Virus record (IMG/VR): IMGVR_UViG_3300049015_000016
Span: 1 to 60,801 of that record
Strand: one strand, 5' to 3'
DNA from: a virus
Length of the DNA stretch: 60,801 bases
Shown in pieces: positions 1 to 60,801 of the stretch (the stretch's first letter is position 1; each line of letters starts with the position of its first letter). The notes under the pieces are model-generated. The model did not search any database. It was given only the letters and a program-made list of their open reading frames with translations, and was not told where the DNA came from. Position numbers and translations under genes: made by a program.

Positions 1-127
1 ACCGCCAGGCGCTTCGTGATCGTGGTGCGCGGAATGCCGGTGCGCTCGGCGATCTGCGATTGCGTGCCCGGCATCGCGGCCAGGATCGCCTTGTCGTAGA
101 AGTAGGACAGCGCCGACCGGAAGTTCG
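1..127. repeat. Terminal direct repeat, left copy (identical to 60675-60801)
   Basis: Read directly: bases 1-127 equal bases 60675-60801. The repeat lies inside a coding region. Confidence 0.95.
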
Positions 128-482
128 CCGGCACCTTTTCATCCGGCTGCGGCCCGGCCGCGAACGTCAGCACCATGGATTCTGCGCCGTACTCATGCGC
201 TTTCGGGTTCGGTGCCATGCCGACGATGTGCACGATGCCCTTGTCGCAAAGCCGGCGGAGGGCGTGCGATGCGTATATGCGCGACGTGCCCATCACGTCC
301 TGGATCACGTCGGCCGTGCAGGGCAACAGTTCCATGATGGCCGGCTGCCAGCTGCGGCCCATATCCGCGCACCGCGTGCTGCAATACTTGCCGGCGCCCT
401 GGCTGGCGTTGCTGTTCCAGACCTTCAATGGCCCGCCGCAATAGTTGCAGGTGCGGACCTGATGCCCGCGCGGCGGCTTCAT
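1..482 (-). CDS. N-terminal part of a junction-spanning zinc-ribbon + HTH DNA-binding protein (276 aa in total; continues at 60801 down to 60326)
   Basis: ATG at 482-480 forms an ATGA overlap with the stop of the 479..613 ORF. The frame is open to base 1 and in frame, through the repeat, with the track ORF 60326..60748. Sequence starts MKPPRGHQVRTCNYCGG...CSTRC, then an HTH (QSQIAERTGIPRTTITKRL). It is missing from the ORF track because it runs off the window edge. Confidence 0.7.
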   Translation of the reverse strand, partial: MKPPRGHQVRTCNYCGGPLKVWNSNASQGAGKYCSTRCADMGRSWQPAIMELLPCTADVIQDVMGTSRIYASHALRRLCDKGIVHIVGMAPNPKAHEYGAESMVLTFAAGPQPDEKVPANFRSALSYFYDKAILAAMPGTQSQIAERTGIPRTTITKRLA

Positions 483-613
483 AGGTCACCTCGCACGCAG
501 CGCCACTGGTACCAGTTCGTGTACGCCGCGCGTGGCGTACTGCCGATGCCGGTGACGGTCGGGCAGCTGCACATCCAGAAGCCGCACCACTTTACGATTT
601 TGGGTTTCATCAT
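479..613 (-). CDS. Small Cys/Trp-rich protein (44 aa), below the ORF-track size cut-off
   Basis: MMKPKIVKWCGFWMCSCPTVTGIGSTPRAAYTNWYQWRCVRGDL. Its start overlaps the methylase stop (TGATG) and its stop overlaps the next start (ATGA). Third codon positions are G/C-rich. Confidence 0.5.
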   Translation of the reverse strand: MMKPKIVKWCGFWMCSCPTVTGIGSTPRAAYTNWYQWRCVRGDL

Positions 614-1974
614 CAACTCCCGAACATATCCAATTGTGGGGATGTGTCCAACTTAACAGCTTCGACGCGCTCCAGTTCGTACTCGATGCGGGCGGTGGCG
701 ATCTCCAAATAGCCGGCCGGCTGTCCGTTTTCGTCCTCATCCTTGTCAATGCCGACGAACTCAAAGCCCTCACGCATACAAGCCTTGCCCGTGCTGCCGC
801 TGCCGAAGAACAGATCCAGGACCTTGCCACCTGGCGGCGTGACCAGGCGGCAGAGGTACGCCATCAGGTCCGTGGGCTTCACTGTCGGGTGCGTGTTGCC
901 CTTCAGCTCGCCGGCGGCGGCAGCGTTCTCGACATGGCGCAACGTGGTGCCGCGCTTGAGCTGCGGGCCCGGATCCTCCAGGCCTTCGTTGCGGTCCTTC
1001 GTGCTGGCCTTGGCGCAGTAGAAGAACCGTGCCGCGCTGCCACTGTCGCCGTGGAACACGCCGGCCACCCTCTCGCGCTCTCCCGTGACGCGGCCCACGC
1101 TTGCTGCGCTGGCCTCGGTGCCGCGCACGGGTGCGCTGGCACCGGCCTCCGCAGGAAACGCGGCCCGCACCTCGTCGCTGCCGTCGTGGATCAGGTTGGC
1201 GGGCCAGCGGCCGACGTGTTCGTGCGTCGTCGATTCGTGCCCCGCATGCCACGGGCGTGCATTCTGCCCACCGTGGGCAAGCATAGCCGTGTGGTGCGAC
1301 TTCACCGTTTCCGTACCGACCCTGCACCCGTCGATGTTTAGCGCACCGGTGCCGTGCGCCAGGACGTTTGCCGCCACGGTGCGGCCCTTCGCCAGTGGCT
1401 TGCGCGCGACGCATATCGGCTCGTGCGCCGGTTTCAGCGCCGTGCCCCAGCCATCCCACTGCTCGCCTTCAGGCGTGGCCGGCGTGTCGCGCTTCACCGA
1501 TGCGCCAGCGTCAGCGCTTCCGACAATGCCGCGGTGGCCGTTCGTGCTGGTCGGCCGCACGGTCGCCTCGCCAGGCCGCGTCTCGTTGACTTGCTTGAGC
1601 GCCAGGCTGTCGGAGCGGCCGCTGGTAACGTGGCCGTCGATCGCCTTACTGACGTTCATCGACTTCGGAAACCCGCTGCCGTACACCCACATGATCTGGT
1701 CGCGGATGTCGAACCCGGCGTCCTCGATCGCGCACGTCATGCGGTGATAGGTGCGGCTGCCGGAGAACGCCAGCAGGTGGCCGCCTGGCTTCAGCACGCG
1801 CAGAGCCTCGCGCCACATGTCGACGTTGTACGCGATGCCCGAGGCGTCCCACGTCTTGCCCATGAACCCGAGCTCGTACGGTGGATCCGTGACGATCGCG
1901 TCGACGCTGTTGTCGGGCATGGTGCGCAGCACGTCGAGCACGTCGCCGCGGTGTAGGATGTATGGCTTCGTCAT
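613..1974 (-). CDS. DNA methyltransferase, N6-adenine/N4-cytosine type (beta class)
   Basis: Catalytic DPPY motif near the N-terminus (IVTDPPYELGF). SAM-binding FxGxG near the C-terminus (VLDLFFGSGSTGKAC). The motif order IV then I is typical of beta-class enzymes. Confidence 0.9.
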   Translation of the reverse strand: MTKPYILHRGDVLDVLRTMPDNSVDAIVTDPPYELGFMGKTWDASGIAYNVDMWREALRVLKPGGHLLAFSGSRTYHRMTCAIEDAGFDIRDQIMWVYGSGFPKSMNVSKAIDGHVTSGRSDSLALKQVNETRPGEATVRPTSTNGHRGIVGSADAGASVKRDTPATPEGEQWDGWGTALKPAHEPICVARKPLAKGRTVAANVLAHGTGALNIDGCRVGTETVKSHHTAMLAHGGQNARPWHAGHESTTHEHVGRWPANLIHDGSDEVRAAFPAEAGASAPVRGTEASAASVGRVTGERERVAGVFHGDSGSAARFFYCAKASTKDRNEGLEDPGPQLKRGTTLRHVENAAAAGELKGNTHPTVKPTDLMAYLCRLVTPPGGKVLDLFFGSGSTGKACMREGFEFVGIDKDEDENGQPAGYLEIATARIEYELERVEAVKLDTSPQLDMFGS

Positions 1975-2450
1975 TCCGCGCCACCTTCCATCGCCAGCTG
2001 CGGCTGCTGCACCGGCAGCGCCATCACGCGCACGACGACGCGCGCGCCGTGTTCGTCTGGCTCCATGCGTTTCGCCACGATCTCATGCACGAAGACATCG
2101 TCGACGAACGCGTGGCCCTTCAGGCCATCCAGCGTGGGCTTGATGAGGTTGTCCAGGTCCGGCGCACGGACGCTGTCGTCCCATGCCGCGCCCATCTGGC
2201 GCTGTCGCTTCTGCCAGTCCTGTGGGCGGTGCGGGTACATGAACAAGTTCACGCGCACGCGGCCTACGATCGGTTCCGTCACGCCGGCCTGTCGTACCAG
2301 ATCCGCAACGGCATCCTTGAACAGTACACCCTCCTGCGTCACGTACGTGATCGCCATCGGCCGCTTTCCTTTTGGCGTGACGACGCGCGTGGCCCAAAGA
2401 CGGTTTGCCGATGGCGGCACGGGAAGCACGAGAATTATTGGTTTCGTCAT
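1971..2450 (-). CDS. rusA: RusA-family Holliday junction resolvase
   Basis: VLPVPPSANRLW and DLDNLIKPTLDGL motifs, about 159 aa. ATGA-type overlap with the downstream gene. Confidence 0.9.
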   Translation of the reverse strand: MTKPIILVLPVPPSANRLWATRVVTPKGKRPMAITYVTQEGVLFKDAVADLVRQAGVTEPIVGRVRVNLFMYPHRPQDWQKRQRQMGAAWDDSVRAPDLDNLIKPTLDGLKGHAFVDDVFVHEIVAKRMEPDEHGARVVVRVMALPVQQPQLAMEGGAE

Positions 2451-2728
2451 TTTTGAGAGATCCTTGTCATTTTGCGGCAGTGCTCACACTTCGTTTTGCT
2501 GCGCTCCGATAGGCGCCGCAGTTCATCCTGATAGCGCGCGTGGTACTGGTGGTACTGGCTTTCCTGCCGCGCCAGCGTCTTCAGCGCGTACATCGGATTT
2601 AGCTTCTCGCCGCAGTCGCGGCACTCGACGGTGTCCAGCGTCTCGTCGATGATGAAGCGCTTATGCCAGCACTTCATGCCTGGCGCGATCTGCAGAACCC
2701 GCCCCGTGTCTTTCACCGTAGGTTTCAC
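2447..2728 (-). CDS. Hypothetical zinc-ribbon protein
   Basis: 93 aa with CRDCGEK ... CEHCRK Cys pairs; coupled to rusA. Confidence 0.6.
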   Translation of the reverse strand: MKPTVKDTGRVLQIAPGMKCWHKRFIIDETLDTVECRDCGEKLNPMYALKTLARQESQYHQYHARYQDELRRLSERSKTKCEHCRKMTRISQK

Positions 2729-2734
2729 GGGAAG

Positions 2735-2959
2735 TTAGTGGACCTCCGCCAGCTGCGGCGCCTCGTCTGGTGGGATTTCGACGATCACGGCATCAGTCCT
2801 TTCTGGTTGAGGATTTCGTGTGTGCGCAGATTTCACGGCTCCAGTGTTGAAGTGCCCAACGCTCACGATCCGTTCGGTACCGCAATCGCACACGCAGCGG
2901 TAGCGACTTCCATGCAGGACCTCGACGGCAGCAAGCATTTCAACGCGCTTGATTTCCAT
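2735..2959 (-). CDS. Hypothetical protein
   Basis: 74-aa ORF with AGGA about 6 nt upstream of the ATG at 2959. An alternative start exists at 2938. Confidence 0.45.
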   Translation of the reverse strand: MEIKRVEMLAAVEVLHGSRYRCVCDCGTERIVSVGHFNTGAVKSAHTRNPQPERTDAVIVEIPPDEAPQLAEVH

Positions 2960-3392
2960 TAGAATTCCTTTCCAGTATTGCGAAGCACAGCACCATCAGT
3001 TCTTCCTGCGTTCCGTACAGCTTTTCGAAGCGGGACTTGTTCGGGTGCACGGCCACGCGCCCCGCTGGATCGGTATCGTCCTGCTGGTGGTGCGGCGCGC
3101 ACAGCGGTAGGACCAGCTTGTGACAACCCGGCTTCGTGCGTCCGTCGACGTGATGGATCGATACATGCTGGTTGAACTGCCCGTCCTTCATGCACGCCAC
3201 ACAACCGATCTCCGTGGCCAGCCGATCCCACATCAATTTTTCTTCCGGCGTCACCGGTCGCTGCTTCGACTTCATCGCCTTCTGCCGCGGCTTGCCGGTG
3301 GCGCGCACTGCGCCGTGCAGCGAAGACTTCGCCTTCAGCGTCGACGTGCCGCGCGCCATCGGCGCCTTTCTCGTCATGGCTGTGCGCTTCAT
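2940..3392 (-). CDS. Ref-like (RecA-dependent nuclease family) HNH protein
   Basis: GCVACMKDG...HVSIHHVDGRTKPG...LPLCAPHH...FEKLYGTQEEL resembles P1 Ref-type HNH nucleases. Start refined to the ATG at 3392, which forms an ATGA overlap with the upstream stop. Confidence 0.75.
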   Translation of the reverse strand: MKRTAMTRKAPMARGTSTLKAKSSLHGAVRATGKPRQKAMKSKQRPVTPEEKLMWDRLATEIGCVACMKDGQFNQHVSIHHVDGRTKPGCHKLVLPLCAPHHQQDDTDPAGRVAVHPNKSRFEKLYGTQEELMVLCFAILERNSNGNQAR

Positions 3393-4759
3393 GCTGTCCG
3401 CTCCATCTCTGACTGGATGCGGCGCCCGATCCAGCGCACCACCGGTACAGGCCACGAATTACCCAGCGCCTTATAGCGCGGGCCATCCATCATCGGCTTA
3501 CCGCGATATGGCACCAGCGTGTAGTCGTCGGAGAACCCCTGCAAGCGTTCGCACTCGCGTGGCGTGAGGCGGCGCACGGCCATGCCGTGCTGCGCACATT
3601 GCACCTCGGCGCGCGCCTCCAGCGTGTAGGCAACCTCTTCCTGCACGCCGACACCATCGGGACCGCTGTTCGGATTCGTGCGAAGCGCGCCGGCCTGGAT
3701 GGCGTGCGCCGTCACAATCGGCTGCCCGCGCCCGGTCCCGTCCTCGCTCGCGTCGAAGCCTTCGGCTTTCAGCGTGTGCGTGATGTCGCCGGTGATGCAG
3801 ACGGCCATGGGCTTCGTGTGCAGCGTAGGCACGGCGCCATCCGCACGGCACGCAGCCCGGTTTTCCGGCGACGTGACGTTGCGCTCGTCGAACAGCGCGA
3901 CCGGTTGGACCGCGAACGTCTCCACCTCGAAGTCGATGCGCATGCCACGAGCGGTCAAGCAAGCCGCAACGTCTACGCTTCCACCAGTTCGTCCGCCGCC
4001 GAAGCACTCAACGGGCTGGAGGTGCCCGGCGCGGGCGTGGTCGACATCGCTACCGCCGTCAGTGCGGCGAAGAGTGCCGGCGGCAGCTTCTTGCCCCTGG
4101 CCTCGGCTCGGCGGAGAATCCCGGCGCACGCCTTCGAACTCAAAAAGTACTGCGGCGGGATCGAACCCGTCTCGAGCACTTGCGACAACGAACACACGAC
4201 GGCGTCGTTGGGCCAGTCCGAAATATTGGGCATCGAGAATCCGCCACGCGACTGCTCTTTGTGGTCCAAACACACAACCAGCGTTCGACCATTTTTTCCC
4301 TGGCGGGACGACTGGGCAATCTTCTCCGGCAAGCGCTCCCAGAAAACATCCGAAGGCGTTGTCGGCGGTGCTGAGGACACCGGGGACGTTTTCCCATACG
4401 TGGACGGCTGGAAGAAGTCCAGTTGCAATGCGGCGTTTGTCGATTTCATCTGCGATTTCGCAATAGGTGAGGGTGAGGTTTCCGCGATCATCTTCCAACG
4501 AATTACGCAGGCCGGCGATCGAGAATGCCTGGCACGGTGTGCCGGCGCAGAACACGGCCGGCGCGTGCACGAAGCCGTCGCGGATCAGGTGCGGCAACTC
4601 GCGCATGTCGCCGTGGTTTGGCACGTCCGGATAATGGTGTCGCAGCAGTGCGCTGGGCGCGGCATCAATTTCCGACACCCACGCGGTTTTCCAGCCCAGC
4701 GGCGCCCATGCCACCGTGGCCGCTTCGATGCCGCTGGCAGTGGATCCGAAATCAATCAT
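3389..4759 (-). CDS. DNA (cytosine-5)-methyltransferase
   Basis: Motif IV FCAGTPCQAFSIAG, motif VI ENVPGVL, motif VIII QRRRRVFVV and motif X GNSWPVPV. Start refined to MIDFGS at 4759 (ATGA overlap). Confidence 0.9.
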   Translation of the reverse strand: MIDFGSTASGIEAATVAWAPLGWKTAWVSEIDAAPSALLRHHYPDVPNHGDMRELPHLIRDGFVHAPAVFCAGTPCQAFSIAGLRNSLEDDRGNLTLTYCEIADEIDKRRIATGLLPAVHVWENVPGVLSTADNAFGCFLGALAGEDCPVVPPGKKWSNAGCVFGPQRAVAWRILDAQYFGLAQRRRRVFVVASARDGFDPAAVLFEFEGVRRDSPPSRGQGQEAAAGTLRRTDGGSDVDHARAGHLQPVECFGGGRTGGSVDVAACLTARGMRIDFEVETFAVQPVALFDERNVTSPENRAACRADGAVPTLHTKPMAVCITGDITHTLKAEGFDASEDGTGRGQPIVTAHAIQAGALRTNPNSGPDGVGVQEEVAYTLEARAEVQCAQHGMAVRRLTPRECERLQGFSDDYTLVPYRGKPMMDGPRYKALGNSWPVPVVRWIGRRIQSEMERTA

Positions 4760-5157
4760 GCCGCACCGCCCTTCTGCTTCGCCTCGCCGAACAGCGCTTC
4801 CACCAGCGGATCGCGATGCATGCCTATCTGCTTCGCATCCACCCTGCGTTGTCGCTTCTGCACCAGCGGCGGCCGGTCCTTCTTTGCGATGGACAGGTGA
4901 CACAATTCCGGCGGTAGGATCAGCTGGCGGCCGATGATGTGGTAGACGACGTGGCCGCCGTTGCGCACGCCGAGCCGGACTTGCTGCACCTCGTCGGCCA
5001 GCTGTAGGCGGCGCATCGCCGCGCGCGTCGTGTGCTCGGTCTTTCCGACGACCTGGGCGACAGTCCTGCAGGTGACGGAATGCTCAGCGTCGACGAGGAA
5101 TTCCCGGATGACCTGCAGCGTCGCCGCGCTGACGCGCGCACCGATGGGCTTATTCAC
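4756..5157 (-). CDS. Winged-helix DNA-binding protein with C-terminal DPLVEALFG tail
   Basis: GTG at 5157 preceded by GGGAG. The track ORF's N-terminal 68 aa is rejected because it overlaps the better ORF 5150..5395. HTH-like CRTVAQVVGKTEHTTRAAMRRL. Confidence 0.6.
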   Translation of the reverse strand: MNKPIGARVSAATLQVIREFLVDAEHSVTCRTVAQVVGKTEHTTRAAMRRLQLADEVQQVRLGVRNGGHVVYHIIGRQLILPPELCHLSIAKKDRPPLVQKRQRRVDAKQIGMHRDPLVEALFGEAKQKGGAA

Positions 5158-5395
5158 GATGCGCTCCCGATTCAGCGACCAGGCCGCGCCACGGGAAGCT
5201 CTGGCATGGCGCCACCGCGCTGGTGCACAACGCCGAATGCACGGTCCCATACCCGCAGAACCACGACCAGCCGTTCCAGCGGCAGAACAGCGCGAAGCTG
5301 CCGTCCTGCTCGTCGCTGTAGTCGCGCTCGTAGACGCCTTCGCGCACTGGTTTTTCATCACCGCTGAACCACGGCGTTTTTTCTTGCTCCTGCAT
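5150..5395 (-). CDS. Hypothetical protein
   Basis: 81 aa, MQEQEKTPWFSGDEKPVREGVYERDYS...; non-degenerate composition. Confidence 0.6.
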   Translation of the reverse strand: MQEQEKTPWFSGDEKPVREGVYERDYSDEQDGSFALFCRWNGWSWFCGYGTVHSALCTSAVAPCQSFPWRGLVAESGAHRE

Positions 5396-5404
5396 GCTGT
5401 CCTC

Positions 5405-5884
5405 CTACTGCGGTTTGGCCGGCCCGAACAGGGCGGCGATTAACGGGTCGCGCTGCACGCGCACCTTTGCGTTCTGGACGATGCGCGGCTTCGCGCCCAG
5501 CTCGTCCATCATCTCGTGCACCATCGTGCCGATGCTGAAGTTCGTCAGCGCTGTCAGCATCCGCTTGCGCGCGGCGAGCCGCCGGCTCTTCTGCTCCGGT
5601 GTCAGGATCGTGCCGTCCAGGCTTTCGGTGAAGTTCTTGACCTTCTGCGCGTCGGGCACCAGCGTGAAGTAGAAGACCTGGCCGACTCGCCCCGGCATCG
5701 TCACGACACGCTCGACAAGCAGGCCTGCCTCGCGCAGGCGCGCCAGCTGCTTGCGCGCGCCACTGATCGAGCACGACAGGATCACCGAGACGTCAGCGGA
5801 CGTCAGTGGACCATCTTCGCGCAGCGCCTCGATCATGCACCGCAGCTGGACTGCAGTGTTGCGTTTGATGCGATCGCTGCTCAT
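5405..5884 (-). CDS. MarR-like winged-helix protein with C-terminal DPLIAALFG tail
   Basis: Start refined to MSSDRIK at 5884 (ATGA overlap). LRCMIEALREDGPLTSADVSVILSCSISGARKQLARLREAGLL. Confidence 0.7.
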   Translation of the reverse strand: MSSDRIKRNTAVQLRCMIEALREDGPLTSADVSVILSCSISGARKQLARLREAGLLVERVVTMPGRVGQVFYFTLVPDAQKVKNFTESLDGTILTPEQKSRRLAARKRMLTALTNFSIGTMVHEMMDELGAKPRIVQNAKVRVQRDPLIAALFGPAKPQ

Positions 5885-6075
5885 GCGCCACCCGAATTGG
5901 TCACGACGCAGCTGATCTTGCGGCCAGCGCCGACGTCCGCCTGCTGGCGCTCCAGGCAGTTCACGTACACGTCGTTGCGCGCGTGCTCCTTTCCGGACAG
6001 GTACCAGCCGTACGTCGCGCCGCCCCACACGAGCAGCAGCGCGATCCAGCTGATGGCGGACCGTGCGGGCGTCAC
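5881..6075 (-). CDS. Small membrane protein
   Basis: 64 aa with one hydrophobic helix (ISWIALLLVWGGATYGWYL). Confidence 0.6.
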   Translation of the reverse strand: MTPARSAISWIALLLVWGGATYGWYLSGKEHARNDVYVNCLERQQADVGAGRKISCVVTNSGGA

Positions 6076-6350
6076 AGCGGCACCTTCGTCGTCTGCTGGA
6101 ACTGGCTGACCGCGACGGCCAAGATCGTGGCCTTGCCGCGCTCGTCGCAGCGCTTGAACATCTCAACCAGCTGCATCAAACGGGCGTCCATCCGCACGGG
6201 ATGTGTCTGCGCTTCGCGCTGGGCGTCCAGCTGACCGCGGTAGTGCACAAGCACGGCGTCTTTGTCGATGCAGCCCGGCGCGCCCAAGCCGTCAAACTCC
6301 TCGTGCCGCGCGGGTTGTTTCTGTGCTCCGATCATGGACTCCTCCCTCAT
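6072..6350 (-). CDS. Hypothetical protein
   Basis: Start refined to the ATG at 6350 (ATGA overlap with the upstream stop); 92 aa. Confidence 0.55.
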   Translation of the reverse strand: MREESMIGAQKQPARHEEFDGLGAPGCIDKDAVLVHYRGQLDAQREAQTHPVRMDARLMQLVEMFKRCDERGKATILAVAVSQFQQTTKVPL

Positions 6351-6868
6351 TGGTAATCGAACTGGCGCAGCAGCGCCATCATCCCCTGCTCGGCCGCCTG
6401 CGGCGACGCGGCGGGCCACAAAGTCTGCTGCGCGACGGACATGCGCAGGAACGCCCTCGCGTCTTCGAAGAATTGCCGGGCCTCCTCCTCGCTACAGTCG
6501 GCGAACGACAGGGACTTCGGCACCGGGCGCAGCTCGCCGTCCGGCGTCGGGATCCAGTCGACGAACCCGGCGCCAACCTTCAGCCACGCGGTGAACACGC
6601 GGTAGTCCTCGAACCGGTCCTGCGCCTTGAACACCGTCGACAGGACCTTAAAAACGAGCCGATGGAACCGGCTGTTGCGCTGCCGCTTCACGGTCAGCGT
6701 GAAGTAGCTGCCGGCCGGCGCATCGGCGAATGCGCGCCACCAGCCGCGCCACGCCTTCATGTCGCGCTCGGTCACGCCGTCGATCGCCTGGAACAGGAAG
6801 CGCCGCACGATCTCGGCGTCCGTTTCGGGCAGCCGGTCATCGGTCCGCTTCAGCAGCACGATTTCCAC
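6347..6868 (-). CDS. Hypothetical phage protein (possibly DUF1367-like)
   Basis: 173 aa with good composition. The family assignment is from memory only. Confidence 0.6.
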   Translation of the reverse strand: MEIVLLKRTDDRLPETDAEIVRRFLFQAIDGVTERDMKAWRGWWRAFADAPAGSYFTLTVKRQRNSRFHRLVFKVLSTVFKAQDRFEDYRVFTAWLKVGAGFVDWIPTPDGELRPVPKSLSFADCSEEEARQFFEDARAFLRMSVAQQTLWPAASPQAAEQGMMALLRQFDYQ

Positions 6869-6871
6869 GTC

Positions 6872-7150
6872 TTACTCCGGATCGCCCACGCAGCGCTGGC
6901 CCAGCATCTGCTTGATCTCGCGCACACTCCAGCCGGCAATGCCATGGTGCTCCATCGCCTCGGACAGCGCGACCACGTACATCGCGCTGAAGGCAAGCGC
7001 GCCGCTGCGCAGCTTGCTGATCACTGGCGGATCCTGCTCCATCGCACGACCAAGCGCTGCATCGCTGGTGATCTCGAGCTTTTTTTTCGCGGCATCGAGA
7101 AGAAATGCCTGAAACCGTGCTCGATCAGTGAATTCTTTTGCTTTAGTCAT
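6872..7150 (-). CDS. Small HTH regulatory protein (CII/XRE-like)
   Basis: 92 aa; helix-turn-helix candidate ITSDAALGRAMEQDPPVISKLRSG. Confidence 0.55.
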   Translation of the reverse strand: MTKAKEFTDRARFQAFLLDAAKKKLEITSDAALGRAMEQDPPVISKLRSGALAFSAMYVVALSEAMEHHGIAGWSVREIKQMLGQRCVGDPE

Positions 7151-7620
7151 AAGTTCCGTTCCCTTCTTTTAAGTGCATATTTCTTCAGTTTTTGCATTGT
7201 GGTGGCTGCCGATGGCACATCAGGCTGAGCCAGGATCCGCGAAATAGCGGTGCTGCTCAATCCAGATGCTTTAGCCACGTGCGCGGCAGGAGTATCTTGC
7301 AGCTCGTCAATAAGTATGCTGCGATACCTTTGATAGTCGAAGAGCAACTTTGCCTCTCGCTTCAAGGACTTTATGAGGACATACCCTTCGACGTGCAGCC
7401 TGTTATACGGCGGATGTAAATCGCCAATCGCCTGCTTCTCGATCCGGTAGGCTTCGTCCCGGTCCGAGCCGATCGGCTCAACCTCTATCCGTCGCACAAG
7501 GTGTCCCCAAGAGGATCTGCGCAGGTGCGAGTGAATCCTTTTCGTGACCTCGCCCGACACGCCGATGTACAGCAGATTCCCATCCTTGTCGTACTGCTTG
7601 TACAGCCAATACTGGATCAT
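7147..7620 (-). CDS. GIY-YIG nuclease domain fused to a C-terminal HTH
   Basis: YWLYKQYDKDGNLLYIGVS...R...H...E pattern typical of GIY-YIG. C-terminal HVAKASGLSSTAISRIL. Lies in the AT-richer island. Confidence 0.75.
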   Translation of the reverse strand: MIQYWLYKQYDKDGNLLYIGVSGEVTKRIHSHLRRSSWGHLVRRIEVEPIGSDRDEAYRIEKQAIGDLHPPYNRLHVEGYVLIKSLKREAKLLFDYQRYRSILIDELQDTPAAHVAKASGLSSTAISRILAQPDVPSAATTMQKLKKYALKRRERNL

Positions 7621-7793
7621 TCCTTGCCCCGGAAATGATCGGCCAGCGTCTTTACCGTCGAGTACGGCGGGTCGGAATGTTTGCCGTTGGCGATCTTCAG
7701 CACGGTTCGGTAGCTGATCCCCGTGTTCCTCGCCACAGCGGCAATGTTTGCGTCCTTCAGCATCGACAGGACGTACTTCAATTCATCGGTCAT
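7617..7793 (-). CDS. Cro/XRE-like HTH protein (58 aa), first gene of the leftward block
   Basis: MTDELKYVLSMLKDANIAAVARNTGISYRTVLKIANGKHSDPPYSTVKTLADHFRGKE. AAGGAG lies 7 nt upstream and there is an ATGA overlap downstream. Below the ORF-track cut-off. Confidence 0.7.
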   Translation of the reverse strand: MTDELKYVLSMLKDANIAAVARNTGISYRTVLKIANGKHSDPPYSTVKTLADHFRGKE

Positions 7794-8019
7794 CGGACAC
7801 TCCTTTTGTTGTAAGGTATGAGCAATATACCGTCACATTTTTAACACGTCAAGAACAAAATTATGTCATTTGGTTGTTGTATTTTCCATTAGGCAGTGCT
7901 AGGATGATCTTCACCGAAGCACTGAATTCCGCGCAGAAAGGCGCAATCAAGGCGTGTCGAGGGAGGGCACCCCGGAGCCAACCGGGACTTATATGAACAA
8001 CAACCACATGGAGGACATC
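7794..8019. promoter_or_regulatory. Divergent early control region
   Basis: AT-rich non-coding gap between the oppositely oriented first genes. Contains sigma70-like elements such as TTGTTG...TAGGAT. Confidence 0.5.
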
Positions 8020-8250
8020 ATGTCTGCTACGCAAGAGCAAGGCCAGCAAGTCCAGCAACCCGTCGGCGCAATCCCGTTCGTCATCGACCTGACGGCCCGG
8101 GTGATGCGGCGCCACCGCCTCCTCGACGAGATCGCGCAGAACCGACTGAACCGCGCCCACGTCACCGAGATGATGGCCCGGTACCAGGAGCTGGCCGACA
8201 TGCTCGACGGGCAGCATAAGGTGTTGCAGGAAAGCCTCAAGGTGCGGTGA
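8020..8250 (+). CDS. Hypothetical early protein
   Basis: GGAGG lies 5 nt upstream of the ATG at 8020. An alternative in-frame start is at 7993. Confidence 0.55.
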   Translation: MSATQEQGQQVQQPVGAIPFVIDLTARVMRRHRLLDEIAQNRLNRAHVTEMMARYQELADMLDGQHKVLQESLKVR

Positions 8251-8297
8251 CTGGAAGAAAACACTTGCGCGCAGGAATCGTAGGAAATAGAATCGGC

Positions 8298-8326
8298 TTG
8301 TCGATGTGAGGGCATTGACGGATAAT
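8298..8326 (+). promoter_or_regulatory. Candidate sigma70 promoter TTGTCG-N17-GATAAT
   Basis: Hexamers at 8298-8303 and 8321-8326 with a 17-nt spacer. Confidence 0.4.
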
Positions 8327-8332
8327 CATCCA

Positions 8333-8722
8333 GAAGCCGCTTCGGTTTCTGTGTTCCTCGGGTTAAATCCCAGCTTGCCCTCACAAGTGGAATGCAGAAT
8401 CCCAAGCGGCTTTTTGCTTTTCCGTCCTCACATCGGCCGCACCCCAGGCGATACCAACGCGGCACGAGCCACCGGCGTGGGAGAAAACGGTTTGAACTGA
8501 GTCCCCTGCGTATCTGGCTGGGGGCAGTGCCCGGACAGCACAAGGACCGGGCAGGAAGTGGCGTAAAGGGTTGACGGCGAAAGCTGGCGGGCGGTTTGGC
8601 CTTACCGACAATAAGGCAGCCACGATTACGGGATTCGGTTCACCAGTGCACAGCAAGGTCAGAGCGGGCAGGGTTCAACCCGACCCCAGCATTAGTCGTG
8701 ATGTACCTATACCAGAGGAATT
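8333..8722 (+). ncRNA. Candidate structured leader or small RNA upstream of rha
   Basis: About 470 bp with no convincing ORF. There is a 5' hairpin at 8332-8350. The 9-nt segment AAGCCGCTT (8334-8342) can instead pair with AAGCGGCTT (8404-8412), which is followed by TTTTTGCTTTT. A further 7-bp stem lies at 8528-8534/8547-8553. Confidence 0.3.
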
Positions 8723-9409
8723 ATGGAACTGACAATTCAAAGCAGGCAGGTGATGTCGAGCCGCGAGATTGCGGAACTGACCGGCAAGCAGCACTTCCAC
8801 GTGAGGCGCGACATCGAAAAAATGCTGAAGGAACTCTCGGAAGATGAATCCAAGTTTGGATGCACCTACATGGACAGCATGAATCGAGAGCAGCACGAGT
8901 ACGCGCTGGACCGCGAGCTGACGGAAACGCTGCTGACCGGCTACAGCGCGCCGCTGCGCCGCAAGGTGATCGCCCGCTGGCGCGAACTGGAGGCTGCGGC
9001 GCCGGCCCCGCTCGACCTGAACGACCCAGCTGCGTTGCGCGCAGCGCTGCTGGGCTACACCGAGAAGGTGCTGGCGCTGGAGGCCAAGGTGGCGACGGAC
9101 GCGCCGAAGGTCGCGTTCGCAGAGGCGATCCGCGCCGTCGACGGCGTTTGCAACGTGGACCGCATCGCGCGCGTGCTGAACATCGGCCGCAACAAGTTCT
9201 TCAAGCGCCTGCGCGAAGACGGGATCCTCATGTCGAACAATCTGCCGTACCAGAAATACATCGACCGCGAATACTTCACGGTGATCGAGCAGGAGCCGTA
9301 CACCGACAGCAAGGGCGTCAGTCACCCGACGTTCACGACGATGGTGACCGGCGCCGGCCAGGTGTTCCTGGCGAAGCGCTACGCGAACATCGAAGGGAGT
9401 GCGAAATGA
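8723..9409 (+). CDS. Rha-family regulatory protein / antirepressor-like
   Basis: N-terminal SSREIAELTGKQHFHVRRDIEKML (Rha-type). C-terminal part resembles a KilAC/ANT-like domain. Confidence 0.85.
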   Translation: MELTIQSRQVMSSREIAELTGKQHFHVRRDIEKMLKELSEDESKFGCTYMDSMNREQHEYALDRELTETLLTGYSAPLRRKVIARWRELEAAAPAPLDLNDPAALRAALLGYTEKVLALEAKVATDAPKVAFAEAIRAVDGVCNVDRIARVLNIGRNKFFKRLREDGILMSNNLPYQKYIDREYFTVIEQEPYTDSKGVSHPTFTTMVTGAGQVFLAKRYANIEGSAK

Positions 9410-9942
9410 ACAACGACGACCTGATCGCCCTGCGCCAACTGCACCGCCTGATCAGCCGCACGCACAGCGTGCACGCCGCGTATGCGCCGGCGCTGGAGCG
9501 GGCAATCGAAGACTTCGCGGCGCAGCAAGCCGCGTGGACTGCCTGCATCCCTGTCGGGAATCCCACGCCGAGCGTGCTGGTGGGGCTGGGTTTCAATGAG
9601 CACGGCCAAGTGGTGCGCACCACGAAAGAGGAACCGCATTGGGCGCCCGATGACCAGATGTCCGCGGTAACGCGCCCGAGCATGGCCGAGCGGATGGCGA
9701 GCGGATCGCAGGCCGCAGCGCTGTCCGCGATCCGCGACCTGGGTGAGTTCGCGGATGCGCAGGAGTTCGCCGCGCGTCGTGAACGGCAAGATCGGATGGC
9801 CGAGTATCAGGCGCAGGCGGCCGAGAAGCGCCGGCCAGACATCCGTGGGCTGATCGCGAACGACGGCTTCGCCGCCAGCTTCCAGTCGCTGGGCCAGTAC
9901 CGCGCCGCGCTGCTGAAGGCGCTGGGCGGCACGGAGGACTGA
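9406..9942 (+). CDS. Hypothetical protein
   Basis: ATG at 9406 forms an ATGA overlap with the rha stop. The long N-terminal extension of the track ORF 8860.. is rejected. Confidence 0.65.
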   Translation: MNNDDLIALRQLHRLISRTHSVHAAYAPALERAIEDFAAQQAAWTACIPVGNPTPSVLVGLGFNEHGQVVRTTKEEPHWAPDDQMSAVTRPSMAERMASGSQAAALSAIRDLGEFADAQEFAARRERQDRMAEYQAQAAEKRRPDIRGLIANDGFAASFQSLGQYRAALLKALGGTED

Positions 9943-9946
9943 TCCC

Positions 9947-10171
9947 ATGATCTTCCACGCCCTGCACCACTACGCGATGCACATCGCAAAGGTCTGGTTC
10001 GACATGGCCGACGACGCCAAGACTGACCCCAGCATGCGCCTGTACAGCAAGGCGCGCGGGCTTGTCGAGTACGACCGCATCCTGACGGGCCGCTCGTGGT
10101 CGCCGTGGGATGCGAAGAGCAGCCGCGCGCCGCGCGGCGGCGCGCAGGTCATGCACGAAGATTTCGTATAA
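9947..10171 (+). CDS. Hypothetical protein
   Basis: 74-aa ORF in the co-oriented series. Confidence 0.5.
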   Translation: MIFHALHHYAMHIAKVWFDMADDAKTDPSMRLYSKARGLVEYDRILTGRSWSPWDAKSSRAPRGGAQVMHEDFV

Positions 10172-10192
10172 CCGCGTCACCACCTGGAGAAG

Positions 10193-10462
10193 ATGATGGA
10201 AGGGTTTGTTTTGAAAGATGAGGGCGCGGCCGCGTTTCAGCACACGCTGCACCCGGCGATGATGCGCGCGTACTTCGCCGCGCATGCGCCGGATGTGCCG
10301 TTTCACTACGAGTTCCAGCGCGTACTGACGGCCGTCGACGAGGGTAATGGTCAGACGAGCGTGAAAATGCTGCCCGAAACCGATCTGGCGCGCATCGTCC
10401 GCTGGCGCCTGGAATACGCCGACCAGATGCTGGCCGCGCTGCGCGAGGGTGCTCCGGAATGA
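10193..10462 (+). CDS. Hypothetical protein
   Basis: Preceded by the CACCTGGAGAAG motif; 89 aa. Confidence 0.55.
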   Translation: MMEGFVLKDEGAAAFQHTLHPAMMRAYFAAHAPDVPFHYEFQRVLTAVDEGNGQTSVKMLPETDLARIVRWRLEYADQMLAALREGAPE

Positions 10463-11262
10463 ACCGCGTGATCCCTATCCGCGCCAGCTCGTTCGGCAAT
10501 CTGTTCTCGTGCGCGCACCGCTGGGAGGCCGAGCACATCCTGGGCATGCGCCGGCCCTCGTCGCTGCGCGCGCACCTGGGGACCAGCATCCACGCCGGCA
10601 CCGCGGCATTCGACCAGGCCACCATCGACGGCTCGCCGCTGAGCGTCACGGACGCGGTGGATGCGACGATGGAGGTGTTCGACAAGCCGCGCCAGGAAAC
10701 GGACATGCGCGACGAACGGCTGCCGGTGAAGGAGGCCGCGCGCATCGCGGTGCAGCTGACGATGAAATACTGCCGCGAGATCGCGCCGACGATGGAGTAC
10801 GTGGCCGTGGAGATGGCGCTGGACCCGCTGGAGATCGAGACGCACGGCGTCGTCATCCGGCTGACCGGCAACATGGACCGGGCCCGCGTGTCGAAGACCG
10901 AGTACGGCCACGTGATCCCGGACCTGAAAAGCGGCAGTCGGCTGATTCGCGACGGACAGGTGATCATCCACGGCCGCGCGCCGCAGGTCGGCACGTACGA
11001 GCTGCTGTACACGCACACTACCTGCGAACCCACGGCCGGCGGCCAGATCATCGCGCTGCAAACCACGTCGAAGTGCGAGACGGGCGTGTCGAAAGTTTTC
11101 GACGCGAAGAGCATACTGGTGGGCGACGACGAGAATCCGGGCTTGATCGAGGTGGCCGGCCTGATGCTCAGCACCGGCTCGTTCCCGCCCAACACCGCAA
11201 GCCCCCTCTGCTCCGAACGCTACTGCGTGCGCTACAAAACCTGCCGCTTCGTCGAACGATAA
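10459..11262 (+). CDS. PD-(D/E)XK (Cas4/RecB-like) exonuclease with C-terminal Cys cluster
   Basis: IPDLKSG (D..D/ExK), QVGTYELLY (QxxxY) and C-terminal CSERYCVRYKTC. Sits directly upstream of recT. Confidence 0.8.
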   Translation: MNRVIPIRASSFGNLFSCAHRWEAEHILGMRRPSSLRAHLGTSIHAGTAAFDQATIDGSPLSVTDAVDATMEVFDKPRQETDMRDERLPVKEAARIAVQLTMKYCREIAPTMEYVAVEMALDPLEIETHGVVIRLTGNMDRARVSKTEYGHVIPDLKSGSRLIRDGQVIIHGRAPQVGTYELLYTHTTCEPTAGGQIIALQTTSKCETGVSKVFDAKSILVGDDENPGLIEVAGLMLSTGSFPPNTASPLCSERYCVRYKTCRFVER

Positions 11263-11296
11263 CCGCAACAACAACCACAACCACCTGGAGAAACTG

Positions 11297-12433
11297 ATGG
11301 AACAGCAACAAGGCAACACCCCAACCAACCCTGCGGCGCTGCGCGCGAACGTTGGTGCCCGCGAGGCGGCGCTGCCGGCCGTGCAGATGGGCTTTGGCAA
11401 TCTGCAGTCGTTCGAGCTGATCCAGCGCGCGGCAAAAGTGCTGGCCCACTCTACGCTGGTGCCCACGGCATACCGCATGCAGAAGGAGGTCAAGGAGTAC
11501 GGCAAGGTCGTCGCCTACGAGGACAATCCGAGCGCCATCCCGAACTGCATCGTCGCTTTGAACATGGCCCAGCGCATGGGCGCCGACCCCCTGATGGTGA
11601 TGCAGAACCTCTACATCGTCGAAGGCCGGCCATCGTGGTCGTCGCAGTACATCATCGCAGCGATCAACTCGTGCGGACGGTATTCGCCGCTGCGCTTCGA
11701 GATGAGCGCCGTGGGCGAGCCGCGCGACGTCGAGTACACGACCACCGAATGGGTGCAGGTGCAAGGCGAGAAGAAGAAGCAGCCGCAGGAACGGAAGAAA
11801 AGCGTGACCATCACGCCGCGCACGTGCGTGGCCTGGGCCACCGAGCTGGCAACCGGAGATCGCCTGGAGTCTCCGCCGGTGTCGATGGATATGGCCGTGG
11901 CCGAGGGCTGGTTCCAGAAGAACGGCAGCAAATGGCAGACCATGCCGGACGTGATGCTGCGGTACCGCGCCGCCGCGTTCTTCGGTAAGCTGTACGCGCC
12001 CGAGCTGCTGATGGGCCTGCAAACCGCCGAAGAGGCGCACGATATCATCGACGTGGAGCGTCAGCCTGAAGGCCACTATGCGGCCGCGCCGGCCACCGTG
12101 GAATCGCTGCGTGAGCAGCCGGCGGAACAGGCCCAGCGCCGCCGCGCCACCGACGCAGAAGACGCGGAAGTGATCGAGCAGCGCGCCGAAGAGACGGCGC
12201 CGCCGGCGGAATCAGCCGCGCCCCAGGCCCAACCCGATGCGCCGGCCGCCAGCGAAGAACCTGCGTCCGATGCGCCGCCTGCTGATGCAGCGGCACAGCC
12301 ATCGCCAGCTCGCGTAGCGATTAATGCTGCGCTCGATGCGGCCCGCGCGAAGAAGAACGACGACGCCGTTGCCGCCGCGCTGGGCACCGCACCGCAAGCT
12401 CGCACGCGCCGCGCCGCGCCGACCGCCGAATAA
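11297..12433 (+). CDS. recT: RecT-family single-strand annealing recombinase
   Basis: ALNMAQRMGADPLMVMQNLYIVEGRPSWSSQYIIAAINSCG resembles the RecT core. The tail is Ala/Pro-rich. Confidence 0.85.
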   Translation: MEQQQGNTPTNPAALRANVGAREAALPAVQMGFGNLQSFELIQRAAKVLAHSTLVPTAYRMQKEVKEYGKVVAYEDNPSAIPNCIVALNMAQRMGADPLMVMQNLYIVEGRPSWSSQYIIAAINSCGRYSPLRFEMSAVGEPRDVEYTTTEWVQVQGEKKKQPQERKKSVTITPRTCVAWATELATGDRLESPPVSMDMAVAEGWFQKNGSKWQTMPDVMLRYRAAAFFGKLYAPELLMGLQTAEEAHDIIDVERQPEGHYAAAPATVESLREQPAEQAQRRRATDAEDAEVIEQRAEETAPPAESAAPQAQPDAPAASEEPASDAPPADAAAQPSPARVAINAALDAARAKKNDDAVAAALGTAPQARTRRAAPTAE

Positions 12434-12469
12434 CCATTTCACCCACCACCCAACCGAAAGGGAGTACAC

Positions 12470-13345
12470 ATGTCCGAAGAGGCAATCGCAAACACCGCTG
12501 GAGAAGAGCCGTTCGAGAATCCGGATTTCCAGGAAGTCGAGCACGCGCAATCTGATAACGCCGGCGTGGTCGACGCCGAAACAGCGCCGCCGGCCGCCGC
12601 GTCCGGCATCGAGCCGTTCTCGCTCGTGAAGGAAAAGTTCACGCTGTCGAGCATCAACACCCGCGGCGAGAAGCACGGCGACGAGCGCGTGCCGGCGCTC
12701 GACCTGAAGTTCACGACGAACCTGTCGAACAGCGTGCTGCTGAAGCTGCACCCGGGCCTGCGTGACGCGCTGTACGTTCCGGACCGCCAGACCGACATCG
12801 AGGCCGACTACGGCCGCAAGCTGCGGTTCCCGCTGATCGGCACGATCCCGTACGACCTGGAAGTGCCGCGCGTGAAGCTGCGCGTGCACGACTGCGACAG
12901 CGAGGACAACGACGTCGTGCTGATCGACGGCCGCGCCAACAAGTTCAAGATCACGCCGATGGAAGGCGGCAGCGTGGCGCTGGCGTTCCGCGTGCAGTTC
13001 TCCGACTACGACACCGACGCGCTGGCCGCGCTGGCGCGCGTGCTCCAGCAGACTGTGCCGATCTCGCTGGCCTGCGAGGCGGCCGAGGAAGAGCCGACCA
13101 TCGAGGAGCAGGTGGAGCAGGTCACGCAGAAGCCGAAGAGCGCGGCATGGTTGGCAGGCGAAAAACTGTTTGTCAACGAAGGCGAGGACACGCTGACGGG
13201 CAGCCTGCCGTTCCCCGATGATCTGCCGGACTTCCCGGTCGACGCCCAGGGTGAAGCGCCTGCCGCCGAGACGGCACCGGCCGAGTCGAACGTCACGCCG
13301 ATCAAGGCACCGCGCAAGAAGCGCACTGCGAACGGGGCAGAATAA
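12470..13345 (+). CDS. Hypothetical acidic protein in the recombination module
   Basis: 291 aa with GGGAG upstream. No motif recognised. Confidence 0.65.
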   Translation: MSEEAIANTAGEEPFENPDFQEVEHAQSDNAGVVDAETAPPAAASGIEPFSLVKEKFTLSSINTRGEKHGDERVPALDLKFTTNLSNSVLLKLHPGLRDALYVPDRQTDIEADYGRKLRFPLIGTIPYDLEVPRVKLRVHDCDSEDNDVVLIDGRANKFKITPMEGGSVALAFRVQFSDYDTDALAALARVLQQTVPISLACEAAEEEPTIEEQVEQVTQKPKSAAWLAGEKLFVNEGEDTLTGSLPFPDDLPDFPVDAQGEAPAAETAPAESNVTPIKAPRKKRTANGAE

Positions 13346-13346
13346 C

Positions 13347-13634
13347 ATGCCACAATTCCGCAAAAAACCAGTCGTCATCACCGCTGTGCAGTTCACGCAA
13401 GCTGTTCGTGACGCCAACATATTCGACGGCGGCGATTTGCCCGAAGGAGTCATTCGCGGCATGGCCAACTATCACCCAGTCCGGCGCGAGGTGTACGACG
13501 CGCGCTACTTCGTCGAAACACTGGAGGGCCGCATGGAGGTGTCGCTGGACGATTGGATCATCACCGGCGTGAAAGGCGAGCGTTACCCGTGCAAGCCCGA
13601 CATCTTCGCTGCGACCTACGAGGCTGTCGAGTAA
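13347..13634 (+). CDS. PGDYG-like small phage protein
   Basis: MPQFRKKPVVITAVQF...DWIITGVKGERYPCKPDIFAATYE. Start refined to 13347. Confidence 0.7.
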   Translation: MPQFRKKPVVITAVQFTQAVRDANIFDGGDLPEGVIRGMANYHPVRREVYDARYFVETLEGRMEVSLDDWIITGVKGERYPCKPDIFAATYEAVE

Positions 13635-13687
13635 CACCACCCGGGCCGGCCAGTCCGGCCCACATCAACCACTGGAGAAAGAAGAAT

Positions 13688-15478
13688 ATGCGCATCGAAC
13701 GAATCCAGGCACAGAACGTCCTGGCGATCAACGACATCGACATCCGTGTCAACAAACCCATCCTGCTGGTGGCGGCACACAACGGCGCCGGCAAAAGCGC
13801 CATCGCCGACTGCATCAAGATGGCACTCACCCGCGAACTGCCGCGCGGCATCGACCACAAAAAAAACCTGGACATGCTGGTCAACGACGGCGGCGCGAGA
13901 GCTGGCGGCGCCCTGATCACGTGCAACGATGACCAGGCGTTCGGCTTCGCGCTGCCGAAGGGGAAATTCGACGGTGACGAGCTGCCCGACGCCATGAAGG
14001 TGGCGATCGACGGCCAGCGCTTCAGCGCGATGACGCCGGACCAGCGCCGCACGTTCCTGTTCGCCCTAACTGGCCGCCGCGTGACGGCGCAGTACGTGAA
14101 GGACGCGTTGACCGCCGCCGGCTGCGTGCCCGCGCTGATCGACGAGGTGCTGCCCACGCTGCGCACCGGTATCGCCGACGCCTGCGAGTACGCGAAGGAC
14201 AAGGCCAAGGCCAGCAAGACCCTGTGGAACAACGTGACGGGCGGCACCTGGGGCCCGAAGATCGCCGAGGGCTGGGCCGCGCCGCTGCCGGAAGTGCCGG
14301 CAGGCGACGTCGCCGCGTTGCGCCAGCACGTGGCCGGCCTGGACGCCGTGATCGCCACGCAGACCGAAGCGTTGGGCGCCATCCGGCAGGCTGTGCAAAC
14401 AGCTGCCGCCGACGTGCAGCGCCGCGCCCAGCTGGAAGCATCCGTCAAGCGCGTGCCGGAGCTGGAGAAGCTGCTGCCCGCCGCCATCGCCGAGCGCGAC
14501 GAGTACCAGAAGAAGGTCGACGCGCTGCGCGAGCGCGCGAAGGGCACCGCCCGCGTGGGGCTGGTGCACGACCTGGCCCGCTTCGTTTTCGAGCTGAACC
14601 CGACCGACGCGCCCACCGCCACGGCGCAGGCGAAGCTGATGGCTGCCTACACGAAGGAGCACGGCGCGATCACCGCCGCCGGCGCCGCCGACCCGGAAGC
14701 GGTGGCTGGCCTGCCCGAGCACGAGCGCGGCCTGCAGGTGCTGGTGAACCGTGCCGCGAACCTCCAGCGCGACCTGGATGGCGCGAAGATGGCGAAGGGC
14801 CAGTACGACGCGCTGGAGCCGGCGGCGGATGCCGTCGACGCCAGCACCGAGATCGCCGAGGTGGAGCAGGCGCTGGCTGCGGCGAAGGCCGAACGACAGA
14901 CCGCGCAGAGCGCCATCCAGGCCATCGAGGCGGCGCAGAAGCTGCGCGCCGACGCAGACGGCAAGACGAAGACCGCCGCCGCCCACCACGCGAACGTCAC
15001 GGCGTGGCTGGCGATTGCCGAGCAGCTGGCGCCCGCCGGCATCCCCGCCCGCCTGCTGAAGGAAGCGCTGGCGCCCGTGAACGAGAAGCTGCACCAGGCC
15101 GCCGTCGACGCCGAATGGCCGCGCGTTGTCATCCACGACGACATGTCGATCACCGTCGAGAAGGATCCGGACGTGCCGCGTCTGTACCAGCTTGAGTCCG
15201 CATCGTACCGCTGGCGCGCGGACGCGATGATCGCCCAGGTCGTGGCCACGATGTCGGGCCTGAAAATCCTCGTGCTGGACGCGGTCGACGTGCTGCAGCC
15301 GTCGGCGCGCCCCGAGCTGTTCTCGTGGGTCGATCTGCTGGTTGCCGAGGGCGACCTGGACAGCGTCGTGCTGCTGGCCGCGCTGGAGCGCCCGCCCGTC
15401 GATCTGCTGGATACGTTCCAGCTGTGCTGGCTGCGCGATGGCACCGTCGTACAGTCCGCGCACAAGGCTGCCGCATAA
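13688..15478 (+). CDS. SMC/SbcC/Rad50-like coiled-coil ATPase
   Basis: Walker A AAHNGAGKSA, a long Ala/Glu/Gln coiled-coil middle region and Walker B-like LKILVLDAVD. Start refined to the ATG at 13688 after GGAGAAAG. Confidence 0.75.
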   Translation: MRIERIQAQNVLAINDIDIRVNKPILLVAAHNGAGKSAIADCIKMALTRELPRGIDHKKNLDMLVNDGGARAGGALITCNDDQAFGFALPKGKFDGDELPDAMKVAIDGQRFSAMTPDQRRTFLFALTGRRVTAQYVKDALTAAGCVPALIDEVLPTLRTGIADACEYAKDKAKASKTLWNNVTGGTWGPKIAEGWAAPLPEVPAGDVAALRQHVAGLDAVIATQTEALGAIRQAVQTAAADVQRRAQLEASVKRVPELEKLLPAAIAERDEYQKKVDALRERAKGTARVGLVHDLARFVFELNPTDAPTATAQAKLMAAYTKEHGAITAAGAADPEAVAGLPEHERGLQVLVNRAANLQRDLDGAKMAKGQYDALEPAADAVDASTEIAEVEQALAAAKAERQTAQSAIQAIEAAQKLRADADGKTKTAAAHHANVTAWLAIAEQLAPAGIPARLLKEALAPVNEKLHQAAVDAEWPRVVIHDDMSITVEKDPDVPRLYQLESASYRWRADAMIAQVVATMSGLKILVLDAVDVLQPSARPELFSWVDLLVAEGDLDSVVLLAALERPPVDLLDTFQLCWLRDGTVVQSAHKAAA

Positions 15479-15501
15479 ACGTGCCGTCGCCGCAAAACAA
15501 C

Positions 15502-15526
15502 AAAGCCGCCTACGGGCGGTTTTTTT
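15502..15526 (+). terminator. Rho-independent terminator
   Basis: AAAGCCGCC-tacg-GGCGGTTT stem followed by a 7-T run. Confidence 0.8.
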
Positions 15527-15585
15527 GTGCCAATGTTGTTGCTATGTTGGCGCACATCTTGTACATTGATGTTCATGGCAGCGCA

Positions 15586-15616
15586 TTTCTAGAAAGAATG
15601 GAGTATGATGTATAAT
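15586..15616 (+). promoter_or_regulatory. Candidate extended -10 promoter with palindrome TTTCTAGAAA
   Basis: TGTATAATT at 15609-15617. A perfect 10-bp palindrome lies at 15586-15595. Confidence 0.4.
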
Positions 15617-15636
15617 TCCTCACCAAAGGAGGATTT

Positions 15637-16128
15637 ATGAACAGCATTACTTTCGACGGAACCAAAGAGTCTTTGATGAAATTGATTCGATATGAGCCGG
15701 AAACGGGGGCTTTTTACCGAATTTTTTCGGGGAAGGAGTTGGGTCCGGAAAACAAGTCTGTGTACCTGACGATTCGCCTTAACGATGGCAAAACTTACTA
15801 TGCGCACAGGCTGGCTTGGCTGTATGTATACGGTGAATTCCCTGCTGGAAACTTGGATCACATCAACGGCAACAAAAGGGACAACCGGATAGTCAACTTG
15901 CGGCAATGCAACCAATCGCAAAATATGGTCAATACTGGCCGGCAAAGCAATAACAAGACAGGCTATCGCGGGGTTCGACTGCGAAGCGATGGAAAAAAAT
16001 ACGATGCCCAGATCGGGCTTAACGGGAAGAGGTACCACCTCGGGAGTTTTGATACCCCCGAAGAGGCGGCGGAAGCATATAGGGCCGCAGCACTACGAAT
16101 GCACCACGGCTTTACCCGGATCACATAA
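15637..16128 (+). CDS. HNH homing endonuclease with AP2 DNA-binding domain
   Basis: AHRLAWLYVYGEFPAGNLDHINGNKRDNRIVNLRQCNQSQN (HNH) followed by TGYRGVRLRSDGKKYDAQIGLNGKRYHLGSFDTPEEAAEAY (AP2). Lies in a lower-GC island. Confidence 0.85.
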   Translation: MNSITFDGTKESLMKLIRYEPETGAFYRIFSGKELGPENKSVYLTIRLNDGKTYYAHRLAWLYVYGEFPAGNLDHINGNKRDNRIVNLRQCNQSQNMVNTGRQSNNKTGYRGVRLRSDGKKYDAQIGLNGKRYHLGSFDTPEEAAEAYRAAALRMHHGFTRIT

Positions 16129-16161
16129 CCGCCCTTCGGGGCGCTTCACCTGGAGATCGAA

Positions 16162-16332
16162 ATGGCAGGAAAACAAAGTTCCGCGATGGATAAGGCGCAA
16201 AAATCCATCGAGTCCGGAAAGATGAACGCGCAGCAGGCCGCCGCGAAGTACGGGCTGTCGGCCGTCAGCATCCAGCGCAAGACGTGGTACCGGCAGCACA
16301 TGGCCGCGCAGGCGGCAAAGGCAGCGCCGTGA
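16162..16332 (+). CDS. Small HTH-like protein (56 aa)
   Basis: MAGKQSSAMDKAQKSIESGKMNAQQAAAKYGLSAVSIQRKTWYRQ...; CACCTGGAGA motif upstream. Below the track cut-off. Confidence 0.5.
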   Translation: MAGKQSSAMDKAQKSIESGKMNAQQAAAKYGLSAVSIQRKTWYRQHMAAQAAKAAP

Positions 16333-16553
16333 CCGCCATCTACCCACCGGGCCAGTACGTCGTAACGGTCAAGTTCGACGGCGGCACCGACGATCGCGTC
16401 TGCGTTCTGGAGGATGAGCGCGAGGAGATATACGTCATGCAGTTGGCGCTGATCGACATGCGCATGAGCGCTGGGCCTGGGCTGATGGGAAAGGTGGAGA
16501 GCTACAAGGTCGAGCCGTACACTGGACAACCACTGAGGAAAACATGGAACTGA
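16329..16553 (+). CDS. Hypothetical protein
   Basis: GTG at 16329 forms a GTGA overlap with the upstream stop. Confidence 0.5.
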   Translation: MTAIYPPGQYVVTVKFDGGTDDRVCVLEDEREEIYVMQLALIDMRMSAGPGLMGKVESYKVEPYTGQPLRKTWN

Positions 16554-17620
16554 AGAACGACGATATTGCGCAGCGCCTGATGGCGGCGGCCGGGAGCGCA
16601 AAAAGCTGGGACGAGGTGATGATTTCGGTCGCGCTGATCCGTGCCGCGGCGCAGCGGCTGTGGCCGGTGGTCGACCTGGAAAGCGTCGAGGACTTGAGGC
16701 AGTTCGTGTGCGCATTCGACATGCAGTCTGGCGACCTGTTGCTGGCGGTGCACCAGCGCGCCGCCTCGGCCAGCGCCGCCCGCATCGCCGAGCTGTCCAC
16801 AGCCGTGGTCGAGTGGAAGGGCCGCCACGCCGATGCTGCGGATCGCATCGTTGAGCTGGGGGCGAAGTATGTCGACCAGACGCGCCGCATCGCCGAGCTG
16901 GAGGCGGAGAACGCCCGGCTTGCTGCGGAAGTGGAAGCGCTGCGCAAGCGAGTTCTGCCGGAAGGCTGGCGCGCGGTCCCGGAACGCCTGACCTATCGCA
17001 TGAAGCGTGTAGGCCGACAATTTGGCTATCACGAGCAGCATGTTCAGTGGGCCGCGTTGCTCGAGGCCGCTCCACCTCTCCCGATTGAGGCGGTCGCCGC
17101 CGCTCCCGCTGCCCCTGTCTCCGCATCCCCGCAGCAGGCAGCGCCTGCCGAACTGACGGACGATCAGATCGAGGCGATCTTCGAGAAATGCACGGACAGC
17201 GATGGCTACCCGCCAGTCGTGGGCTTTGCCCGCGCCGTTCTCGCCGCATCCCATCAGCCCGACGACCTGCGCGCCGCCGTGCGCAACATGGTGGCATCGC
17301 TGCGCAATGGCGAATGGGCCGAAGACCTCACCCTGACCGGCGACGCGGCGGACCTGCAATCGGTCATCACGAAGCTGGTCGGCGAGGACGCATCCCATCA
17401 AGCCGCAGCAGGCGCAGAAGGGGCGGACGGCTGGCACGCGAATAAGGGCTGGGCACCTGTCATTGAGGCAGAGCTGCGTGATGGTTCCATCCTTGTTGTG
17501 GGCATGAAGAGCTGCCTCGATTGGGAGGTAGCCGGCGAAAATGAGCCGAGCGACATCATCCGCGCTCGCCTGTCGTTCGCCGCTCCGTCCACCTCTCAGC
17601 CTGCACGGGAGGGCGAGTGA
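16544..17620 (+). CDS. Hypothetical protein with coiled-coil segment
   Basis: 358 aa; RRIAELEAENARLAAEVEALRKR. Confidence 0.65.
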   Translation: MELKNDDIAQRLMAAAGSAKSWDEVMISVALIRAAAQRLWPVVDLESVEDLRQFVCAFDMQSGDLLLAVHQRAASASAARIAELSTAVVEWKGRHADAADRIVELGAKYVDQTRRIAELEAENARLAAEVEALRKRVLPEGWRAVPERLTYRMKRVGRQFGYHEQHVQWAALLEAAPPLPIEAVAAAPAAPVSASPQQAAPAELTDDQIEAIFEKCTDSDGYPPVVGFARAVLAASHQPDDLRAAVRNMVASLRNGEWAEDLTLTGDAADLQSVITKLVGEDASHQAAAGAEGADGWHANKGWAPVIEAELRDGSILVVGMKSCLDWEVAGENEPSDIIRARLSFAAPSTSQPAREGE

Positions 17621-17835
17621 TGGAACTTAAGCGAACGGACATTCAAGCCCTGCGCGATCTGCAAGCACAACACCCAATCGGCATGTGGAGTTACGGCGTC
17701 TACAAAGCTGTTCTGTCACGGCTGCTGGCAGCAGGCCTGATCCGATGGAAGCCCGGCAGCTACCAGAGCTGGGTAGTCATCACGAAGGCCGGCCGCGAAG
17801 CTCTCGCCGCCGCAACCACCACCAAGGAGGCGTGA
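17620..17835 (+). CDS. Small winged-helix-like protein
   Basis: ATG at 17620 overlaps the upstream stop (TGATG). Confidence 0.55.
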   Translation: MELKRTDIQALRDLQAQHPIGMWSYGVYKAVLSRLLAAGLIRWKPGSYQSWVVITKAGREALAAATTTKEA

Positions 17836-17836
17836 C

Positions 17837-18067
17837 GTGGGCGACCTGAAAAAGATCCGTGAAGCCGCGCGTCAGTTCGCGGCGGACAACATCGCCGAGT
17901 GTGCGGTTGAAATTCTGGAGTGGCACGACACGGCCATCCTGCGCGACGGCAAAGTGCGTGAGCTGGCGTACATGCTGCGGCCGCTCTTCAACGATGCCGA
18001 CAATCTGCGTGGCGCCGAGTCGTTCATCAACGTGGAAGCGCTTAAGTTCGCCGCCCGCTCCCGCTAA
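17837..18067 (+). CDS. Hypothetical protein
   Basis: GTG start with AGGAGG 7 nt upstream. Confidence 0.55.
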   Translation: MGDLKKIREAARQFAADNIAECAVEILEWHDTAILRDGKVRELAYMLRPLFNDADNLRGAESFINVEALKFAARSR

Positions 18068-18089
18068 CCAATCACCGAGAGAATAAATC

Positions 18090-18653
18090 ATGAAAACGAC
18101 ACTGAACAAAATCCGCAAACATTCGCCCTGTAAAGAGGGCTGGGAAACGTTGCTGCGCACGCTGGGCAAAACCACGGCTGACGACGAGCCTGTGAGCATT
18201 CTGCAAATCCTCGACAGCAATGGCCTGGACGACGCGTTGTGGTGTCTGAGGGCGGTTGATGGACACGACCGTGAAATCCGTCTGTTCGCTGTCTGGTGTG
18301 CGCGTCAGGTAGAACATCTGATGACGGATGAGCGCAGCCGTCAGGCGTTGACGGTCGCGGAGCGCTATGCGAATGGCGACGCTACCGACAGCGAACTGGC
18401 CGCAGCGAGGGCCGCAGCGAGGGACGCAGCGTGGGACGCAGCGGGGGACGCAGCGTGGGCCGCAGCGAGGGAAGCAGCGAGGGAAGCAGCGAGGGCCGCA
18501 GCGAGGGACGCAGCGTGGGCCGCAGCGTGGGCCGCAGCGTGGGAAGCAGCGAGGGCCGCAGCGAGGGCCGCAGCGAGGGCAAAACAGGAAACGTACTTGC
18601 GCGAGCTGTGCGCGCGCACGGATGCCGAAGAAGCGGCAGCGGCAGCGGCATAA
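18090..18653 (+). CDS. Hypothetical protein with Ala-rich tetrapeptide repeat domain
   Basis: The N-terminal domain has good composition (ILQILDSNGLDDALWCLRAVDG). It is followed by 15 in-frame AA[RWG][DEA] repeats. Confidence 0.7.
   Translation: MKTTLNKIRKHSPCKEGWETLLRTLGKTTADDEPVSILQILDSNGLDDALWCLRAVDGHDREIRLFAVWCARQVEHLMTDERSRQALTVAERYANGDATDSELAAARAAARDAAWDAAGDAAWAAAREAAREAARAAARDAAWAAAWAAAWEAARAAARAAARAKQETYLRELCARTDAEEAAAAAA
18399..18578 (+). repeat. 15 tandem copies of the 12-bp unit G[AC][AC]GCAGCG[ATG]GG
   Basis: Counted directly. In frame within 18090..18653, and the region is open in all six frames. Confidence 0.95.
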
Positions 18654-18676
18654 ACCAATCACCGAGAGGAAACACC

Positions 18677-19549
18677 GTGAACAAAGAACAGATCGAAGAA
18701 TTGAAGCGGCGGGCGCGGGCGGCAACGCCGGGGCCGTGGCGCAAGGGCGCGGGGCAAACTGTCGGCCCCATCTCCAGAGATGATGACCAAAGCTACGGCA
18801 TGGTTGTTTCAATCGCAGATATCTACGGCGACCGCGATGAAGAGGACACGGCTTACATCGCCGCTGCCAACCCAGCCGCCGTGCTGGAGCTGATCGCCCT
18901 TGCCGAGCGCGCCGCACTTGTCACGCCAGCACCACAAGCAGCGGCGGGGAAACACCCCGTAGTAGAGATGCTTCGTCGCGCAATGGATATGGCTGGATTG
19001 AAGGGAGTCGAACGAGGCCTGTTGATCGGTTTCTTCGGCAACGAGTGGAACAAGGCACTCGCCACCCCAGCCGCCGCACCTGTCAAGGAAAGCGCGACGG
19101 CGGGCGGAATTATCGGCTGGGTTGCGCGGACGCCGCACGGCCTGCAAATCCGCGAGACCGAGCCGGATGCTAACGCGCCTTTCGCTGGGTTCTGGAAGCC
19201 AGTCGTGCATGCCGCAGCATCGCAGGCCCAGGCCGAGCCGGTCGCTTGGTACAGCGGAACGAAGTTCTACGGCACGCAGGAGGCTGCGATCTGCGGGAAT
19301 GAGCCGCACGCCCGCCCGCTCGTGTACGCCGGCCCCGCCCCCTCTGCTGCGAGCAGCGATGCGCGGGATGCGGCGTGCGTGTGGAAGCCACACAGCGACG
19401 ACAGCGGCGGCTGGGAGCTGAGCTGTGGCACGTCATGGTGGTTCCCGGACGGCGGCCCCCAGGAGAACGGCGTCAAGTTCTGCCCATGCTGCGGTAAGCC
19501 CGCCGAGATCGCCGCTCTGTCCGCTCCAGCAGCGGGGGAGGCATCGTGA
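18677..19549 (+). CDS. Ead/Ea22-like protein
   Basis: GTG at 18677 after GAGAGGA. Motifs ATPGPWR and YIAAANPAAVLELIALAE are typical of Ea22-like proteins. There is a C-terminal CPCCG zinc motif. Confidence 0.65.
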   Translation: MNKEQIEELKRRARAATPGPWRKGAGQTVGPISRDDDQSYGMVVSIADIYGDRDEEDTAYIAAANPAAVLELIALAERAALVTPAPQAAAGKHPVVEMLRRAMDMAGLKGVERGLLIGFFGNEWNKALATPAAAPVKESATAGGIIGWVARTPHGLQIRETEPDANAPFAGFWKPVVHAAASQAQAEPVAWYSGTKFYGTQEAAICGNEPHARPLVYAGPAPSAASSDARDAACVWKPHSDDSGGWELSCGTSWWFPDGGPQENGVKFCPCCGKPAEIAALSAPAAGEAS

Positions 19550-19743
19550 GCCTGCTCGGCGAAATGATCGGCCGCACGGCCCGGTGTTTGAAGTGCGGCG
19601 CGCAAGGCATTGGCACCTGCGCGTGCTGGGAAGCGTGTTCGTGCGGCTGGACCGCTGAGGCCGGCAAACCGTGTGGCAACCCGAGCACGACGAAATGCTC
19701 CACGAAGGTCAAGTACGGCAAGCGGAAGAAGCGCGCTGACTAA
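19546..19743 (+). CDS. Small Cys-rich protein
   Basis: 65 aa, CLKCGAQGIGTCACWEACSCGW; GTGA overlap. Confidence 0.5.
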   Translation: MSLLGEMIGRTARCLKCGAQGIGTCACWEACSCGWTAEAGKPCGNPSTTKCSTKVKYGKRKKRAD

Positions 19744-19771
19744 CCCCCGCCCCACTCACAGAAAGAGGAAT

Positions 19772-21142
19772 ATGGACAACACGAACAACGAAGAACTCAA
19801 GCCGTGCCCGTTCTGCGGCGGCAGGGCTCATATCGACAGCAACCGCGACTGGCACCGGCTGCGCGGCGAGCATACGAGCAAGTGCGTATTCGATCACTAC
19901 GAAGAAATGGCGACAGCGCCGGCGACCGCCGAGGGGCTTGTATGGCTGTACACCGCCTGGAATGGGCGCGCCGCCCCGGCACCAGCAGCAAGCGCGAGCA
20001 TCGACACGGAAGAGTTGCATGGGCTGCTGAATTCCGTGTGGGCTCTTGGTCGCCAAGAAGACCCGGACACTGGCGAGGTAACGAAGCGCATCATCGCGCA
20101 CATCGATCAGCACGTCGCCGCTGCCGACCGCAAGGCGCGCATCGATGTAGCCGTGGCTCTCGGCCTTGGCGACAATGGCATGCACACGTTCGCCTGGGAA
20201 TACCTGCTCACCGCCATCGAGGCATGCTCGAAAGGCGTCGAGGAGCAGGAAGAGGAATTGGAACGGCTGCGTGCCGCTCCCGCACCAGTGAGCGCCGTGC
20301 CGCTGGTCAAAGCGCTCGGCGAGCTGCTGGGGGCCGCCACCAATGAGCAGCGATTCAAGGCTGCGGCGGGCGCCCGTGCGGCGTTGACTGAATACCGCGC
20401 GTCCCTTCCCCCATCTGCGGGCGCACCAGCAGACAACCTCCAGCGCGCCGCCGGCATCACGGCGACGTGGCCGGAGTGGAAGCGCGGTTACAAGCTGACC
20501 AAGCACAGTGAGGCGGCTGGCGCACCAGTGAGCGCAGCGGATCAGGGCCGTCCTGCTGATGCGCATGTACCACGTCTGCAACCCCGATACGTCGCGCGCA
20601 GCGTGGACGGTAAGCAGCACGACACTGGCCGCGTCGAGCGGGCCGATGGCGGGTTCCTTGCCTCAACCTATTCTGTAGAGGAGGCGCAATACATTGCGGA
20701 CGCCCTGAACTTCGCCACGGAGCACCGAGCAGCCGCCCAGCCAGCACGCCAGCAAGAGGCGGAACAGGCGGCGTGCAAGGTGTGTAACGGCATCCGCGCC
20801 ATAGCCGGCCCAATCGGCGATCCGCCGTCCGAATGCGACGCGTGCTCTGACCAGTCGCCAGCAGACGGGCAGGAACTGCCGGCGCTGCCGCACACGACGT
20901 ACAACGGGTACAGCGATGGCAGCGAACCGTTGTACACCGCCGACCAGATGCGAGACTACGCCCGCGCCGCCGTGGCTGCGGCAATGCGCCAGCCGCAGGG
21001 CGATGAGCAAACCATGCGCAGCTTGATCGAAGATGCTGTAGCGAACCACAATTCGCCGGAAGGCTACATCAAGCTCTGCATGACGTACTTCCGCCACGGA
21101 TCCCTCGCTGCCAAGCAGGGCGAGAAAGGCGGTGCGGCATGA
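19772..21142 (+). CDS. Lar-like zinc ribbon fused to a long C-terminal region
   Basis: N-terminus ELKPCPFCGGRAHI...AWNGRA resembles Lar-family restriction-alleviation proteins. About 390 further residues follow. Confidence 0.65.
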   Translation: MDNTNNEELKPCPFCGGRAHIDSNRDWHRLRGEHTSKCVFDHYEEMATAPATAEGLVWLYTAWNGRAAPAPAASASIDTEELHGLLNSVWALGRQEDPDTGEVTKRIIAHIDQHVAAADRKARIDVAVALGLGDNGMHTFAWEYLLTAIEACSKGVEEQEEELERLRAAPAPVSAVPLVKALGELLGAATNEQRFKAAAGARAALTEYRASLPPSAGAPADNLQRAAGITATWPEWKRGYKLTKHSEAAGAPVSAADQGRPADAHVPRLQPRYVARSVDGKQHDTGRVERADGGFLASTYSVEEAQYIADALNFATEHRAAAQPARQQEAEQAACKVCNGIRAIAGPIGDPPSECDACSDQSPADGQELPALPHTTYNGYSDGSEPLYTADQMRDYARAAVAAAMRQPQGDEQTMRSLIEDAVANHNSPEGYIKLCMTYFRHGSLAAKQGEKGGAA

Positions 21143-21375
21143 AGAACTACATTCTCGAAGTAGAGCGCAACGCCGAGGGTGCCGCGCTGGCCTATATGTC
21201 CGCCGAGGGTGCTGGTAGCGGGTACCGCATCGCCGGGCCGAAAGCATGGGGTGGGAGCCGGAACCTCGCCACGCTGACAGTTTGCGGCGACGATCTCGTG
21301 TCCTTCATTATCGACTGCGCGCCGGAAGTGGCGGCAGCCATCGCTGCCAAGCAGGCCGGAAAGGAATCGCAATGA
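21139..21375 (+). CDS. Hypothetical protein
   Basis: 78 aa; ATGA overlap upstream. Confidence 0.55.
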   Translation: MKNYILEVERNAEGAALAYMSAEGAGSGYRIAGPKAWGGSRNLATLTVCGDDLVSFIIDCAPEVAAAIAAKQAGKESQ

Positions 21376-21584
21376 AGCCGTCGCCGCAAATGATCCGTGT
21401 TCTCCAGGATGTGCGCGATGGGTTTGGAGCGTACAGCACGGCTACCGGGAAGGCATTCGGCGGTCGTTACCGGACCGCGCGCGCCCTGCGCCACCACGGG
21501 CTGCTCGACTTCAACCACCGGCTGACCGAGGCTGGCAAGGCTGCGCTGGCGGCGGCTGAGCAGGCCGGAAAGGAGCCGACGTGA
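21372..21584 (+). CDS. Hypothetical small wHTH-like protein
   Basis: Start refined to the ATG at 21372 (ATGA overlap). Confidence 0.5.
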   Translation: MKPSPQMIRVLQDVRDGFGAYSTATGKAFGGRYRTARALRHHGLLDFNHRLTEAGKAALAAAEQAGKEPT

Positions 21585-21967
21585 GCGCCGCATGCCGCGA
21601 TGATGGCCGCTGCCAGCACGCCATCGACCACGGCGCCGAGGGGCTGGCCGCGTGCCCTGCCGGGAAGTGCTGCATGCCCCGCGCCGACCATGACGCAGCA
21701 ATGCGCGCTGACTTCGAGGGCTGGTGGCAAGACGATCCCAACATCGGCTACGTGGAAAGCCTGATAAAGAAAAGGGCCGCCTGGGCTGCGTGGCAAGCGG
21801 CCACCCGCCGCGCCAGCGAACGCGAGAAGGCAATTCGGTCTGTGTTGGCCGACATGGTGAAGATGATGGACGACGGGGACGAGCACGGCGCCGGGAGTGA
21901 GTGGCACACCAAGGCGGTCGCCGTGCTCGCTGCTGCCGCACCAGAAGAGAAGCCCAAGGGGGCGTGA
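21581..21967 (+). CDS. Hypothetical protein
   Basis: 128 aa; GTGA overlap upstream. Confidence 0.5.
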   Translation: MSAACRDDGRCQHAIDHGAEGLAACPAGKCCMPRADHDAAMRADFEGWWQDDPNIGYVESLIKKRAAWAAWQAATRRASEREKAIRSVLADMVKMMDDGDEHGAGSEWHTKAVAVLAAAAPEEKPKGA

Positions 21968-22242
21968 TGGAAAAATTCGACGAGATGCAGGAGCTGTTCA
22001 AACAGCGCGGCATGGATCACATGCTGATCCGGTCCCGCACCAGCGCCGAGATGGCCGAGCTGTGCGCCAAGATCGACCAGACGTTCGCCGAGGGCGAGAC
22101 GCGACTGCAGATCGCCGAAGGCAAGCGCGAGGACAAGCGCGTCAAAAAACAGGAGCGGCGCAAGGCCCGCCAGGCCGACATCTGCCTGATCGTGCCGGAC
22201 GAGCGCCGCAGCGCGGACCGCCGCGGTAAGCGGAGATTTTAG
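21967..22242 (+). CDS. Hypothetical protein
   Basis: ATG at 21967 overlaps the upstream stop by 1 nt; 91 aa. Confidence 0.55.
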   Translation: MEKFDEMQELFKQRGMDHMLIRSRTSAEMAELCAKIDQTFAEGETRLQIAEGKREDKRVKKQERRKARQADICLIVPDERRSADRRGKRRF

Positions 22243-22252
22243 GGAGGGAGCG

Positions 22253-22666
22253 ATGGAGCAGTTCAAGTACCGCGATCAGCGCGAGCCGGAGGCGATCGAC
22301 GCCGGCCGGCTGCGTGTAACGAAAGAGGAGTTCGACGACATCAGTTTGCTCGTGTTGCTGGCGCTGGACGCCGCGAAGCGCGGCGAAGCCAACAACGCGA
22401 TGGTCAACCGGCTGCTGGAGCACGTGCTGACCGCCTACACGCTGTGGACGAAGACCAGGAACGACGTGCTGATGCGGCGCGGCTACGCCGGCTATCTGGC
22501 GTTGCAATCCGCGTGCGCGAAGTATCCCAGCAAGCTGCGCCTGGCCGGCACCGAGTACCGTGACGTGCGCAACGTCGTGTCGGCGTACTTGCGGCAGATG
22601 GAATTCATGCGGGCCAGCGATCTGGTGGCGGCGTATCGCGTGGCGCTGGAAAAATTGGGTGCGTGA
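22253..22666 (+). CDS. Hypothetical protein
   Basis: 137 aa with GGGAGGGAG upstream. Confidence 0.6.
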   Translation: MEQFKYRDQREPEAIDAGRLRVTKEEFDDISLLVLLALDAAKRGEANNAMVNRLLEHVLTAYTLWTKTRNDVLMRRGYAGYLALQSACAKYPSKLRLAGTEYRDVRNVVSAYLRQMEFMRASDLVAAYRVALEKLGA

Positions 22667-22670
22667 TTAT

Positions 22671-22700
22671 TTGTTGAATGCTGGAAACTTGAGGTAGAAT
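22671..22700 (+). promoter_or_regulatory. Candidate promoter TTGTTG-N18-TAGAAT
   Basis: Hexamers at 22671-22676 and 22695-22700. Confidence 0.4.
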
Positions 22701-22706
22701 GAAATC

Positions 22707-22785
22707 TCACCTCCTCCAGTGTGAAAAGGGCGGCAACCCGCCGCCCCGTATTGCTCGCCGCCGGATAACCTCCGGCGGTTTTTTT
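22707..22785 (+). ncRNA. Candidate ~80-nt small RNA with anti-SD-like 5' region
   Basis: Lies between the candidate promoter and a strong terminator. The single-stranded 5' part contains UCACCUCCUCC. A 7-bp GC hairpin sits at 22728-22734/22740-22746, followed by the terminator hairpin and U7. Confidence 0.4.
22758..22785 (+). terminator. Rho-independent terminator
   Basis: CCGCCGGA-taacc-TCCGGCGG stem followed by 7 T. Confidence 0.85.
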
Positions 22786-22972
22786 ACAGCACCGTCTCCG
22801 TCAACTGCTCGACGATCGCCGACAGCGATGCCGCCGCGACAGCGACGGCGCACAGCACCATGGCCAGGCGCTCGACGAGCGAGCCGCCGCCGCGACGCTT
22901 CTGGAATTCGCTGAAGGTTTCGTTCTGGCGCGGGAATTTGTCGGCCTCGCGCATGCGTTCGATGCTGTCCAT
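22784..22972 (-). CDS. Small C-terminally anchored membrane protein, opposite strand to its neighbours
   Basis: MDSIERMREADKFPRQNETFSEFQKRRGGGSLVERLAMVLCAVAVAAASLSAIV... GGAGG lies 5 nt upstream of the ATG at 22972. Confidence 0.55.
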   Translation of the reverse strand: MDSIERMREADKFPRQNETFSEFQKRRGGGSLVERLAMVLCAVAVAAASLSAIVEQLTETVL

Positions 22973-23228
22973 GATGTCCTCCGGGTGGTTATTTTTTGGT
23001 GTGGTGGCTCGCCCTGCCCGAGCCCGATCCGCTGCGGTATCCCGTCTGCGGATGTCCCACGTCGATGCCAGTATAAGGGCTGGCGCTGGTGTTGCCGCGG
23101 TTAATGCACTCATCGGCTTGCACGTCTCTCCTTACTGCGCAACCGATTCTACGCCCAGCGCCACCAATGTCAATCCTCAATGTTTCCCACGTACCACCAG
23201 CGCAACAGCAAAACGTGTTCCGCTGCTC

Positions 23229-23257
23229 AATTTTTCCGCAAGGCATTGCGATATAAT
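23229..23257 (+). promoter_or_regulatory. Candidate promoter (TATAAT at 23252-23257)
   Basis: Perfect -10 hexamer in a 340-bp non-coding gap, but the -35 is weak. Confidence 0.3.
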
Positions 23258-23316
23258 CTGTTGCATCCCAACAAAACAGGTGGCATTCGGTCATCTGGCC
23301 AACCGAAGGATGCGAA

Positions 23317-24069
23317 ATGACAACTGCAATTCGTGTGGATGACCCCGATACCCGGGAATCCTTTATCGTACAGGGCCAGGACGGCTCGATGCATACGCGA
23401 CTGACCACGCTGCTAAACGGTGAAGATCCGCGCGGCGTGAACCGGACGATCAACGGCGGCACGCAACACTTCGCGATCAAGCGCATCGCGACGACCACGG
23501 CCGGAACGTTCCTGGGCAACGGCAACGTCAACGTCGCCCCGAACGGCACGGTGGGTCAGCAGGGCGACTACATCGAAAACGTCGTCGTCGAGGTGAAAGC
23601 CATGGCCAGCGGCGGCAAGGCGGGCGTATTCCTGACGCAGCTCTCGGACCCTGTGTTCGCCCAGGGCCTGACCGGCTCGGCGATCACGAACACCACCAGC
23701 CAGACGTTCACGGCCGGCTCGAACCTGACGCTGACGGCCAACCAGCTGGCCGACCGGGTGATCTCGTTCCAGTACACGCCGACCGGCCTGTCGCCCATGT
23801 GGTTCACCACCCGCATCGTGTCGCACGCCGCCGTCGCTGCGTCGGCGACGTTGCCGTTTACGCTGGAGGATACCCCGGACGCCGGCAGCGCGCCTACCAG
23901 CTGGATCATCCACGGCGTGCTGGCCCGGCGCCTGCTGGACCCGGCCGCGCCGGCCACGTCCGTCCCGTACAACATCACTTGCCGCTACGAGGCCGAAACG
24001 GGCGGCTTCGTCGCATGGATCGGCAACGGCGTCGTCAATGCCGACATCTACGGCGTTCTGGCCGGCTAA
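23317..24069 (+). CDS. Hypothetical structural-like protein (possible tailspike adaptor)
   Basis: 250 aa, Thr/Gly/Asn-rich beta-type composition. Co-transcribed with the beta-helix protein. Confidence 0.65.
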   Translation: MTTAIRVDDPDTRESFIVQGQDGSMHTRLTTLLNGEDPRGVNRTINGGTQHFAIKRIATTTAGTFLGNGNVNVAPNGTVGQQGDYIENVVVEVKAMASGGKAGVFLTQLSDPVFAQGLTGSAITNTTSQTFTAGSNLTLTANQLADRVISFQYTPTGLSPMWFTTRIVSHAAVAASATLPFTLEDTPDAGSAPTSWIIHGVLARRLLDPAAPATSVPYNITCRYEAETGGFVAWIGNGVVNADIYGVLAG

Positions 24070-24078
24070 GGGGGCACC

Positions 24079-25959
24079 ATGCCAGATTACTACGTGGACG
24101 CATCGCGTCCTGACGACAGCGGCGCCGGCACCAGCGCGGGTGCGGCGAAGCGCACCATCCAGCCCGTCATTTTCTTCCTGAACTACAGCCTGAACCAGAA
24201 CGTCTGGATCCGAGGCGGCCGGTTTTACGACGTGACGTCCGTCGGTGCTGGCATCCCGGGCATTCAGCGCTCGCACATCAAATTCCGGCCGTATGGCGAC
24301 AGCGGCAACCCGTGCCTGGATGGGCGCAACTGGATCGCGCCCAACACCACCCTGTTCACGCCAGAGGGGCCGGCCGCTGGCGGTGGCTACGTCTGGTCGA
24401 TCCAGCGCGGCACCGCCAACCAGGTTGCGCGCGTGTTCGCAGCGTCGACGAACAACGGCGTGCTACTGTCGCAGCGCACTCAGGGCGAAGCGCTGCGCCG
24501 CGTGCAGGACTCGGTCACCGACAACCTGGCGGTGATTCAGGCCAACCTGTCGGAAACCGACAGCTGGTACGGCGCCGGCTCGACGCTTGGTTATCGCCTC
24601 TACATGTGGACGCCATCGCAATTCATCGACCCGTCCATGTACTACCAGGGCCTGTCGTTCTACCAGTCTGGCCCCGGCACGACGGGATTCACCAACGCCT
24701 TTTCGATCACCAAGGCCCAAGACATCCTCGTGCAGGACATCGACGTCATCGGGGCGCGCAGTGCGGCGATCGCGGTCTTCTCGGCCGATACCGATACTCA
24801 GCCCACGATCGGCATCACCATCGAGCGGTGCAATGTTTTCGGTGCCTACGCCAGCGCCGTGCAGGTGCGGCAAACCGTCTCGCTGGCAGGCATTGCCACA
24901 GGCGCGTACCTGATCTCCGATGTGTTGGTCAAGGACGTCACCGGCAACACCAACTCATCCCCGCGCGAGCAGGAGCCGAATACCAACTACGCATGGAACT
25001 CTTCGCCATCGGACATGTTTATGGCTGTGGATCGCGTGCAGAACGTGCGTTTCGTCCGCTGCCTGTCCATCAATGCACGGCACAGCGCCTATGCGGTCGG
25101 CAACTACGCCGCGAACTCGACGAAGAGCCGGTTGGTCACGTTCACCCAGTGTACGGCGCGGGCCAGCACCTGGAACACGTACGCCCGCGGTTTCGGCGTC
25201 GGAGCCAGCGAGGATTCAGTCGTATTCGATCAGTGCACGTTCGACGGCATGAATGTGCGTTCCCAGCCTGGCGGCTCCATCCTGATCTCGAACTGCGTAT
25301 TCAAAAACGCCCGCGGCTACATCCGTGACCTGCCGGATACGGACGGCCATATCTCGGTGGAGAGTTATATCTCCGACAACGGCACGACAACCATCGGCAA
25401 CGATCGCTACATCTACGTGCAGCCGACGAACATCCGTATCGAAAACTGCTCGTTCGGCCCATCGCCAGGTCCGGCGATCGACATGCTGGCCTATTACGCG
25501 AACCCACTGGTAGGTACGCTTCCATTCGCGCAGATCGCCGCCGGCACGGTCACCCTGCGCAACAACCTGTTCCTGGACATGCACCCCAAGCGTATCGGCA
25601 AGCCGTTCGTCCAGATGCGCGGCGAGGGACCGCTGGTGGTGGGTGACCAGACGTTCGAGAACAACGCCATCTACCGCGGCGGCGCTGTGCCGGATGTGGT
25701 GTACGCCACCGGCCCGAGTGGATCGCCCGTGACCACGACCTACACGGTCAACACGGCGCCAGGTTTCACCACCACGATGACGATCGACCCTCAGGTCGAC
25801 AGCCAGCTGCGTCCGAAGCGCGGCAGCCCGCTGCTGTCCGCCAACACGCGCAACATCAACGGCCGCCCGGACGCGACCGGCCGCCAGCGCAAGGTGTCCA
25901 CCACCATCGGAGCCTACGAGAGCTTCACCGACTACAACCGCAGCACGCGCAGCACCTGA
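24079..25959 (+). CDS. Right-handed beta-helix protein (tailspike / polysaccharide depolymerase-like)
   Basis: N-terminus YYVDASRPDDSGAGTSAGAAKRTIQ is typical of pectate-lyase-fold proteins. 626 aa with repetitive beta composition. Confidence 0.75.
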   Translation: MPDYYVDASRPDDSGAGTSAGAAKRTIQPVIFFLNYSLNQNVWIRGGRFYDVTSVGAGIPGIQRSHIKFRPYGDSGNPCLDGRNWIAPNTTLFTPEGPAAGGGYVWSIQRGTANQVARVFAASTNNGVLLSQRTQGEALRRVQDSVTDNLAVIQANLSETDSWYGAGSTLGYRLYMWTPSQFIDPSMYYQGLSFYQSGPGTTGFTNAFSITKAQDILVQDIDVIGARSAAIAVFSADTDTQPTIGITIERCNVFGAYASAVQVRQTVSLAGIATGAYLISDVLVKDVTGNTNSSPREQEPNTNYAWNSSPSDMFMAVDRVQNVRFVRCLSINARHSAYAVGNYAANSTKSRLVTFTQCTARASTWNTYARGFGVGASEDSVVFDQCTFDGMNVRSQPGGSILISNCVFKNARGYIRDLPDTDGHISVESYISDNGTTTIGNDRYIYVQPTNIRIENCSFGPSPGPAIDMLAYYANPLVGTLPFAQIAAGTVTLRNNLFLDMHPKRIGKPFVQMRGEGPLVVGDQTFENNAIYRGGAVPDVVYATGPSGSPVTTTYTVNTAPGFTTTMTIDPQVDSQLRPKRGSPLLSANTRNINGRPDATGRQRKVSTTIGAYESFTDYNRSTRST

Positions 25960-25978
25960 TCGGAGGAAATCGCCTACC

Positions 25979-26009
25979 AGCCGCCCAAAAGATTCCGGGC
26001 GGCTTTTTT
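25979..26009 (+). terminator. Rho-independent terminator
   Basis: AGCCGCCC ... GGGCGGCT stem followed by a T run. Confidence 0.8.
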
Positions 26010-26050
26010 ATTGCTACAATTCAAGCGTTCCACACAGCAAGGAGGTTGCA

Positions 26051-26377
26051 GTGAATACAGAAATCAGCGCCGGTACGCCGGCACAAGACCAGTACGGCGA
26101 TAGCGAGCAGCGCGGCTACTGCATCGAAATCTATGTCGGCCCCGACAACCAGGTGCAGAGCATCAGCGTGCAGCGCAAGGACGGCGAGGAGCAGGAGGGC
26201 CACGGCAGCGGCCAGCCCGTCAGCAGCATCGACGAGGCCCTGCAGGCCGCCCGCCAGCTGTACGAGCAAGGCGGCGCCGGCACGCGCAGCGACGATCTGG
26301 GCGCCATGGACGGCTACCGCGGCAACGGCCAGCGCCGCAACGTGGCCGGCATCGACGACGTGTTCTCGCGAGGCTGA
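26051..26377 (+). CDS. Hypothetical protein
   Basis: GTG start with AGGAGG upstream; 108 aa. Confidence 0.6.
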   Translation: MNTEISAGTPAQDQYGDSEQRGYCIEIYVGPDNQVQSISVQRKDGEEQEGHGSGQPVSSIDEALQAARQLYEQGGAGTRSDDLGAMDGYRGNGQRRNVAGIDDVFSRG

Positions 26378-26379
26378 TC

Positions 26380-26769
26380 ATGGAAGACGACAAGCCCAGC
26401 CGCTTCGGCTTCGACGAAATCCACGTCTTCGGCCACCAGGTGCCGCAAGAGCGCTACGAGAAAGACCTGTACCGGGTGATGGGCGGTAAACCTGATCCAG
26501 AGCAGCCGTCCCAGCATCAGGACGACACATTCAGCAAACTTCTGGCTCAGCCCGTGGAGAACCCCGTCAGCCGCAAGGCGCTCGACGCCATGTTCCTGAG
26601 CGAGGAAATCCCGATGGAGCAGCTGCGCGCCGCCCGGGACGCCCAGGCCCGCGAGGCCCACAACGCCCAGGTCGACCAGAAGAAGGCCAAGAAGAGACAG
26701 GTAAAGGAGCTGGCCAAGCAGGCCGGCATCCCGACCGCCACCCTGAAGCGCATGCTGGGGCGCAAGTGA
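26380..26769 (+). CDS. Hypothetical protein
   Basis: 129 aa with a basic C-terminal HTH-like tail. Confidence 0.6.
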   Translation: MEDDKPSRFGFDEIHVFGHQVPQERYEKDLYRVMGGKPDPEQPSQHQDDTFSKLLAQPVENPVSRKALDAMFLSEEIPMEQLRAARDAQAREAHNAQVDQKKAKKRQVKELAKQAGIPTATLKRMLGRK

Positions 26770-26963
26770 GCAACAAGCTTTCCGAGCTGAACGCCATCCA
26801 GCGCAACCTGGAGCGCAACATCGTCGCCTGCGTTCGGATCGCCGCCATGCCGGGGAGCTCCAAGTCGCTGCTGACCGCCACGCTCGATAAAGCCTGTACC
26901 TGCGTCGCACGCATTCTGATCGAGAAGGCAAAAATCACGTCGAAAGAGGATTCGGAGCAATAA
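26766..26963 (+). CDS. Hypothetical protein
   Basis: 65 aa; GTGA overlap. Confidence 0.5.
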   Translation: MSNKLSELNAIQRNLERNIVACVRIAAMPGSSKSLLTATLDKACTCVARILIEKAKITSKEDSEQ

Positions 26964-27069
26964 CACAGAAGTTTTTCGCAGTATTCGCCGAACGAAATGC
27001 GCACATCTCGCGCCTTCGCGACGAACAATCTTCAGTTAGGCCGCGCTTCGGCCCCGCCAATACGAGGAA

Positions 27070-27411
27070 ATGATGTCAAGCAAGAAAGAAACTACAGCCA
27101 ATAGTGCTGATAAGAAATCATCTGGTATCAAAAGCACGACCGGTCAGCGCGGCGGCTATCGACCAGGTGCTGGCCGCAAGCCAGGATCGAAGAACAAAAA
27201 GAGCGCCGAGTTGATCGCCGAGATCGAGGCCACGGGCGAGACGCCGCTGGAGTTCATGCTGCGCGTGATGCGCGACAAGGCAAAGCCGTGGGCGGACCGC
27301 ATGGAGATGGCGAAGGCTGCCGCGCCGTACGTGCACGCCAAGCTGTCCAGCGTCGAGATGAACGCGCATGTGACGAACCACGAATCGGCGCTGGATGAAC
27401 TCGATGGATGA
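27070..27411 (+). CDS. Terminase small subunit (putative)
   Basis: GGYRPGAGRKPGSKNK...TPLEFMLRVMRD...AKAAAPYVHAKL pattern. Sits immediately upstream of the large subunit. Confidence 0.7.
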   Translation: MMSSKKETTANSADKKSSGIKSTTGQRGGYRPGAGRKPGSKNKKSAELIAEIEATGETPLEFMLRVMRDKAKPWADRMEMAKAAAPYVHAKLSSVEMNAHVTNHESALDELDG

Positions 27412-28915
27412 GCGCGAGAAGGCGATTCGCAAGCGGCTGCGCAACGACTTTTACCACTACGCCGAGAAGTGCCTAAAGATTCGCACGAAACTGGGCCAGG
27501 TGCAGCCGTTCCAGCTGAACGCGGCGCAGGAGCACATTCACGAGGTGATCGAGGAACAGCTGCGCACGACTGGCAAGGTGCGCGCCATCATCCTGAAGGG
27601 GCGTCAGCAGGGTTGCTCCACCTACGTCGAGGGGCGCTTCTACTGGAAGGTCACGCACCGCAAAGGCGTGCGCGCGTTCATCCTGACGCACGAGGGCGAG
27701 GCGACGAACAACCTGTTCGAGCTGGTCGACCGGTACCACGAGAACTGCCCGGCGCTGGTGCGGCCGCACACCGGCAACGCGAACGCGAAGGAGCTGTCTT
27801 TCGATCGACTTGATTCCGGCTACAAGGTGGGTACCGCCGGCAGTACGGCAGTGGGCCGCGGTTCGACGATCCAGTTCTTCCACGGTTCGGAGGTAGCATT
27901 CTGGCCGAATGCCGAGACGCACGCGGCTGGCGTGCTACAGGCCATCCCTGACGCGCCGGGCACAGAGATCATCAAGGAGTCGACGGCGAACGGCCTGGGC
28001 AACTACTTCCATCGGGAGTGGCAACTGGCCGAATCTGGCAAGTCCGAGTATCTGGCGATCTTCGTGCCATGGTACTGGCAGGATGAGTACAAGCGGCCCG
28101 TGCCGACGGACTTCACGCTGACAGATGAGGAAGAGGCGTACATGGATGCCTACAGGCTGACCCTTGAGCAGATGGTCTGGCGGCGCAACAAAATCACCGA
28201 GCTGGGCGAACTGCTGTTCAAGCAGGAATACCCGGCAACAGCAGCGGAGGCCTTTCAGATGTCCGGGCACGACCCATTCATTCCCGCCGAGATGGCGGTC
28301 GCGGCCCGCAAGGCCGCGTTCGAGGGCGTCGGCCCGCGCAAGCTGGGCGTGGACCCGGCACGGTTCGGCGACGACCGCTCGTCCATTACCTACCGACAAG
28401 GGCGCAAGGTGCATTGGGTGCGCACGTACGAGAAGCTGAGCACCATGCAGCTGGCCGGCATCGTGCGGCAGGCGATCAAGGAAGTGGCCGCCGACCAGTG
28501 TGCAATCGACATCGGTGGGCTGGGCGCCGGCGTGTACGACCGGCTGCAGGAGTTGGTGCCTGAAACCGAGTGCCAGCTGGTCGCCGTGAACAGCGGCGAA
28601 ACACCGATCGACCAGGTCAAGTATTACAACAAGCGCGCCGAGATGTGGGGCGAGATGAAGGAGTGGCTGGCCAAGGGTGCCGACATACCCGACTCGGACG
28701 AAATGCAGGCCGACCTGACGCAGATCAAGTACAGCTATGACAGCAACAGCCGGCTGAAGATGGAGAAGAAAGAGGACATGAAGAAGCGGGGGCTGCGCTC
28801 GCCTGACCATGCCGATTCGTTGGGCCTGACCTTCGCAGAGCCGGTCCAGCCGCCGAAGAAGAAAGCCATCCCGGTGGTGGAGCGTCGGGTGCTTGATCCG
28901 TCGATGGGATACTGA
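27395..28915 (+). CDS. Terminase large subunit
   Basis: Walker A-like ILKGRQQGCSTY, 506 aa, with a nuclease-type acidic C-terminal half. Position fits. Confidence 0.85.
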   Translation: MNSMDEREKAIRKRLRNDFYHYAEKCLKIRTKLGQVQPFQLNAAQEHIHEVIEEQLRTTGKVRAIILKGRQQGCSTYVEGRFYWKVTHRKGVRAFILTHEGEATNNLFELVDRYHENCPALVRPHTGNANAKELSFDRLDSGYKVGTAGSTAVGRGSTIQFFHGSEVAFWPNAETHAAGVLQAIPDAPGTEIIKESTANGLGNYFHREWQLAESGKSEYLAIFVPWYWQDEYKRPVPTDFTLTDEEEAYMDAYRLTLEQMVWRRNKITELGELLFKQEYPATAAEAFQMSGHDPFIPAEMAVAARKAAFEGVGPRKLGVDPARFGDDRSSITYRQGRKVHWVRTYEKLSTMQLAGIVRQAIKEVAADQCAIDIGGLGAGVYDRLQELVPETECQLVAVNSGETPIDQVKYYNKRAEMWGEMKEWLAKGADIPDSDEMQADLTQIKYSYDSNSRLKMEKKEDMKKRGLRSPDHADSLGLTFAEPVQPPKKKAIPVVERRVLDPSMGY

Positions 28916-28928
28916 CCCATTGACAACC

Positions 28929-28966
28929 GGAACAATTGTCGCCAGCAAATTGTTTCCGTGTATAAT
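28929..28966 (+). promoter_or_regulatory. Candidate extended -10 promoter with inverted repeat
   Basis: TGTATAATT at 28959-28967. The inverted repeat AACAATT (28931-28937) / AATTGTT (28948-28954) sits at the -35 position. Confidence 0.45.
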
Positions 28967-29072
28967 TTCCATGCACTGAAGTAAGTCATTTTGCCGTGCC
29001 CCGTCAAACGGGTGTTCTCCATGGGGAGGACAGCGGGTCAGATTCCCGCCGCGGCGCCTAAATGAGGTCCGC

Positions 29073-31478
29073 ATGGAACAAATCGAGCAGGGCGGCGCGT
29101 ACGACGCCGATGCTGTCACACCCGAGCAGCAAGCCGCCGAGCGCCGTGCTGCGGTCCTGGGCGCGTTGTCGTCCGTCCTGCTGACCTGCCGGACGGAGGC
29201 GGTCGCCGCGCGTACCTCATGCGGCATCGAAACCGAGTGGCAGGGCGACGAGGAGTTCTACCAGGGCTACGACGACGCCAACCGCCACGAGTTCAGCCAC
29301 ACCGCGCAGAAACCCGCGCACGGCAGCGCAGCGCCAGCCGGCAAGCGCGACGGCGAAGCAACAGGGTCCACCGTCTTCCCGAACATCACCCAGCCGTACG
29401 TCGATGCCGCCGCCGCGCGCGTGGGCGACATGCTGCTACCGACCGACGACCGCAACTTCGCCATCGAGCCCACGCCGATCCCCGACCTGTTCGAGGGACT
29501 GGAGCAGGCCATCGCCGCGAACCAGCCGAAGCCGGCCGCCGCGCCGATTCCGCAGCCGAATATTCAGGCGCAGTCGATGGGCGTGCCCGGCATGCCAGGT
29601 GCTGCTGGCGGCGCACCGAACATGGCCGGCATGGCTCCTGCTGGCCTTGCGGCACCGCAAGGCGCGGGCGGACCTCCAGCCGCCCCCGAGCCGCAGGTGT
29701 CGGTAGACGGCGTCGTGATGGCCATCTCGCAGGCGAAAGAGAAGTTCGACGCCATGAAGGCCGACGCCAAGCACCGCGCCGACAAGGCCCAGGAGCAGGT
29801 CGACGACTGGTTGCAGGAGTGCCAATACCACGCCGAGATGCGCAAGGTCATCGACGACGCGGCCAAGTTGGGCAGCGGCGTCATCAAGGGCCCGGTGCCC
29901 GTCAAGCGCAAGGCCACGATGTGGACGCGCAACCCGGTGACGGGCGTCTACGAGATGGTCATGGTCGAGGAGATCAAGCCGGCCAGCTACCGCGTCGACC
30001 CGTGGGATCTGTACCCGGACCCGGCCTGCGGCGAATCGATCCACCGCGGCACGTACGTGTGGGAGCGTGACCGCCAGACGCCGAAGTGCCTGGAAAGCAT
30101 GAAGGGCCTGCCCGGCTACATCGACGACGTGATCGACCAGGTGCTGCGCGAAGGCCCGTCCCGCGTGCACGAGGCCGACACGCGCAACCTGATGTCCGAC
30201 CAGTACGCCCGAAACACGCTCTTCGACGTCTGGTACTACCACGGCGCGATCCGAGCCGGTGAGCTGCGCGCCGCCGGCGTGGACCTGGGCGACGGCGTGG
30301 CGGACGAGGAGTCCTACCCGGCGATGATCACAATCGTCAACGACAAGATCATCCGCGCCTCGCTGAACCCGCTGGATGACGGCCAGTTCCCGTACGACGT
30401 GATCCCCTGGAAGCGCCGCCCCGGCATGCCGTGGGGCATGGGCGTGTCGCGCCAGATGCGCACGCCGCAGCGCATCGTGGTGGCCGCCACCCGCAACCTG
30501 ATGGACAACGCCGGCCTGGCTTCCGGCCCGCAGATCGTGCTCCGCAACGGTACCGAGCCGGCCAACAACGTGTGGGAAGTCAAGCCGCTGAAGATGTGGC
30601 GCCAGACTGAAGACGCGCCGCCCGGCACCGGCATCCCGCTGGAATCGGTCGTGATCCCCATGCTGCAGGTCGAGCTGATGAACATCATCCAGTTCGGCAT
30701 GAAGATGGCCGAGGACGTGACCGGCCTGCCGATGCTGCTGCAAGGCCAGCAGGGCCAGGCCCCGGATACCGTGGGCGGCCTGACGATCCTGAATAACAAC
30801 GCCAACAGCGTGTTGCGCCGCATCGCGCGCCTGTTCGACTCCTCGATCACCGAACCGCACATCCGCCGCTACTACACGTGGCTGATGGAATACAGCGACG
30901 ACGACGAGGCCAAGGGCGACTTCCAGATCATCGCCCGCGGTAGCACGGCGCTGGTCGAGCGCGATATTCAGGGCCAGGAACTGGTGCAGGTGCTGCAGCT
31001 GTCCACGAACCCGGCGTTCGGCCTGAGCCCGGAGCGCACCGCCGAGGAATACCTGAAGTCGCGGCGCTTCGACCCAGCGGCATTCAAGCTGACCGACGAG
31101 GAGAAGCAGGCCGCCGCGCAGCAGCAACCGCCGGAAGACCCGCGCGTGACCGCCGCGAAGATCATGGCCGACACCACGATGAAGCGCGACCAGCAGAAGC
31201 AGCAGCACGAGTCGCAGGAAGCCGACAAGGATCGCCAGTTCGAGCAGTTCATGACGCAGCTGACGGCAGACCTGGATGCTCAGCTGAACGAGCGCCAGCA
31301 GGCCGGACAGCAAACGATCGCGTTCGCCGACGTGAAGGCGATGCTGGCCGCGACGACGATGCGCCTGCAGACGCAGAAGGAGCTGTCTTACCAGAACACC
31401 GCCGGCGCCGCGCAAATGGCCACGCCGCCTACCGAACCAGCAGGCCGCGCTGCCGCTGGCCACGCATACGAGGCATAA
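29073..31478 (+). CDS. Portal protein (putative)
   Basis: 801 aa, directly after the terminase and before the scaffold and capsid genes. Confidence 0.75.
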   Translation: MEQIEQGGAYDADAVTPEQQAAERRAAVLGALSSVLLTCRTEAVAARTSCGIETEWQGDEEFYQGYDDANRHEFSHTAQKPAHGSAAPAGKRDGEATGSTVFPNITQPYVDAAAARVGDMLLPTDDRNFAIEPTPIPDLFEGLEQAIAANQPKPAAAPIPQPNIQAQSMGVPGMPGAAGGAPNMAGMAPAGLAAPQGAGGPPAAPEPQVSVDGVVMAISQAKEKFDAMKADAKHRADKAQEQVDDWLQECQYHAEMRKVIDDAAKLGSGVIKGPVPVKRKATMWTRNPVTGVYEMVMVEEIKPASYRVDPWDLYPDPACGESIHRGTYVWERDRQTPKCLESMKGLPGYIDDVIDQVLREGPSRVHEADTRNLMSDQYARNTLFDVWYYHGAIRAGELRAAGVDLGDGVADEESYPAMITIVNDKIIRASLNPLDDGQFPYDVIPWKRRPGMPWGMGVSRQMRTPQRIVVAATRNLMDNAGLASGPQIVLRNGTEPANNVWEVKPLKMWRQTEDAPPGTGIPLESVVIPMLQVELMNIIQFGMKMAEDVTGLPMLLQGQQGQAPDTVGGLTILNNNANSVLRRIARLFDSSITEPHIRRYYTWLMEYSDDDEAKGDFQIIARGSTALVERDIQGQELVQVLQLSTNPAFGLSPERTAEEYLKSRRFDPAAFKLTDEEKQAAAQQQPPEDPRVTAAKIMADTTMKRDQQKQQHESQEADKDRQFEQFMTQLTADLDAQLNERQQAGQQTIAFADVKAMLAATTMRLQTQKELSYQNTAGAAQMATPPTEPAGRAAAGHAYEA

Positions 31479-31481
31479 GCG

Positions 31482-31706
31482 ATGACCGCGAAGCTGCGAT
31501 TGGGCCGGCATCAGGCGAACAACGAAGTGTGGACGATGATCAGCGCCCACTACCAGCAGCGCCTGCAGTTGCTGCGCGCGAAGCTGGAGAACCCGCTGAC
31601 GCCCGAAGCGGATCGCACGGGTCTGATTTACCGCATCGACGAGATCAAGCGCCTGCTGGCCGCCGCCGAGCAGGACGACAAGGATGTGGCAGACGCTGGC
31701 CTGTAG
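31482..31706 (+). CDS. Hypothetical protein
   Basis: 74 aa, helical. Confidence 0.55.
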   Translation: MTAKLRLGRHQANNEVWTMISAHYQQRLQLLRAKLENPLTPEADRTGLIYRIDEIKRLLAAAEQDDKDVADAGL

Positions 31707-31765
31707 GTCACCCTCTGCCGTTTGAGCCGGCCCACGGGCTGGTGTTTTACCTGGAGAAGTAAGCA

Positions 31766-32758
31766 ATGAGCGACAACACGGAAAACGATGTTGCGGTAGA
31801 CCCGGCAGAAGAGGCAGCGGAAGCCGCCGCGATTGCCGAGGCGATGGCAGGTTACCAGGCGCGCGCGAAAGCCCCCGCCGTGGAACAGGCCGCGCCGCCA
31901 GCAGCACCAGCGGAACCTGTCGAACCCGAACCAGCGCCGGCACCTGCCGCTGCTGCGCCGGCCGACAAGCCGCAACCCGCCGAAGTCCCCAACCTGCTCG
32001 ACGATGACACTGCGCCGCCGGCCCCGGAACCGACGCTTGCTCAGGCCCTCGCCGATCTGGCGGAACTGAAGGCCGCCGTGAAGTCCTCCAGCGGTGACCC
32101 CGATGCCATCCGACGTCTGCATGGCGAACTGGGGAACATGAACCGCACGCTGCAGCAGCTGGTGAAAAACCCGGCGACAGCGTCCACCACACCCGCCTCC
32201 GCGCCCGCCGATGATGAACTGGCCGCCGCGATCAACAGGGCAAAGCAGGTGGCAGACGCCTACCCGGACATCGGTGGCCCGCTGGTTGAAGCCCTCGAGG
32301 CGACGGCCAAGCGCACCGGTCCCAAGGGGATGAGTGCTGAAGAGATCTCTGCACTTGTGACCCAGCAGACCCAGCAAGCTGCGGCAGCCGCAGCAGAGCA
32401 AGCCCGTGTGCAACTGGCACAGCAGTCGCTCCAAGAAGAGCATCCGGACTGGCACGTCGTCCGCGAAACAGCCGCATTCAAAAAGTGGTTCGAAGCGCAA
32501 CCCGAAGAGTACCGGACGCGCGTCGAGAACACCTGGAATCCCGCTGTCGTGGCGAAGTCCTTGACGGAGTTCAAGACGGAGCTGCAGCGCCAGAAGGATC
32601 AGCGCAACCAGAAACAGAACCGCCTGGCCGCCGCCGTCACGCCACCCCGTGGCGATTCGCAGCAGGCCAAACCATCGACCATCCCGGACGAGCGCGGCGC
32701 AGAAATCGGATACGCATCCGTCAAGCGCCTGAACTCGTCCACCTTCGCTAAACGGTGA
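31766..32758 (+). CDS. Scaffolding protein (putative)
   Basis: 330 aa, Ala/Glu/Pro-rich and helical. Sits immediately upstream of the capsid gene. Confidence 0.6.
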   Translation: MSDNTENDVAVDPAEEAAEAAAIAEAMAGYQARAKAPAVEQAAPPAAPAEPVEPEPAPAPAAAAPADKPQPAEVPNLLDDDTAPPAPEPTLAQALADLAELKAAVKSSSGDPDAIRRLHGELGNMNRTLQQLVKNPATASTTPASAPADDELAAAINRAKQVADAYPDIGGPLVEALEATAKRTGPKGMSAEEISALVTQQTQQAAAAAAEQARVQLAQQSLQEEHPDWHVVRETAAFKKWFEAQPEEYRTRVENTWNPAVVAKSLTEFKTELQRQKDQRNQKQNRLAAAVTPPRGDSQQAKPSTIPDERGAEIGYASVKRLNSSTFAKR

Positions 32759-33801
32759 ACAACATGACGCAGAATACCTACACCAGCCCACTGGGCCGGA
32801 TCAACCAGATCAAGGGCGAAATGCTCGCGATCGCCGAGCCGCACGAAGTGCTGGCCCTGGGCACGACCATGAAGAAAATGCCGCGCAACAAGGGTGACAA
32901 CATCACCTACCGCGCGCGCATCCCGACCGGCGGTTCGACCGCCACGTCGAACTCGATCAACCGCTGGTCCGTCAACGCAGCCGCGCACCTCGTGCAGGAA
33001 GGTGTCACGCCGCCGGCCGAGTCGCTGATCTACCGCGACGTGAACGTGCGCATCAACCAATACGCCGTGCTGTACATGTACACCGACAAGGTGGCCGACC
33101 TGCACGAAGACGACATCCCGAACGACCAGAAGCTGCAAACCGCGGAACGCATGGGTCTGGTCCGCGAGATGATCCGCTACGGCGTGCTGAAGGCGGCCAC
33201 GAACGTGCTGTTCGCCGGTGGCACCTCGCGCGCCACGGTGAGCTCGGCGGTCACGTACAACTCGCTGTCGCTGATGTCCCGCACCCTGCAAGCCAACGGC
33301 GCCAAGATGAAAACGAAGATCCTGGCCCCGGGCCCGAACTACGACACGGCCGCCATCGAGGCCGGCTACATCGTGTTCTGCCACACGGACTGCGAACACG
33401 ACATCCGCCGCCTGGAGGACTTCACGCCCGTGGCGAAGTACGCCAGCCGCCAGCCGATCAACGAGCACGAGCTGGGCTCCGTCGGCCGCTTCCGCTTCAT
33501 CACGTCGAAGGAGCTGGCGCCGTACGCGGACGCCGGCGCCGCCGTCGGCTCGACCGGCCTGTATTCGACGACCGGCACGAACATCGACGTGTACCCGATG
33601 ATCGTGATGGCCGAGGACGCAGCGTTCGACGTGGCGCTGAACACGAACTTCGAAGTCACCCACATCGCAGCGGACCAGAAGTCGAAAGAGGATCCGCTGG
33701 GCCAGCGCGGCTACGTCGGCGCCAAGTTCTACTCGGCGGCCCTCGTGGCCAACCCGGGCTGGATGGGCGTCATCGAGTGCGGCGTCACCAACCTGGGCTG
33801 A
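32755..33801 (+). CDS. Major capsid protein (putative)
   Basis: About 345 aa, followed by a terminator/attenuator. Alternative ATG at 32764. Confidence 0.75.
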   Translation: MNNMTQNTYTSPLGRINQIKGEMLAIAEPHEVLALGTTMKKMPRNKGDNITYRARIPTGGSTATSNSINRWSVNAAAHLVQEGVTPPAESLIYRDVNVRINQYAVLYMYTDKVADLHEDDIPNDQKLQTAERMGLVREMIRYGVLKAATNVLFAGGTSRATVSSAVTYNSLSLMSRTLQANGAKMKTKILAPGPNYDTAAIEAGYIVFCHTDCEHDIRRLEDFTPVAKYASRQPINEHELGSVGRFRFITSKELAPYADAGAAVGSTGLYSTTGTNIDVYPMIVMAEDAAFDVALNTNFEVTHIAADQKSKEDPLGQRGYVGAKFYSAALVANPGWMGVIECGVTNLG

Positions 33802-33820
33802 TCACCGACAGCCTGACGAT

Positions 33821-33843
33821 GCCCCGGTCCTCCGGGGCGTTTT
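33821..33843 (+). terminator. Hairpin terminator/attenuator after the capsid gene
   Basis: GCCCCGG-tcct-CCGGGGC followed by GTTTT. Confidence 0.7.
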
Positions 33844-33871
33844 CGCAACCATCAAGACAGGAAACTGAATC

Positions 33872-34369
33872 ATGCATAACCAACTGAACGTGAAAGCCCT
33901 GACGATCAACCTGGCGAACGCCGGGCTGACCGCAGGTACGACGTCCACGTACACCACGACGGCATCGACCAACGCCGTGGTGCTGGGCAAATTCACCACC
34001 GCGCTGACCGCGCAGACGAACACGGCGTCGCCGACGACCGACGTCAACACGGGCGTGGCCTTCAAGTCGCTGGCCATCAACCAGGCCACCGTGCTGGTGT
34101 GGGGCGTGACCGTTGCCGGCGCCATCCGCGTCGCGCAGGGCTCGATCGAGAACACGGCCGCCGGCGTGACCACCACGCCCGGCACGGTGATCGTGGCGCC
34201 GCAGTTCCCGGTGCTGCCCGACGACTTCTGCCCGATCGGCTACACGGTCGTGCGCACGGCGCCGTCGGCATCGACCTGGACGCCGGGCACGTCGTCGTGG
34301 GCCGCCACGGGCGTGACGTCGACGTTCACGAACGTGTCGACCCTGCCGGACCGTCCGCAGATCGCGTAA
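33872..34369 (+). CDS. Virion protein (possible capsid decoration)
   Basis: 165 aa, Thr/Ala/Val-rich beta composition. Confidence 0.6.
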   Translation: MHNQLNVKALTINLANAGLTAGTTSTYTTTASTNAVVLGKFTTALTAQTNTASPTTDVNTGVAFKSLAINQATVLVWGVTVAGAIRVAQGSIENTAAGVTTTPGTVIVAPQFPVLPDDFCPIGYTVVRTAPSASTWTPGTSSWAATGVTSTFTNVSTLPDRPQIA

Positions 34370-34441
34370 CGATCCATCCTGCTGTTCCACTCTAACGGCG
34401 GCCTCTTCGGGGGCTGCTGATAACCCCAAAGGAGAAACACC

Positions 34442-35011
34442 ATGCTGTGGCGTCATTTTAAAGATGCAATCATCGAGAGCACGCTGTCGTTCCGCAAGCT
34501 CAGCCGAATCACCGTCGACATGGCTGACGGTTCGAAGGCCACGATTTTCTCGGCCGCCCTGGCGCGCATCGCCGATCACAACACGCGTTTCGTCTCGCTG
34601 AACGTGTCGACCACGATCAGCCAGGCGCTGCACGAGTCCCGCTACATCCTGATGGGCGGCGCTGGCGCGGCGCGCACGTTCACGCTGCCCAACGCCACCG
34701 GCAGCGGCGCGATCTACCGGTTCGTCGTCGGTGCGGTGAACACGTCGAACTACCTGATCAAGTCGAACCGCGGCGCTGACGTGCTGAAGGGCCAGGTGAT
34801 CAACACGAACAGTGGATCGTCCGGCGCGGCGCGCGGCTGGTATCCCGGCGCGACTGACGACACCATCACGCTGAACGGCACCACGACCGGTGGCGCGAAC
34901 GTCGGCGACTGGATCGAGGTCGTCGATGCGGCCGCGAACACCTGGGTCGTCAACGGCGTGACCACCGGCACAGGCACTGTCACGACGCCGTTCTCCGACA
35001 CGGTGGCGTAA
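34442..35011 (+). CDS. Virion-associated hypothetical protein
   Basis: 189 aa, followed by a terminator. Confidence 0.6.
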   Translation: MLWRHFKDAIIESTLSFRKLSRITVDMADGSKATIFSAALARIADHNTRFVSLNVSTTISQALHESRYILMGGAGAARTFTLPNATGSGAIYRFVVGAVNTSNYLIKSNRGADVLKGQVINTNSGSSGAARGWYPGATDDTITLNGTTTGGANVGDWIEVVDAAANTWVVNGVTTGTGTVTTPFSDTVA

Positions 35012-35031
35012 CTGACGCACCAGAGCAGCAC

Positions 35032-35052
35032 AGCCGCCTCCGGGCGGCTTTT
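35032..35052 (+). terminator. Rho-independent terminator
   Basis: AGCCGCC-tccg-GGCGGCT followed by TTT. Confidence 0.75.
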
Positions 35053-35082
35053 CCACTGACAACACACTGAAGGAACCCGAAC

Positions 35083-35601
35083 ATGTCCCGCGAAAACACC
35101 CCGATCCGCCGCACCCGCATTGCCGCCACCGGCAACGAAGTCCTGGCATCCGAACACGACACCACCGAGCTGGATGCGCGCGTAATGAAATCGACCGGCG
35201 CCGCATCGGAATCCATGAGTGGCGGCGTCATCGAGCGCGTCTCCGAAATGCCTCATGACGACGAGCACACGGCCATGCTGGCGTTCATGGCCGAGCCGAT
35301 CGAAGTGCGCATCGCCGAAACGTCTGACCCGGAAGCCGAACAGATTTTCGAGATCACCATCAACGGCCGCACCGAACTGTTCCGCCGCGGCGAGACGAAG
35401 ACCGTGCCGCGCTACTACATCGACCGGATGGCGCGCCTGAAGGAAACGCGCTACACGAACCGCGAAGTCGTGTCGGCCGACGGCACGCGCGATGTGGTCT
35501 ACGATCCCCGTACTTCCCTGAAGTACGACTTCGCCATCACGCGCGACACCAACCCGCTGGGCGCGTCGTGGCACAGGGCCGTGCTGCTGGAACGGGCATA
35601 A
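35083..35601 (+). CDS. Head-tail connector/adaptor-like protein (putative)
   Basis: 172 aa; assigned by position only. Confidence 0.5.
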   Translation: MSRENTPIRRTRIAATGNEVLASEHDTTELDARVMKSTGAASESMSGGVIERVSEMPHDDEHTAMLAFMAEPIEVRIAETSDPEAEQIFEITINGRTELFRRGETKTVPRYYIDRMARLKETRYTNREVVSADGTRDVVYDPRTSLKYDFAITRDTNPLGASWHRAVLLERA

Positions 35602-35605
35602 CACG

Positions 35606-36295
35606 ATGAGCACGCCGCGCACCTTCCTGCAGCTGGTTCAGGCGCTGCGCCGCGAAGTCGGCGCAGCCGGCAGCGGGCCGACCACAGTCGTGGGCCAGAC
35701 CGGTGAATATGACCGCCTCGTCCACTACATAGCCGATGCTGACGAGGAGATCCAGCAGGAGCTGGGCACGTGGCTGTTCATGGTCAAGTCGTTCTCGCTG
35801 AACACCGTCCCCAGCCAGTCCGCGTACAGCGGCGCTGACTTCCTGACGCCGGCCACCGACGTCCGCGAGTGGCGCCTGCGTAGCATCAAGAGCTACCTGC
35901 TGTCCGGAGGTGTCGGCGGCCAGTGGTACCTGGATCGGGTGGACTACGAGGTGTGGGACGCCGCGTTCAACACGGGCACTCCAAGCCCCAGCGCGCCGAG
36001 CTACTGGACGACTAGCGCCACGGGCCAGCTGCTGCTGGGCCCCGCGCCGAACGCCGTGTACCGCATCACTGGCGAGTACTACCGCACGCCCACCACGCTC
36101 ACCGCTGACGCTGACGTGCCGAGCTATCCGGCCGAGTTCCACATGCTTCCCGTGTACCTGGCCATGATGAAGTACGGCCGCTACACCGGCGCGGTCGAGG
36201 TGTTCCAGGACGGCCAGCGCCTGTACAACAAGCTTAAGAACCGCATGGAGCGCACGCAGAAGCCGCAGTTCAACGAGTTCATTCCACTGGCCTGA
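35606..36295 (+). CDS. Tail tubular protein A-like (putative)
   Basis: 229 aa, immediately upstream of the 764-aa protein. This mirrors the size and order of podovirus gp11/gp12 analogues. Confidence 0.5.
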   Translation: MSTPRTFLQLVQALRREVGAAGSGPTTVVGQTGEYDRLVHYIADADEEIQQELGTWLFMVKSFSLNTVPSQSAYSGADFLTPATDVREWRLRSIKSYLLSGGVGGQWYLDRVDYEVWDAAFNTGTPSPSAPSYWTTSATGQLLLGPAPNAVYRITGEYYRTPTTLTADADVPSYPAEFHMLPVYLAMMKYGRYTGAVEVFQDGQRLYNKLKNRMERTQKPQFNEFIPLA

Positions 36296-36297
36296 CC

Positions 36298-38592
36298 ATG
36301 CCTATCCAGTTTTCTCCAGTCGCCACCTCATTCTTCCCGTTCAATGGCGGGCTCGACCAGGTCACGCCGCCAATCCAGATGCGCAACGGCTCGCTGCGCT
36401 ATGGTACGAACGTCGAGATCGGCGTACGCGGCGGCTACATCAGCACGTCCGGTTACGAGCGTTTCAGCGGCCAGGCGAAGCCATCCGCCGCCGTGTACGC
36501 CGTGCTGCCCGTATCCCTGATCGGCACCGTGGCCGTCGGCGACATGATTACCAGCAGCGTCAGCGCGGTCACCGCGAAGGTGGTGGCGACGGAGGCCGGC
36601 GCGCTGATCATCACTGCGGCGACGGGCGCCTTCCCCGTCGGCGGCATTCAGGTGGGCGCCACGCCGGTGGGCAACGCGCTGGGTCCGCAAGTGGGCGGCG
36701 GCGCATCCACGCCGGCGCTCGACGCCGCGTACACCGCGCTGGCCGCGAACCACTACCGCGCGCTGATCGGCCCGGTGCCAGGTTCTGGACCGATCCTGGG
36801 CGTGCACCAGTACAACGGCCACGTGTACGCTTTCCGCGACAACGAGACCGGCACGGCCGCCGTGATGTATCAGGATTCGCCAGCAGGATGGACGCAGGTG
36901 CAGCTCGGCCGCGAACTGCGCTTCACGCAGCGCAGCGGCACGGTCACCATCAGCATCGCCACGCCGGCCGTGCTGAACTGGCCGGGCAACAGCTTCCAGG
37001 TGGGCCAGAAGGTCACGCTGTCGACGACAGGTGCGCTGCCGACTGGCTTCACCGCTGGCGTGACCTACTACGTCGTCGTGGCCGGCGACAACTTCCAGCT
37101 GTCGAGCAGCGCCGGCGGCACGCCTGTTGCGACGAGCGGCACCCAGTCCGGCGTGCACACGGCGTACCTGACGGCAACCGAGATCACCGATGGCAGCACG
37201 ATCACAGGCCAGCTTTCCGGTGCCACGGCCGTCGTCAAGCGCGTCGTGCTGAGCACTGGCACGTGGGGAACATCGCCGGCAGGAAGCCTGGTCTTCGAAA
37301 CCGTAACCGGCCTGTTCATCATGGGCGAGGCGTTGAGCATGGCCGGGCCGACCGGGCCGATCACCGTCAACGCCGTGCTGGCCGACGCCGCGATCGCGCT
37401 GGCGCCGGGTGGGCGCTACGAGTTCGAGAACTGGAACTTCTACGGACAGGCCAGCACGCTGCGCATGTACGGCTGCGACGGCGCGAACCGGGCGTTCGAG
37501 TTCGACGGCAGCACCTATGTGCCGATCAGCACGAACAGCCCGGACGACCGGCCCACGCACATGGAAATCCACAAGAACACGCTGTTCCTGTCGATCGCCA
37601 GTTCCGTGCTCGGCTCGGGCCCAGGTTCTCCGTACCAGTTCCAGTCGATTTTCGGTGGTGTCGAGCTGACATGCGGCGAGGACGTGACCAGCCTGCTGTC
37701 GCTGCCGGGCTCGGCAGAAAACGGCGCGATGGCGGTGCGTACGAAGAACCGCACGTTCGTCCTGTACGGCAACGACTCCGACGACTTCAACCTGATCCAG
37801 TACGAGAAGGAAGCCGGTGCGGAGCCGTACACCGTGCAGCCGATCGGCGGCGTGCTGGCCTTCGATTCGGCCGGCATCACGTCGCTGGCCACCACGCAGA
37901 AGTTCGGCAACTTCCAGAGCGCGCTGGTGAGCGACGCCATCACGCCGTACATCAGCAACAAGCTGGGCCTGTCGGCGGCCAGCTGTATCGTCCGCAAGAA
38001 GAACCAGTACCGGCTTTTCTTCACCGATGGCGAGGCGGTGGTCATCAGCTACTCGGCGAACAAGCTGCTGGGCCTGACCACGCTGTCCTACCCGCACGTC
38101 GTCAGCTGCGTCAGCTCGCGCGAGGGCGCCAGCGGCCTGGAAGAAATCTACCTTGGCTGTGCTGACGGCTATGTGCGCCAAGCTGAGACCGGCACGTCCT
38201 TCGACGGCGAGCCGATCAACTGGATCGCGGACCTGGCTTTCAACCACTTCGGTGGCCCACGCCAGCTCAAGCGCTTCCGCAAGGTCGCGCTGGAGGTGTC
38301 CGGCTCCGGATACTGCGAGTTCAACCTCTCGCACTCGCTGGCGTACGGCTCGGCCGAATACGCCGCGGCGGTCGAAAGCTTGCAGCGCGCGGACGTGTCC
38401 GCCTCAAACTGGGACGCCTTCATCTGGGACCGGTTCTTCTGGGACGGCCAGTCGCTGCTGCCTGCCGAGGGCGATCTGACCGGCACTGCCGAAAACATCT
38501 CGCTGCTGTTCAGCGGAAGCTCCGACGCCTTCCAGCCCGTGACGCTGAACAGCGCCATCTTGCATTACTCGCCGCAGCGCATGCTGCGGTAG
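36298..38592 (+). CDS. Tail tubular protein B-like (putative)
   Basis: 764 aa; assigned by position and size. Confidence 0.55.
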   Translation: MPIQFSPVATSFFPFNGGLDQVTPPIQMRNGSLRYGTNVEIGVRGGYISTSGYERFSGQAKPSAAVYAVLPVSLIGTVAVGDMITSSVSAVTAKVVATEAGALIITAATGAFPVGGIQVGATPVGNALGPQVGGGASTPALDAAYTALAANHYRALIGPVPGSGPILGVHQYNGHVYAFRDNETGTAAVMYQDSPAGWTQVQLGRELRFTQRSGTVTISIATPAVLNWPGNSFQVGQKVTLSTTGALPTGFTAGVTYYVVVAGDNFQLSSSAGGTPVATSGTQSGVHTAYLTATEITDGSTITGQLSGATAVVKRVVLSTGTWGTSPAGSLVFETVTGLFIMGEALSMAGPTGPITVNAVLADAAIALAPGGRYEFENWNFYGQASTLRMYGCDGANRAFEFDGSTYVPISTNSPDDRPTHMEIHKNTLFLSIASSVLGSGPGSPYQFQSIFGGVELTCGEDVTSLLSLPGSAENGAMAVRTKNRTFVLYGNDSDDFNLIQYEKEAGAEPYTVQPIGGVLAFDSAGITSLATTQKFGNFQSALVSDAITPYISNKLGLSAASCIVRKKNQYRLFFTDGEAVVISYSANKLLGLTTLSYPHVVSCVSSREGASGLEEIYLGCADGYVRQAETGTSFDGEPINWIADLAFNHFGGPRQLKRFRKVALEVSGSGYCEFNLSHSLAYGSAEYAAAVESLQRADVSASNWDAFIWDRFFWDGQSLLPAEGDLTGTAENISLLFSGSSDAFQPVTLNSAILHYSPQRMLR

Positions 38593-38611
38593 AACTTGAA
38601 CAGGGAGCATC

Positions 38612-40456
38612 ATGAGCGCCGACGAGTATTACAACCACACCACCTTCCCAGCGTTCAAGTCGCTGGGGTCCTCCGCTTCGATGCGGGCGGAACTGGAGGC
38701 GATCGAGGCCGGCTTCGGCAAGCTGCCGGACATGGCCGCCAACCCGGGCCGACTGGTCGCCGTGAATGTGCTGGGCACGAAGCTGGAGGCCCTGGCCGCG
38801 CTGCCAGACAACACGCTGTACAACGTCAGCACGCTGGCGCACGGGTTCGTCCCGAAGGCGCCTGGTTCGACGCTGCTGTTCCTGCGCGGCGACGGCACCT
38901 GGGCGGCACAGGGCAACTCGGTGATGCCGGTGGTGGCGCGCACCAGCAACACGCAGATCACGACGAACAACGTGGCCAGCCTGATCAACTACACCGGCAG
39001 CACGAACTTCGTACAGACGTTCGCGTCGGTGGCGTCGCTGGGCACCGGCTGGTGGTGCTACCTGCAGAACCTGGGCACGGCCGACGTCGAGCTGGAGGCG
39101 CCGGCGTCCGTGACAACGACGTCGACCACGTCGAACTCGATCGCCGCGGGCACGAACTGGATCGTCGCCACGGGCCTGTCGATCGCCACCGGGGATGCTG
39201 TGATCGTGCGGCGCACTTCCGACCCGGCTAACCAGAGCGTGGTGGGCACTGTCACCTCGTACACCAGCGGCACCGGCGTGCTGGTGGTGAACGTCACCGC
39301 GCGCATCGGCTCCGGCACGTTCACGGACTGGACCGTCACCACGCGCCCGGCCACGCTGACGATCGACGGTCTGCCGCGCTTCGTGATGTACCCGAACGAG
39401 GCGCGGATGATCTACGTAGACGAGACCGGCACCGTGCTGAAGTCGCTGGTGATCCGGGCGTTTTACCGGCGCGCTCTCACTAGCTTCTCGTTCATCGTGC
39501 CGCCGGGCTACAGCATCACCGAGTTCGACGGCGTCGGCGGCGCCGGCGGCGCGGGCAGCGGGCGCAAGGGTGCCAGCGGCTCGAACAAGCAAGGCGGATC
39601 GCCGGGCGGCACGCCTGGCCGTGTGCGACGGCAGTTCTCCGGCCTCACGCCCGGCAGCATCTTCGCGATCTCGGTGGGCGCCGCCGGCACGTCCGGCGCG
39701 GCGCAGACCGTCAACGACACGAATGGGAATAACGGCACGGCGGGCGGCAACACCAGCTTCGGCACGCTGGCGATCGCGTACGGCGGCGTGGCGGGCATTG
39801 GCGGCGCTTCGGACGCAACGACAAACCTGTATGGGCGTGTCGCCGGAAGTGGCTCGCTAAGTGCAGCAGCAGCCGCTGCATACGGAACCAATAACGCCTC
39901 CGCATTGGGTGGATCGCCAAATGTTGGTTTCATTACAAACGCATTCGGGGATGCTGTCGGCGAAGGCGGCGCAACAGCGCAAAACATCAACAGCCCAGGC
40001 AACAGTGTTTTCGGTGGGGCGTCATCAATTTCTGGTTCCACTGAAACGACCACTGTGAAGTATGGCGGCAACTCCATGTACGGCGTCGCCGGTGGCGGCT
40101 TCGGGGCATGGATCACGTCCGGCAGCGCGGTTCCTGCAACCGGCTGCCATGCCGGCGTGACCGGCTCCTGGGCGAACGGCAGCTATGGCACGGGCGCGCA
40201 GGGCGGCACCAGCGGCGCGGTGGCGACGAACGGAGCGAACGGCGCGCCCAACGCCGGCACCGACTTCGACATGGGCAACTCCGGTGCTGGCGGTGGTTCA
40301 TGCACCAGCGCCAGCGCAAGCGCGGGCGCGGGCGGCAACGGGACGTTCCCAGGCGGCGCTGGCGGCGGCGGCGGGGCGGCAACGAATGGCACTGGCAGCA
40401 GCGGCGCGGGCGGCATCAGCCAGCCCGGTCGCGCCTTGATTTGGGGGGTGATCTGA
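38612..40456 (+). CDS. Tail fibre protein with Gly-rich C-terminal domain
   Basis: N-terminus YYNHTTFPAFKSLGSSASMRAELEAIEAGFGKLP and LRGDGTWA are typical of tail fibres. The C-terminal half is Gly-rich. Confidence 0.8.
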   Translation: MSADEYYNHTTFPAFKSLGSSASMRAELEAIEAGFGKLPDMAANPGRLVAVNVLGTKLEALAALPDNTLYNVSTLAHGFVPKAPGSTLLFLRGDGTWAAQGNSVMPVVARTSNTQITTNNVASLINYTGSTNFVQTFASVASLGTGWWCYLQNLGTADVELEAPASVTTTSTTSNSIAAGTNWIVATGLSIATGDAVIVRRTSDPANQSVVGTVTSYTSGTGVLVVNVTARIGSGTFTDWTVTTRPATLTIDGLPRFVMYPNEARMIYVDETGTVLKSLVIRAFYRRALTSFSFIVPPGYSITEFDGVGGAGGAGSGRKGASGSNKQGGSPGGTPGRVRRQFSGLTPGSIFAISVGAAGTSGAAQTVNDTNGNNGTAGGNTSFGTLAIAYGGVAGIGGASDATTNLYGRVAGSGSLSAAAAAAYGTNNASALGGSPNVGFITNAFGDAVGEGGATAQNINSPGNSVFGGASSISGSTETTTVKYGGNSMYGVAGGGFGAWITSGSAVPATGCHAGVTGSWANGSYGTGAQGGTSGAVATNGANGAPNAGTDFDMGNSGAGGGSCTSASASAGAGGNGTFPGGAGGGGGAATNGTGSSGAGGISQPGRALIWGVI

Positions 40457-40457
40457 T

Positions 40458-40931
40458 ATGCGAGCACACGTACTGGACGCGTTCGGCGTCATCGTCAACA
40501 CCGTCATGACCGACCGGCTGGGCGACAACATGGTCGACGCAGACGTCGTTGGCGGCGGCCCGGGCGACTCGGTCGTCAACGGCGCACTGGTGCCGAAATC
40601 TCCGCAGGTTGTCACGGCGCCCACCTTCGCCCAGCTGAAGGCCGAATACCTCGACGAGGTGCGCGAGATGCGCGAGAAGGTGCTGGTTCGGCTGAATGGG
40701 TACGGCAGCATGCTGTACCTGGGCGAGCCGCCGGAGCTGCCCGACGAGAAACTCCTGTGCCGCGACCTGATCCAGGGCCTGCTGGACATCACCACAATCG
40801 ACGAAGTCGAGAGCGCAACGACCATTGCGGCCGTCAAGCTGGCCGTCAAAGCGGAATGGGCAAGGCTGGTCGCCCTTGCCAACACATCATCCCCCAACCT
40901 CGTGAAAGCCTTTCGAAAGGTCGACGAATGA
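40458..40931 (+). CDS. Tail fibre assembly/chaperone-like protein
   Basis: 157 aa directly after the fibre gene. Confidence 0.5.
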   Translation: MRAHVLDAFGVIVNTVMTDRLGDNMVDADVVGGGPGDSVVNGALVPKSPQVVTAPTFAQLKAEYLDEVREMREKVLVRLNGYGSMLYLGEPPELPDEKLLCRDLIQGLLDITTIDEVESATTIAAVKLAVKAEWARLVALANTSSPNLVKAFRKVDE

Positions 40932-41275
40932 AAACCCTGCTCATCCTGCTGTTGCTCGCGCCGCTGTCCATCTACGTCACGCTGACCATGTACTGGGCGA
41001 TCATGAATTTCGTGCGGGCACGTGATGCCGGCACGCTGCCGCCCATCGCCCTGCGCATCGGCTACCCGCTGCTGCTGATCGGCTACCTGATGGACTTCCT
41101 CGTGAACGTCCTCGTCGTCTCGGTGATCCTGCTGGAGGTGCCGCGCGAATGGCTGGTCACGGCGCGCCTGTCCCGCCACATCAAGACCGAATCGGGATGG
41201 CGCAAATCGGTGTCGACGTGGGTGTGCAAAAACCTGCTGGACTGGGCCGACCCGAAGGGCTGCCACTGCCGGTAA
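40928..41275 (+). CDS. Membrane protein
   Basis: Start refined to MKTLLILLLL (ATGA overlap). Three hydrophobic segments. Confidence 0.55.
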   Translation: MKTLLILLLLAPLSIYVTLTMYWAIMNFVRARDAGTLPPIALRIGYPLLLIGYLMDFLVNVLVVSVILLEVPREWLVTARLSRHIKTESGWRKSVSTWVCKNLLDWADPKGCHCR

Positions 41276-41298
41276 CGCCCATCAACCTCACCACGAAC

Positions 41299-41320
41299 GC
41301 ACCGGGAAACCGGTGCTTTT
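41299..41320 (+). terminator. Rho-independent terminator (GNRA loop)
   Basis: GCACCGG-gaaa-CCGGTGC followed by TTTT. Confidence 0.85.
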
Positions 41321-41378
41321 GTTATGTGGGATTGCCGCGTATCATTATGTGCATCAGGAAATATTTCTACCCGGAGAA

Positions 41379-42263
41379 ATGATGGCCACCACCACTGCCC
41401 CAAAAGTGCCGACGCTCGAAGAGACGACGGCGACGAATAACCAGAAGTTCGGGTACGCACCTGTGAAGCAAGCCGTCAGCGACAACTCGCTGGTGCAGAA
41501 CCAGCTGGCCAGCATCACGGCGAACGGCTCGAAGCTGAACACGGCGGCCGAGACGGCAGCTACCAAGATGTCGAACCGGCGCGGGCTGCTCAATTCCAGC
41601 ATTGCCGTCGGCGCGGCGCAAGACGCCGTGATCCGCAACGCGCTGCCGGTCGCCCAGCAGGACGCCGCCACGTACGCGAACAAGGACGTGAACGACACGA
41701 ACGCGCAGAACGTGTCGTCGCAGTTCGCTGCGAATTCGAAGAACGCCGACGACCTGCAGACGAAGCTGGCGCAGATCCAAGCCTCGACGCAGTTCAATAT
41801 CGCGAACTTGCAGTCGAGCACGCAGCAGAACATCTCGCGCGCCGAGAACCAGAACCGCCTGTCCGTGGCCGCACTGAACGCGAAGTCGCAGCAGGACATC
41901 TCGGCCCTGGACAGCAACACGAAGCTGAAGCTGGCCGAGATCGACGGCACGAACAAGCAGCTGCTGCAGACGAACATCAGCGCGGCGAACTCGTACGCGC
42001 AGCTGGCGCAGGCGCTGGCCAACATCTCCACGTCGACCACGATGGACGCCGCGGCGAAGCAGCAGGCCACCGACAACCAGCTCAACCTGTTCCGGCAGAA
42101 CCTGCAAGCCATTGGCCAGGTCTCGAGCCTGGACCTGTCGAAATACTTCCAGCCGGTGAGCACGTCGCAGCAGGGCGGCACGAACACCAATGGCGGTGGC
42201 GCAAACGGCGGCGCCGACCAGGGCCGGCCCGGCATGAACGGTAGCCTGACCGAGTGGGGCTGA
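41379..42263 (+). CDS. Gln/Asn-rich internal virion protein (putative)
   Basis: GGAG upstream. Helical, repetitive N/Q/S composition. Confidence 0.6.
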   Translation: MMATTTAPKVPTLEETTATNNQKFGYAPVKQAVSDNSLVQNQLASITANGSKLNTAAETAATKMSNRRGLLNSSIAVGAAQDAVIRNALPVAQQDAATYANKDVNDTNAQNVSSQFAANSKNADDLQTKLAQIQASTQFNIANLQSSTQQNISRAENQNRLSVAALNAKSQQDISALDSNTKLKLAEIDGTNKQLLQTNISAANSYAQLAQALANISTSTTMDAAAKQQATDNQLNLFRQNLQAIGQVSSLDLSKYFQPVSTSQQGGTNTNGGGANGGADQGRPGMNGSLTEWG

Positions 42264-42264
42264 T

Positions 42265-42633
42265 ATGGACCGGGAAACGCTGATCGACCAGCTGTACGCG
42301 AAGGTGCGCATGCACGTTCCGATCTCGCGCGAGGCGTACGGCAACAGCCTGTATGGCTGGGACATCGTACCGGTCATGATCGACGGCACGCAGATCGGCG
42401 TGCGCATCATGAAGGACCACGAGGTACACCACCTGCTGGACAAAGGCGCGGCGCGGCGCCATGCGCGCCGGATCATCGCGCAGTACGTGGCCGAACCGCT
42501 GGCGCGCCTTGGGTACCTGATCTCGCGCACGGAAGACGCCGACATCCCATTCCTGCGCCGCATGGGCTTCTACGAGATCGGCCGCGAAGGCCGCATCACC
42601 ACGATGCGCCTGGACAAACTCACCATTCAATAA
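42265..42633 (+). CDS. Small protein, possibly GNAT-like
   Basis: 122 aa; KGAARRHARRII...FLRRMGFYEIG is weakly acetyltransferase-like. Confidence 0.5.
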   Translation: MDRETLIDQLYAKVRMHVPISREAYGNSLYGWDIVPVMIDGTQIGVRIMKDHEVHHLLDKGAARRHARRIIAQYVAEPLARLGYLISRTEDADIPFLRRMGFYEIGREGRITTMRLDKLTIQ

Positions 42634-42643
42634 GGGGAACAAC

Positions 42644-43495
42644 ATGCCAATCGTCGTAGTGGGCGCCATCGCAGGCGCCGCAGCAGTCGCGACAGCAACC
42701 GCCACCGTCGCGACCGTCGCGATGGTAGGACTGGGCGCGGTCGTCGTCGGCAAGGTCACGAAATTCAAGGAGCTGGAGCAGTTCGGTTCTGGCCTGGGCA
42801 TCGGCGCTGGCCTGGCTGGCGCGGCCTCGTCGCTGTTCGGTGCCGCCGATGCCGCCGCTGGCGTGAGTTCCGCCGCCGGTACTGCAGAGGCTGGCAGCGG
42901 GGCCCTGGGCAACACGATCAGTTCCGCCGACTTGGCCGGCATCGACGCGGCCGCCGGCGGCATCGGCGGCTCCACGCCCGGCGCGCTGGAGGCGATCTCG
43001 ACGTCCTGGGAAGCGCCGGCCACCGCGGTCGATTCCGTCGCGTCGCTCGGCACGCCAGCATCCGTTTCGGGGATGCCCACCGGATTGCTGGGCTCGACGC
43101 CCACCGTGCCAGGCGCCACGCCGCCCACCGCACCGGGCGCAACTGGCGCAGCCAGCACGGCACCGTCGGCGCCAGGCGACCCTACGTCAGCAGCGATCAA
43201 TCCGTCCGCCCCGGTTGCGCCGCCGACGGGCACCGACACGAACGCGATTTCGCAGTGGTGGGCGAAGCAGCCGGAATCGGTGAAGAACCGCATCTTGCAG
43301 ATGGGCGGCCAGTTCGCAGGCAGCCTGTTCGACGGCTGGAGCGCCGAGGAAAAGATGGCGCTGCAGCGCGAGCAGCAGAACCTCGAAAAGCAGAAATACG
43401 ACACGACGATGCGCAACGGCTCGGCGCAGCCGGTGGTGCAGTTCCAACCATACCAACCGGCGGCCACGGGCCTGCTGGGTTCCACGAAAGGGTAA
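42644..43495 (+). CDS. Internal virion/ejection protein with N-terminal TM segment
   Basis: MPIVVVGAIAGAAAVATATATVATVAMVGLGAVVVG followed by an Ala/Gly/Ser/Pro-rich region. Confidence 0.6.
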   Translation: MPIVVVGAIAGAAAVATATATVATVAMVGLGAVVVGKVTKFKELEQFGSGLGIGAGLAGAASSLFGAADAAAGVSSAAGTAEAGSGALGNTISSADLAGIDAAAGGIGGSTPGALEAISTSWEAPATAVDSVASLGTPASVSGMPTGLLGSTPTVPGATPPTAPGATGAASTAPSAPGDPTSAAINPSAPVAPPTGTDTNAISQWWAKQPESVKNRILQMGGQFAGSLFDGWSAEEKMALQREQQNLEKQKYDTTMRNGSAQPVVQFQPYQPAATGLLGSTKG

Positions 43496-43498
43496 GCC

Positions 43499-44095
43499 AT
43501 GGCCGGACTTCTCAACTCCACTCCCGCGCAAGCCGCGCCCGCTGCTGCACCTGCACCTGCACCAGCAGCTGGGCAACAGCCGCAGCAGCAAGGCGGCGCT
43601 GCCGATCAGCAGCTGGACGATCCGCTGCTGATCCAGACGGAAAAAAGCATCGAGCAGTCGGTGCCGCCCGAGCACAAGCAGATGTTCGACTCCATTGTCC
43701 TGGCCGGCATGAACGTCATGTTCAGCAAGGAGACAGCCAGCCTGATGGAGCAGCAGCTGGACGAGGGCGGCGACATTGTCTCGAACGTTTCCGATGGCGT
43801 GGCCAAGCTGATCATGATCGTGTTCAACGAGTCAAAACAGGACGTCAACGCGTTCATGCCCGCCTCCGTGCTGGCCGCCGTGGTGCTGATGTGCCAGGCA
43901 CTGGATTACGCGGAGCAGACGCGCGGCGCCCAGGTGACGCCGGAGATCGTCGCGCAGTGCACGAAGCAGACGCAGCTGAAAGTGCTGAAAACGTTCGGCG
44001 TGTCCGAGGAGCAAGTCAACCAGGTCGCGGCGTCCGGCATGCAGCAGATGCAGCAGGGCGGTGCCGCGCCGCAGGCACCACAAGCGGGGGTGTGA
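43499..44095 (+). CDS. Internal virion protein (putative)
   Basis: 198 aa; assigned by position. Confidence 0.55.
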   Translation: MAGLLNSTPAQAAPAAAPAPAPAAGQQPQQQGGAADQQLDDPLLIQTEKSIEQSVPPEHKQMFDSIVLAGMNVMFSKETASLMEQQLDEGGDIVSNVSDGVAKLIMIVFNESKQDVNAFMPASVLAAVVLMCQALDYAEQTRGAQVTPEIVAQCTKQTQLKVLKTFGVSEEQVNQVAASGMQQMQQGGAAPQAPQAGV

Positions 44096-44096
44096 C

Positions 44097-45359
44097 ATGG
44101 CAGGCTTGGGATTGCTTTTCGCTGGCCTGTCTGGCGCCGGTAAAGCACTGGCGTCGTCCGCGCAGGAGGAACAGCGCGTCAACGACCAGATTCGTCTGGA
44201 CGAGGCGCGCGCCAAACTGGAAGAGGAGCGCGCACTGCGCATCGATGAGGCGAAGCGCCAGCGCGAACGCCAGGGCGCCATGCAGATGGGCCAGGACATC
44301 ACGGCGCAAACCGCGATGCTCCAGAACCAGCGCGATGCCGAATCGATCAACGCGAAGTACGGGTCGCAGATGACGGCCGCCGACGCGCAGGTGCTGCGCG
44401 ACAACCCGGAAGCGCGCAAGGCATACGGCCTGTTGGGCAGCACGCGCCAGGGTGACCTGGAAGACCGTGCTACTGCGGCCGAGCGACTGGGCTACCTGGA
44501 CGCGGCCCGCGAGACGCGCGGCCAGTTGCAGACGGAAGTGACGAACCAGCGGAACCAGCGCAACGACGAGAACGCCGACAAGCGACTGGAAGCGGAGCAG
44601 AAGTGGCGCGAGCGCACGGCGCAAATGGCCGAAAAACGCGAGGACCGCATGGCCCGTCTAGCAGAGGCTGATCTGGCGTTGCGCCGCGCGCAAGCGGCGA
44701 AGGCGGATAGCCGCGAGACGATGGCTGCTAAAAACGCAGCACGGCAAGCCACCGTGGAAGCGATGAAGGGATACGAGACGGAGATCAAACAGCTGGCCAA
44801 GGATGCTGCCGACCCGCTGCTGGCTCCAGAGCAGAAGCAGGTCATCCAGCAGCAGATCGAGGAAGCACGCCGACAAGCTGCCGCGCTGCGCCGCTCCCTG
44901 GCCGGCGCCGGTATCGAAGGCGGCGCTGCGCCGGACAAGCCGTTCAACCCTGCTGACTTCCCGCTGGCTGGTGCCAAATCTGGCACTTCCGGCGGCGAGC
45001 GCGTGGCCAACCCGTTCAGCGGTGGCGCCAGCAAAGAGGCGGGAAGCCGCGACGTGGCGCGCCTGACACCGGATGCGCAGCGTCGCCTCGACGAGGCCGA
45101 GCGGCGCGAACTGTCCGAGCGCGCGAAGCAGCAAGCCGAGGAATTCTCGCGCAAGAGCGCCGGCGGCAACCGGCTCCAGCAGCCCAAGTCACAGGGCGCT
45201 GGCGACATTGCGGCACTGGAGAAACGCTATCAGGAGGCGCTGACCCGGCTCGAGCGCGGCAAAAATATCGACGGTCCGCCGGGACTGAAGCTGCGAGCGG
45301 AAGCGGATGTCCGCGCCGCAAAGGCAGCACTCGACGAAGCAAAAGCAGCAGCGCGCTGA
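44097..45359 (+). CDS. Charged coiled-coil internal virion protein (putative)
   Basis: Start refined to MAGLGLLFAGL at 44097. The rest is highly charged and helical. Confidence 0.6.
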   Translation: MAGLGLLFAGLSGAGKALASSAQEEQRVNDQIRLDEARAKLEEERALRIDEAKRQRERQGAMQMGQDITAQTAMLQNQRDAESINAKYGSQMTAADAQVLRDNPEARKAYGLLGSTRQGDLEDRATAAERLGYLDAARETRGQLQTEVTNQRNQRNDENADKRLEAEQKWRERTAQMAEKREDRMARLAEADLALRRAQAAKADSRETMAAKNAARQATVEAMKGYETEIKQLAKDAADPLLAPEQKQVIQQQIEEARRQAAALRRSLAGAGIEGGAAPDKPFNPADFPLAGAKSGTSGGERVANPFSGGASKEAGSRDVARLTPDAQRRLDEAERRELSERAKQQAEEFSRKSAGGNRLQQPKSQGAGDIAALEKRYQEALTRLERGKNIDGPPGLKLRAEADVRAAKAALDEAKAAAR

Positions 45360-45419
45360 CGCACGCAATCCGGTGCGCCAGCGGTACGAAGCAGTACCAA
45401 CCCAACGACACGAGAACCC

Positions 45420-48400
45420 ATGAGCCTCGATTTTGACTACCAAGCAGCACGCGCCGCCGGCTACTCCGACGACGCAATCCTGGACGGCCTGCAGCGTGCG
45501 GGCCGTTTGTCTTTCGACCTGGACGCAGCGAAGAAGCGCGGGTACTCCGCAGCCGAGATCCTGCAAACTATGTATGGCGGCGCCAGCAGCGCGCCGGCGC
45601 CTGCGCAGGAACCGGAATCGACCAGCCTGCTGCGCCGAGCCGGCGACGTCGGCATCTCCGCGCTGAAGGGCGTCATCGGCGTGCCGGAGGCACTGGTGGG
45701 CCTGGCCGACATTCCGACGGGCGGCGCCGCCGGCCGCGCTGCTGAGTCGCTGGGCATGAAGTTCCGCGAGTCGAAGGAACTGCTGTCGGACCTGTACTCG
45801 CCGGCGCAGAAGGCCGCGAACCAGAAGGTGGCCGACGCGCGCGGCTTCGTGGATACCGCCGGCGCCATGCTGTCGAACCCGTCGACGATCGCGCAGACGG
45901 CGGTGGAATCCCTGCCGTCGATGGGCCTGGGCGGCGCGCTCGGCCGCGGCGCGCTGGCGCTGGCACCGAAGCTGGGCGCCGTTGGCGCAGCAGCGTTTGG
46001 CGAGGGTGCGGTGGGCGCCGGCAGCGCGGCGGAACAGACGCGCCAGCAGTCTGGCGGCGACCTGTCGCTGGGCCAGGCTGGCGCCGCGCTGGCATCCGGT
46101 ATCGGCACGGGCATCTTCGGCGCCGTGGGCGGGCGCATCGCGCAGAAGCTGGGTATCAGCGACATCGACACCGCGCTGGTGCAGGCGGGTGCGCCGGCCG
46201 GCAGCACGAAAGGCGTCATCCGCCGCATGATCGAGGGTGGCGTGTCGGAAGGCGTGTTCGAAGAGCTGCCGCAGTCGATGCAGGAGCAAATCTGGCAGAA
46301 CGCCGCCATGGGCAAGCCGCTGCTGGAAGGCGTGGGCGAGAATGCGGCGCAAGGCCTGATCGCTGGCGGCCTGTTCGGCGGCGTCGCCGGCGGCGTGCTG
46401 CGCGGCAAAACGAACCAGCCAGAACAAACAGGACAGCCGGAACAGCAGCCCGGCCAGGCACCGCTGCTGACCAACACGCCAGACCCGTTCATCTCGTTCC
46501 CGGACGGCTCCGTCGGCCGCCAGTCGGACGTCGATGCATTCCTGAACAGCATGCCGGAGAGCGACCGCGCCACCGCGCGCGCACGGCTGTATGGCTACGC
46601 GCCGGAGGAAGTTCCAGCGCCGACACCCGCTGACGTGCTGAACGCCGGCAGCGTCGACGAGGCGATCGCCACTGCGGCCGAGGCCGTGGCCGGCAGCACG
46701 CCGGACATGATGGCCGCGCGCGACGCGCAGATCGATGCCGCATGGAGCACGTTCATCCGCGAGCGCGCCACGCAGCGACAGGCTGAATTCGACGCCGCCG
46801 AGCAGCAGCGCCGCGAGGCGGACGTGCCGTCCATGCAGGCGCAGCAGGCGGACCAGCAGGTCGAGCAGGCTGCCGCGCTGACGTCGGCGCAGGGCTTCGA
46901 CGAGCCGGCGCCGACGGCGATGCAGATGGCCATGCAGGAGGCGCAGGCCAAGCGCCAGGCGGCGCTCGCCGCGGCAACGCAGCGCAGCGCCATGACACAA
47001 CCCACCGACGCAGGAGTAGCCGATGTCCCGCCAGTCCCTGCTGACGCTGTTGCACCTGCACCTGCTGGAGCGCCAGATATCGCTGCTGGAGCAGCACAAC
47101 CTGCGCCTGCTGTCGCTGCTGGGCAGCCAGCAGCCAACGCCAGCGCAGCACCTGCTGGCCGAGCTGCGGCCGCACCGGAAACCCTGACGCGGGCCCGCGA
47201 GATTCTGTCCGCCGCCGGCGTCACCGGCAACGAGCGCATGGCCGCGCTGCGCGCCATCCGCACGGGCGAGAACACGCTGGACGACCTGATCGACGCACAC
47301 CCACCGAAGGAGATCACGAATGCAACCGCACCAGGACCAGAAGCAGCAGGAGCAGGAATTCGAAATGTCAGCGGAGCGCGCGATGAAACTTCTGTGGCAG
47401 TACAACGGGGTGCCGAAGTGCCAATGCAAGGCGCTGAAGGGGCTGATACTCGTGGGACATCCGCTGCCGGAGCGGATGCACGACCTGCTGGAGAAAGTGT
47501 GGCTGATGCAGTTGCGCCGGCCAGCACGCCCCAACTGATCGACGACGCGCCGCTGGCGTCCGCCGCGCCGCGCACCGCCGAAACGCTGGGCGACGTGCGC
47601 GCCGCGTGGGATGCAGCCGGCATCAAGAACTTCATCAGCGAGCGCGGCGACAAGATCAACTTGGCGCAGATCGTCGTGCCGCAGTCCGCGCGAGGCGCTG
47701 GCGCTGGCACGCGCGCGATGCAGCAGCTGGTCGAGTACGCGGACCGCACCGGCAAGACCGTGACACTCACGCCGTCGGCGGACTTCGGCGGCACGAAATC
47801 GCGGCTGGTCGAGTTCTACAAACGGTTCGGCTTCGTCGAGAACAAGGGGCGCACGCGCGATCCCGAGATCAGTGAGGCGATGTACCGACCGGCCACGGAC
47901 AATGCCCGCTCCAGCACGGCGCCAGCCGAAGACGGATTTCCGGCATCGCTCGATCAGCGCGGTATGTCCGCCGCCGATGTCACCCGCGCCATCACCCGCC
48001 TGCGCGCGAAGTGGGCCGGCTTCACGCAGGTGGAAGTCATGCAGTCCGTCGACGACCTGCCGGCCGACGTGCGCGAGCGCGCCGGCGCGGACCAGGGCAC
48101 CGAGGGCCTGTACGATCCACGCAGGGCCCGCGTGTACCTGATCGCCGAGAACATCGCGACGCCCGAGCGCGCGGCCTGGGTCGCAGCGCACGAGGTTGTC
48201 GGCCACGGCGGCCTGCGCATGCTCAACGACAAGTCGGTCAGCGACGCGCTGAAGCTGGCCGGCGCCAACCGGTTCGTGCGCGAGCTGGGCGCGGCCATCG
48301 CGAAGGATCGCGGCGGTGACCTGTCGACGAACATCCAGGTCGAGGAGGCCGTGGCCGAGATCGCAGCGGCAACGGAAGCCGACGACTTCGATGCGCTGGC

Positions 48401-51400
48401 CGAGCGCTACGGCGTCGCGGTCCCGGCCGCCGCGCGCAACGGCGTTCGCGGTGTCGCGGCGCGCGTGCTGGACGCGGTGCGCCGGTTCCTGGCCGCGATT
48501 ACCGGCCGCCCTGTGGCCGACGTGTCGGACGCAGACGTGCGCGGGCTGGTCGCCCAGCAGCAGGCCGCTGTCGAGGGTCGCGGCGCGAACGCGTCGCAGC
48601 CGGGCGCCGAGCCTGCGCTGGCCTCCGTACCGCCTGCTTCTGATCGGACGATCGAGGTTGACGGCGAGCGCCGGCCCGTCACGGACAGCACGGGCAAGTT
48701 GGTGGCGCAGGACATGAACAAGCAGCTGGCCTTTTACAAATGGTTCGGCGACAGCAAGGTCGTGGACAAGGAGGGCCGGCCGCTGGTGGTCTACCACGGC
48801 ACGACCGCAGATGTTGAAGCATTCAACCCAGCCTTCTCCGGCTCCGATGGTGTGGGCTATAGCGTGCCGGCATTTTTCGCAACATCCGATAAGGCGCTCG
48901 CATCTGATTACGCGAACAACAAATTCAACCGCAATATCGCCGATGCCATGCGTGCGATGCAGCAGTACAAGAACGAAAATCCTGGCGAATACGGCGACGA
49001 GTACGAAGCCAAATACCAAGCCGTCAAAGACGCATTCAAAACGGTCAAGGATGGCCGCGAAACTGGTGGCGGCGCCAATGTCATACCAATGTATATGGCG
49101 ATCAAGAAGCCTTTGGTGATCGATGCAATGGGCAAGCGGTTTATGCAGGTAATGCCGGATGCTGTTGCCCGCGTAGTGGCTGAGGGATATGACGGCGCGA
49201 TCGTGCACAACGTCATTGATCACGCATCGCCAGCCAGCGAATATCCGGCCTCGGTTTATTTTGCGATGAAGCCCGAGCAGATCAAGTCGGCCATCGGCAA
49301 CGCCGGCACGTTCGACCCGAACGATGCCGACATCCGCGCCAGCCGCGCGCCGGCCGCACCGCAGAACCCGGCCGGCGAAGAGCGCATCCCGAAATGGGCC
49401 GCCGACCTGACGCCCGAGCAGCAGGCCGCGCTGCGCAAGTCCGGCGCGATCTACACCGAGAAGACCATGCGCCAGAAGGTGGCCGAGCTGAAAGAGGGCG
49501 CGCTGAAGAAGCTGCAATACGGCATCCTCGACCAGTTCGCCCCGATCAAGGATCAGCTGGGCAAGGTGCCGTACATGCACGCGCGGCTCGCGAAGGCGGC
49601 CGACGGCACGCTGGAGGCGATGATGCTGTACGGCCGCCCGCACCTGGATGCCGACGGCGGCATGCTGGTCGACACCACGAAGAAAGGGTTCGTCGAGACG
49701 ATGCGCCAGCTGGACGGCGAGCACGACCGTTTCTTCTCCTGGCTGGCCGGCAAGCGCGCCGCGCAGCTGAAGAAGGAGGGCCGCGAAAACCTGTTCACCG
49801 ACCAGGACATCAGCGCGCTGGCGACGCTGAACCAGGGCACGATGAAGGACGGCAGCAGCCGCGAGGCGGCGTACCTGCGCGCGCAGAAGGACGTGGCCGA
49901 ACTGAACAAGTCCGTGCTGGATATCGCCGAGAAGTCCGGGCTGATCGACGCCGAATCGCGCAAGGTGTGGCAGAGCGATTTCTACGTGCCGTTCTACCGC
50001 GTGATGGAGGAGGGTATCACCGGTCCGTCCGTGAAGTCCGGGCTGGTCAACCAGAAGTCGATCAAGAAGCTGAAGGGCGGCACCAACAACCTGGGCGACC
50101 TGACACAGAACATGCTGATGAACTGGTCGACGCTGCTGACGGCCAGCGCCAAGAACCGCGCGGCGAAGGCGTCGCTGGATGTGGCCGTCGGACTGGGCGT
50201 GGCCAGCGAGGCGCCAGAATCGACGCTCAAGGCCATGGCCAAGTCGGCGAAGACGCGCGCCGTGTCCTACATGGAGGACGGCACGAACCGCTGGTTCATC
50301 GTCGAGGACGACAACCTGCTGGCCGCGATCAGCGCACTGGAGTTCAACGGCTACAACAACCAGGCCATGAAGGTGATGTCGACCTTCAAGAACTGGCTGA
50401 CGCGGGCCATCACGATCAGCCCGTACTTCAAGGTGCGCAACCTGATCCGCGATTCGCTGTCGGTGATCGCCGTGTCCGAGGCCGACTACAACGTGCTGAA
50501 GAACTGGAAGACCGGCGCGTCGCTGCTGCGCAACAAGGACGAGATGGCGCAGATGGTCGCCGGCGGCGGCATCTTCCGCTTCGGCACGCACATGGAGGGC
50601 AACCGCGGCGAGAACGTTAAACGCCTGATCGACGACGGCATCCCCGACGACACCGTGCTGAACACGGCCGAGAAGATGGCCAAGTTCACCCGCAAGCTGT
50701 ACATGGCCTACGAGCAGGTGGGCGACCTGTCCGAAAACCTGAACCGCGCCGCGCTCTACAAGAAGCTGCGCGACGAGGGACGGTCGCACCTGGAGGCGTC
50801 ATTCGAGGCGCGCGACCTGATGGACTTCGGCCTGTCCGGCGCCTGGGCCGGCGTGCGCGCGCTGAACCAGATCCTGCCGTTCTTCAACGCCAGGCTGCAG
50901 GGCCTGTACAAGCTGGGCCGCGGCTACAACGACGACCCGAAGCGCATGGCCTACGTGGTGGGCGCGCTGGCGCTGGCGACGATCGCGCTGTCGGCTGCGT
51001 TCAAGGACGACGACGACTTCAAGAAGCGCAGCGACTCGGACCGCGCGAACTACTGGTGGTTCAAGGTGGGCGGCATCGCCTACCGGATCCCGAAACCGTT
51101 CGAGATCGGCGCGGCCGCGACGGCGATCGACGAGCTGTTCGCCTTGTGGTACGACAGCGAGAACACGAACGGCGAGCGCTTCGCCCACCAGATGGGGGAG
51201 CTGATCAACGGGCAGCTGGCGATGAACCCGATCCCCCAGGTGTTCCGCCCCCTGATCGACGTCTACGCCAACAAGGACGCGTTCAGCGGCCGGCCGATCG
51301 AATCGATGGCGATGCAGCGCCTGCGGCCGGAGGACCGCTACACCAGCAACACGTCCGAGTTGGCGCGCCTGCTGTCGAAAGCCGGCGTGCTGGTGGACCC

Positions 51401-51914
51401 GGTCAGCCTGGTCGCCGGCACGGGCGTGAAGCAGCTCTCGCCGGTCCAGATCGATTCGCTGATCAAGGGCTACTTCGCTGGCGTTGGCGTGCTGGCGGTG
51501 TCGGCGGCCGACGGCCTGCTGCACCACACGCTGATCGACCGCGGCGCGGCGCTGCCGATCCCACTGCGCACGCTGACCGGGTCGTTCGCGGAAGAGTTGC
51601 CGACGAACAGCAGCCGCTACGTGGACATGCTCTACAAGACGGCGCAGGACGTCGAGCAGACGTACGCCAGCTACCAGAACGCGATCAAGACCGGCGACAT
51701 CGAGAAGGCGCGCGGCATCGCCGAGAGCGAGCGCGAGACGCTGGCCAAGTACCACATGGTCGAGTCGTTGAAGAAAAACGAGACGCGCATCGGGCAGATC
51801 ATCCAGCGCGTGCGCGACGACAAGGTCATGACGGGGGAACAGAAGGAAGAGCAGATCCGGCGCCTGAAGATCGTCCAGGACCGGATCGCCCGGCAGCTCG
51901 TCACAGGTAAGTGA
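45420..51914 (+). CDS. Giant polyvalent virion protein (2164 aa): GNAT-like + HExxH zincin + ART-like + large conserved C-terminal region
   Basis: GNAT motif QSARGAGAGTRAMQQL...FYKRFGF (about 47590-47880). AAHEVVGHGG (about 48184-48210). VVYHGTTADVEAF...FFATSDKALASDYA (about 48780-49270). A single open frame throughout. Confidence 0.8.
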   Translation: MSLDFDYQAARAAGYSDDAILDGLQRAGRLSFDLDAAKKRGYSAAEILQTMYGGASSAPAPAQEPESTSLLRRAGDVGISALKGVIGVPEALVGLADIPTGGAAGRAAESLGMKFRESKELLSDLYSPAQKAANQKVADARGFVDTAGAMLSNPSTIAQTAVESLPSMGLGGALGRGALALAPKLGAVGAAAFGEGAVGAGSAAEQTRQQSGGDLSLGQAGAALASGIGTGIFGAVGGRIAQKLGISDIDTALVQAGAPAGSTKGVIRRMIEGGVSEGVFEELPQSMQEQIWQNAAMGKPLLEGVGENAAQGLIAGGLFGGVAGGVLRGKTNQPEQTGQPEQQPGQAPLLTNTPDPFISFPDGSVGRQSDVDAFLNSMPESDRATARARLYGYAPEEVPAPTPADVLNAGSVDEAIATAAEAVAGSTPDMMAARDAQIDAAWSTFIRERATQRQAEFDAAEQQRREADVPSMQAQQADQQVEQAAALTSAQGFDEPAPTAMQMAMQEAQAKRQAALAAATQRSAMTQPTDAGVADVPPVPADAVAPAPAGAPDIAAGAAQPAPAVAAGQPAANASAAPAGRAAAAPETLTRAREILSAAGVTGNERMAALRAIRTGENTLDDLIDAHPPKEITNATAPGPEAAGAGIRNVSGARDETSVAVQRGAEVPMQGAEGADTRGTSAAGADARPAGESVADAVAPASTPQLIDDAPLASAAPRTAETLGDVRAAWDAAGIKNFISERGDKINLAQIVVPQSARGAGAGTRAMQQLVEYADRTGKTVTLTPSADFGGTKSRLVEFYKRFGFVENKGRTRDPEISEAMYRPATDNARSSTAPAEDGFPASLDQRGMSAADVTRAITRLRAKWAGFTQVEVMQSVDDLPADVRERAGADQGTEGLYDPRRARVYLIAENIATPERAAWVAAHEVVGHGGLRMLNDKSVSDALKLAGANRFVRELGAAIAKDRGGDLSTNIQVEEAVAEIAAATEADDFDALAERYGVAVPAAARNGVRGVAARVLDAVRRFLAAITGRPVADVSDADVRGLVAQQQAAVEGRGANASQPGAEPALASVPPASDRTIEVDGERRPVTDSTGKLVAQDMNKQLAFYKWFGDSKVVDKEGRPLVVYHGTTADVEAFNPAFSGSDGVGYSVPAFFATSDKALASDYANNKFNRNIADAMRAMQQYKNENPGEYGDEYEAKYQAVKDAFKTVKDGRETGGGANVIPMYMAIKKPLVIDAMGKRFMQVMPDAVARVVAEGYDGAIVHNVIDHASPASEYPASVYFAMKPEQIKSAIGNAGTFDPNDADIRASRAPAAPQNPAGEERIPKWAADLTPEQQAALRKSGAIYTEKTMRQKVAELKEGALKKLQYGILDQFAPIKDQLGKVPYMHARLAKAADGTLEAMMLYGRPHLDADGGMLVDTTKKGFVETMRQLDGEHDRFFSWLAGKRAAQLKKEGRENLFTDQDISALATLNQGTMKDGSSREAAYLRAQKDVAELNKSVLDIAEKSGLIDAESRKVWQSDFYVPFYRVMEEGITGPSVKSGLVNQKSIKKLKGGTNNLGDLTQNMLMNWSTLLTASAKNRAAKASLDVAVGLGVASEAPESTLKAMAKSAKTRAVSYMEDGTNRWFIVEDDNLLAAISALEFNGYNNQAMKVMSTFKNWLTRAITISPYFKVRNLIRDSLSVIAVSEADYNVLKNWKTGASLLRNKDEMAQMVAGGGIFRFGTHMEGNRGENVKRLIDDGIPDDTVLNTAEKMAKFTRKLYMAYEQVGDLSENLNRAALYKKLRDEGRSHLEASFEARDLMDFGLSGAWAGVRALNQILPFFNARLQGLYKLGRGYNDDPKRMAYVVGALALATIALSAAFKDDDDFKKRSDSDRANYWWFKVGGIAYRIPKPFEIGAAATAIDELFALWYDSENTNGERFAHQMGELINGQLAMNPIPQVFRPLIDVYANKDAFSGRPIESMAMQRLRPEDRYTSNTSELARLLSKAGVLVDPVSLVAGTGVKQLSPVQIDSLIKGYFAGVGVLAVSAADGLLHHTLIDRGAALPIPLRTLTGSFAEELPTNSSRYVDMLYKTAQDVEQTYASYQNAIKTGDIEKARGIAESERETLAKYHMVESLKKNETRIGQIIQRVRDDKVMTGEQKEEQIRRLKIVQDRIARQLVTGK
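47023..47187 (+). CDS. Nested +1-frame ORF (54 aa, Leu-zipper-like) inside the giant gene
   Basis: AGGAG lies 6 nt upstream of the ATG. Third positions are G/C-rich in this frame but not in frame 0. MSRQSLLTLLHLHLLERQISLLEQHNLRLLSLLGSQQ... Confidence 0.4.
   Translation: MSRQSLLTLLHLHLLERQISLLEQHNLRLLSLLGSQQPTPAQHLLAELRPHRKP
47320..47538 (+). CDS. Nested +1-frame ORF (72 aa) inside the giant gene
   Basis: GGAG lies 7 nt upstream of the ATG. Third positions are G/C-rich in this frame, while frame 0 is A/T3-rich and low-complexity here. Confidence 0.45.
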   Translation: MQPHQDQKQQEQEFEMSAERAMKLLWQYNGVPKCQCKALKGLILVGHPLPERMHDLLEKVWLMQLRRPARPN

Positions 51915-52074
51915 CGTAGCCCTGATTCGAGGCGTTGAGGATGCTGGCCGTCAAGATCGATCCGATGGCCAGCAGCCAGACCGTCCAGAACCATTGCTGC
52001 CGCTGTTTGCGGGTGGTGACCGTGTAGAAGGCGGCGACGACGGCCCACGTCAGCCAGAAAAGTAGGGTTCCCAT
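51901..52074 (-). CDS. Small two-TM membrane protein (57 aa), convergent with and overlapping the 3' end of the giant gene
   Basis: MGTLLFWLTWAVVAAFYTVTTRKQRQQWFWTVWLLAIGSILTASILNASNQGYVTYL. G/C-rich third positions. Below the track cut-off. Confidence 0.55.
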   Translation of the reverse strand: MGTLLFWLTWAVVAAFYTVTTRKQRQQWFWTVWLLAIGSILTASILNASNQGYVTYL

Positions 52075-52139
52075 GCACAAATTATAGGCGCGTCGAAAAT
52101 ATCCTCACAGTAATTTCTGCTCGGCTGTTGCTGATAAAA

Positions 52140-52161
52140 TACGCGACAGGAAATATTTTTC
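52140..52161 (-). promoter_or_regulatory. Conserved 22-nt element, copy 1 (minus orientation)
   Basis: The reverse complement GAAAAATATTTCCTGTCGCGTA matches 55191-55212 at 20 of 22 positions. It lies upstream of the minus-strand gene 51901..52074. Confidence 0.6.
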
Positions 52162-52193
52162 CTCGGAACCCTAACTTTTACAAAGGAATCAAC

Positions 52194-52289
52194 ATGCAGA
52201 AGATCCTGACTGCGACCGGCGCGGGCGGCGGCAAACAGAAGCCGCCCACCGAGCAGCAGAAGTCCACCTCCCCGACGAAGAAGAAATGA
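52194..52289 (+). CDS. Lys-rich 31-aa peptide (tentative)
   Basis: AAGGAA lies 5 nt upstream. ATGA overlap with the next ORF. Confidence 0.35.
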   Translation: MQKILTATGAGGGKQKPPTEQQKSTSPTKKK

Positions 52290-52714
52290 ACGGTTGGCGC
52301 GCCAGGTTGTTGCTGTGCCTGCTGCTGTGGCTGTCCATGCAGCTGCATGCGGTGGCTGTAGCCGGCGTGCCGAACACACCGCAGGGCATGCTCGCGTTCC
52401 ACGGGAGCGCGGCGGCCCTTGATGTAGTCCTGACATGCAGCGCGCATTTCCTCGTATCGGGGCGCCTGTGCGACGACATGGAGAACCTGTGCCTGTTCTC
52501 CGCTGTCGGTAACGCGCTCGGATGGGCGCTCTACCTGGCCTCAACCTCGCCAGTGTTTTACAACACTTTCATGTGGGGTTTGAGTTATGTGCAATGGGGC
52601 CGGCTTTTATACGTGGACCGTAACGATGCTGATGCTGATCATTCAGGGGTCGATCTGGTTCGCCTGGCTGATCGCATTCGCGGTCACCTTTATTTTGGAA
52701 AGGCGATTACGTGA
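52286..52714 (+). CDS. Hypothetical secreted/membrane protein (3' extent uncertain)
   Basis: Signal-like N-terminus MNGWRARLLLCLLLWLSMQLHA. G/C richness at third positions falls off after about 52560. Confidence 0.4.
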   Translation: MNGWRARLLLCLLLWLSMQLHAVAVAGVPNTPQGMLAFHGSAAALDVVLTCSAHFLVSGRLCDDMENLCLFSAVGNALGWALYLASTSPVFYNTFMWGLSYVQWGRLLYVDRNDADADHSGVDLVRLADRIRGHLYFGKAIT

Positions 52715-52757
52715 ACGCCGAAAACATCACCGAGGCGGCCGTGAACGCCGCAAGTAA
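52587..52757 (+). CDS. Small TM protein with highly basic C-terminus (holin/antiholin-like, tentative)
   Basis: MCNGAGFYTWTVTMLMLIIQGSIWFAWLIAFAVTFILERRLRERRKHHRGGRERRK. This is an alternative frame to the tail of 52286..52714 and has better third-position G/C richness. Confidence 0.35.
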   Translation: MCNGAGFYTWTVTMLMLIIQGSIWFAWLIAFAVTFILERRLRERRKHHRGGRERRK

Positions 52758-52965
52758 CCCGAAGGTGGCTACCGCCGTCGCAGCCGGAACAGCATCGCTC
52801 GGCGCCGCGGCAAACTTCGAATTCATCCAGGGCGCGCTGTCGATCGCGTCTATGACCGTCGGCATCGCCACCGCCGTCGTCGTCTTCGCCATCCAGGCCA
52901 TCAAGCTGCACCGCGTCTGGACCGCCTGGCGTGCCGACCGCCCCGAACCGGGAGACCTTCCATGA
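52711..52965 (+). CDS. Holin-like two-TM protein
   Basis: GTG after GGAAAGG. Two hydrophobic segments; position just before the endolysin. Confidence 0.6.
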   Translation: MNAENITEAAVNAASNPKVATAVAAGTASLGAAANFEFIQGALSIASMTVGIATAVVVFAIQAIKLHRVWTAWRADRPEPGDLP

Positions 52966-53195
52966 AACGCAAAAAGCGCCTCGTCGACGACTGGCAGCGC
53001 TGCTGGCGCTGGCTGTCCGTGCAGTGCATGACGGCCGCCCTGGCAGTACAGGGGGCCTGGATGTTCATCCCCGACGACATGAAGACGTCGATCCCACCGG
53101 AGATCGTGCGCGGCGCGACGATGGCGCTGCTGGCGCTGGGCATCGCCGGCCGGCTGAAGAACCAGACGAAGGGGGAAGACGATGAGCCAAAATGA
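52962..53195 (+). CDS. Holin-like membrane protein
   Basis: 77 aa, WRWLSVQCMTAALAVQGAWMFIP...ATMALLALGIAGRL. Overlaps the endolysin start. Confidence 0.6.
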   Translation: MKRKKRLVDDWQRCWRWLSVQCMTAALAVQGAWMFIPDDMKTSIPPEIVRGATMALLALGIAGRLKNQTKGEDDEPK

Positions 53196-53835
53196 TCTGA
53201 TCACCCCCGGCATCCTGCGCGAGATCATGCCGTCCGTCGGCGCCCGCGCTGATGTGCACGCCGGCCCGCTCAGCGCCGCCATGGTCGCCTACGGCGTGAC
53301 CAACCCGCTCAGCCAGGCCGCATTTATCGCCCAGGTGCTGCACGAAACCGGCGGCCTGCGCGCCTTCGTCGAAAGCCTGAACTACACGCCCGAGGCACTG
53401 CTGGTCACTTTCAATACCTCCAAGGCCACGCGCTTCACGATCGAGCAGGCGCGGCAATACGGCCGCACGGCCACTCACGCAGCGAACCAGGAGATGATCG
53501 GCAACCTGGCTTATGCAAACCGCATGGGCAACGGCGACGCGGCCAGCGGCGACGGCTTCCGCTTCCGGGGCCGCGGCGCGTTCCACGTGACTGGTCGCAC
53601 CAACTACACGGCCGCCGCGCGCGCGCTGGGCCTGGACCTGATCACGCACCCTGGCCAGCTTGAGCTGCCCGGCCCGGCCGCAATGTCCGCTGGCTGGTAC
53701 TGGCTGGCCAACGGCCTGAACGCCCTGGCGCAGAGCGACAACATCGTCGAGGTGAGTAAGCGCGTGAACGGCGGCGTCAACGGGCTGGCCGAACGCGTCG
53801 AGCTGTACCGGCGCGCGAAGAAGGCCCTGGCATGA
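53182..53835 (+). CDS. Endolysin, glycoside hydrolase family 19 (chitinase-like lysozyme)
   Basis: AAFIAQVLHETGGL...GDGFRFRGRGAFHVTGRTNY...AGWYW...VNGGVNG motifs. Confidence 0.9.
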   Translation: MSQNDLITPGILREIMPSVGARADVHAGPLSAAMVAYGVTNPLSQAAFIAQVLHETGGLRAFVESLNYTPEALLVTFNTSKATRFTIEQARQYGRTATHAANQEMIGNLAYANRMGNGDAASGDGFRFRGRGAFHVTGRTNYTAAARALGLDLITHPGQLELPGPAAMSAGWYWLANGLNALAQSDNIVEVSKRVNGGVNGLAERVELYRRAKKALA

Positions 53836-54269
53836 ACCCGCTGACCTTGAATCCGTGGGCGCTGCTGGGCGGCGCCGCCATTGCGGTGGCCATCGGCTTC
53901 TCCGGCGGCTGGGCCATCAATGGCTGGCGCCTGGAGGCGAACGTAGCCAAGCTGGAGCGCGACAATGCCAAGAACCTCGCCGACAGCGCGAACGCCGCCC
54001 TGGACCAGCTGGGCCAGCGCATGGGCAGCATGAACACGGCGGCCAGCAACGCGCAGATCAGCATTGCCACGCTGTCGACCACGATGGCGCAGATCATGAG
54101 GAACCAGAAAAATGTCCAGATTCAGCAGCCGCTTCCCGTGGATTGCATTCCTGATCGCCGCCGGCTTGACGGCCTGCGCGACGCCGTCAGCGCCGCCAAT
54201 GCAGCCATCACCGGTACCGCCGCTCGACCGGACGCTGGCCGAGCCGTGCAAGATCCCGCCCGCCCCTGA
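53832..54269 (+). CDS. i-spanin (Rz-like)
   Basis: N-terminal TM segment ALLGGAAIAVAIGFSGGWAI followed by coiled coil. Position after the endolysin. Confidence 0.75.
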   Translation: MNPLTLNPWALLGGAAIAVAIGFSGGWAINGWRLEANVAKLERDNAKNLADSANAALDQLGQRMGSMNTAASNAQISIATLSTTMAQIMRNQKNVQIQQPLPVDCIPDRRRLDGLRDAVSAANAAITGTAARPDAGRAVQDPARP

Positions 54270-54375
54270 GGTGCTGGACTTCGACGTCTGGCAGCTGTGG
54301 ATGATCGACGTGCTGGAAAAATTCGGGGAGTGTGGCGCACGCCACAAAGCGATCGTGGACGCCTGGCCGAAGTGA
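54112..54375 (+). CDS. o-spanin (Rz1-like lipoprotein), overlapping the i-spanin in another frame
   Basis: Lipobox LIAAGLTAC and a Pro-rich mature part. Confidence 0.8.
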   Translation: MSRFSSRFPWIAFLIAAGLTACATPSAPPMQPSPVPPLDRTLAEPCKIPPAPEVLDFDVWQLWMIDVLEKFGECGARHKAIVDAWPK

Positions 54376-54463
54376 TGTAAGATGCCACTTCTCCAAGCAG
54401 TTGATGTCGAACGCGAGTTTGGTTGACTCGACGGCCGGCTGTTCCACCGGCCACCTCCCTTGA

Positions 54464-54500
54464 CCCCAGCCTCTCCTCCCTGGAGGCTGGGGATTTTTTT
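54464..54500. terminator. Strong hairpin terminator shared by convergent units
   Basis: CCCCAGCCTC (54464-54473) pairs with GAGGCTGGGG (54483-54492), followed by 7 T. The minus-strand stop codon lies in the T run. Confidence 0.9.
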
Positions 54501-54867
54501 ATCGGGTGAGCCTCTCGTATTGCGCATTACTTTTGCGGCGCAGCGCCATAGTTTCACGACGAGTCCGCGTATGTCGCGGCGGCCCTGATTCCCATGTATC
54601 AAAATCCCATACGAGGATACGCCCCCGGTACCAGCCTTCCCGCTTGTTGCGACTGACCAGCTGCCGCTCATTCATCGGTCGGACGTTGGCGGTCTTGAAC
54701 CCCCACACCATCCCACCGCAGCTGTCGCAGATCGGGGCCGATCCAGGTTGTATCCGCCGGCCGTCCACGTGACGTGCGTTTGCACTTTGCGCCTGCGCGA
54801 AAGGCTTCGGCATTTGCACCAGCAAGAATGCTGACTTCCCGCAATCGGGGTGAATGTAGACAAGCAT
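54499..54867 (-). CDS. Hypothetical Cys-containing protein (122 aa)
   Basis: HPDCGKS...RHVDGRRIQPG...ICDSCGG. The start shares 1 nt with the upstream stop. Confidence 0.55.
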   Translation of the reverse strand: MLVYIHPDCGKSAFLLVQMPKPFAQAQSANARHVDGRRIQPGSAPICDSCGGMVWGFKTANVRPMNERQLVSRNKREGWYRGRILVWDFDTWESGPPRHTRTRRETMALRRKSNAQYERLTR

Positions 54868-55178
54868 CAGTGCATCCCCGTCTCGCGCGCCGGGCCACCG
54901 CAGCAGATGCAGCGGGCGACATTGAAGCGCACCAGCCTTGCCTTGTTGCTGGCGTCATTGCGCTCCATGATGGAAACACGCTGCGCAATCGTCACATCAT
55001 CGCCAAAGTGCACGCTGCGCAATCCAGCCGGGCCCGGGATGTCATCGAACCAGACCCCGCTACGCCGCTGCTCGCGCCACAACTTGACCGCCATCAATGC
55101 GCTCTCCACGTCCGAGATGTTTGTCTCGGTTACCGGCACGCTGCTGACGCCCGGGTTGATGCTCTCCGAAAATTCCAT
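54867..55178 (-). CDS. Hypothetical protein (103 aa) ending in CICCGG
   Basis: GGAG lies 5 nt upstream of the ATG at 55178. Confidence 0.55.
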   Translation of the reverse strand: MEFSESINPGVSSVPVTETNISDVESALMAVKLWREQRRSGVWFDDIPGPAGLRSVHFGDDVTIAQRVSIMERNDASNKARLVRFNVARCICCGGPARETGMH

Positions 55179-55190
55179 AATTTCTCCCTA

Positions 55191-55212
55191 GAAAAATATT
55201 TCCTATCGCCTA
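55191..55212 (+). promoter_or_regulatory. Conserved 22-nt element, copy 2
   Basis: GAAAAATATTTCCTATCGCCTA; lies 30 nt upstream of the ATG at 55242. Confidence 0.6.
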
Positions 55213-55241
55213 CACTGGTATCTCAACAGCGAGGAGGCGAC

Positions 55242-55379
55242 ATGTCCAGCACGACGAAACCCACGAAGCAGCAGCTGCGCGAGTACCTGTATGCACGCCA
55301 CCGGTCGCCGGAACCTCCGCCGACACCAGACCGCATCCGCGAGGAGTTGGGCTGGCGTCTAGTGCCGCGCGAGCGCTGA
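55242..55379 (+). CDS. Orphan 45-aa protein on the opposite strand to its neighbours
   Basis: GAGGAGG lies 5 nt upstream. MSSTTKPTKQQLREYLYARHRSPEPPPTPDRIREELGWRLVPRER. Confidence 0.4.
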   Translation: MSSTTKPTKQQLREYLYARHRSPEPPPTPDRIREELGWRLVPRER

Positions 55380-55775
55380 TCAGAACGATGGATCACGCGC
55401 CGCTTCTGCCTGCTCGTGCAGCTGCTGCTTCAACGCGTAACCCATCAGCGGCCACATCTTGCTGATGGCGTTCGCGCGCGCGATCTTCCGCCCCATTTCC
55501 GCGTCGAAGTTCTCCGGGCTGGCGCAGGCGCTCTCGCCGGTGACGGTGAAGCCGTTGCGCAGCTGGAGAATGCAGAACGTCAGCAGTTGAGTGCTGCCAA
55601 GAAGCCAGCCGCCCCGATCCTCGGCCCACTTGTGAATCGCGCGGTCCTGTTGGATCGCATCGCTGCCCATGAAGTAGTGCTCGCTGACGATGTTCGCCTT
55701 GATGTCCGCCGGCGTGACGCGCGGCGCCGTCAGACCCTTGGCTTGGATTTCCTGTTCGATCTGTTGGTCGTTCAT
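55380..55775 (-). CDS. Phage gp49/gp66-like protein
   Basis: TFCILQLRNGFTVTGESACASPENFDAEMGRKIARANAISKMWPLMGYAL. Start refined to MNDQQ at 55775 after GGGAG. Confidence 0.7.
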   Translation of the reverse strand: MNDQQIEQEIQAKGLTAPRVTPADIKANIVSEHYFMGSDAIQQDRAIHKWAEDRGGWLLGSTQLLTFCILQLRNGFTVTGESACASPENFDAEMGRKIARANAISKMWPLMGYALKQQLHEQAEAARDPSF

Positions 55776-55830
55776 GTTGCTCCCTGTGGTGTGTTGCCGC
55801 GCGAACCGGGGCGCGGCTTCCCGTAATGCG

Positions 55831-56031
55831 TCAGCGCGACGCGGTGCCGCCGGCTTCCGCCAGCAGCTTCGCAGCCGTGCGCAGTTCATCGACGATCGCC
55901 TGATGCTTCGCGATAAGTCGCTCGTCTTCGGCGATCCCGGCCTTGTGGTTGGCTATACTGTTGCGATACTTATGAACGTACATCTCGTGATCCTGCAAGC
56001 GCTCGATGAGCGTGCTTACTGCCTCTTCCAT
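55831..56031 (-). CDS. Small coiled-coil protein
   Basis: 66 aa, helical. Confidence 0.5.
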   Translation of the reverse strand: MEEAVSTLIERLQDHEMYVHKYRNSIANHKAGIAEDERLIAKHQAIVDELRTAAKLLAEAGGTASR

Positions 56032-56081
56032 GCTTCCCCCCCAATTGCTCGCCGCGCGGTGCCGGGCGCGGCTGCCGGCTG

Positions 56082-56300
56082 CTACATCTGGCCCGCGTCC
56101 TTGCGCAGCTTCGCCGCGCTAGTTTCGTGGTGCTCCACCAGCGCCTGCGCCTCCTGGATCTTTTGCTGGTCGTACTCGAGGCCAGCCGCTTGCGCGTGGC
56201 GCTGGTCGCGCTGGTACAGGCTGATTTTCTGGCGCAGCGCTTCCGCCTCTGCCTCGTGCACACCCGCCTGTTCGATCATGGATTCCTTCGTTTTTTTCAT
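56082..56300 (-). CDS. Small coiled-coil protein
   Basis: 72 aa, helical, with AGGAGAGG upstream. Confidence 0.5.
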   Translation of the reverse strand: MKKTKESMIEQAGVHEAEAEALRQKISLYQRDQRHAQAAGLEYDQQKIQEAQALVEHHETSAAKLRKDAGQM

Positions 56301-56343
56301 CGTCCTCTCCTATTGCGCCGCCAGCTCCGGGGCGGCGTTCCGG

Positions 56344-56700
56344 TTACTTCGGCCAGCCGCCCGTGCGCCAGACCTTCAGACCAGCAGCCTCGGCCCGACG
56401 GATCATGTCGGCCGTGCCGCGCCCGCCAGGGAAGGCGACGGCGCCGTCTGGCTTGCCCTCGTTGATCATGCGCTGGTTGCGCAGCGGGCCGGCGCGCTTG
56501 CCGAGCGCCTTCCAGTCCGCATCGAACGTCTTGAATTCGATGCAGCGGCGCTGCGCCCATTCCCGCGCCAGCTGGTCCGCGCCGGTCGCGCCGCCCTCAA
56601 TGATCAGCGTGATGCCGCGCCGCGCGTGCAACACGTCCAGCGCGTGGCGCACCGCCGACACGTTGCGGTAGTCGCGGCCGCCGCAGACCAGCACGCGCAT
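56344..56700 (-). CDS. DUF2493 / SLOG (YspA-like) protein
   Basis: MRVLVCGGRDY...IIEGGATGADQLAREWA...AFPGGRGTADM pattern. Confidence 0.75.
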   Translation of the reverse strand: MRVLVCGGRDYRNVSAVRHALDVLHARRGITLIIEGGATGADQLAREWAQRRCIEFKTFDADWKALGKRAGPLRNQRMINEGKPDGAVAFPGGRGTADMIRRAEAAGLKVWRTGGWPK

Positions 56701-57719
56701 CAGCCGCCCCGGCCTGTGTGCTTCATGACGAAGCCCAGGTAGTCGGACAGCCGGTTCGTTGCATCCTGCTGCGCCATGCGCCGGCCACTGTTCTCGTCGA
56801 CGTTCTCCAGGCTGGCCACGATCGACGTGCCGATCACGAGCGCGCCACTACGCAGCAGCAGGATGCAGAACGAGGCGCGGTCCAGCTCCGGATTGTCCTC
56901 GCCGCCCATCGCCAGCACGGCGTGGCGCGGGTTGATGTAGAAAACCTCCTGCACGTATTCGGACAGCAGCGCCGACGTGACGCGCGGGCCGTCGTTCGGC
57001 GCCAGCGCAGCGAGGCCCGGCGTGGTGGGTGGGGACTTCGGCGCCGGCATGTTATCGGGTGCGGCCTCGGCACCGCCACCTTGCAGGAACCGCTCGAAGC
57101 TGCGCGCCGCTTCCAGCACGTTTTCGGGCCCGTCTTTGCTGACGGCTTGCAGCGCCGCCATCAGCGCCTGGGAACGCACGCGCGCCGCGTCGTGGTCAAC
57201 CTCGGCCGGCGCGGACAGGCGATTCGGCAGCGGCAGCACCATGATGCTGGGCACGCCGTCGATCGCGTTCCACGCTTCGCCGCCGCCTGCATCTTCTGAG
57301 CGCAGCACCAGGTCGTAGTGCACGAAGTTGCCGATCAGGCGGGCGCGAAACACCTTCGCCAGCACGGTGTGTTCGTATTCGCGGAGCGTGCCCACCAGTT
57401 CGACGCGCGGCTGGAACAGCACCGTATCATCGACGGCGAAGCGCGATTCGAAGTCGGTGGCGTTGCGCTCGTATTTGGCCTCGAACACCTCGGCCGGATT
57501 CAGGTACGCGTAGCCATCCTGGCTCACGACCAGGTAGTCGCCGATCAGCGGGAAGTAGCGAGCCGTCATCTCCGGACCAGCTGTGAACGGGCTGCCGTCT
57601 TCCAGCGTGAGGTTCAGGGCGCCGCCGGGCGCGTTGCCTGGGATGGCGACGATCCGGCGCGCGAACACGCCGACGGGGCGCGCTCGATGGGTGATGGTGA
57701 TAGGTTTTTCGGTGCTCAC
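56700..57719 (-). CDS. Two-part protein with C-terminal gp49/gp66-like domain
   Basis: The C-terminus SFCILLLRSGALVIGTSIVASLENVDENSGRRMAQQDATNRLSDYLGFV parallels 55380..55775. Confidence 0.65.
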   Translation of the reverse strand: MSTEKPITITHRARPVGVFARRIVAIPGNAPGGALNLTLEDGSPFTAGPEMTARYFPLIGDYLVVSQDGYAYLNPAEVFEAKYERNATDFESRFAVDDTVLFQPRVELVGTLREYEHTVLAKVFRARLIGNFVHYDLVLRSEDAGGGEAWNAIDGVPSIMVLPLPNRLSAPAEVDHDAARVRSQALMAALQAVSKDGPENVLEAARSFERFLQGGGAEAAPDNMPAPKSPPTTPGLAALAPNDGPRVTSALLSEYVQEVFYINPRHAVLAMGGEDNPELDRASFCILLLRSGALVIGTSIVASLENVDENSGRRMAQQDATNRLSDYLGFVMKHTGRGG

Positions 57720-57774
57720 AATTTTCTCCAGTGGGGTAGTTGCCGCACGAACCGGGCACGGCGCCGGTCCTGCG

Positions 57775-58047
57775 TTATTTTGCCGCGCGCATCAGCGCCT
57801 CCATCATGCACGCGTAGGCGAAGGCATCGTCAGCAATCGGCACCGGACGCATCTGGTGTTCGCGCACAAACGTGCGCGAGTGGTCCGCCCACAGCACGAG
57901 GTACATGGTCCGCGCCGGCGAGCGGATGCCGTCGATGATAACCTCCTCGCGAATCACGTTCACGATCGTGCCGATCATGTCGGTGTGCCGGCCGCACAGC
58001 ACGCCGTAGCACTCGTCATCGACCTGCCACTTGACGGCCGGGATCAT
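57775..58047 (-). CDS. Hypothetical protein
   Basis: Start refined to MIPAVKW at 58047 (ATGA overlap). Confidence 0.55.
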   Translation of the reverse strand: MIPAVKWQVDDECYGVLCGRHTDMIGTIVNVIREEVIIDGIRSPARTMYLVLWADHSRTFVREHQMRPVPIADDAFAYACMMEALMRAAK

Positions 58048-58421
58048 GGTTTGCTCCGCACGGCTTCGAGGCAGGACATCGACAGCACGCTCTCGAGCCG
58101 CGTCAGCCATTTCAGCGCGGACTCGTGGTCACCCTTCTGCAGGTCGCTGCGCTGGCTCAGCACCAGCTCTTTGTTCAGGGCCTCGACGACGGACGGCCAC
58201 TCCTTCGGCGAGTGCATCGTTTCGCGCACGCGGCGCGCGATGTCGACCAGCCAGCGCAGGCGGTTCAGCTCCGCGGTAACGGCCTGCCAGTCTTCCGGCT
58301 CGGCGCCGAAGTGAGCGAAGCAGAACCAGTCGCTGGTGCCAGTAGTGGCTCGGCTCATGGTCCCGAGCATGTTGCACCCGAAAGCTCGGCAGTTCACGGT
58401 GCTGATGGCGTGCTCACTCAT
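58044..58421 (-). CDS. Hypothetical protein
   Basis: 125 aa; N-terminal CRAFGC...CFAHF Cys/His motif. Confidence 0.6.
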   Translation of the reverse strand: MSEHAISTVNCRAFGCNMLGTMSRATTGTSDWFCFAHFGAEPEDWQAVTAELNRLRWLVDIARRVRETMHSPKEWPSVVEALNKELVLSQRSDLQKGDHESALKWLTRLESVLSMSCLEAVRSKP

Positions 58422-59127
58422 AATCTTCCCCTTCAGGTTTCGGCATCGGCCGCGCAGCGATCAGCATCCTGATCTGCCGCAGCTGGGCGGCACCTTGTGG
58501 TGTCGGTGCGGCGAGCAATTCAGAGGCTGGCGCGGCGGACTTCGGCAGCAGACCCTGGCGCACGCCTTCGGCGACCACCTCCAGGCGTTCCTCGTGCGAT
58601 CCACCCGGCGACAGGAAGTGTTGCGGCGCCCGGCGCTCCAGCTTCTCCTGCTCAACCAGGCGATCGTAGCAGGAACGGAACGCCATGCGGGCAGCCACGT
58701 GGTCGCCGGCTTCGACCAGCGGCGCGGCGGCGGCGAGCGCGGCAGCGGTTACTTGATTCAGGATACACGGCGGCCACTCGCCGCTGCGGTAGTCGATCGC
58801 ACGGCGCCCTTCGTGATCCTTGAAACTGCGCGGCGCGTGCGGCTTCGGGATGCGCGCCCAGGCTTCGTCCGCACCGATCCACAATACCGGCATGCGGCGC
58901 TCGATCTGGAAAATGATGTCCGCCGGCTTCGGCGTGAACTTGCCGCGCTGTGGATCCTGGCGGTGCGCCTGCAGCGCCTGCTCGATGATTTCGATCGGGT
59001 ACTGCACCAGGTCGTCGAAGAATACTGCTTTCGCCGGGCCGCTGATGAACTTGCCTTCGCCGACACCGATCACGTCATACGTCAGGTCGATCACGGCGAA
59101 GAGGCGTTTTTTGTCTTCAGGTCGCAT
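58414..59127 (-). CDS. Replication-associated protein (putative)
   Basis: 237 aa, downstream of the organiser-like gene. The call rests on position only. Confidence 0.5.
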   Translation of the reverse strand: MRPEDKKRLFAVIDLTYDVIGVGEGKFISGPAKAVFFDDLVQYPIEIIEQALQAHRQDPQRGKFTPKPADIIFQIERRMPVLWIGADEAWARIPKPHAPRSFKDHEGRRAIDYRSGEWPPCILNQVTAAALAAAAPLVEAGDHVAARMAFRSCYDRLVEQEKLERRAPQHFLSPGGSHEERLEVVAEGVRQGLLPKSAAPASELLAAPTPQGAAQLRQIRMLIAARPMPKPEGEDYE

Positions 59128-59656
59128 CGATTGTCATCCCGTCGTCGAACAGTGGGCGGCCGTTCAAGATGCTCTCGGCCTCGGCGTTGGCTTGGGCGCG
59201 GCGCTCCTCCAGTGTTGGCCGTTCGCGGCGCTCCGATGGCCCGAGCCGGCGCGGCACCACGTTGCGTGGCACCGCATACTCGGCCGTGTAGAACTCTCCG
59301 GGGCCAAAAAAGGTCTGCGCCATCTTGACCTCGCAGCCAGTGGCCTTGCAGTAGGCGGCGTAGCGCATCGCGCCGGACAGCACCAGCTCCGGTGCGGCGC
59401 CCGCCTTGATCCTGGCCTGCCACTGCTTAAACGCCGCCGCCGGCGTGGAGCCATCGCGCCAGCGCGTGCCGGCGTTCTTCATGGCGTCGTACGCCTCCAG
59501 GAACTCCGGCGGGTATTCCTTCTTCCCCCGCTTCGTGGTGCCGGCCGCGCGCAGGCAGTCGTATTCCTGCAGCAGTTCGGCCAGGTCGAGGCGACTCACT
59601 GAGGCCGTGTCGCCAGCGCCGTCTGCCGCGGCGCGCAGTGCTTTGTAGTTGTCCAT
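59117..59656 (-). CDS. Replisome-organiser-like protein (putative)
   Basis: YPPEFLEAYDAMKNAGTRWRDGSTPAAAFKQWQARIKAG resembles the EF..W..YP...g...A...W pattern of phage replication proteins. ATG at 59656 after GGAG. Confidence 0.55.
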   Translation of the reverse strand: MDNYKALRAAADGAGDTASVSRLDLAELLQEYDCLRAAGTTKRGKKEYPPEFLEAYDAMKNAGTRWRDGSTPAAAFKQWQARIKAGAAPELVLSGAMRYAAYCKATGCEVKMAQTFFGPGEFYTAEYAVPRNVVPRRLGPSERRERPTLEERRAQANAEAESILNGRPLFDDGMTIDAT

Positions 59657-59677
59657 GTTGTTCTCCAATTTGATGCG

Positions 59678-59706
59678 AGTTTATTCAAGCCATTGAGATT
59701 TTGCAA
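59678..59706 (-). promoter_or_regulatory. Candidate internal promoter TTGCAA-N17-TAAACT
   Basis: Lies in the AT-rich 38-bp gap upstream of 59656. Confidence 0.4.
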
Positions 59707-60333
59707 TCATCCTTTTCCAGTAGTGTTGCAATTTCGCACTGGCCACCAGTCCAAAGAAGGCGCTTCGTCGGCAACGATCGGCCCCGTGACCTGCATGCTG
59801 TGGTGGCCGATGGCGCCGCTGCCGGGTATTGCCACGATCTCGACGCGCCGCGCCTGGCCGGATGCCAAGTCTTCTTCCAGCTCGGCCTGCGCAGAGCGTG
59901 GCGCCGCACGGCGATCCAGAAACCAATGCTTCCCCTCGCGGAACAGGCGCCCCTCTGCCAGTGCGTCGGACAGCACCTCGGACGCCAGCTCGTTCTGCTG
60001 CAGGCCCAGCGCGGAATGCATCTCCCACGACAGGCACGTGCCACCACGCGCGACCAGGAAGTTCAGCGCCTTATCCAGCGGCGTCTCGCCAGCGGCGGCG
60101 CGGCCCTGAAGGATTGCAGCCGCCTTGCGCCGCGCGCGCTGTCCGTCCTCGCTGCCGGCGAAGCCGCGGCTGAACGAGTACGCGCCGTCGGTCAGCACCA
60201 GGTCGCCGATGCCGCGCAGCGCCGCCAGGTGTTCGATGGCGTCGTTCACGTCGACGCGCATTGCCTCGGCGATCGCCTCCGCCGTCATCGGCCCGTTCAG
60301 GGCGATGCATTCGTAAATCGTCTGGTCATTCAT
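59707..60333 (-). CDS. Tandem winged-helix protein
   Basis: Two wHTH-like segments: IYECIALNGPMTAEAIAEAMRVDVNDAIEHLAALR, and LNFLVARGGTCLSWEMHSALGLQQNELASEVLSDAL. Confidence 0.6.
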   Translation of the reverse strand: MNDQTIYECIALNGPMTAEAIAEAMRVDVNDAIEHLAALRGIGDLVLTDGAYSFSRGFAGSEDGQRARRKAAAILQGRAAAGETPLDKALNFLVARGGTCLSWEMHSALGLQQNELASEVLSDALAEGRLFREGKHWFLDRRAAPRSAQAELEEDLASGQARRVEIVAIPGSGAIGHHSMQVTGPIVADEAPSLDWWPVRNCNTTGKG

Positions 60334-60801
60334 CTCTGGCTCCCTGTGGTTGAACTGCTCGTTGCTTGCGCTGCGCTGGCGCGCCGAACAATGCGCTGAT
60401 CAAAGGATCGCCTTGCTGCATCAGCTTGCGCTGCTTGGCGCGCTCGGCGAGCTTCGCGGCGATTTCTGCTTTGCGCCCGGTGCGCTCGTTCTTGTCGCGC
60501 CACCGCTCGTATTTCTCGCGCTGCGTGCGCGGCTTGATCTTGCACGGCGCATCCCGGCCGGGCCCGCGCTCCCACACGGCGATGAACGGTCCCGGGCTGC
60601 CGCCCAGCGTGCGCTTATACGAGCGAATGAAACACTTCTGCTGCCAGCCCTTCTCATTGACTTCCTTGCGCAATACCGCCAGGCGCTTCGTGATCGTGGT
60701 GCGCGGAATGCCGGTGCGCTCGGCGATCTGCGATTGCGTGCCCGGCATCGCGGCCAGGATCGCCTTGTCGTAGAAGTAGGACAGCGCCGACCGGAAGTTC
60801 G
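60326..60801 (-). CDS. C-terminal part of the junction-spanning Zn-ribbon/HTH protein; ends in the DPLISALFG tail
   Basis: The frame is open to the window end with no in-window stop upstream of the track start at 60748. It continues as 482..128 through the repeat. Confidence 0.7.
   Translation of the reverse strand, partial: NFRSALSYFYDKAILAAMPGTQSQIAERTGIPRTTITKRLAVLRKEVNEKGWQQKCFIRSYKRTLGGSPGPFIAVWERGPGRDAPCKIKPRTQREKYERWRDKNERTGRKAEIAAKLAERAKQRKLMQQGDPLISALFGAPAQRKQRAVQPQGARDE
60675..60801. repeat. Terminal direct repeat, right copy (identical to 1-127)
   Basis: Read directly; implies a circular or circularly permuted molecule of about 60674 bp. Confidence 0.95.

What the first reader, a model, noticed from the sequence alone, without database searches (positions are those of the whole stretch)
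47000..47540. Two SD-led ORFs nested in the +1 frame of the giant gene, where frame 0 degenerates into linker
Frame 0 (phase of 45420) has G/C-rich third positions almost everywhere. The exceptions are 47023-47187 and 47320-47538, where its third positions turn A/T-rich and it encodes Ala/Pro/Gly low-complexity sequence (DAGVADVPPVPADAVAPAPAG..., ATAPGPEAAGAGIRNVSG...). In exactly those stretches the +1 frame has G/C-rich third positions and forms complete ORFs. Each has its own AGGAG or GGAG 6-7 nt before the ATG. The first is 54 aa with heptad leucines (MSRQSLLTLLHLHLLERQISLLEQHNLRLLSLLG...). The second is 72 aa (MQPHQDQKQQEQEFEMSAERAMKLLWQYNGVPKCQCK...). Between them (47188-47319) frame 0 is again the well-composed frame. 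Frame 0 never hits a stop, so the large protein reads through. Possible explanations are overprinted genes living in linkers of an injected polyprotein, former separate genes now fused by read-through, or frameshift isoforms.
Basis: seen in the sequence. Interest (0 to 1): 0.7.

Follow-up and report, generated by a model that had tools for sequence, protein, structure and literature searches.

The report
Small genes hidden inside giant phage gene
Two stretches of a 2,164-codon phage gene that encode floppy spacers of a giant virion protein also carry complete small genes in a second reading frame, and one of them belongs to a conserved, previously unannotated family that was embedded this way in every phage locus examined.

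Summary

In the giant polyvalent-protein gene (45420-51914), frame 0 stops looking like coding sequence in only two places. Those places are the two +1 ORFs.

ORF2 (47320-47538, 72 aa) is a real embedded gene.
- Homologues lie in the +1 frame of a long host ORF in all ~19 related loci examined. None was free-standing.
- 16 of 17 tabulated copies have a Shine-Dalgarno (SD) motif 4-9 nt before the ATG.
- Substitutions fit purifying selection on the +1 frame: pN/pS 0.26-0.64, against 1.1-3.7 for frame 0 on the same bases.
- AlphaFold2 gives a three-helix bundle with a core pLDDT near 90. The overlapped host segments score 25-32 and are predicted coil.
- Frame 0 is nevertheless kept free of stops by selection.

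ORF1 (47023-47187, 54 aa) has the same anatomy but only two relatives and weaker evidence of selection (P about 0.02).

No family or fold match gives a function. Frameshift isoforms, fossil frames, an antisense gene, introns and assembly error are disfavoured.

Fully embedded phage genes are a known kind (Rz/Rz1). A conserved family inside the linkers of polyvalent virion proteins appears undescribed.

The parts
45420..51914 (+). Host gene. It encodes a 2164-aa polyvalent virion-type protein in frame 0. The order is an N-terminal module (aa 1-~520), linker 1, a mini-domain, linker 2, GNAT, an HExxH peptidase-like region, ART-PolyVal and LPD38.
   Evidence: ORF list. Pfam hits are LPD38 (1e-35), ART-PolyVal (1.5e-19) and GNAT. 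PHROG hits are to giant virion proteins. The HEVVGH motif was read in the translation.
46992..47174 (+). Frame-0 linker 1 (host aa ~525-585). It is rich in Ala, Pro and Gly, has A/T-rich third positions, and is overlapped by ORF1.
   Evidence: Frame-0 GC3 is 0.15-0.45. AF2 gives pLDDT 29-32 and coil for aa 525-582. The codon-likelihood scan favours the +1 frame here.
47012..47016 (+). Shine-Dalgarno AGGAG of ORF1. It is followed by a +1-frame TAG (47017-47019) and lies 6 nt before the ATG.
   Evidence: Read in the sequence. The same 'GGAGTAGCCGATG' arrangement is present in L004.
47023..47187 (+). ORF1, an embedded +1-frame gene candidate of 54 aa with a Leu-rich N-terminal helix.
   Evidence: ORF list. 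Its codon choice is native-like at -0.62. Homologues are in L004 (phmmer E 4e-10) and L012 (visual identification plus MAFFT; not detected by phmmer at E<=0.01). For codons 1-36, pN/pS is 0.52 in the +1 frame against 3.47 in frame 0. The permutation test gives P=0.017.
47175..47297 (+). Frame-0 mini-domain between the two embedded genes (host aa 586-626, 'ILSAAGVTGNERMAALRAIRTGENTLDDLIDAHPP'). Here frame 0 is the well-composed frame.
   Evidence: Frame-0 GC3 is 0.9-1.0. The domain is conserved in P0001-P0005 and P0007. AF2 gives pLDDT 70-88 and three short helices.
47307..47312 (+). Shine-Dalgarno AAGGAG of ORF2, built from the frame-0 codons for Lys-Glu of 'HPPKE' and lying 7 nt before the ATG.
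   Evidence: Read in the sequence. An SD-like core lies 4-9 nt upstream of the ATG in 16 of 17 loci.
47320..47538 (+). ORF2, an embedded +1-frame gene of 72 aa. It belongs to a conserved family of 62-98 aa (mostly 62-78 aa) three-helix proteins.
   Evidence: Homologues are embedded in the +1 frame in all loci examined. pN/pS is 0.26-0.64 against 1.1-3.7 for frame 0, and changes by codon position are 50/26/58. Permutation P ranges from 0.0026 to <5e-5. HMMER finds 23 representatives. AF2 gives mean pLDDT 77.7 with a core near 90.
47310..47579 (+). Frame-0 linker 2 (host aa ~631-720), a low-complexity segment overlapped by ORF2.
   Evidence: Frame-0 GC3 is 0.2-0.4. AF2 gives pLDDT 25-30 and coil. 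Frame-0 identity to relatives is 27-32%, against 48-55% for ORF2 on the same bases.

Best explanation
The giant gene encodes a virion-type polyvalent protein whose domains are joined by disordered spacers. Two of these spacers are dual-coding: the same DNA, read one base later, carries a complete small gene with its own ribosome-binding site, ATG and stop.

Ribosomes are inferred to load independently at these internal SD/ATG sites on the late mRNA. They would make the small proteins alongside the giant protein, which reads straight through in frame 0. In frame 0 almost any stop-free, flexible sequence will serve.

**ORF2**
- It is a member of a conserved family of small proteins, 62-98 aa and mostly 62-78 aa, predicted to form a three-helix bundle.
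- Every copy examined lies embedded in the +1 frame of a giant polyvalent or virion-protein gene.
- Selection preserves its amino-acid sequence. Selection on frame 0 in that stretch preserves only the absence of stops.

**ORF1**
- It has the same architecture.
- It is lineage-restricted and evolves fast.
- The evidence that it is functional is weaker.

**What is shown and what is inferred**
- Shown: the anatomy, the conservation, the direction of selection and the predicted fold.
- Inferred: independent translation of the small ORFs.
- Inferred: the biochemical role. My guess is a partner of the giant protein, such as a chaperone or packaging adaptor made in cis, or an accessory host-takeover factor.
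For: **1. Specific frame switch.** Frame 0 is out-scored only at the two ORFs in 6.5 kb. Codon choice is native in the +1 frame and aberrant in frame 0.

**2. ORF2 homologues in every relative.**
- They occur in L004-L010.
- They occur in L011-L013.
- They occur in L001, L014, L017 and L018.
- They occur in L015/L016 as an acidic variant.
- They occur in L079, inside a 6379-aa giant, and in L080.
- In every case the copy is +1 relative to a long open host frame. Where tabulated, that frame is 693-2295 codons long (L080, a fragmented assembly, 184), and the third frame is closed (6-100 codons).

**3. Start signals.** An SD-like core lies 4-9 nt upstream of a conserved ATG in 16 of 17 loci.

**4. 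Direction of selection on a frame-agnostic, gap-free 177-nt alignment of five genomes.**
- Minimum changes by ORF2 codon position are 50/26/58 (chi-square P=0.002).
- pN/pS is 0.26-0.64 in the ORF2 frame and 1.1-3.7 in frame 0.
- Random placement of the same number of substitutions gives fewer amino-acid changes in ORF2 with P from 0.0026 to <5e-5. Frame 0 changes as much as random or more.

**5. Frame 0 is kept open.** P(frame 0 stop-free | +1 protein) is 0.002-0.34 per ORF. The product over six lineages for ORF2 is about 1e-6. Conserved frame-0 domains follow the linker in the relatives.

**6. Predicted structure.**
- AF2 on ORF2 with only six sequences gives three helices and a core pLDDT near 90.
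- The host aa 525-582 and 631-720 score pLDDT 25-32 and are coil.

**7. Family size.** Exhaustive HMMER finds 23 representatives of 62-98 aa. All are full-length matches.

**8. ORF1.**
- Homologues are in L004 and L012.
- The first 36 codons give pN/pS 0.52 against 3.47 for frame 0.
- The permutation test gives P=0.017.
- A different +1 ORF occupying linker 1 of L005/L008 is clearly selected: 0.27 against 2.38, with P<5e-5.
Against: - There is no expression data of any kind.
- No function is known. Pfam, PHROGs and Foldseek against PDB and BFVD give nothing.
- In this high-GC window alone, the open state of either frame is not significant.
- ORF1 rests on two relatives. Its C-terminal ~20 codons show no +1 constraint (w 1.29). 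Its antisense frames are also open in the window.
- One relative (L009) carries a premature stop in ORF2, and one (L006) lacks a clear SD.
- More distant ORF2 pairs are saturated, so their pN/pS is near 1.
- Protein-guided alignments lean toward the +1 frame. This was controlled only in the five-genome core.
Confidence: 0.8

Rival explanations
1. The +1 ORFs are fossil frames. They would be remnants of once-separate small genes, or of compensated frameshifts, that were swallowed when the giant gene formed. They keep old codon usage but no longer make protein.
For: In relatives the N-terminal module and the LPD38 protein are separate genes, so fusions do occur in this lineage. Codon usage alone cannot separate 'still coding' from 'recently coding'. 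ORF1's C-terminal tail is unconstrained. L009 has a premature stop in ORF2.
Against: - ORF2 stays open, SD-led and similar at the protein level in lineages whose host proteins are only 51-59% identical.
- Substitutions are biased to +1 synonymous sites, with P from 0.0026 to <5e-5.
- A dead frame would have picked up stops and indels over this divergence.
- The family also occurs in unrelated giant genes (L001, L079).
Confidence: 0.07
2. The signal is a composition artefact. Ala/Pro/Gly-rich linkers force G/C at frame-0 positions 1 and 2, which mimics a GC3 signal in the +1 frame. Stop-poor high-GC DNA then yields chance ORFs with chance SD-like purine runs.
For: P(+1 open | frame-0 protein) is 0.74-0.92 in the window. 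Many off-frame ORFs of 50-130 aa exist across the gene. The ORF2 SD is made from the conserved frame-0 Lys-Glu codons.
Against: - It does not explain A/T-rich frame-0 third positions in a genome with GC3 of 0.88.
- It does not explain why only these two stretches switch frame in 6.5 kb.
- It does not explain +1 protein conservation with synonymous changes such as CTG>TTA, TTG>CTA and CGG>CGA in 'VWLMQLRR'.
- It does not explain persistence in 55%-GC genomes, where P(+1 open) falls to 0.05.
- It does not explain the confident AF2 fold.
Confidence: 0.04
3. The +1 frames are frameshift isoforms. Ribosomes translating the giant gene would slip into the +1 frame and terminate at the ORF1 or ORF2 stop. 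That would give truncated N-terminal isoforms with alternative C-termini, like lambda G/GT or dnaX.
For: The same-strand +1 frame ends in a conserved stop. Phage structural genes are known to use programmed frameshifting (general knowledge; review PMC5009743 listed).
Against: - A +1-frame stop lies 0-1 codon before the ATG in L010, L012, L018 and L078.
- In the window, ORF1 has a TAG one codon before its ATG (47017-47019), and ORF2 has its last upstream +1 stop 10 codons before the ATG.
- Entry would therefore have to occur inside the ORF.
- The conserved SD and ATG are then unexplained.
- No slippery motif was noted in the window sequence or the five-genome alignment; no dedicated motif search was run.
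Confidence: 0.04
4. The signal comes from an artefact or another element. Options are indel errors in the assembly that fuse separate genes, an antisense gene, or a self-splicing intron or intein carrying its own ORF.
For: One relative (L004) clearly has assembly indels that break both frames. A 1866-codon antisense shadow ORF exists in the window.
Against: - The same two-frame layout recurs in more than 17 independent assemblies from different projects.
- The codon-aligned antisense frame has stops in 11 of 13 loci.
- There is no Rfam match in 46700-47800 at E<=1.
- An intron would not need frame 0 kept open, yet it is.
Confidence: 0.02

Closest known systems
Rz/Rz1 two-component spanin genes of phage lambda and T7 (embedded architecture)
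   Same: A complete small gene with its own start lies wholly inside a larger gene on the same strand, in the +1 frame for lambda and T7. The arrangement is conserved across many phages. Gene callers routinely miss the embedded gene (PMC6139136, read).
   Different: - Rz1 is an outer-membrane lipoprotein and Rz an inner-membrane protein of the lysis cassette.
- Here neither small ORF has a signal peptide or lipobox. ORF1 has no Cys, and the ORF2 cysteines are not conserved.
- The host here is a 2164-aa polyvalent virion-type protein.
- The overlap sits in a disordered inter-domain linker.
- Spanin genes also exist in overlapped and separated architectures. ORF2 was found only embedded.
Overprinted genes of small phages and eukaryotic viruses (phiX174 E in D, B in A; MS2 L; tombusvirus p19 in p22)
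   Same: One stretch of DNA or RNA codes in two frames. One product is ordered and constrained, the other disorder-rich and tolerant. The asymmetric dN/dS pattern is the same (reviews PMC8227390, PMC3494269 and PMC3744397, listed).
   Different: - Those cases are usually explained by genome-size limits in tiny genomes. Here the genome is about 60 kb of dsDNA.
- The embedded small protein is the ordered, constrained partner with native-like codon usage. The long host frame is the degenerate one.
- This is the reverse of the usual picture of a long ancestral frame and a short, disordered de novo frame.
Polyvalent proteins of phages and conjugative elements (Iyer et al. 2017, PMC5512222)
   Same: The host gene fits this class. 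It combines ART-PolyVal, LPD38, GNAT and HExxH peptidase-like domains in one giant polypeptide beside virion genes.
   Different: A term search of that paper found no mention of overlapping or nested reading frames, or of linkers, in polyvalent genes. The embedded genes are an added layer.

Membership tests
Same-strand embedded (overprinted) protein-coding gene | A complete ORF from start to stop lies wholly inside a longer ORF in another frame of the same strand. | tested here: met
   ORF1 (47023-47187) and ORF2 (47320-47538) are both +1 inside 45420-51914.
Same-strand embedded (overprinted) protein-coding gene | The ORF has its own translation-initiation signals, an SD and a start codon, conserved in relatives. 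| tested here: met
   AGGAG lies 6 nt (ORF1) and 7 nt (ORF2) upstream of the ATG. For ORF2, 16 of 17 loci have an SD-like core 4-9 nt upstream of the ATG. For ORF1, L004 has the same arrangement.
Same-strand embedded (overprinted) protein-coding gene | Purifying selection acts on the embedded frame, shown on the same nucleotides as the host frame. | tested here: met
   ORF2: pN/pS is 0.26-0.64 against 1.1-3.7, position changes are 50/26/58, and permutation P ranges from 0.0026 to <5e-5. ORF1 is only suggestive: P=0.017 overall, and its tail is unconstrained.
Same-strand embedded (overprinted) protein-coding gene | The embedded product is actually made, shown by ribosome footprints or peptides. 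| not testable with these tools
   No expression data exist for this uncultured phage or its relatives.
ORF2 small-protein family (defined here; no public name) | Profile match over the full length, with the motif pattern 'EMSA..A...LRR.N..PRQ...L..L....P.P..L..L.E.V.L.Q..P....LH-stop' and a length of 62-98 aa (mostly 62-78). | tested here: met
   The window ORF2 aligns end to end with P0085-P0109 and with the locus copies. HMMER gives 23 representatives at E<=1e-3.
Two-component spanin (Rz1-type o-spanin embedded in an i-spanin gene) | The embedded product has a lipoprotein signal with a lipobox Cys. The host gene encodes a small inner-membrane protein in the lysis cassette. | tested here: not met
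   ORF1 has no Cys. The ORF2 cysteines are not conserved, and neither ORF has an N-terminal hydrophobic signal. The host is a 2164-aa polyvalent protein. The endolysin lies downstream at 53182-53835.
Programmed ribosomal frameshift isoform | The +1 frame is open from a slippery site in the host frame into the alternative C-terminus. | tested here: not met
   A +1 stop lies 0-1 codon before the ATG in four loci, and 1 codon before it for window ORF1.
Polyvalent protein (host gene) | Several effector or LPD domains are combined in one giant polypeptide in a phage late or virion context. | tested here: met
   Pfam finds ART-PolyVal, LPD38 and GNAT. An HEVVGH motif is present. PHROG hits are to 1636-3925-aa profiles, one annotated virion RNA polymerase. 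Relatives have an SU10-type adaptor gene upstream.
Group I/II intron or intein carrying an ORF | A conserved RNA structure or intein splicing motifs are present, and the host frame need not stay open. | tested here: not met
   No Rfam match at E<=1. Frame 0 is kept stop-free beyond chance across lineages.

The most novel reading that the evidence does not exclude
The disordered linkers of giant polyvalent virion proteins may be a general, systematically overlooked home for small +1-frame genes. Under this reading several unrelated families (ORF1, ORF1', ORF2, ORF3 and others) would be made from internal start sites of the giant gene's mRNA. They would act as dedicated partners of the giant protein, or as extra anti-host effectors.

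A stronger version concerns origin. The giant proteins may have been assembled by reading through pre-existing small genes in another frame. Those genes then became the linkers, a kind of gene fusion by overprinting.
Probability: 0.35. Interest if true: 0.85.

Novelty: new variant of a known kind. Interest (0 to 1): 0.72.

Why it matters
- **Hidden genes.** Phage annotation pipelines forbid nested genes, so this family is effectively invisible. Its only database copies were called on short or fragmented contigs or at contig ends, where the host gene call was truncated or broken.
- **An unusual kind of overlap.** Few examples are established of a conserved, fully embedded gene in a large dsDNA phage, and here the cost of overlap is close to zero. 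The small protein is folded and constrained, and the host frame is a spacer that only needs to avoid stops.
- **A testable rule.** Disordered linkers of long proteins may be the permissive places to look for hidden genes.
- **A functional link.** The small proteins are tied to polyvalent virion proteins, the injected anti-defence and take-over arsenal of phages. They may be missing components of that system.
- **Practical consequence.** Engineering or recoding such giant genes, or scoring their linkers as neutral, would unknowingly destroy a second gene.

Tried and rejected
**Searches that found nothing**
- tblastn of ORF1 and ORF2 against 50,697 phage records found no match.
- blastn of the region against the phage records hit only the GNAT segment.
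- The genome-contig scan hit only a GNAT relative in Achromobacter.
- Pfam and PHROGs gave nothing for ORF1, ORF2 or the other embedded ORFs. The only hits were chance-level, such as DUF309 at E 0.057.
- Foldseek of the ORF2 model found nothing below E 0.7 in either PDB or BFVD.
- No Rfam match was found.
- No free-standing ORF2 gene was found. The database copies on long contigs (P0097 on 94.7 kb, P0091 on 38 kb) proved to be embedded too.

**Ideas tested and dropped**
- I recalled a resemblance between the ORF3 family and DUF3008. It was tested and not supported.
- The antisense-gene reading was rejected because of stops in 11 of 13 loci.

**Methods that fell short**
- A generic codon-likelihood scan of all long ORFs in 75 loci, at the thresholds used, missed known ORF2 copies. 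It is therefore not a prevalence estimate.
- L004 could not be used for the ORF2 C-terminus because of assembly indels.
- Codon usage was considered as a way to decide which frame is ancestral. It was rejected because long-term constraint on +1 alone would produce the same pattern.
Full report
**1.

The window contains a 2164-codon ORF at 45420-51914 on the + strand. Two complete ORFs lie in its +1 frame: 47023-47187 (54 aa) and 47320-47538 (72 aa).

Start signals, read from the sequence:
- ORF1 is preceded by AGGAG at 47012-47016. A +1-frame TAG follows directly, and the ATG comes 6 nt after the SD.
- ORF2 is preceded by AAGGAG at 47307-47312, 7 nt before its ATG.

Composition:
- Frame-0 third-position GC is 0.85-1.0 on both sides and in the 47188-47280 interval.
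- It collapses to 0.15-0.45 across the two ORFs, while the +1 third position is 0.8-1.0.
- A codon-usage log-likelihood scan over the entire giant gene shows frame 0 losing to another frame only at 46980-47175 and 47310-47535.
- Conditional on the amino acids, synonymous codon choice in the +1 ORFs (-0.62 and -0.92) equals that of the rest of the gene (-0.69). Frame 0 in those stretches is far off (-1.92 and -2.08).

- G/C at frame-0 positions 1 and 2 is forced by the Ala/Pro/Gly content.
- An open +1 frame is expected by chance in this 65%-GC DNA, at P 0.74-0.92.

The real anomalies are the A/T-rich third positions of frame 0, the start signals and, as shown below, the conservation.

**2. The host gene**

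- Pfam finds LPD38 (aa 1864-2031), ART-PolyVal (1116-1298) and GNAT (734-808).
- An HEVVGH peptidase-like motif is visible in the translation.
- PHROGs match giant virion proteins, and an endolysin lies downstream.
- This is a polyvalent protein in the sense of Iyer et al. 2017 (PMC5512222).
- Cultured relatives are only distant: F116/H66/LKA5 'PLxRFG' proteins at 48% identity over about 100 aa.

Eight close uncultured relatives were recovered with their DNA, and 61 more viral contigs were found through the N-terminal module.
- In L005-L010 the N-terminal module is a separate gene of about 710-890 aa. Three to six genes lie between it and the LPD38 gene.
- In the window and in L014-L016 and L018 everything is fused into one ORF of 2000-2300 codons.

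**3. The same two-frame layout recurs in all the close relatives**

In every one of the eight close relatives, frame-0 GC3 collapses in the linkers. Six of them range from 55% to 62% GC; L004 is 67% GC.

The +1 frame there encodes proteins homologous to the window's ORFs. For ORF2:
- Window: MQPHQDQKQQEQEFEMSAERAMKLLWQYNGVPKCQCKALKGLILVGHPLPERMHDLLEKVWLMQLRRPARPN.
- L005: MSQQDPMFEMSALKAIKVLRRHNRVPRQEAKLLQSLILAERPMPPNLFHLLEQVWLMQLRRTPLLH.
- L018: MSQQEYDPDFEMSALTALKLLRQYNNVSRQEAKLLRSLLIAEKSLPKNQHDLLEKVWLMQLRRTPLLH.
- More divergent copies are in L004, L006, L007, L010, L014 and L001.
- An acidic variant is in L015/L016.

Database searches:
- A profile search of 5.8 billion proteins returned only five small proteins.
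- An exhaustive HMMER search of 1.84 billion representatives returned 23 proteins of 62-98 aa, all full-length matches.
- The searches returned few copies. Every one whose contig was fetched proved to be embedded: the host frame is open through it in L011, L012, L013, L079 (a 6379-aa giant) and L080.
- Those whose contigs were examined sit on short or fragmented contigs or at a contig end, where the host gene call was truncated or broken.

In all ~19 loci the small ORF is +1 relative to a long open host frame, 693-2295 codons where tabulated (184 in the fragmented L080). The third frame is closed in the 14 loci tabulated, 6-100 codons. No free-standing copy was seen.

**4. Which frame is selected**

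Five genomes (window, L005, L008, L009, L018) share a 177-nt core that aligns without gaps, and the alignment was made without reference to frame.
- The minimum number of changes by ORF2 codon position is 50/26/58 (chi-square P=0.002).
- The site that would be frame 0's wobble position is therefore the least variable.
- Nei-Gojobori pN/pS is 0.26-0.64 in the ORF2 frame and 1.1-3.7 in frame 0 on the same nucleotides.
- Examples are CTG>TTA, TTG>CTA and CGG>CGA within 'VWLMQLRR'. These are silent in +1 and change Ala/Asp/Val to other residues in frame 0.

Randomly re-placing the observed number of substitutions gives the following:
- As few ORF2 amino-acid changes as observed occur with P<5e-5 for L005-L008.
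- For the window against L005, L009 and L018 the values are P=0.0026, 0.0008 and <2e-4.
- Frame 0 changes as much as random or more.

Frame 0 is still not free. Redrawing synonymous codons of the +1 proteins from each genome's usage leaves frame 0 stop-free with P of 0.002-0.34 per ORF, about 1e-6 over six lineages for ORF2. Conserved frame-0 domains also follow the linker.

Both frames are therefore maintained. The +1 frame is maintained for its sequence, and frame 0 for continuity.

**5. Start signals and the frameshift alternative**

- 16 of 17 loci have a 4-6-nt SD core 4-9 nt upstream of the ORF2 ATG.
- In L010, L012, L018 and L078 a +1 stop lies 0-1 codon before the ATG. Window ORF1 likewise has a TAG one codon before its ATG.
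- Ribosomes arriving from frame 0 could therefore not enter upstream of the ATG. Independent initiation is the simplest reading.
- The codon-aligned antisense frame has stops in 11 of 13 loci.
- No Rfam family matches the region.

**6. Structure**

- AlphaFold2 on ORF2 with only six sequences gives a three-helix bundle (H18-28, H33-45, H51-64). Mean pLDDT is 77.7, about 90 in the core, and pTM is 0.60.
- The host's first 850 residues were modelled with nine sequences. Linker 1 (aa 525-582) and linker 2 (aa 631-720) have pLDDT 25-32 and no secondary structure.
- The mini-domain between them (aa 586-626) scores 70-88.
- Foldseek finds no significant match for ORF2 in PDB or BFVD. Pfam and PHROGs find nothing. 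The function is unknown.
- Charge is not conserved, since there are both basic and strongly acidic variants. A generic nucleic-acid-binding role is therefore unlikely (inference).
- The hydrophobic pattern and a C-terminal '...P.T.SLH-stop' tail are the most widely shared features.

**7. ORF1**

- ORF1 has homologues only in L004 (E 4e-10) and, partially, in L012.
- Over the first 36 codons, the Leu-rich helix, pN/pS is 0.52 in +1 against 3.47 in frame 0, with differences of 9/3/11 by position.
- The last ~20 codons show no +1 constraint.
- The permutation test gives P=0.017.
- Linker 1 of other lineages holds different SD-led +1 ORFs that start at a similar 'AGGAGTAnnCGATG' site.
- One of these, in L005/L008 with a homologue in L014, is clearly selected: 0.27 against 2.38, with P<5e-5.
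- I rate ORF1 as probably a real, fast-evolving embedded gene, at about 0.55-0.6.

**8. Mechanism**

Shown:
- The two stretches are dual-coding.
- The small frame is constrained and predicted to fold.
- The host frame is a stop-free disordered spacer.
- The small frame has its own conserved SD and ATG.

Inferred:
- Translation starts internally on the late transcript, so the small proteins are made alongside the giant protein.
- ORF2 is found only inside polyvalent or virion giants of differing domain content (window, L001, L079). From that I guess it is a partner of the giant protein, such as a chaperone or packaging adaptor made in cis, or an extra host-directed factor. This is speculation.

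Origin is open, with two options: de novo birth in a tolerant linker, or read-through across pre-existing small genes. Long-term constraint on +1 alone would produce the observed codon usage, and no free-standing homologue was found.

**9. Comparison with known systems**

- The closest known architecture is Rz/Rz1. It is a complete gene embedded in +1, conserved, and missed by gene callers (PMC6139136). The spanin-defining features, a lipobox and a membrane host protein in the lysis cassette, are not met here.
- The asymmetric selection resembles classical overprinting (PMC8227390, PMC3744397). The roles are reversed, because here the short embedded frame is the ordered, constrained one.
- A term search of the polyvalent-protein survey found no mention of nested or overlapping frames.
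- Full-text searches found no description of genes embedded in polyvalent-protein linkers.

**10. Verdict**

- It is a new variant of a known kind, the embedded phage gene, with a new conserved small-protein family.
- There are hints of generality. Other +1 ORF families occur in other linkers and in other giant genes.
- The interest score is 0.72.

Noticed in passing
L009:9532-9726: The ORF2 copy in L009 has a premature stop 14 codons before the family's usual end. The downstream 'VWLMQLRRPHLLH-stop' is still intact in the same frame. This could be a recent nonsense mutation, a tolerated truncation or a read-through stop.
   Followed up: partly
L007:9955-10113; L018:8594-8746; L009:13498-13662; L006:14437-14577; L017:12435-12575: A third small-protein family ('MPLKKSASNAALKENLGKEIASGKKPSQAAAIAYSVQ...') lies inside the first giant gene's linker in L007 and L018 and at positions within the separate LPD38 gene in L009, L006 and L017 (the +1 offset was worked out by hand for L009 only). 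It has no Pfam match, and it is absent from the window.
   Followed up: partly
L041:8096-8245; L047:8276-8476; L051:7661-7852; L053:10220-10510; L059:9332-9514; L020:9101-9304: Other giant polyvalent genes that give no ORF2 HMM hit also contain +1 ORFs in low-complexity, codon-switch segments. Five of the six have a visible SD-like motif; L020 does not. L051's ends like an ORF2 relative. They were not tested for selection.
   Followed up: partly
window 47000-47013 and 47299-47312: A 14-nt direct repeat, ACCCACCGA(C/A)G(C/G)AG, lies immediately upstream of both embedded start sites and runs into each SD. It may be chance or a shared initiation context.
   Followed up: no
window 47175-47297; host aa 586-626: A conserved three-helix mini-domain of about 40 aa ('AAGVTGNERMAALRAIRTGENTLDDLIDAHPP', pLDDT 70-88) sits between the two dual-coding linkers. 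It is missing in L009 and L010, where ORF2 follows the N-terminal module directly.
   Followed up: partly
L004:9862-11067 (GCA_024708845.1, JAMXTI010011020.1): The closest relative has an indel inside ORF2. It fuses the ORF2 N-terminus to the GNAT domain and truncates frame 0 at 679 aa. Many other genes on the contig are fragmented, so these are probably assembly errors.
   Followed up: yes
window 45420-51914, compared with L005-L010 and with L014-L016 and L018: The N-terminal module and the LPD38 protein are separate genes with 3-6 genes between them in some relatives. In the window and four viral contigs they are fused into one giant of 2000-2300 codons. The domain content between them also differs, for example GDSL lipase, ParB-like or GNAT+ART.
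   Followed up: partly
window 46753-47175 (- strand): A 140-codon antisense ORF is codon-aligned with ORF1 in the window, because Leu CTG is read as Gln CAG on the other strand. It is closed by stops in L004, so it is most likely a shadow ORF.
   Followed up: yes
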